From Rouxiella sp. Mn2063 (GTDB lineage Bacteria > Pseudomonadota > Gammaproteobacteria > Enterobacterales > Enterobacteriaceae): 24,000 nucleotides of DNA. The notes below the pieces were generated by a model. The model worked only from the letters and a program-made list of their open reading frames with translations. It was not told the DNA's origin and made no database searches. The translations under genes and the position numbers were made by a program. Shown here one piece after another: positions 1 to 24,000 of this stretch. How positions within the stretch are numbered: position 1 is the first letter of the stretch; each line of letters begins with the position of its first letter. Where the stretch lies: assembly GCF_049319665.1 (NCBI RefSeq), contig NZ_JBMOUD010000021.1, forward strand, positions 22,176 through 46,175, in the 5' to 3' direction.

Positions 1-224
1 CTGAAAAATTTCTGTCATCTAACAGATGTTATAAACGGTTGTCCGCAACGCTTGCTCATTATAGACAGCCCAGCAGCCGACATCTGAGCGCTACACAAGA
101 TTCCCGGGCCGGTTAACGCCATCACCCTGAAAAATATTGTTGTAGCTTGCAGATAAGTGGAGCCTTTGCTCCATGTGTTCTCCTGACCCGTTTCGCGGAG
201 TCTGACAACGTGATTCACAATTAT

Positions 225-368
225 ATGAAAGAGCCATCCTCATTGAGCGATGTGTTACGGGATTTTCTTGTACCTTCGTTTAGCCAGTTTGGGTTGTTCT
301 GGTCTATTGTTACTGTGCTAGTGGCTGGCCATGTTGTCAGTGTAAAAAAAGGGCTTAATTATGTCTGA
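225..368 (+). CDS. Small 47-aa protein directly upstream of and overlapping the speA start (possibly YqgB-like)
   Basis: ATG at 225 is in frame with the 147..368 track ORF. The stop TGA 366-368 overlaps the speA ATG (361). The C-terminal half is hydrophobic ([17 protein letters not shown]). E. coli has a small gene (yqgB) at this position, but similarity to my recollection of YqgB is weak (SQF motif only). No clear Shine-Dalgarno. Confidence 0.35.
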
Positions 369-2340
369 TGACATGCACTCCCACCGTCCGTCACATGCGG
401 GCGAATCTGTTTCTCTACGCTCCATGCAGGAGGTTGCCGTGAATGACCGTGATGCTAGCAAAATGCTGCGCACCTACAATGTTGCTTATTGGGGCAACAA
501 CTATTATGACGTTAACGAGTTAGGTCATATCAGCGTCTGCCCAGACCCTGATGAGCCTGCTGCGCGTGTTGATTTGGCTAAGTTGGTCAAAGAGATGCAA
601 GAGCAGGATGGTCAACGTCTGCCGGCGCTTTTTTGTTTTCCACAAATTCTTCAACACCGTCTGCGCTCGATTAACGCCGCGTTTAAACGTGCGCGTGACT
701 CTTTTGGCTACGAGGGTGATTATTTCCTGGTATACCCAATCAAGGTTAACCAGCACCGCCGCGTGATTGAATCACTGGTGGAATCAGGCGAGCCATTAGG
801 ACTGGAAGCTGGCTCGAAAGCTGAGCTAATGGCGGTACTGGCCCATGCTGGCATGACCCGTTCGGTGATCGTCTGTAACGGCTATAAAGACCGTGAATAT
901 ATTCGTTTGGCGCTGATCGGTGAAAAGCTGGGCCACAAGGTCTATCTGGTTATCGAAAAGATGACCGAGATTAAGCTGGTACTCGAAGAAGCTGAACGTC
1001 TGAACGTGATCCCTCGTTTGGGTGTGCGTGCGCGTCTGTCCTCGCAAGGTTCTGGCAAATGGCAGTCTAGCGGTGGCGAAAAATCCAAATTTGGCCTGGC
1101 CGCTTCGCAAGTGCTGCAACTGGTTGAGATGCTGCGTTCCGCTGGACGCTTGGAAAGTCTGCAACTGCTGCACTTCCACTTAGGTTCACAGCTGGCGAAT
1201 ATCCGTGATATCTCCACCGGCGTACGTGAATCTGCGCGTTTCTATGTTGAGTTGCATAAGCTGGGCGTGAATATTCAGTGCTTTGACGTCGGCGGCGGTT
1301 TGGGTGTCGATTATGAAGGCACGCGTTCCCAATCTGATTGCTCGGTTAACTATGGCCTGAACGAATATGCCAACAACGTTATCTGGGGCATCGGCGATGC
1401 GTGTAATGAGCATGGCTTGCCGCATCCAACGGTGATCACAGAATCAGGTCGTGCGGTGACCGCGCACCATACGGTGTTGGTCTCTAACGTTATCGGCGTT
1501 GAGCGTAATGAGTTCCGTGAACCCGTTGCGCCAGAAGATGACGCGCCGCGCGCACTTGGCAGCCTGTGGGACACCTGGAATGAAATGCATGACCCGGAAA
1601 ATCGCCGCTCATTACGCGAATGGCTGCACGACAGTCAGATGGATTTGCATGACGTTCACAGCCAATATGCACACGGGATTTTGGATTTGACTCAGCGCGC
1701 TTGGGCTGAAGATATCTATCTGAATATTTGCAACATGATTCAGGATCAACTGGATCCAAGTAATCGTGCGCACCGTCCGATTATCGACGAACTGCAAGAG
1801 CGTATGGCGGATAAACTGTACGTTAACTTCTCGCTGTTCCAGTCAATGCCGGATGCGTGGGGCATTGATCAACTGTTCCCGGTATTGCCACTCGAAGGGC
1901 TGGATAAACCGCCGGTTGGACGCGCTGTACTGCTGGATATTACCTGTGATTCTGATGGTACTATCGATCATTACATCGATGGTGATGGCGTGGCGACCAC
2001 CATGCCAATGCCGCCATATGATCCGGAAAATCCTCCGTTGTTGGGCTTCTTCATGGTTGGGGCATATCAGGAAATTCTGGGGAATATGCACAACTTGTTC
2101 GGTGATACCTCTGCGGTTGATGTTTTCGTCTTCCCTGACGGCACCGTTGAAGTACAGCAATCTGACGAGGGTGATACCGTGGCAGATATGCTCGAATACG
2201 TGCAGTTGGATCCAAATGTCCTGCTGAGCCGTTTCCGTGATCAGGTAAAACAGACTGACTTGGATGCTGAACTGCAAGCGCAGTTTGTGGAAGAGTTTGA
2301 ATCTGGTCTATATGGCTACACTTATTTAGAAGACGAGTAA
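361..2340 (+). CDS. speA: Biosynthetic arginine decarboxylase
   Basis: 659-aa ORF collinear over its full length with E. coli SpeA as recalled. Shared segments: MSDDM start, [52 protein letters not shown]-terminal [11 protein letters not shown]. Confidence 0.98.
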
Positions 2341-2370
2341 GTCTTACTGAATATCGGTAAGCGTATTGAA

Positions 2371-2396
2371 AATGTGGGGGAATCATCCCCCACATT
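2371..2396. terminator. Hairpin between convergent speA and the autotransporter gene (probable bidirectional terminator)
   Basis: AATGTGGGGGA (2371-2381), loop ATCA, TCCCCCACATT (2386-2396): an 11-bp perfect stem. A-run on the 5' side (GAAAA), giving TTTTC on the minus strand. No T-run on the plus-strand side, so it is better suited to the minus-strand transcript. Confidence 0.6.
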
Positions 2397-2433
2397 ACTA
2401 TGGCGAGAAAAGCTGCTCAAAAGCTGCTGCGAC

Positions 2434-5400
2434 TTAGAAACTGTAACGATAACCGGCGTTAAATTGCCGCTGGTCGAATTTGCCACCGCTGGTGCTATCT
2501 AAATCGACATATAAACTGTGCTGTTTTTTAATTTCGGTGCTAATACCGATAGCGTTATTCCAACCGCCGCCCTTGTTTGAATACTGCTCACTCGAGCCGT
2601 TGAGCCGATAATCTATTTTCCCAGAGAACTCTCGAATATAGCCACTCTTCAGATAAATATTGGTCGGCATGCTGCCGTCACTAATATTGTAACCGGCCAC
2701 TAGACTGGCGCGTCCGAGCGTAGAGTTGTAAGAATCAATATTGATTTTTAGGTTATTCGAGGCGTGAATAGACTCGCTACTTTGATAGCTTAGGCTCAGC
2801 TGTGCCTGGGGTTCCAGGTAGAATCCTGTTGGTTTCTCATTGAAATAAAAACGCTTTCCAGACTCGACGGAGGCGGCAAATCCGTTGACCGAGTCTTTTC
2901 CTCTGACCAATTGATCGGCAGTGTCGAGTACGCTGAATCTATTTCTCATGTTGGAGTATTTTAAGACGGTATCGACATAAAAACCCGTTGGTGTGAGGTA
3001 AGTACTGTATAGGCCAACGCTGGTGCTCTTGAGTGAGCCATCGCCATCTTGATAGGCTTGACTGGAGTTTCCCAATCCCATAAATGTACCTAAGTACATT
3101 ACGCCATCCTGAAGAGTGAGTTTTTTATCCGCACCGAATTGGAAGCCATGATAGTTCATGGTAAAGCCGCTAAGCTTGCCATTGGAGAAATTGTCAAAGC
3201 GACCGACGAAGCCTCTTCCCCAAAGTCCGATGGATTTATCATTGCCTCGTAATTCCCCCATACGTTGCATCAATGTCTGCGTTTCGGCGTAATTCATCAG
3301 ATAAGTGGTATTGGCAAAGCTGGCCGCGGCTTTTGCCGTTGAGGTGAGCGCACCATGTCCGGCAGGCGGCTTTGATGGGGTAGAGGGCTGCTCTGGTGTG
3401 CCCGGTTCAACGGGGTCTTCTGTGGTGGGTTTCTCCCCTAGCGAATAAAGCTCCCAATTATTGGGATTAGCTGCCTGACGTAAACCATAAAGGTAGCCAC
3501 CTTGTTCAACCTCATGAGACAGCGCAAAGCTACCGCCAGATTCCGCTGTTTTAACCATCGTGAGTTGTTCACTACCGTTAGTCTGTTGCCCTCCATCATT
3601 TTTAATATCCAGACGGAATTGTCCATCAGTACTGTGTTGTGTGACTAATAGATCACCCTGCTGCTCTGCCATGGCGGCTCGCATGGCAAATTCGCCATTG
3701 CCTTGCAGGCTATTTTTAACCGTTAGCGTGTTATAGCCACTGTTGTTTTGCGACATATCGAGAATGCCATTCATGTTCAGCGTATTGGTATCGCTATCGC
3801 TGGTTAATACCCATTGGCTATCTGGGCTAATCTCGATATCGTTGGTATTGTGCGCACCGCCACTCCAGATAGATTTATTGCTTAAGGACAGATTTATTTG
3901 GTTATTATCGGTAGCAGTAATATCACCTTCCAGCGTTGATTGGTCAGCGGCGGTAATGTTGACGAGGCTATCGCTATTTGAGGCGCTGTCGACGGTTGCT
4001 AATACATTATTGCCGCCGCGAAGCGTTGAGCCATTTTTAAGATTCACATTCAACTTAGCGCCGGCAGCGTTAATGCCAGGGCCTGATGTCGGTAGCAAAG
4101 TACTATTATCGAGTGTGATAGTGGTCTCTTTTGTGGCGGTACCTTGAGCATATATGCCGCCGCCACCTTCACCTGTCATGCTCAGAGTACTATTGAGAAT
4201 ATTGGTCGTACTGCCGCCAAGCGCGTAAACACCGTAGGCATTTTTCCCTGACGATTCTGCACTAATGCCGTCAGCATTAATGGTCGAACTGCCAAAGTTG
4301 AGCAGCATATGCCCAAGGTTGCCGGTTGTTTTAATCGTCGAATTCTTAACGTTAATTATCCCGCCTCTGGCGGCGGTAATTGCGGCGCTGCTGCTACCGT
4401 TGGTTTCCACATTTGTATCATTGGCATTGAGGGCACCTTCAGAATAAAGTGCATAGGCATTATTGCCTTTAGTCAAAATCGAGCTGCCCTTTATATTCGT
4501 GGTTCCGTGGTTTTCTATGGCCGCTGACGCATTTCCCTCGGTGGTGATGGAGGTATTATTAGCCTCTAATGTCGCGGTATTATCAGCAATATATGCTCCG
4601 GTATCGTTGTCTCCTTTGAGAAGATAAGAGCCGCCATTGAGCGTAATTTTTGAGTAGTTATTAGCATCAATCATGGCGCCAGCGCGTGATTGCGAGGTTG
4701 CGTTAACGTTATTCAAGACCAGGTTCGCGTATTTGTCAGTACTGCCCATCGCAATAGCCACGGAACCTTGGGTCAGGTTGATGCTGCCATTATCTATCAA
4801 CGCGGAATCGGCGATATTTAAGGCATGGGTCGTAGAGCCATTAACGGTCAGATTTTTCATGGTGAGCGAGGTATTTGCATTGCTGCGAATAGCGGATAAA
4901 CCACCATTCATATTAATGGTCGTATCCTGTAAATCGGCGCTGCTCCCTGAGTTCAAATCGATGCCATCACTATAGGCATCCAGGCTAATATGGTTGTTTG
5001 CACCATTTAACGTTGTCCCCTGATCTTTTAGGTTAATACCGGGTAAACCGCCTCCCGCAATCGATATATTACTGTTGTTTAGCGTAACCTGAGAGCCGCC
5101 GCTAGCATCGATAGCAGACGAGCTATATTGCTTAGTACTTATCGTGGTTCCATTAATATCAAGGTGAGAGTGATTATTGATGCGAACCGCTGTACTGGAA
5201 CTTCCTGATGTCGCAATACTGCCACCAGTAATTTTCGCCGAGCCGTTGCTGAGCACGACGCCATTAGCTGCGCCACCCGAAGTATTGATGCTCGAGTCTG
5301 TCAGGTTAAGATTCCCGCCGTTATAAATATAGGCGCTGTAAGCCGCGCTACCACCGGTGGTAACTGATACTTCTCCATTACTTGTCAACGTGCTATTCGT

Positions 5401-5598
5401 GCCGCTGGCTGTCAGTGCGTGAGTCGCTTTTTTCGACGTACTATATTTGCCAGAAATCGGTAGGTTTGTGCCATCAGTCACCGAAGCCGTGATGTCGTTG
5501 GCGTGAGCATAAATTGGGGTTAATATTGAAAATAGGATATTAGCTAATATTTTTATTTTAAACTTTGAATGTTTAAATGTTGTATTGTTCATTAACAT
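2434..5598 (-). CDS. Type Va autotransporter, adhesin-like (AIDA-I/pertactin-type passenger plus C-terminal beta-barrel)
   Basis: 1054-aa ORF. Signal peptide (KILANILFSILTPIYAHA/ND). About 650 aa of G/N/S/T-rich ~20-residue beta-helix rungs. Autochaperone-like segment (LVTQHSTDGQFRLDIKNDGG...GGYLYGLRQ...WELYS). Pro-rich linker (PTTEDPVEPGTPEQPSTPSKPP). Barrel ends in NAGYRYSF with a terminal aromatic residue. No GDSGS (SPATE) or GDSL motif seen. Confidence 0.9.
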   Translation of the reverse strand: MLMNNTTFKHSKFKIKILANILFSILTPIYAHANDITASVTDGTNLPISGKYSTSKKATHALTASGTNSTLTSNGEVSVTTGGSAAYSAYIYNGGNLNLTDSSINTSGGAANGVVLSNGSAKITGGSIATSGSSSTAVRINNHSHLDINGTTISTKQYSSSAIDASGGSQVTLNNSNISIAGGGLPGINLKDQGTTLNGANNHISLDAYSDGIDLNSGSSADLQDTTINMNGGLSAIRSNANTSLTMKNLTVNGSTTHALNIADSALIDNGSINLTQGSVAIAMGSTDKYANLVLNNVNATSQSRAGAMIDANNYSKITLNGGSYLLKGDNDTGAYIADNTATLEANNTSITTEGNASAAIENHGTTNIKGSSILTKGNNAYALYSEGALNANDTNVETNGSSSAAITAARGGIINVKNSTIKTTGNLGHMLLNFGSSTINADGISAESSGKNAYGVYALGGSTTNILNSTLSMTGEGGGGIYAQGTATKETTITLDNSTLLPTSGPGINAAGAKLNVNLKNGSTLRGGNNVLATVDSASNSDSLVNITAADQSTLEGDITATDNNQINLSLSNKSIWSGGAHNTNDIEISPDSQWVLTSDSDTNTLNMNGILDMSQNNSGYNTLTVKNSLQGNGEFAMRAAMAEQQGDLLVTQHSTDGQFRLDIKNDGGQQTNGSEQLTMVKTAESGGSFALSHEVEQGGYLYGLRQAANPNNWELYSLGEKPTTEDPVEPGTPEQPSTPSKPPAGHGALTSTAKAAASFANTTYLMNYAETQTLMQRMGELRGNDKSIGLWGRGFVGRFDNFSNGKLSGFTMNYHGFQFGADKKLTLQDGVMYLGTFMGLGNSSQAYQDGDGSLKSTSVGLYSTYLTPTGFYVDTVLKYSNMRNRFSVLDTADQLVRGKDSVNGFAASVESGKRFYFNEKPTGFYLEPQAQLSLSYQSSESIHASNNLKINIDSYNSTLGRASLVAGYNISDGSMPTNIYLKSGYIREFSGKIDYRLNGSSEQYSNKGGGWNNAIGISTEIKKQHSLYVDLDSTSGGKFDQRQFNAGYRYSF

Positions 5599-6070
5599 GC
5601 GTCCATTCGTGGGGTGTGGATCAGTAAATTACGACGATAAAGCGAAGTGGTTATTTTAATGAGACTTAGTGTGTGTTGTTAATTTCAAGCTTGGCACTAT
5701 AGTGTCTATTATTATGTTTTTGTATCGTATATTTAACGATAAGTTCCACATCTGAGTGAAGTTGAAATAATCCGATTTCAACTTTTTGTTTTACTTGCTA
5801 TTTGTTTTGCATTTTTATTTGAATGATATTGCTAATTAGCTTTTCTATTTATTTGTTTTTTATGTTTATATTATGAGGTGCTGTGTTCTTGATTTTTTGC
5901 ATGATGGGTTTTAACTATATTGATATTGGTCCTTTTAGCCTGTTTTGTGGTACGAATTTTTTCGTGGTGGTGTTAAATATTTTTTTGTAAACATGATTGT
6001 TCTTGTTAATAGTTGTATCAGTACAATGTTCACTTTAATTTTCCCGCTATTGATTTTATTTTTTCAGGGC
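5599..6070 (-). promoter_or_regulatory. Very AT-rich upstream/promoter region of the autotransporter gene (candidate H-NS-type silenced region)
   Basis: By hand count, sampled lines are ~23-30% G+C against ~50% in flanking genes. There are many T/A runs and no ORF of convincing length. The exact promoter was not identified. Confidence 0.5.
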
Positions 6071-6099
6071 TTGCCGCATTAAAAAAATGCGGTGATAAT
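6071..6099 (+). promoter_or_regulatory. Putative sigma70 promoter facing speB
   Basis: TTGCCG (6071-6076), exactly 17 nt, then GATAAT (6094-6099). The predicted start is near 6106-6108. It is the only good -35/-10 pair I found between the autotransporter gene and speB. Confidence 0.35.
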
Positions 6100-6153
6100 C
6101 CGTCCTTATAGACCATCGGCCGGTAGATACGCTGATAGTCACTGAATTCAAGC

Positions 6154-6197
6154 AATCCCTTTCGTGTCGGGTCAACGACGTGAAAGGGATTTTTTTT
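6154..6197 (+). terminator. Intrinsic terminator/attenuator 60 nt upstream of the speB start
   Basis: AATCCCTTTC (6154-6163) pairs with GAAAGGGATT (6182-6191). An inner GTCG/CGAC pairing extends the stem. A run of 8 T (6190-6197) follows. Confidence 0.7.
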
Positions 6198-6258
6198 CAC
6201 CTTAAATACTTAAATTTGCAGGATTGCTACCTGCCTGGAACGCTAAAAAGGATTTGTA

Positions 6259-7185
6259 ATGAGTACATTAGATCATCAAGCCGATCACTCTCTGGTTTCC
6301 AACGCGTTTGGATTTCTGCGTTTTCCACTGAATTTTCAGCCTTATGAAGCTGACGCCGATTGGGTGATTACCGGCATTCCTTTCGATATGGCAACATCGG
6401 GGCGCTCCGGGGCACGTTTAGGCCCGGCGGCAATTCGTCAGGTATCAGTGAATCTGGCGTGGGAAGGTCAACGCTGGCCGTGGGATTTTAACCTGCGTGA
6501 GCGTCTGAAAGTGATCGACTGTGGCGACGTGGTATTCAACTTTGGTGACGCGCAGGATCTGACCGACAAAGTACAAAAACATGCGGAAAAAGTGTTGGCC
6601 TCTGGCAAACGTATGCTGTCTTTTGGTGGCGATCATTTTGTCACCTTACCGCTGTTGCGTGCTCATGCTCGCCACTTTGGCAAAATGGCGCTGGTTCACT
6701 TTGATGCGCATACCGATACGTATTCGAACGGTAGTAAATTTGATCACGGGACCATGTTCTATCATGCGCCAAATGAAGGGCTAATCGATGCCAATCACTC
6801 GGTACAGATTGGTATTCGTACCGAGTTTGATAAGGATCTAGGTTTCACGGTGTTGGATGCGGCGCAGATTAACGATCGCAGCGTCGATGATATTTTGGCT
6901 CAGGTGAAACAAATCGTCGGCGGGCTGCCGGTTTATCTGAGTTTTGATATCGACTGTCTGGACCCGTCGCATGCACCGGGCACCGGTACGCCAGTCATCG
7001 GCGGTTTAACGACAGATCGCGCACTGAAACTGGTGCGTGGCCTGAAAGATTTGGATCTGGATATTGTCGGGATGGATATCGTCGAGGTGGCACCAGCGTA
7101 TGACCAGTCAGAAATCACGGCATTGGCGGCAGCCACGCTAGCGCTGGAAATGCTGCATGTGCAGGCAGCTAAAAAAGCCAAATAA
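6259..7185 (+). CDS. speB: Agmatinase
   Basis: 308 aa collinear with E. coli SpeB as recalled ([17 protein letters not shown]). Ureohydrolase Mn-ligand motifs are present: [27 protein letters not shown]. Confidence 0.98.
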
Positions 7186-7208
7186 TCTCCGAATCGATAA
7201 GATAACAA

Positions 7209-7240
7209 GCCCGGTGTGTTATAGCAGGCCGGGTTTTTTT
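7209..7240 (+). terminator. Probable speB terminator
   Basis: GCCCGG (7209-7214) and CCGGGT (7229-7234) form a short GC stem with a ~13-nt loop. T7 (7234-7240) follows. The stem is weak. Confidence 0.5.
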
Positions 7241-7540
7241 ACGTCGATTTTCTCATCGTAATAGCCTTTACTTATGACCGCATGCTGAGAATTTGTCTTC
7301 TGTAACCTATTAAAAATAAGCTTCTTTTCTATCGACGGCTTTCGCCCCGCAGGCTGTCAGCGAGGCTATGACTCCTACAAGCTGTAAAATAATGTTTGTG
7401 ATCCCGTCCACACGATAAGTTTTTCATCTTTGATTTATACCTTCAAATAATTGAATATTTAAATCATCAAATTAATGAAGATTTTTGGTTATACTCTTGG
7501 TTCATTTTTGCATGTCTTATGCGCCGGGAAAACAACCACT

Positions 7541-8440
7541 ATGAGCAGAACTTTCATCAAAAAAGAAGGGATAGCACTCGTCAGCCTTGCCAGATATTTA
7601 CTGGTCATGAAAGAAGGTGAACGTTTACGCACTATTGATGAAATGTCGGCAGAATTCTTGCTTTCTGTCGGCGTGGTACAGAATGCCATGAAAACGCTGG
7701 AAGCCAATGAATCAATAAAATTGGAACGGCGTGGGCGTAACGGTACCGTACTTACCCAATTAGATATGGCCAAATTACTACAACAAGCCGATCTGGGGAA
7801 CTTGGTATGTGCCATGCCGCTGCCTTATACCAAACTCTATGAAGGGTTGGCGAGCGGGCTAAAAGCACAATTTATTACTGTACCGCTCTACTTTGCACAT
7901 ATGCGTGGAGCCGAAGTACGCATTAATTGTTTGATCGAAGGTATTTACGATATGGCGGTGGTTTCCCGTTTGGCTGCGGAGAGTTATCTACAGCAGGGAA
8001 ATGTCGCCATAGCGCTGGCACTAGGGAAATGTTCTTACGTTGACGGCCACCAGTTAATTTGCCGACAGGGCGAAGCTGAGCAAATAAAAAGAGTAGGGTT
8101 CGATCCAGCCTCACCGGATCAGCGACTACTCAATGAGGTCGTCTTCGCTGGACAACAAGTTACATGGGTGGAAACACCTTATAGCGACTGCCTGCGGCAT
8201 ATCGAAACTCACCAGATCGATGCCGCAGTGTGGAACGTGGGGAGCGCAACGCCGAGTCCGCAGCTTGAAGCGCACCGGTTAAACGGCAATCCACGTTATC
8301 AACAGGCGTCGGAGGCGGTGATTTTAGTGCGCAAAGATAATGCGCCGATTCAACGCTTACTGACAACGTTGGTTGATACCGCCGCCTTGCTAGATCATCA
8401 GCAAGCGGTAGAACAGGGGGCAATTGAGCCCCGCTATTGA
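7541..8440 (+). CDS. yhfZ: YhfZ-like transcriptional regulator (GntR-type winged helix N-terminus plus ligand-binding-like C-terminal domain)
   Basis: The track ORF starts at 7475. The recalled E. coli YhfZ N-terminus (MSRTFIKKEG) and its ~300-aa length favour ATG 7541. wHTH pattern TIDEMSAEF..SVGVVQNAMKTLE....LERRGRNGT. A TATACT -10-like hexamer at 7490-7495 would also exclude the 7475 start. Confidence 0.8.
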   Translation: MSRTFIKKEGIALVSLARYLLVMKEGERLRTIDEMSAEFLLSVGVVQNAMKTLEANESIKLERRGRNGTVLTQLDMAKLLQQADLGNLVCAMPLPYTKLYEGLASGLKAQFITVPLYFAHMRGAEVRINCLIEGIYDMAVVSRLAAESYLQQGNVAIALALGKCSYVDGHQLICRQGEAEQIKRVGFDPASPDQRLLNEVVFAGQQVTWVETPYSDCLRHIETHQIDAAVWNVGSATPSPQLEAHRLNGNPRYQQASEAVILVRKDNAPIQRLLTTLVDTAALLDHQQAVEQGAIEPRY

Positions 8441-8459
8441 TTGGTATTAAAGGGGAATC

Positions 8460-8816
8460 ATGGAAACGCGACTGGCTATTCTGGCTGAGGCTGGTGTCAT
8501 TGATGAAGATATTCATCAAGCAATGAGAAAGGTCACTCTGCGTCTGGAAAAGCATTGGCAGTTGCCAGTGCGAACCGAGCAGGGCACCTTGGCCTTAACT
8601 CATCTGGCTAACGCGATTATGCGGGCGCGGCGTGGCGAGGTGATCCAAGGAATTGACGACGAATTGCGTCAAGAATTGGAATCACTGGAGACGTTTCCAA
8701 TGATTTTTTCTATTCATCAGGATGTGATGGCACATTTTCCATTGGCTGTACCTGAATATGAAGTGGGGTACTTACTGGTGAACCTTGCCGCGATGTATGA
8801 AGGAAAGGCGGTATGA
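8460..8816 (+). CDS. yhfY: YhfY-like small PRD-domain protein
   Basis: 118 aa, 19 nt after the yhfZ stop. Size and position match E. coli YhfY as recalled. The assignment rests mainly on synteny. Confidence 0.7.
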   Translation: METRLAILAEAGVIDEDIHQAMRKVTLRLEKHWQLPVRTEQGTLALTHLANAIMRARRGEVIQGIDDELRQELESLETFPMIFSIHQDVMAHFPLAVPEYEVGYLLVNLAAMYEGKAV

Positions 8817-8936
8817 AAAATGGACGGTATGAAGGACGAGCGGAGTGCCAGTCTCAATAATTCATTGTGCTTTATTTGCACCTAAATATTCAAAAAAATG
8901 ATGATTTAGATAGCCAGTCGAAAGGGAAACCGTCAT

Positions 8937-10100
8937 ATGTTCCTGAATGCGCTAGAACAACAAAACCCAGCTTTGATTGATGCTGCCGTTACCTTGTGGC
9001 GTAACGGCGAGATCAAACCCGACACCTGCGTGATCGACGTCGATCAGTTTTTGCAAAATGCCCGTGAACTGCTCAGTGAAGCGCAGCGTCACGGCATACA
9101 ACTTTATGCGATGAGCAAGCAGATTGGGCGCAACCCACGTTTGTGCCAAATGCTGCTCGACCTCGGTTATCACGGCATTGTGGCGGTAGATTTTAAAGAG
9201 GCTCGCCAGCTATTGCGCCATGGCGTCGCGGTGGCGCATATCGGCCACCTTGTGCAACCGCCGCAAAGTATGTTGGCCGAAATGTTGCAACATCGCCCAG
9301 AGGTCATCACCGTCTATTCGCTGGAAAAAGCGCGCAGTATTTCTGATGTTGCACAGCAACTCGGTATCGTGCAACCGCTGTTGTTGAAAGTCACTCGTGC
9401 TGGCGATGCCTTATACAGTGGGCAGGAAGGTGGCTTTGATCTTAGCGATCTGCCACAAGTCATTAGCCAACTGCGCGAACTACCTGGCATCCGCATTGCC
9501 GGTGTGACGCATTTCCCTTGTATGCAATACAACCCGCTGCGCCAAAGCACCTTACCTACCGCCAATATGGCCACGCTGCTGGCGGCACGAGATTTGCTAA
9601 TAGCACAAGGCATTGTGCCGACGCAGATTAATGCACCCAGCGCCTCGAGTTGCGAAACCTTACCGCAGCTGGCGGCGTTGGGAGTGACCCACGCTGAACC
9701 TGGGCATGCGCTGACCGGCACGACACCGGCAAATCAACATGGCGAAGGACGTGAGAAAATCGCCATGTTGTATCTCTCAGAAGTCTCTCATCAGTTTGCC
9801 GGACGTGCCTATTGCTTTGGTGGCGGCTATTACCGCCGCGGCAATCTGGAACATGCGCTGGTCATTGATGGTGCTCATCGCCAACGCGATAAGGTGATCG
9901 AACCAGACATCACCAGTATCGATTACTGCTTGCAACTCAGTGAGTCTCATCCGGTTGGTAGCGCGGTGGTGATGTGTTTTAGAACCCAGGTTTTTGTCAC
10001 CCGTAGCGATGTTGCGCTAGTGAGCGGGGTAGCGAGTGGTAAGCCGTTATTGATTGGGCTTTATGACAGCCTGGGCAATGAAGTGAAGGGGGAGGCGTGA
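8937..10100 (+). CDS. yhfX: YhfX-like fold-type III PLP enzyme (alanine racemase N-terminal domain family), substrate unknown
   Basis: 387 aa, the same length I recall for E. coli YhfX. Candidate PLP lysine in [11 protein letters not shown]. The stop overlaps the next start (TGATG), indicating translational coupling. Confidence 0.8.
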
Positions 10101-11332
10101 TGAGTAAGTTTATCGTACTGGTGATCGACAGCTTTGGTATCGGTGAAATGCCCGATGTACCAGAGGTACGCCCGCAGGATATTGGGGCGAATACCTGTGG
10201 CCATATCCTTGAACGCCTGCCGCAACTTAATTTGCCGGTATTGCGCCAACTGGGGCTGATGAATGCGTTGGGCTATGTGGTGGGATGCATGACGCCGTCG
10301 GATTCGGCGACATTTGGCCGCATCGGCTTGCAACATGAAGGCGGCGATACTTTTGTGGGGCATCAGGAGATTATGGGCACGCTGCCGCTGCCTCCACTCA
10401 GCCAGCCGTTTTCGGCGGTGATTGATCGGGTTGAACAGGCATTACAACGTCAAGGCTATATCGTCGAACGCATTACGCTAGATGATCTCAGCTACCTGTG
10501 GGTCAATAACGCGGTGGCTATTGGTGACAACTTAGAGGCTGACGTTGGGCAGGTTTACAATATCAGCGCTAACTTATCGCAAGTCAGCTTTGCCCAAACC
10601 CAAGAAATTGGGCGCTGTGTACGTGCCTGCGTCAAAGTAGGACGAGTGATTGCTTTCGGCGGTGAAATTGACGATAGCAGCGCTATCCGCGCGGCGGCTG
10701 AAGTTCGTGATGGTAAATATATTGGGATTAACTCTCCGCGCTCAGGTTTGTATCGGCATAACTTCCAGGTCGTGCATCTGGGATACGGTGTTGACCCGCA
10801 AACCCAGGTGCCAGCTCAGCTGGATACATTGGGTATCAAGACGGTATTAGTGGGTAAAGTAGCGGATATTGTCAGCAATTCACAAGGGCGTAGTTACCCG
10901 CAGCTAGTTGATTCTCAGACTATTCTTGATATTACTCTTGATGAGATTCGCACGCCGGGTGATACCTTTATCTGTACTAACATTCAGGAAACCGATCTTG
11001 CCGGTCATGCTGAAGATGTTGAACGTTATGCCGATCGTTTACAGGTGGTGGACCGTGCATTAGCTCAATTTATCGAGGCGATGCAGCCGGAGGATATGCT
11101 GGTGGTGATTGCCGATCACGGTAATGATCCGACCATCGGACACAGTCGCCATACTCGGGAACAGGTACCGCTGCTGGTTTATCAGCATAATCTGGCTCCG
11201 ACAAGTCTTGGCTGGCGTACTACGCTTTCAGACGTAGGTGCCAGTGCTTGTGATTTCTTCGGCGCGCCGATGCCACAAAACGGCCGCTCATTCTTACCTT
11301 TGCTGTCGCCAACACCGGGGAAACTATCATGA
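10100..11332 (+). CDS. yhfW: YhfW-like phosphopentomutase/alkaline-phosphatase-superfamily metalloenzyme
   Basis: 410 aa from ATG 10100 (the track ORF begins one codon earlier at GTG 10097). Motifs [14 protein letters not shown] and [10 protein letters not shown] are typical of metal-dependent phosphomutases. Position matches E. coli yhfW. Confidence 0.82.
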
Positions 11333-12219
11333 TCAATCCGCAGGGCTATACCTACGCGCATGAGCATTTGCATATCGATTTGTCCGGTTTCAAAGACAAT
11401 ATCGATTGCCGACTGGACCAATACCAACCGCTCTGCGATGAGATGCGTGCTCTGGTCGCAAATGGCGTATTCAATATTGTCGAAGTCACTAACCGTTATA
11501 TGGGGCGTAATGCCCAATTCATGCTCGATTTGATGCGTGATACCGGGATTAATGTGCTGGCCTCAACCGGTTATTACACCGATAGTTTCTACCCTGATCA
11601 TGTGCGCGGCATGAGTGCACAGCAGTTGGCGGCGGAGATGATAGACGAGATTGAAAATGGTCTTGATGGGACGGCGTTAAAACCTTGTGTGATCGCCGAG
11701 ATCGGCACCAGTGAAAATCGCGTTACCGATGATGAAGCCAAAATGTTCCATGCTGCGGCGTTGGCGCATCACGCGACCGGCTTACCGATTTCGACCCACA
11801 CTAGCTTTAGCACTATGGGCGCGGAACAGATTGTGTTGCTGGAAAAACATGGCGTTGATTTAGAGCGTGTGGTGATCGGTCATTGTGATCTGAAAGACGA
11901 TCTCGCACAGATCCTGCATATGCTCGATAAAGGCGCCTATGTGCAGTTTGATACTATCGGTAAAAACAGCTACTTCCCTGACACGCGGCGCGTTGAGATG
12001 TTACAAGCCCTGATTGAACGCGGGTTTGGTAATAAAATCATGTTGTCGATGGATATCACTCGTCGTTCTCACCTACAGGCTAACGGCGGTATTGGCTTCA
12101 ATTATTTGGTCGATACCTTTGTACCAATGTTACTGACTGCCGGCATCAGCCAACAACAGGTTGATACCTTGCTACGCGATAACCCGGCAGTATTTTTCGG
12201 CGGTTCGGCTTCACTCTGA
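11329..12219 (+). CDS. php: Phosphotriesterase homology protein (amidohydrolase superfamily), natural substrate unknown
   Basis: 296 aa collinear with E. coli Php/YhfV as recalled. Shared segments: [61 protein letters not shown]. HxH metal motif present. The start overlaps the yhfW stop (ATGA). Confidence 0.92.
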
Positions 12220-12288
12220 CGTTATTGAGTACATCTGGTTATTTCGGGCTATTCCCGATAAGTATTCGGACTACATAGGAAAATAATA

Positions 12289-12642
12289 ATGAAAAAGATC
12301 GGTATTGCAGGACTCCAACGTGAACAAATTCAAAAACTGGTTGAGCAGACCGCGCCTGGTGAGTTTGAGTGTCACATCCTCACTGATATGGATGCCGCGG
12401 CAAAAGTGAAAAAGGGCGAGCTAGATTATTACATCGGTGCCTGTAATACCGGTGCGGGTGCTGCGCTATCGATGGCGATAGCCATTATTGGCTACAACAA
12501 ATGCGCCACTATTGCCAAGCCAGGGATTCAGGCCAAAGCCGACCAGATTGCCAAGTTTATTGCCGAAGGCAAAGTGGCATTTGGTTTATCCGTTGAGCAT
12601 GTGGAACACGCGGTTCCCTTGCTGACTGCCCAGCTCCGTTGA
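12289..12642 (+). CDS. yhfU: YhfU-like small soluble protein (DUF2620-type) with a Cys-containing glycine-rich loop
   Basis: 117 aa, the same length I recall for E. coli YhfU. Position matches E. coli yhfU. Loop YYIGACNTGAGAALS, with Cys52 at codon 12442-12444. Confidence 0.78.
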   Translation: MKKIGIAGLQREQIQKLVEQTAPGEFECHILTDMDAAAKVKKGELDYYIGACNTGAGAALSMAIAIIGYNKCATIAKPGIQAKADQIAKFIAEGKVAFGLSVEHVEHAVPLLTAQLR

Positions 12643-12658
12643 CAGTGAGATAATCACG

Positions 12659-13951
12659 ATGGACTACATACATATTATTGTCGTTGCGCTGCTTACCGGT
12701 ATGACGGCGTTGCTGGCGCACAAATCTGTCGCGGTTTTCCATGATGGTATCCGGCCGATTTTGCCTCAGTTGGTCGAGGGAAATATGAGCCGCCGCGAAG
12801 CAGGCAGCATCGCTTTTGGACTCAGCGTTGGCTTTATTGCTTCGGTAGGTATCTCTTTTACCTTATCTACGGGTTTGCTCAACTCTTGGTTGCTGTTCCT
12901 GTCTACCGATATTATCGGCGTGCTGGCGGTGAATATCTATCTGGCGTTTGGCCTTGGCGCGCTGTGGGGCGTGCTGGTGTTTACCAGCCTGCCTGCGGTG
13001 AACAGTGTATTGACTTCACTACCGGTCAACTTTATCGGTTCATTGGGTGAGCTGAGTTCGCCGGTGATTTCTGCCTTTGCGCTGTTCCCACTGGTGGCGA
13101 TTTTCTACCAGTTTGGCTGGAAATCCGCGGTGTTCTCCTCATTAGTCGTGGTGCTAACACGTTTGTTGATCGTGAAATTCACCAAGCTCTCGCCGGAATC
13201 TATCGAGATTTTCGTCGGCATGATTATGTTGATCGGTATTGCGATAGTGAAAGATGTACGCGCTAAAGCTCATCTTGGTGGGGGCGGTGAGTCGATGTTT
13301 GAAGAGCGAACATCACGCATCATTAAAAACCTACCGCTTATCGCTATCGTCGGAGCCTTGATCTCCGCGGTTGCTAGCATGAAGTTATTTGGCGGTAGCG
13401 AAGTGTCGATTTATACCTTAGCTAAAGCCTATGCGCCAGGCGTGACGCCTGCTGAATCTACCAGCTTAATTCATCAGGCGGCATTGGCAGAGTTCATGCG
13501 TGGTTTAGGCTTCGTGCCGATGATTGCGACTACCGCATTAGCGACCGGCGTTTATGCCGTTGCCGGTTTCACTTTCGTGTTTGTCGTGGGTTATTTAGTG
13601 CCAAACCCTTGGCTGGCAGCCTTGCTCGGGGCGATTGTCATCAGTTTGGAAGTATTGCTGCTGCGCTCAATTGGCAAGTGGATGGGACGCTTCCCGTCGG
13701 TACGTAATGCCTCCGATAATATTCGTAATGCCATGAATTTGTTGATGGAGTACGCTTTATTAATCGGCGCCATTTTTGCCTCGATCAAAATGGCAGGCTA
13801 TACCGGCTTTACCATGACGACGGCGATCTACTTCCTTAATGAAGCGATGGGTCGACCGGTGTTGAAAATTGCCGCTCCGGTCGTTGCCGTTATTATCACA
13901 GGTATTGTGCTTAACCTGTGCTTCTGGGCGGCGATCTTCATTCCTGCTTAA
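12659..13951 (+). CDS. yhfT: YhfT-like polytopic inner-membrane protein (putative transporter)
   Basis: 430 aa and strongly hydrophobic throughout, with roughly 10-12 membrane spans by eye. Size and position match E. coli YhfT. Confidence 0.82.
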   Translation: MDYIHIIVVALLTGMTALLAHKSVAVFHDGIRPILPQLVEGNMSRREAGSIAFGLSVGFIASVGISFTLSTGLLNSWLLFLSTDIIGVLAVNIYLAFGLGALWGVLVFTSLPAVNSVLTSLPVNFIGSLGELSSPVISAFALFPLVAIFYQFGWKSAVFSSLVVVLTRLLIVKFTKLSPESIEIFVGMIMLIGIAIVKDVRAKAHLGGGGESMFEERTSRIIKNLPLIAIVGALISAVASMKLFGGSEVSIYTLAKAYAPGVTPAESTSLIHQAALAEFMRGLGFVPMIATTALATGVYAVAGFTFVFVVGYLVPNPWLAALLGAIVISLEVLLLRSIGKWMGRFPSVRNASDNIRNAMNLLMEYALLIGAIFASIKMAGYTGFTMTTAIYFLNEAMGRPVLKIAAPVVAVIITGIVLNLCFWAAIFIPA

Positions 13952-13973
13952 GTTGGAATGTTGGTCGTTAAAG

Positions 13974-14009
13974 AAAGAAAGGCGCGGAATAAAATCCGCG
14001 CCTTTCTTT
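13974..14009. terminator. Bidirectional intrinsic terminator between yhfT and loiP
   Basis: AAAGAAAGGCGCGGA (13974-13988), loop ATAAAA, TCCGCGCCTTTCTTT (13995-14009): a 15-bp perfect stem. T-run on the plus side and A-run (T-run on the minus strand) on the other side. Confidence 0.85.
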
Positions 14010-14047
14010 TACCACGATGGTTTAGCCGTCAGAGAGATATCCTCTGA

Positions 14048-14800
14048 TTACTTACCGCTGGCGATACGATCGCGGATATGCTGAGCGCGCGCCTGTGAAG
14101 CTGGGTGATCGGCAAACACGCTACTCTCATTACCGCCTTCCAGTTTTGCGAGCTTTTCAAAACTGGTTGCCAGGCCTGTTGGATCAATACCGCGTTTTTT
14201 CAGCAGATCGAAAGAGTAATCATCGGCTTGGGATTCTTGCTTTTGCGAGAACTGAGCGTTGACGAGCTTCTCGCCTAAATCTGCCAGTTGTGACTGGGAA
14301 AGGCTGGCGCTGATGCCGCCCAGTGAAGAGGCGGCAGTACGCGCCGCGGTTGCAGCGTAGGCGACTTGCATGGCTTTACGAGTGTGGCCCAATGCAACGT
14401 GGCCCATTTCGTGGCCCAGTACGCCTTCGACTTCATTATCATTCATCATATCCATCAGCCCGCTATAGACGCGAATACAGCCGTTGGCCATCGCCCAAGC
14501 GTTAACATCTTTGGTGAGATAAACTTTATAGTTAGCCGGCTGCCCGTTGATGTTATCACCCAGAGCCGCGGAGATTTTTTGTAGACGCTGTGCATATTCA
14601 CTGTTAGCTGGCGCGATTTGTGCTTTTGCATCCATTTCAGCGCAAGATTTCTCGCTGAGCGTTTTAACATCAGCGTCAGTTAGTGTGGCCGCTTGATAAG
14701 CTTGTGCACCTGATTGCATTAAACTGTCAGCATTCAGATTGGCGCAACCTGATACTAAAGATACAAGGCCCAGAGTAAGTAAAATTGGTTTTATTTTCAT
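14048..14800 (-). CDS. loiP: M48-family outer-membrane lipoprotein metalloprotease
   Basis: 250 aa. Lipoprotein signal with lipobox LVSG/C. HEMGH zinc motif. Collinear with E. coli LoiP/YggG as recalled (IAPANSEYA.RL, NGCIRVYSGLMDMM.DNEVE, HPAS..RAQHIRDR). Confidence 0.93.
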   Translation of the reverse strand: MKIKPILLTLGLVSLVSGCANLNADSLMQSGAQAYQAATLTDADVKTLSEKSCAEMDAKAQIAPANSEYAQRLQKISAALGDNINGQPANYKVYLTKDVNAWAMANGCIRVYSGLMDMMNDNEVEGVLGHEMGHVALGHTRKAMQVAYAATAARTAASSLGGISASLSQSQLADLGEKLVNAQFSQKQESQADDYSFDLLKKRGIDPTGLATSFEKLAKLEGGNESSVFADHPASQARAQHIRDRIASGK

Positions 14801-14938
14801 CTGATTTCCTTCCTGGAAATAGTTAATAAATAGGTTAAAAAGTTGAAACTGATAACTGCTGCGTAAGGGTAGGCTTTTGGCGCGCTGCGATCTATAGTGG
14901 ATGCCTGAAAACGCTTAGCTATTTAGTAGAAAGTTTAT

Positions 14939-15000
14939 CCCGATAAGCCTGACTTTTGTGCATTTTGGGTCTGATTGACCGAATAATCAGGCTTACCGGG
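14939..15000. repeat. 14-bp inverted repeat (13/14 paired) with a 34-nt spacer in the loiP-tktA divergent intergenic region
   Basis: CCCGATAAGCCTGA (14939-14952) against TCAGGCTTACCGGG (14987-15000). There is one A:C mismatch. Function unknown. Confidence 0.6.
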
Positions 15001-15154
15001 ATAGACTTTACGCATTTCGACTGGTTTGGTGGAGAAACCCTTTGGTTAACCGTCATCGAGTTGGTAACGCGCATTAATAGATATTGCCGATTCAATGTTT
15101 AGTCTGAGAAAATGCAATTCTTGACTGATTTTTTAATCCGACCTGGAGTAGAAC

Positions 15155-17149
15155 ATGTCCTCTCGTAAAGAGCTTGCGAACGCTATTCGCGCACTTAGTA
15201 TGGATGCCGTGCAGAAAGCAAAATCTGGCCACCCTGGTGCCCCAATGGGCATGGCGGACATCGCCGAAGTGTTATGGCGCGACTACCTGAACCATAACCC
15301 GACCAACCCACACTGGGCAGACCGCGACCGCTTCGTGCTGTCTAACGGCCACGGTTCTATGCTGATTTACAGCCTGCTGCACCTCACTGGTTACGCGCTG
15401 CCAATCAAAGAACTGGAAAACTTCCGTCAACTGCATTCTAAAACTCCAGGTCACCCAGAATACGGCTACACCCCAGGTGTTGAAACCACCACGGGCCCAT
15501 TGGGTCAGGGTATTGCTAACGCCGTAGGTTTTGCTATCGCAGAACGTACGCTGGCTGCACAGTTCAATAAACCAGGCCACGACATCGTTGACCACCACAC
15601 CTACGCGTTCCTGGGTGACGGTTGTATGATGGAAGGTATCTCTCACGAAGCCTGTTCACTGGCTGGCACCATGAAACTCGGCAAACTGACCGCGTTTTAT
15701 GATGACAACGGTATCTCTATCGACGGCCACGTAGAAGGCTGGTTCACCGACGATACGGCTGCTCGTTTTGAAGCCTACGGCTGGCACGTTGTGCGCGGTG
15801 TTGATGGTCACAATGCTGATTCCATCAAAGCGGCTATCGAAGACGCCCGTAAAGTAACCGACAAACCTTCCCTGTTGATGTGCAAAACCATCATCGGTTT
15901 CGGTTCGCCAAACAAAGCCGGTACTCACGATTGCCACGGCGCACCGTTGGGTGATGCTGAGATCGCCGCAACTCGCGAAGCGCTGGGCTGGAAATACGCG
16001 CCGTTTGAAATCCCACAGGATATCTACGCACAGTGGGATGCGAAAGAAGCAGGCAAAGCGAAAGAAGCGGCATGGGATGAGAAATTTGCCGCCTATGCAA
16101 AAGCCTTCCCTGAGCTGGCTGCTGAGTTCAAACGCCGTGTGAACGGTGAACTGCCTGCCACCTGGAAAGCTGACGCCAAGAAATTCGTTGAGCACCTGCA
16201 GGCTAACCCGGCGAACATCGCCAGCCGTAAAGCGTCACAAAACGCGCTGGAAGCCTTCGGTAAAGTGTTGCCTGAATTCCTCGGCGGCTCTGCTGACCTG
16301 GCACCAAGCAACCTGACCATGTGGTCTGGCTCTAAAGCGTTGAACGACGACGCTGCGGGTAACTACATCCATTACGGCGTGCGTGAATTCGGCATGACCG
16401 CCATCACCAACGGTATCGCGCTGCACGGCGGTTTCCTGCCGTACTCTGCCACCTTCCTGATGTTTGTAGAATACGCGCGTAACGCGGTACGTATGGCGGC
16501 GCTGATGAAACTGCGCAACGTGTTCGTTTACACCCACGACTCTATTGGTCTGGGCGAAGACGGCCCGACGCACCAGCCGGTTGAGCAAATCGCCAGCCTG
16601 CGCGTCACGCCAAACATGAGCACCTGGCGTCCTGCTGACCAGGTAGAATCAGCGATTGCCTGGCAGTACGGTATCGAGCGCAACGACGGCCCGACCACGC
16701 TGATTTTCTCTCGTCAGAACCTGACCCAGCAGCCACGTACCGCTGAGCAACTGGCGAACGTGTACCGCGGTGGTTATATTCTGAAAGATTCAGAAGGCAC
16801 CCCGGACGTTATCCTGATTGCGACCGGTTCAGAAGTGGGTATCACTGTTGAAGCCGCTGACAAACTGGCCGCTGCGGGCACCAAAGTGCGCGTGGTGTCT
16901 ATGCCGTCTACCGACGCTTTCGACAAACAAGACGCCGCTTACCGCGAGTCTGTGCTGCCAGCAGCCGTGACTGCTCGCGTGGCGATTGAAGCGGGTATCG
17001 CTGATGCATGGTACAAATACGTTGGCCTGAATGGTGCCATCATTGGGATGACCACCTTCGGTGAGTCGGCGCCTGCGGAGCTGCTGTTCGAAGAGTTCGG
17101 TTTCACCGTAGAGAATATTGTTGCTAAGGCGCAAGGCTTACTGAAATAA
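15155..17149 (+). CDS. tktA: Transketolase
   Basis: 664 aa. The N-terminus is almost identical to E. coli TktA as recalled ([41 protein letters not shown]). ThDP motif [12 protein letters not shown] Shine-Dalgarno at 15143-15146. Confidence 0.98.
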
Positions 17150-17174
17150 GTTTCGCGTTTCACGCACGTTAAAA

Positions 17175-17211
17175 ATGCCTGGTCAGAGAATGCTGACCGG
17201 GCATTTTTTTT
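17175..17211 (+). terminator. tktA intrinsic terminator
   Basis: ATGCCTGGTCAG (17175-17186), loop AGAATG, CTGACCGGGCAT (17193-17204): a 12-bp stem with one G:U pair. T8 (17204-17211) follows. A second small hairpin, AACGCTT/AAGCGTT, lies at 17212-17230. Confidence 0.85.
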
Positions 17212-17240
17212 AACGCTTTTGCGAAGCGTTGATATCGCTA

Positions 17241-17300
17241 TTTAAAACCGGAACGGTGTAATGTTCGGTTGAGGAAGCAATGACCGTTGCTTTAGCGGTT
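17241..17300. repeat. 60-bp repeat unit, left full copy (L1)
   Basis: Its reverse complement matches 17883-17942 at 56 of 60 positions (hand count). The next unit starts exactly 60 nt later (TTTAAAA at 17241 and at 17301). Confidence 0.9.
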
Positions 17301-17587
17301 TTTAAAATCAGAACAGTGTAATTTTCGGTTCTTCAAATGTAGTGTTCAATGTAGCTTCATAGACCGAACCGCCGAAAGGAGGCTGGCCGCCCCCTTTGCG
17401 AATCCCGGGCCTTTTCAAACTTTTATATCGAGTCCAGCGGAGGCCATGTTTCAGGGGGCTTCCGTTATAGCGCAAATGCCAGCCCTCCGGGCTTCCCGCC
17501 TGCGGGTTCAAGCCAACGATAATTCCATTGTCTTTCACCACTCCGACGGTGGCATTTTGAGTGCGCTTAGCGGCTTTTAAGGTCAAA
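17301..17587 (-). repeat. Left arm of the large imperfect palindrome (candidate structured RNA read on the minus strand)
   Basis: It begins with a half repeat unit (17301-17330). Its reverse complement aligns with 17601-17882 through a chain of mirror-image anchors. It contains hairpins at 17375-17397 and 17481-17493. Confidence 0.75.
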
Positions 17588-17600
17588 GGCAGAAGCAGTT

Positions 17601-17882
17601 TTTGACGTTAAAAAAGCCTGGTGGCGCACTCAAAATTTCACTGACGAGTGGTGGAGAGACGGCAAAGCTGGCTCGAACCCGAAGGAAGGCATGGCGGAGC
17701 CATGAAATTTGCGCCTGTCGCTGTGGCACCTGAAACATAGCCTAATTGGAATGAGATATAACACCATGAAAAGGCGCAGGATTGTAAAGGAACGCGCCTT
17801 CGTTCCTTTACTCGGTTTAGGCTGCACGGCAGCATTGAACGCCGTACTTCGGAAACCGAAAAATCACCGTACTGGTTTTAAA
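17601..17882 (+). repeat. Right arm of the large imperfect palindrome (candidate structured RNA read on the plus strand)
   Basis: It is a diverged inverted copy of the left arm. It contains hairpins at 17690-17704 and 17784-17811 and ends with a half repeat unit (17853-17882). Confidence 0.75.
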
Positions 17883-17942
17883 AACCGCCAAAGCAACGGT
17901 CATTGCTTCCTCAACCGAACATTACACCGTTCTAGTTTTACA
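17883..17942. repeat. 60-bp repeat unit, right full copy (R2)
   Basis: 56/60 identical to the reverse complement of 17241-17300. Confidence 0.9.
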
Positions 17943-17943
17943 A

Positions 17944-18001
17944 AACCGCTAAAGCACGGTTATTGCTTCCCCACTGAAATACTCACCGCTCTGGTTTTAA
18001 A
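17944..18001. repeat. 60-bp repeat unit, diverged third copy (R3), tandem to R2
   Basis: It has the same ends as R2 (AACCGCTAAAGCA...GGTTTTAAA) and roughly three quarters identity by eye. It has no mirror partner on the left side. Confidence 0.75.
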
Positions 18002-18080
18002 AACAGTTTTCCCTGGTTTTCCAAAACCAGCTCCCCTGATAAAGGCTTATCACTTTTGGTGATAGATTTTATCGCTAAAA

Positions 18081-18150
18081 CCACTTAGTCATTTTGGTTA
18101 TTTAATATTTCCATCACTTATTTAATTGTTATCATTTGGCTGGTTAACCT
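18081..18150 (+). promoter_or_regulatory. AT-rich cysJ upstream region, candidate CysB-dependent promoter
   Basis: It lies 65-135 nt upstream of the cysJ ATG. The motif CCAYTTAGTCATTT plus TTTGGTTATT recurs in the iap/next-gene intergenic region (23923-23973). cysJIH is CysB-activated in E. coli and Salmonella. Exact boxes were not resolved. Confidence 0.35.
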
Positions 18151-18215
18151 TACAAACTCTCCGCCTCTTTTTCCGGGCTGACACTGGCTTAAGCAACAAG
18201 GGAATTCGTACCGCG

Positions 18216-20024
18216 ATGACGATTCAGGCACCACCTACATCTCTACTCCCGCTTACTCCGGAGCAATTAGCCCGGTTGCAGGCGACAATTGGTGAATATT
18301 CACCAACCCAATTAGCTTGGCTTTCCGGTTATTTTTGGGGAATGGTTAATCAACAGCCTGGCGCAGTCGCCGTTCCCGTAGCGGCTCCGGCCCCGGTTGC
18401 GGCCTCTATTACGCTAATTTCTGCTTCGCAGACCGGAAATGCACGTCGCGTGGCGGAGCTATTACGTGATGATTTAATTGAAGCCAAACTTAACGTCACT
18501 TTGGTGAACGCTGGTGATTACAAATTTAAGCAGATAGCTCAAGAGAAACTGCTGATTGTCGTGGCGTCAACGCAAGGGGAAGGCGAACCGGCAGAAGAAG
18601 CCGTCGCGCTGCATAAATTCCTACAATCGAAGAAAGCGCCACAGTTGAAAGATACCGCCTTTGCGGTGTTTGCGCTGGGCGATACGTCTTATGACTATTT
18701 CTGCCAGTCCGGCAAAGATTTTGATACCCGTTTGGGTGAGCTGGGCGCAGAGCGTTTGCTGGATCGCGTCGATGCCGATGTTGATTACCAAGAGCTGGCG
18801 CAAGAGTGGCGTAATAAACTGGTTGAGACGCTGAAAAAACGCGTGCCTACTGATGCACCAGCGACCATTGCCGCAACGCAGGCGGGCAGTGTTGATCAGC
18901 TTGATAGCTCGCCTTACAGCAAAGAGCAGCCACTGACGGCGTTGTTGTCGGTGAATCAGAAAATTACTGGGCGTAACTCAGACAAAGACGTGCGCCATAT
19001 CGAAATCGATCTGGGTGATTCTGGCTTACGTTACCAGCCAGGCGATGCGCTGGGTATTTGGTATGAAAACGATCCGGCATTAGTCAAAGAATTAGTCGAA
19101 CTGCTGTGGCTGAAAGGCGATGAGCAGGTCGAATTGCAGGGTAAAAAATACTCGTTGAATGAGGCGTTACAGCATCATATCGAGCTGACGCAAAATACCA
19201 CGGTTATTGTTAACCAGTACGCCGCGCTATCGCGTGACGACGAACTTCTGACTCTGGTCGAAGATAAAAGCGCGTTGCAGCACTATGCGCATAATACGCC
19301 GCTGGTAGATATGGTGCGTCAGGCTCCGGTTGAGCTGGAAGCGCAACAACTTGTCGACCTGCTGCGTTCTTTGACGCCGCGCCTTTATTCGATTGCCTCT
19401 TCACAGGCTGAGAATGAAAACGAAGTGCACATTACCGTCGGCGTCGTGCGTTATGACATTGATGGACGCGCGCGTACCGGTGGTGCATCGGGTTATCTGG
19501 CCGATCGCTTAGAAACTGATGGTGAAGTACGAGTGTTCATTGAACACAATGACAACTTCCGCCTGCCGACTAATCCCGATGCGCCGGTGATTATGATTGG
19601 GCCGGGCACCGGTATTGCGCCGTTCCGTGCCTTTATCCAGCAGCGCGATAACGATGGCGCTAGCGGCAAAAACTGGCTGTTCTTTGGCAATCCACACTTT
19701 ACCGATGATTTCCTCTATCAGGTTGAGTGGCAGCGTTATGTCAAAGATGGCTTACTGACCCATATCGATTTAGCCTGGTCACGCGATCAGGCACAGAAAG
19801 TCTACGTACAGGACAAACTGCGAGAGAAGGGCGCTGAAGTATGGCGCTGGCTGCAAGAAGGCGCGCACGTTTATGTCTGTGGTGATGCTAATCGCATGGC
19901 GAAAGACGTTGAACAGGCTTTACTGGATATTATTGCCGAACATGGCGCGATGGATTTAGAAGCCGCCGACGAATTCCTCAGTGAACTGCGTCTCGATCGC
20001 CGCTATCAGCGGGATGTGTATTAA
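18216..20024 (+). CDS. cysJ: Sulfite reductase [NADPH] flavoprotein alpha component
   Basis: The track ORF starts at 18126, but alignment with E. coli CysJ ([18 protein letters not shown]) sets the start at ATG 18216 (602 aa). Motifs: [34 protein letters not shown]-terminal RYQRDVY. Confidence 0.97.
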
Positions 20025-21760
20025 TGACTACGAATAATGAGCTTATGAGCGAAAAACACCCCGGACCTTTAGTGGTCGAAGGCAAGCTATCGGACGCTGA
20101 GCGTTTAAAAAAGCAGAGTAACTATCTGCGCGGCACCATTCGTGAGGATCTTAGCGACGGTCTGACCGGTGGTTTTACCGGCGATAACTTCTTGCTGATC
20201 CGTTTCCACGGTATGTACCAGCAGGATGACCGTGATATTCGTGCTGAACGTGCCGAACAGAAGCTGGAGCCTCGTCATGCAATGATGCTGCGCTGCCGCT
20301 TGCCGGGCGGTGTCATGACGCCAGAGCAGTGGCTGGGTATCGATAAATTCGCGGCTGAAAGTACTCTGTACGGCAGTATTCGTATTACTAACCGTCAGAC
20401 TTTCCAGTTCCACGGTATTCTCAAGCCGAACGTTAAGCCGGTTCACCAATTGCTCAATAAACTGGGGCTGGATGCGCTGGCAACGGCTAATGATGTTAAC
20501 CGTAACGTGCTGTGTACCTCTAACCCGGTAGAATCCGAGCTGCATCAGGAAGCTTACCAATGGGCGAAAAAGATCTCTGAACATCTGCTGCCGCGCACTC
20601 GTGCCTATGCGGAAGTGTGGCTGGATCAAGAGAAAGTCGAAACCACCGATGAAGAGCCTATTCTTGGGGCGACCTATCTGCCGCGTAAGTTTAAAACCAC
20701 GGTAGTGATCCCACCGCAGAACGACGTCGATTTGCACGCCAATGACCTCAACTTTGTGGCCATTGCCGACAATGGCAAACTGGTTGGTTTTAACGTATTG
20801 GTTGGCGGTGGCTTGTCTATTGCTCACGGTGATAAAGCCACCTATGCGCGTACGGCCAGCGAGCTGGGCTATATTCCGTTGGAACATACGCTGGCAGTCG
20901 CTGAAGCAGTTGTCACCACGCAGCGCGATTGGGGTAACCGTACCGATCGTAAAAATGCCAAAACCAAATACACGCTGGAACGCGTGGGCGTTGAGACTTT
21001 TAAAGCCGAAGTTGAAAAGCGTGCCGGTATTGGTTTTGAAAACGTGCGTCCTTATGAATTTACCGGCCGTGGCGATCGCATCGGCTGGGTAAAAGGCATC
21101 GATAAGCAATGGCATCTGACGCTGTTTATCGAAAATGGGCGTATTCTGGATTATCCGGGCCGTCCGTTGAAAACCGGGCTGGCCGAAATTGCCCGCGTTC
21201 ACCAAGGCGATTTCCGCCTTACCGCCAATCAGAACCTGATTGTGGCGGGTGTAAATGAAAACGATAAAGCTGTTATTGAACAACTGGCTCGCGATCACGG
21301 CTTGATTGATGATGGCTTGACCGAGCAACGTAAGAATTCGATGGCCTGTGTTTCTTACCCAACTTGCCCGCTGGCGATGGCTGAAGCCGAGCGCTTCTTG
21401 CCGGAATTCGTCACCAAAGTTGAAGGCATCATGCATCAACATGGCGTAGGTAATGAGCATATTGTCTTGCGTGTTACCGGTTGCCCGAACGGTTGCGGCC
21501 GTGCGTTGCTGGCAGAAATTGGTTTAGTGGGCAAAGCGCTAAATCGCTATAACCTGCATCTGGGCGGCAACCGCGCAGGTACGCGTATTCCACGCATGTA
21601 CCGTGAAAACATTAGCTCTGAAGAGATCCTGACGGTTATCGACGAACTGGTCGGACGCTGGGCCAAAGAGCGGGAAGCGGGCGAAGGCTTCGGCGATTAT
21701 GTGATCCGCGCTGGCATCATTAAGCCGGTGCTTGATCCAGCCCGCGATTTCTACGACTGA
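20024..21760 (+). CDS. cysI: Sulfite reductase [NADPH] hemoprotein beta component
   Basis: Collinear with E. coli CysI from [15 protein letters not shown] (ATG 20045). An upstream in-frame ATG at 20024 overlaps the cysJ stop (TAATG), so the start is ambiguous by 7 codons. Cys-cluster motifs [12 protein letters not shown] and [10 protein letters not shown] are present. Confidence 0.96.
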
Positions 21761-21771
21761 CAGGAGGCGAT

Positions 21772-22506
21772 ATGAGTGTTCTCTCTCTAGCAGAATTGAA
21801 TGCGTTACCTAAGTCCGCTCAGGCACTGGCCTTGGCGGAAGTAAACGGACAGCTGGAAAAGCTTTCTGCGCAAGAGCGCGTAAGCTGGGCGCTGGAAAAT
21901 CTGCCGGGCGAGTTCACTTTATCGTCCAGTTTTGGTATTCAGGCGGCGGTTTGCCTGCATTTGGTGACGCGCCAGAAAGCCGATATCCCGGTGATCCTTA
22001 CCGACACCGGTTATCTGTTCCCGGAAACTTACCAGTTTATCGATGCGCTGACCGAACAGCTCAACCTGAACTTGCAGGTTTTCCAAGCGGCCCAATCGCC
22101 AGCCTGGCAGGAAGCGCGCTACGGAAAACTGTGGGAGCAGGGCGTGGAAGGTATCGAGCGCTATAACCAGATCAACAAGGTTGAACCGATGAACAGGGCA
22201 TTGGAAACGCTGGGTGCACAAACCTGGTTCGCGGGTTTACGCCGCGAGCAGTCTGGTAGCCGGGCCAATCTACCCGTTTTGGCCGTGCAGCGCGGCGTGT
22301 TTAAGATCCTGCCGATCATTGACTGGGATAACCGTCAGATCTTCCAATACTTGAAAGAGCACGGTTTAAGCTACCACCCGCTATGGGATCAAGGTTACTT
22401 GTCGGTAGGTGATACGCACACAACGCGTAAATGGGAAGAAGGGATGAGCGAAGAAGAAACGCGCTTCTTCGGCCTTAAACGCGAATGTGGTCTGCACGAA
22501 GGTTAA
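21772..22506 (+). CDS. cysH: Phosphoadenosine phosphosulfate (PAPS) reductase
   Basis: 244 aa collinear with E. coli CysH ([42 protein letters not shown]-terminal KRECGLHEG). Confidence 0.98.
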
Positions 22507-22529
22507 TGAGGAAAGATTGATAAACTCAA

Positions 22530-22560
22530 ACGGGCGCAGATAAAAATGCGCCCGTTTTTT
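22530..22560 (+). terminator. cysJIH operon intrinsic terminator
   Basis: ACGGGCGCA (22530-22538), loop GATAAAAA, TGCGCCCGT (22547-22555), followed by a T-run to 22560. Confidence 0.88.
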
Positions 22561-22680
22561 ATGGAAGTGTTTGGTTTTTGACCTTGCGGGGCAGGTCCGG
22601 TTAATGAGGGACCGAACCTGCGCAACGTTGATAGAGTTTGCCTCATCCCCACGAAGCGATGACTCGCAGTCATCACCCTG

Positions 22681-23724
22681 TTAACTGCGCTGTACGCTGC
22701 TCGGATTGGCTAGCTCTTGCAGCAATGGCAGCAAGATTTTCACACTGTCGCTTGAACGCTTGGCAATGCGCCCGGGCAAGTAACGGTCAAGATACTGCAA
22801 ATTATCCAGTTGCCCCTGTTTACGGCTGGTGCCTTCAGGGAAATGTGTACTGATGGCGCGCTGCTGCTTGCCGTCTTTATTGCCTTGCGTCCAATCACTG
22901 GCAGATACCAGCAGCAGGGGAATATTGGCATCATCGAGCGGCTGTAAGTCTCCATCGCTATTGGCTGTCGCAGGACTGCTTGCGGCTGGAATCTCTAATC
23001 GCTGAGCCAGTGCCAGCGCGCGGTTGCGCGAGAGCTTGGTCACTTCAGCCGAGGTATGTGCACCGCTATTGAAATAGAGTCGTTCACCAACAATCAATGA
23101 GTTGAGATTGACCACTAAAAGCGTATTTTTTCGCTCTTCCGGCGTCATGTTATCGACAAAATCTTTGGCGCCTTGCGACCCGGTTTGCTCGGCACTAAGT
23201 GCAACGAAACGTAGGCTGTAATGCGTCGGCACATTACTCATACGCTGCGCCAGTTCAAGCATGACACCTACGCCAGAGGCGTTGTCGTCAACGCCTTGTA
23301 ATGTTAATCCGCCAAGATTATGGTTGGCGTCATTATCACTGAGCGGCATATAGGTATCAAAATGGGCCATGACCACAATTTGTTGAGGAACTTCGCCTGC
23401 ATGCAGTGCGTTCACTGAGGTAGCATTAATGTTCTGCCAAGACTGTTTGCCATTCTCACTGGTGTAAATGTAGCGCGTCTTAAAGCTGTGCAGACTGCTC
23501 TGATAACCCATTTGGCTGAAATGTTGAGTCAGATAATCAGCAGCGATAAGTTCGGCAGGACTGCCCGCCATGCGACCCGGGAAATAAGTGGCAATGTGGC
23601 GTGTTTGCCAGGCGGCAATTTTGCCTAAATGTGCATCAAGTTTTGGTTCAGCTGCTTGTGCGGCACATAGGCCTAAACATGTCAGGCTGATTAGGGCTGT
23701 CCTTATGTGTCGGAGGGAAAACAT
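22681..23724 (-). CDS. iap: M28-family aminopeptidase (alkaline phosphatase isozyme conversion protein)
   Basis: 347 aa with a signal peptide. Collinear with E. coli Iap as recalled (RHIAT.FPGRM.G.PAE, MAHFDTY.PLSD, GLTLQG.DDNA.G.GVMLELA, NTLLV.NL..LIVG..LYFNSG). It is convergent with cysH, as in E. coli. Confidence 0.9.
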   Translation of the reverse strand: MFSLRHIRTALISLTCLGLCAAQAAEPKLDAHLGKIAAWQTRHIATYFPGRMAGSPAELIAADYLTQHFSQMGYQSSLHSFKTRYIYTSENGKQSWQNINATSVNALHAGEVPQQIVVMAHFDTYMPLSDNDANHNLGGLTLQGVDDNASGVGVMLELAQRMSNVPTHYSLRFVALSAEQTGSQGAKDFVDNMTPEERKNTLLVVNLNSLIVGERLYFNSGAHTSAEVTKLSRNRALALAQRLEIPAASSPATANSDGDLQPLDDANIPLLLVSASDWTQGNKDGKQQRAISTHFPEGTSRKQGQLDNLQYLDRYLPGRIAKRSSDSVKILLPLLQELANPSSVQRS

Positions 23725-23922
23725 ATCTGGCTGTCCTTAATGGCAAGTCGTCACAATTACAAGCATCACAGTATGCGATTGTGAGCCAGATTAGACAATT
23801 TCCGGCGTTCTCAAAAGTGGTGCTTTTTGTGCCATTTGTAGAGAAAACGGCGACTTGCGGGCAATGCCAAGCGCGTTTAGATTTATTATTCCGGTCTATA
23901 TTCCAAAATAGAACTATTCATT

Positions 23923-23973
23923 CCATTTAGTCATTTCATTCGCAACAACCCCACGCCGTATAGTTTGGTTATT
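23923..23973. promoter_or_regulatory. Candidate cys-regulon operator-like motifs in the region upstream of iap (a divergent cysD-type gene is expected beyond the window end)
   Basis: CCATTTAGTCATTT (23923-23936) and TTTGGTTATT (23964-23973) repeat the motifs seen upstream of cysJ (18081-18103). In E. coli, cysDNC lies next to iap. Confidence 0.25.
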
Positions 23974-24000
23974 GATTTGTGACAGTAATGAAAGGTTCTC

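Follow-up and report, generated by a model that had tools for sequence, protein, structure and literature searches.

The 24,000-nucleotide stretch of Rouxiella sp. Mn2063 DNA analyzed here (the window) carries tktA and cysJ, and the spacer between them holds one copy of an undescribed, non-coding, multicopy repeat composed of two mirror-image modules of ∼290 bases. All ORFs of 150 aa or more in the window are housekeeping genes, and no transposase, integrase, Rep, HUH, RAYT, TnpA, TnpB, or intI gene and no integron cassettes lie within it. The repeat is the only large one in the window, and its parts and flanks are as follows.

17171-17215 (+): tktA intrinsic terminator (hairpin plus T-run), just outside the element and bidirectional in form; inverted repeat 17171-17186/17193-17208, 94% complementary, followed by T8
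17233-17331 (-): left outer modules, two 60-nt units, each with an 'a' half carrying the palindrome CTGGTTTT-A-AAAACCG and a 'b' half carrying the hairpin AAGCAA-CGGTCA-TTGCTT; they mirror the right outer units
17319-17476 (-): left arm (A type), outer domain, with helix P6, hairpin H2 (17375-17397), and helix P8 (17326-17331 with 17366-17371), which encloses the invariant CAUUGAAC
17469-17567 (-): left arm (A type), inner domain I, with helix P1 (17562-17567 with 17469-17474), helix P2 (17551-17556 with 17475-17480), hairpin P4, and hairpin H1 (17481-17493, GGA triloop)
17568-17622 (no strand): center of symmetry (∼17592-17595) and variable spacer, with the conserved TTTGACCTTAAAAGCC/TTTTGACGTTAAAAAAGCC motifs, weak candidates for divergent promoters (TTGAGT-N17-TAACGT on the minus strand; TTGAGT-N15-TAAGGT on the plus strand)
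17623-17716 (+): right arm (B type), inner domain I, with helix P1 (17623-17628 with 17710-17715), helix P2 (17634-17639 with 17704-17709), hairpin P4, and hairpin H1 (17690-17704, GGA triloop)
17709-17865 (+): right arm (B type), outer domain, with helix P6, hairpin H2 (17784-17811), and helix P8 (17813-17818 with 17853-17858)
17854-18030 (+): right outer modules, 2.5 to 3 copies of the 60-nt unit (17854-18004), then the terminal palindrome CTGGTTTTCCAAAACCAG (18013-18030)
18046-18215 (+): cysJ promoter region, outside the element, with a promoter-like site TTTCCA-16-TATCAT at 18108-18135

The initial annotation described a large imperfect palindrome with diverged arms and compensated hairpins between 17301 and 17882, and this observation is confirmed. 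Every anchor and hairpin coordinate it gave is correct, including TTTGACC/TTTGACG, GCGCACTCAAAAT, H1, and H2, and its estimate of 60 to 65% identity between the arms agrees with the 59 to 60% measured for the inner domains. The palindrome is, however, larger than was described: the reverse complement of 17243-17587 aligns with 17601-17940 (blastn, 70.6% identity over 717 columns, E 2.4e-71), and the local alignment score of 193 compares with 19.4 ± 2.3 (maximum 32) for 200 shuffles. The outer 89 nt of each arm (17243-17331/17852-17940) are 87% complementary and consist of 60-nt tandem units, which reach beyond the coordinates first given, with two on the left (17233-17330) and 2.5 to 3 on the right (17854-18004). 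Those on the right were also recovered by Tandem Repeats Finder (period 60, 2.5 copies, 80% matches). Unit motifs occur only in this spacer within the window, and a motif search gave 8 matches against 0.2 expected.

Relatives were found only in metagenome contigs of the same Rouxiella-like clade, and show that this is one copy of a dispersed, mosaic repeat family, which the initial annotation could not see. The element recurs at the same locus in contigs L001, L003, and L005, at a second chromosomal locus beside can and an ABC transporter in the same assembly (L023), and as exact 662-nt and 624/544-nt tandem or circular assemblies, whose outer ends abut with a 3-nt spacer. The element from L005 is a mosaic with swapped modules, and deletion variants occur. 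The window copy sits at a synteny breakpoint: Rahnella and Ewingella have the conserved cysJ promoter without any of the element, and homology to them resumes at 18046, with the L019-L021 upstream regions matching 18046-18154 at 82 to 86%. A tblastn search for a remnant of the 353-aa gene that precedes cysJ in Rahnella and Ewingella found nothing. A covariance model of inner domain I (R1) scores 111.6 bits on the left arm and 99.2 bits on the right arm, but finds no extra copies in the window or in the Rahnella and Ewingella loci.

Each of the five elements pairs one A-type arm with one B-type arm, and these are old paralogues that are 48 to 72% identical. The A arms are 76 to 97% alike across elements, whereas the B arms fall into two subtypes, and at the same locus the A arm stayed 97% identical while the B arm changed to 60%. 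The arms thus do not coevolve, which rules out one giant foldback in favor of local folds. Center length varies from about 57 to 80 nt among the five elements, and the outer ends differ between copies.

Structure within each arm is conserved, and there are more compensatory helices than the initial annotation saw, including a long-range helix (P1/P2) that closes a ∼95-nt domain. Across 10 arms the inner domain is 94.8% paired, compared with 24 to 40% when partners are slid, 13 of 25 pairs changed on both sides, and 0 of 500 shuffles reach the covariation score. We note, however, that only about three deeply diverged subtypes exist and the covariance model gives an effective sequence number of 1.39, such that the covariation rests on few independent lineages. 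H1 has five different stems with the same GGA loop, H2 has six different stems of 9 to 12 bp that are all paired, and P8 is 100% paired with one covarying pair. The unpaired motifs CUCAA, GGCUYGAACCCG, UGAAACAU, and CAUUGAAC are invariant between paralogues that are otherwise ∼55% identical. Inner helices P3, P5, P7, and P9 are inconsistent among arms and are not claimed.

Among distinct helix variants in the curated helices, G·U outnumbers A·C by 12 to 2 on the outward-reading strands (binomial P = 0.013), supporting the proposal in the initial annotation that the functional strand is minus for the left arm and plus for the right arm, such that each arm acts as a single strand read away from the center. 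The strand assignment rests on these counts only. Outward minimum free energies were lower in 9 of 10 arms, but the advantage disappears after composition control, and single-sequence folding energies are unremarkable and equal on both strands (z-scores of -2.3 and -0.7 outward, and -2.4 and -0.7 inward).

An intact reading frame with third-position-biased substitutions in homologues had been specified in advance as evidence against structural conservation, and neither property was found. The 92-codon ORF (17308-17586, minus strand) is open in the left arm and matches seven database proteins (P0121 to P0127), but it starts with TTG, those proteins differ by frameshifts and truncations, a 1-nt indel breaks it in L001, and substitutions fall 11/14/15 by codon position. 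An MFQ ORF stops after 5 to 7 codons in most arms, a search with the 117-aa right-arm frame returned only the L005 ORF, a Pfam search of all spacer ORFs gave no hits, and exact look-ups of TktA and of the 92-aa ORF returned no record. A pair of small protein genes or pseudogenes, with a decayed mirror copy on the right, is thus the least likely of the readings we considered, the changes in stems being compensatory. No ORF is conserved among the arms, and a type I toxin-antitoxin locus of the hok/sok kind, with a conserved small hydrophobic ORF within a highly folded mRNA, is not supported.

A clear hit to a described repeat or RNA family was likewise set out beforehand as grounds for rejection, and none was obtained. 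There are no hits to Rfam 15, its riboswitch and ribozyme families included, at gathering score in the window, and at E ≤ 10 the hits to the window and to L024 and L025 are only generic terminator models (NsiR1 and Thr_leader at the tktA terminator) or long-hairpin miRNA-precursor models. The IS605-orfB and HEARO models do not match, no hit to a CsrB, CsrC, or Rsm model appeared even at E ≤ 10, and only about three GGA motifs are conserved per arm, one of them in the H1 triloop, in contrast to the roughly 7 to 22, mostly in hairpin loops, of CsrA/RsmA-sequestering RNAs. ARAGORN found no tRNA or tmRNA in the window, and the GGCUCGAACCC stretch only resembles a T-arm. A blastn search (word size 11) of 17150-18216 against 5,426 E. 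coli genomes gave no match, excluding ERIC/IRU and other E. coli-type repeats, and across blastn searches of plasmids, phages, and E. coli genomes only the cysJ promoter matched. Two pattern scans of genome contigs gave nothing and three chance hits in unrelated phyla, respectively, a metagenome scan gave 10 chance hits with no further similarity, and two scans of viral contigs gave nothing and one chance hit inside a methyltransferase gene. A literature search for the sample accessions found nothing. Hammerhead CUGANGA, sigma-54, sigma-E, FliA, dif/Xer, Cra box, and lipoprotein signal motifs were considered by eye and rejected as not conserved or not matching.

The initial annotation offered either paired non-coding RNAs or a single-stranded DNA (ssDNA) element recognized by an HUH enzyme or integrase, and its interpretation is partly supported, in that structure rather than protein is conserved, the strands are as proposed, and no known family is matched, but the evidence does not discriminate between the two alternatives. 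We regard as demonstrated that 17233-18030 is one copy of a lineage-restricted family in Rouxiella-like Yersiniaceae, that each copy is a palindrome of two back-to-back paralogous arms, that each arm specifies a conserved single-stranded fold of about 250 to 290 nt on the outward strand (an inner domain closed by P1/P2 with P4 and H1, then the hypervariable but always paired H2 and P8 closing around CAUUGAAC), and that outside the arms lie 60-nt units with a palindromic, protein-site-like motif and a small hairpin. It is an inference, and one that we favor only tentatively, that the two arms are transcribed divergently from the variable center into two paralogous structured RNAs, and that the element spreads and reshuffles by recombination between copies, which would also explain its position at a synteny breakpoint. 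Multihelix junctions, long-range closure, and conserved unpaired motifs are typical of RNAs, whereas known ssDNA recombination substrates are simple hairpins, and a TTGAGT-N17-TAACGT/TAAATT site, a candidate promoter, sits at the same position in all five centers. However, no sigma-70 promoter passed the scan in any copy, the candidate for the B arm has a 15-nt spacer, no intrinsic terminator follows the arms on the outward strand, and no expression data were available; multicopy, mosaic, tandem, or circular behavior is also unusual for ordinary sRNA genes.

The main alternative, possible but less likely, is a non-autonomous mobile or recombination element acting as folded ssDNA and mobilized by an enzyme encoded elsewhere (HUH/RAYT-like, Rep, or recombinase), each arm being a structured recognition or origin module. 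In this view the inverted pairing would guarantee that whichever strand is exposed (lagging-strand template, transfer, or rolling-circle intermediate) carries one module in the active sense. The dispersed copies, module exchange, cyclic or tandem assemblies, synteny breakpoint, and lack of a promoter or terminator are consistent with this, the invariant c-GGA-g loop equals the very stable d(cGNAg) DNA triloop, and the repeated palindromic 'a' sites (2 on the left and 3 to 4 on the right) recall multisite transposon ends. The strand asymmetry is equally expected for ssDNA, as G·T is the most tolerated DNA mismatch. However, there is no candidate enzyme in the 24 kb, no target-site duplication or defined termini are seen at the boundaries, the element is absent from the plasmids, phages, and viral contigs searched, and REP, attC, and IS200/IS605 ends are single short hairpins rather than 95-nt multihelix junctions with long-range closure.

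A selfish or neutral palindromic satellite, whose hairpins are kept perfect by template switching within quasi-palindromes and gene conversion between copies and not by selection, is unlikely. The perfectly paired H1 and H2 stems despite rapid divergence, the homogenization of the outer parts of the arms to 87 to 92%, the module swapping and deletion variants, and the ordinary folding z-scores are as this would predict, but it does not explain compensation in helices whose strands lie ∼80 to 90 nt apart (P1/P2 and P4a), the 12:2 excess of G·U over A·C on one strand, or the invariant unpaired motifs. A cis-regulatory role for cysJIH or the 3' end of tktA (a leader, attenuator, or operator array) is very unlikely and largely refuted by the second locus: although the element lies directly upstream of the cysJ promoter and the 'a' units and terminal CTGGTTTTCCAAAACCAG look like dimeric operator sites, it also sits next to the unrelated gene can and in arrays with no genes, Rahnella and Ewingella lack it, and one arm points away from cysJ.

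REPINs and BIMEs, REP doublets mobilized by RAYT transposases (PMC3116915), are likewise extragenic and multicopy, with two related units inverted around a spacer, compensatory changes, higher-order clusters, and a proposed function as folded ssDNA or mRNA. However, REPINs are about 70 to 110 nt and their two REPs pair with each other into one hairpin, whereas here each ∼290-nt arm folds on itself and inter-arm identity, equal to foldback pairing, is only 48 to 72%; a cognate RAYT gene was sought in the window only. Paralogous enterobacterial sRNA pairs and RNA-encoding repeats (OmrA/OmrB, GlmY/GlmZ, QUAD/Sib, and LDR) are also duplicated intergenic non-coding modules with structure conserved more than sequence, but they have clear promoters and intrinsic terminators, are 80 to 200 nt long, are usually in tandem or at separate loci, and are not found as mosaic, tandem, or circular arrays, and Sib and Ldr come with toxin ORFs that are absent here. 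IS200/IS605 ends, PATEs, and their omega/re-RNAs share strand-specific folded ends, non-autonomous derivatives, and structured RNAs read outward through an element end, but their two end hairpins lie on the same strand, whereas the modules here are in inverted orientation, and the scaffold adjoins tnpB. Integron attC sites are single imperfect hairpins of 57 to 141 nt (R''-L''/L'-R') next to gene cassettes and an integrase, unlike the multihelix arms described here.

Structured single-strand origins and ssDNA promoters (the filamentous-phage intergenic region, plasmid sso, and F-plasmid Frpo) also have several hundred nucleotides of strand-specific, multihairpin ssDNA structure whose fold is conserved while sequence varies, and stable GNA triloops occur in phage origins, but they sit on phages or plasmids next to replication genes, whereas this element is chromosomal and paired in inverted orientation. 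Foldback transposons and long-TIR MITEs are similarly non-coding and multicopy, almost entirely inverted repeat, with outer tandem subrepeats. Here, no direct repeat flanks 17241/18001 and no fixed termini were seen, but no empty site was available for comparison, leaving membership in this class undecided; we note that the arms are old, in our reading selectively maintained, paralogues with internal covariation, not homogenized TIRs.

It is possible, although less likely than not, that the arms define a new class of ∼290-nt structured nucleic acid carried in obligatory A/B inverted pairs by a self-propagating 0.55- to 0.8-kb element that can exist as tandem arrays or small circles as well as chromosomal inserts. 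This could be either a giant REPIN-like replicator whose mobility depends on complex folded single strands or a non-coding RNA-producing selfish element with no encoded protein, and in either case would be a previously unrecognized kind of bacterial non-coding replicator. Covariation this clear in an element matching no described RNA family or repeat is uncommon in Enterobacterales, the best-studied bacterial order. If the arms are RNAs, this is a new structured RNA class with an unusual paired, multicopy genomic form; if they act as ssDNA, it extends hairpin-dependent mobile DNA (REP/RAYT, IS200/IS605, and attC) to large multihelix folds. In either case it marks a synteny breakpoint and may drive rearrangements. 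Its inverted repeats also break short-read assemblies, and the related metagenome contigs are short and several start or end inside the element, so that it is easily missed.

The tktA stop is at 17149 and cysJ starts at the ATG at 18216, and all of the mirror anchors and hairpins listed in the initial annotation of this spacer are found at the coordinates it gave; the observation of a large imperfect palindrome thus holds. The mirror symmetry is far beyond chance, as a local alignment of the reverse-complemented left half against the right half scores 193, whereas shuffled sequences score 19.4 +/- 2.3 with a maximum of 32, and blastn aligns 17243-17940 against itself in reverse at 70.6% over 717 columns (E 2.4e-71). 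The feature is larger than first described. The outer 89 nt of each arm (17243-17331 and 17852-17940) are 87% complementary and consist of 60-nt tandem units, two on the left and 2.5-3 on the right, and the last unit is followed by a perfect 8-2-8 palindrome, CTGGTTTTCCAAAACCAG, at 18013-18030. Nothing else in the 24-kb window is repeated on this scale, and the unit motifs occur only in this spacer. We note that the center-right sequence ACGTTAAAAAAGCCTGGT (17605-17622) matches the start of the tktA terminator (17166-17183) at 17 of 18 positions (E 0.07), which could be chance or a trace of how the junction formed.

A clear match to a described RNA or repeat family, or an intact reading frame in relatives with substitutions biased to the third position, had been named in advance as grounds for rejecting a new structured element, and neither was seen. 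No Rfam family reaches threshold, with only terminator-like and generic long-hairpin models appearing at E<=10, and there is no tRNA or tmRNA. The spacer open reading frames (ORFs) have no Pfam match, the 92-codon ORF of the left arm is broken by a 1-nt deletion in the closest relative, and its seven database "homologs" differ by frameshifts and truncations. A second shared ORF that starts MFQ stops after 5-7 codons in most arms, and substitutions among A arms (one of the two arm types described below) fall 11/14/15 on codon positions 1/2/3; protein coding is thus refuted. The region has no similarity in 5,426 Escherichia coli genomes, PLSDB plasmids, or phage genomes, apart from the cysJ promoter. 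The window codes for speA, an autotransporter, speB, the yhfZ-yhfX-php-yhfT cluster, loiP, tktA, cysJIH, and iap, and no transposase, integrase, or Rep gene is present.

The CysJ protein of the window is 100% identical to WP_422794579.1 of Rouxiella sp. Mn2063, and the next cultured relatives (Ewingella, Rahnella, and other Rouxiella) are only 81-84% identical. In the Rahnella and Ewingella loci compared (L019 to L022), cysJ is preceded by queE, queD, and a 353-aa gene rather than by tktA, and homology to the window begins only at 18046. The element therefore occupies a synteny breakpoint and is lineage specific, filling the junction (17150-18045) exactly. Pattern scans of the species-representative genome collection, a metagenome collection, and viral contigs returned only chance hits, and relatives were instead recovered by two routes, through contigs coding for near-identical CysJ and through spurious ORFs called on the element. 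The contigs are as follows.

L001 and L003: the same locus, with CysJ 96% identical; L001 carries both arms, and L003 starts inside the right arm.
L002 (1-71): codes for the same CysJ protein as L001, but differs upstream of the first outer unit, with an extra unit carrying a variant hairpin, AAGCT-CGGTCA-AGCTT, plus the GCCGTTGATTCGAACGGC hairpin; it is either a population variant or an assembly path through the repeats.
L005 and L004: the same locus in a third lineage; L005 starts inside the right arm, and L004 overlaps only the region next to cysJ (from window position 18005).
L023: from the same assembly as L001 but next to a carbonic anhydrase gene and an ABC transporter, and thus a second chromosomal locus; its center contains a (GCCTGT)x3 microsatellite (229-262).
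L024 (1-951): 951 nt, with an exact 289-nt terminal direct repeat at period 662, built from one inner center and one outer junction at which the two outer ends of the element abut as a 63-nt inverted repeat with a 3-nt spacer (146-148).
L025 (1-1174): 1174 nt, with exact repeats at periods 624 and 544, so that one copy lacks 80 nt of the A arm; the B arm is rearranged, with its outer half inverted relative to its inner half, which shows that the domains are separable modules.

The element is therefore a dispersed family that also occurs as tandem arrays or small circles, two forms that short-read assemblies do not distinguish. Center length and sequence vary from about 57 to 80 nt among the five elements.

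Fourteen arm segments were extracted and oriented outward from their centers, although L003 duplicates L001 and several are partial. For domain I, the ten complete arms fall into an A type (76-97% alike) and a B type with two subtypes, and A against B is only 48-72%; every complete element has one A arm and one B arm. Each arm contains the following parts, read outward.

Domain I: helix P1 (RGCGCR/UGCGCY), a CUCAA bulge, and helix P2 together close about 95 nt, within which lie a variable hairpin P4 on a 3-bp base and hairpin H1, with five different stems but a constant GGA triloop (GGAU in one arm).
Conserved unpaired stretch: carries the motifs UGAAACAU, CUGGA, AAAAGGC, and GGAUU and holds a short helix, P6.
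Hairpin H2: six different stems of 9-12 bp, all fully paired, with a purine-rich 5' strand.
Helix P8: CGGUUY/RAACCG, enclosing the invariant CAUUGAAC.
Outer units: an "a" half containing CTGGTTTT-A-AAAACCG and a "b" half that is the hairpin AAGCAA-CGGTCA-TTGCTT; in other copies there is also a terminal hairpin, GCCGTT-GATTCG-AACGGC.

A statistical test of covariation among aligned homologs had been proposed, and on the ten-arm alignment of domain I, 94.8% of cells form standard pairs, dropping to 24-40% when the 3' partners are slid by 1-3 columns. Thirteen of 25 pairs have changes on both sides, against 0-3 when slid; no shuffle in 500 reaches the covariation score, and one in 500 reaches the count of doubly changed pairs. 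We note, however, that only about three deeply diverged subtypes exist (the covariance model gives an effective sequence number of 1.39), that the structure was derived from these same sequences, and that single-sequence stability is ordinary, with z between -0.7 and -2.4 on either strand. Other inner helices (P3, P5, P7, and P9) are not consistent among arms and are not claimed. P8 is 100% paired with one covarying position, P6 is 92.5% paired with little variation, and H2 variants fold into perfect hairpins one by one.

Domain I at first seemed more stable on the outward strand in 9 of 10 arms, but this advantage is compositional, as shuffled sequences show it too, and we discard that test. 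The valid test is wobble asymmetry, since G·U and A·C should be equally common under strand-symmetric mutation. Among distinct helix variants there are 12 G·U and 2 A·C on the outward strand (P = 0.013), so each arm functions as a single strand read away from the center, minus for the left arm and plus for the right arm, as the initial annotation suggested. We note, however, that on the inward-reading strand of every A arm (window 17535-17561, plus strand, and homologous sites in L001, L023, L024, and L025) a weak terminator-like hairpin followed by CATTTTGAGT is predicted, which conflicts in direction with the outward-strand model and is unexplained. A whole-element foldback is excluded for the inner domains, because at the tktA-cysJ locus the A arm stayed 97% identical between the window and L001, while the B arm changed to 60% identity with no matching change in A. 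The arms are also exchanged as modules. The right arm of L005 (1-180) has A-type flanks with a B-type H2, indicating module exchange or a flip of the core between the outer inverted repeats, and the A arm of L024 carries B-like P2 and P4a.

The analysis thus establishes a non-coding, dispersed, recombining palindromic element whose two arms each keep a complex, strand-specific, single-stranded fold, whereas how the element works is inferred. We tentatively favor divergent transcription of two paralogous structured RNAs, because a multihelix junction with long-range closure, G·U tolerance, and conserved unpaired motifs is what structured RNAs look like, and a promoter-like site, TTGAGT-N17-TAACGT/TAAATT, is at the same place in all five centers, embedded in the B arm and pointing into the A arm. 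However, no site passed the promoter scan, the mirror candidate has a 15-nt spacer, and there is no outward terminator. The main alternative, possible but less likely, is an ssDNA-active mobile or replicative element, in which the inverted pairing would make function independent of which strand is exposed. The tandem or circular forms, the breakpoint location, the lack of expression signals, and the c-GGA-g triloop, which matches the very stable d(cGNAg) DNA motif, all fit this view, whereas the lack of an enzyme gene in the 24-kb window, the lack of target duplications on inspection of the boundaries without an empty site for comparison, and the unprecedented structural complexity count against it. 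A purely mutational origin of the perfect hairpins, through quasi-palindrome correction and gene conversion, is possible for H1 and H2 but does not explain the long-range covariation, the wobble asymmetry, or the invariant loops, and we consider it improbable overall. A cysJ-specific regulatory role is contradicted by the second locus and by relatives that lack the element. The interpretation in the initial annotation is thus partly supported: conservation of structure rather than protein, the outward strands, and the lack of any known family all hold, but the evidence does not decide between its RNA and ssDNA alternatives.

The closest systems in concept are REPINs, which are inverted doublets, extragenic and multicopy, with compensatory changes, and proposed to act as ssDNA or mRNA (PMC3116915). 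The element lacks their defining feature, in which the two short REPs pair with each other, and is several times larger. It likewise does not qualify as IS200/IS605 ends, an attC site, a CsrB-type RNA, a type I toxin locus, ERIC, or a member of any Rfam family. It resembles foldback transposons in outline and structured ssDNA origins in complexity but shares neither their context nor their sequence, although fixed termini and a target-site duplication of the foldback kind were looked for without an empty site for comparison. We place it among interspersed structured palindromic repeats, differing from REPINs in arm pairing and size; that it represents a new class of non-coding replicator or RNA is possible but unlikely.

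Ahead of cysJ, a promoter-like site, TTTCCA-16-TATCAT with an upstream TG (18108-18135), is conserved in L001 (TATGAT), lies inside the block shared with Rahnella and Ewingella, and is probably the cysJIH promoter. Elsewhere in the window, the autotransporter gene (2434-5598) codes for a 1054-aa product and sits between speA and speB, and cysH is followed directly by iap (21772-23724) with no CRISPR-cas locus between them, unlike E. coli K-12.
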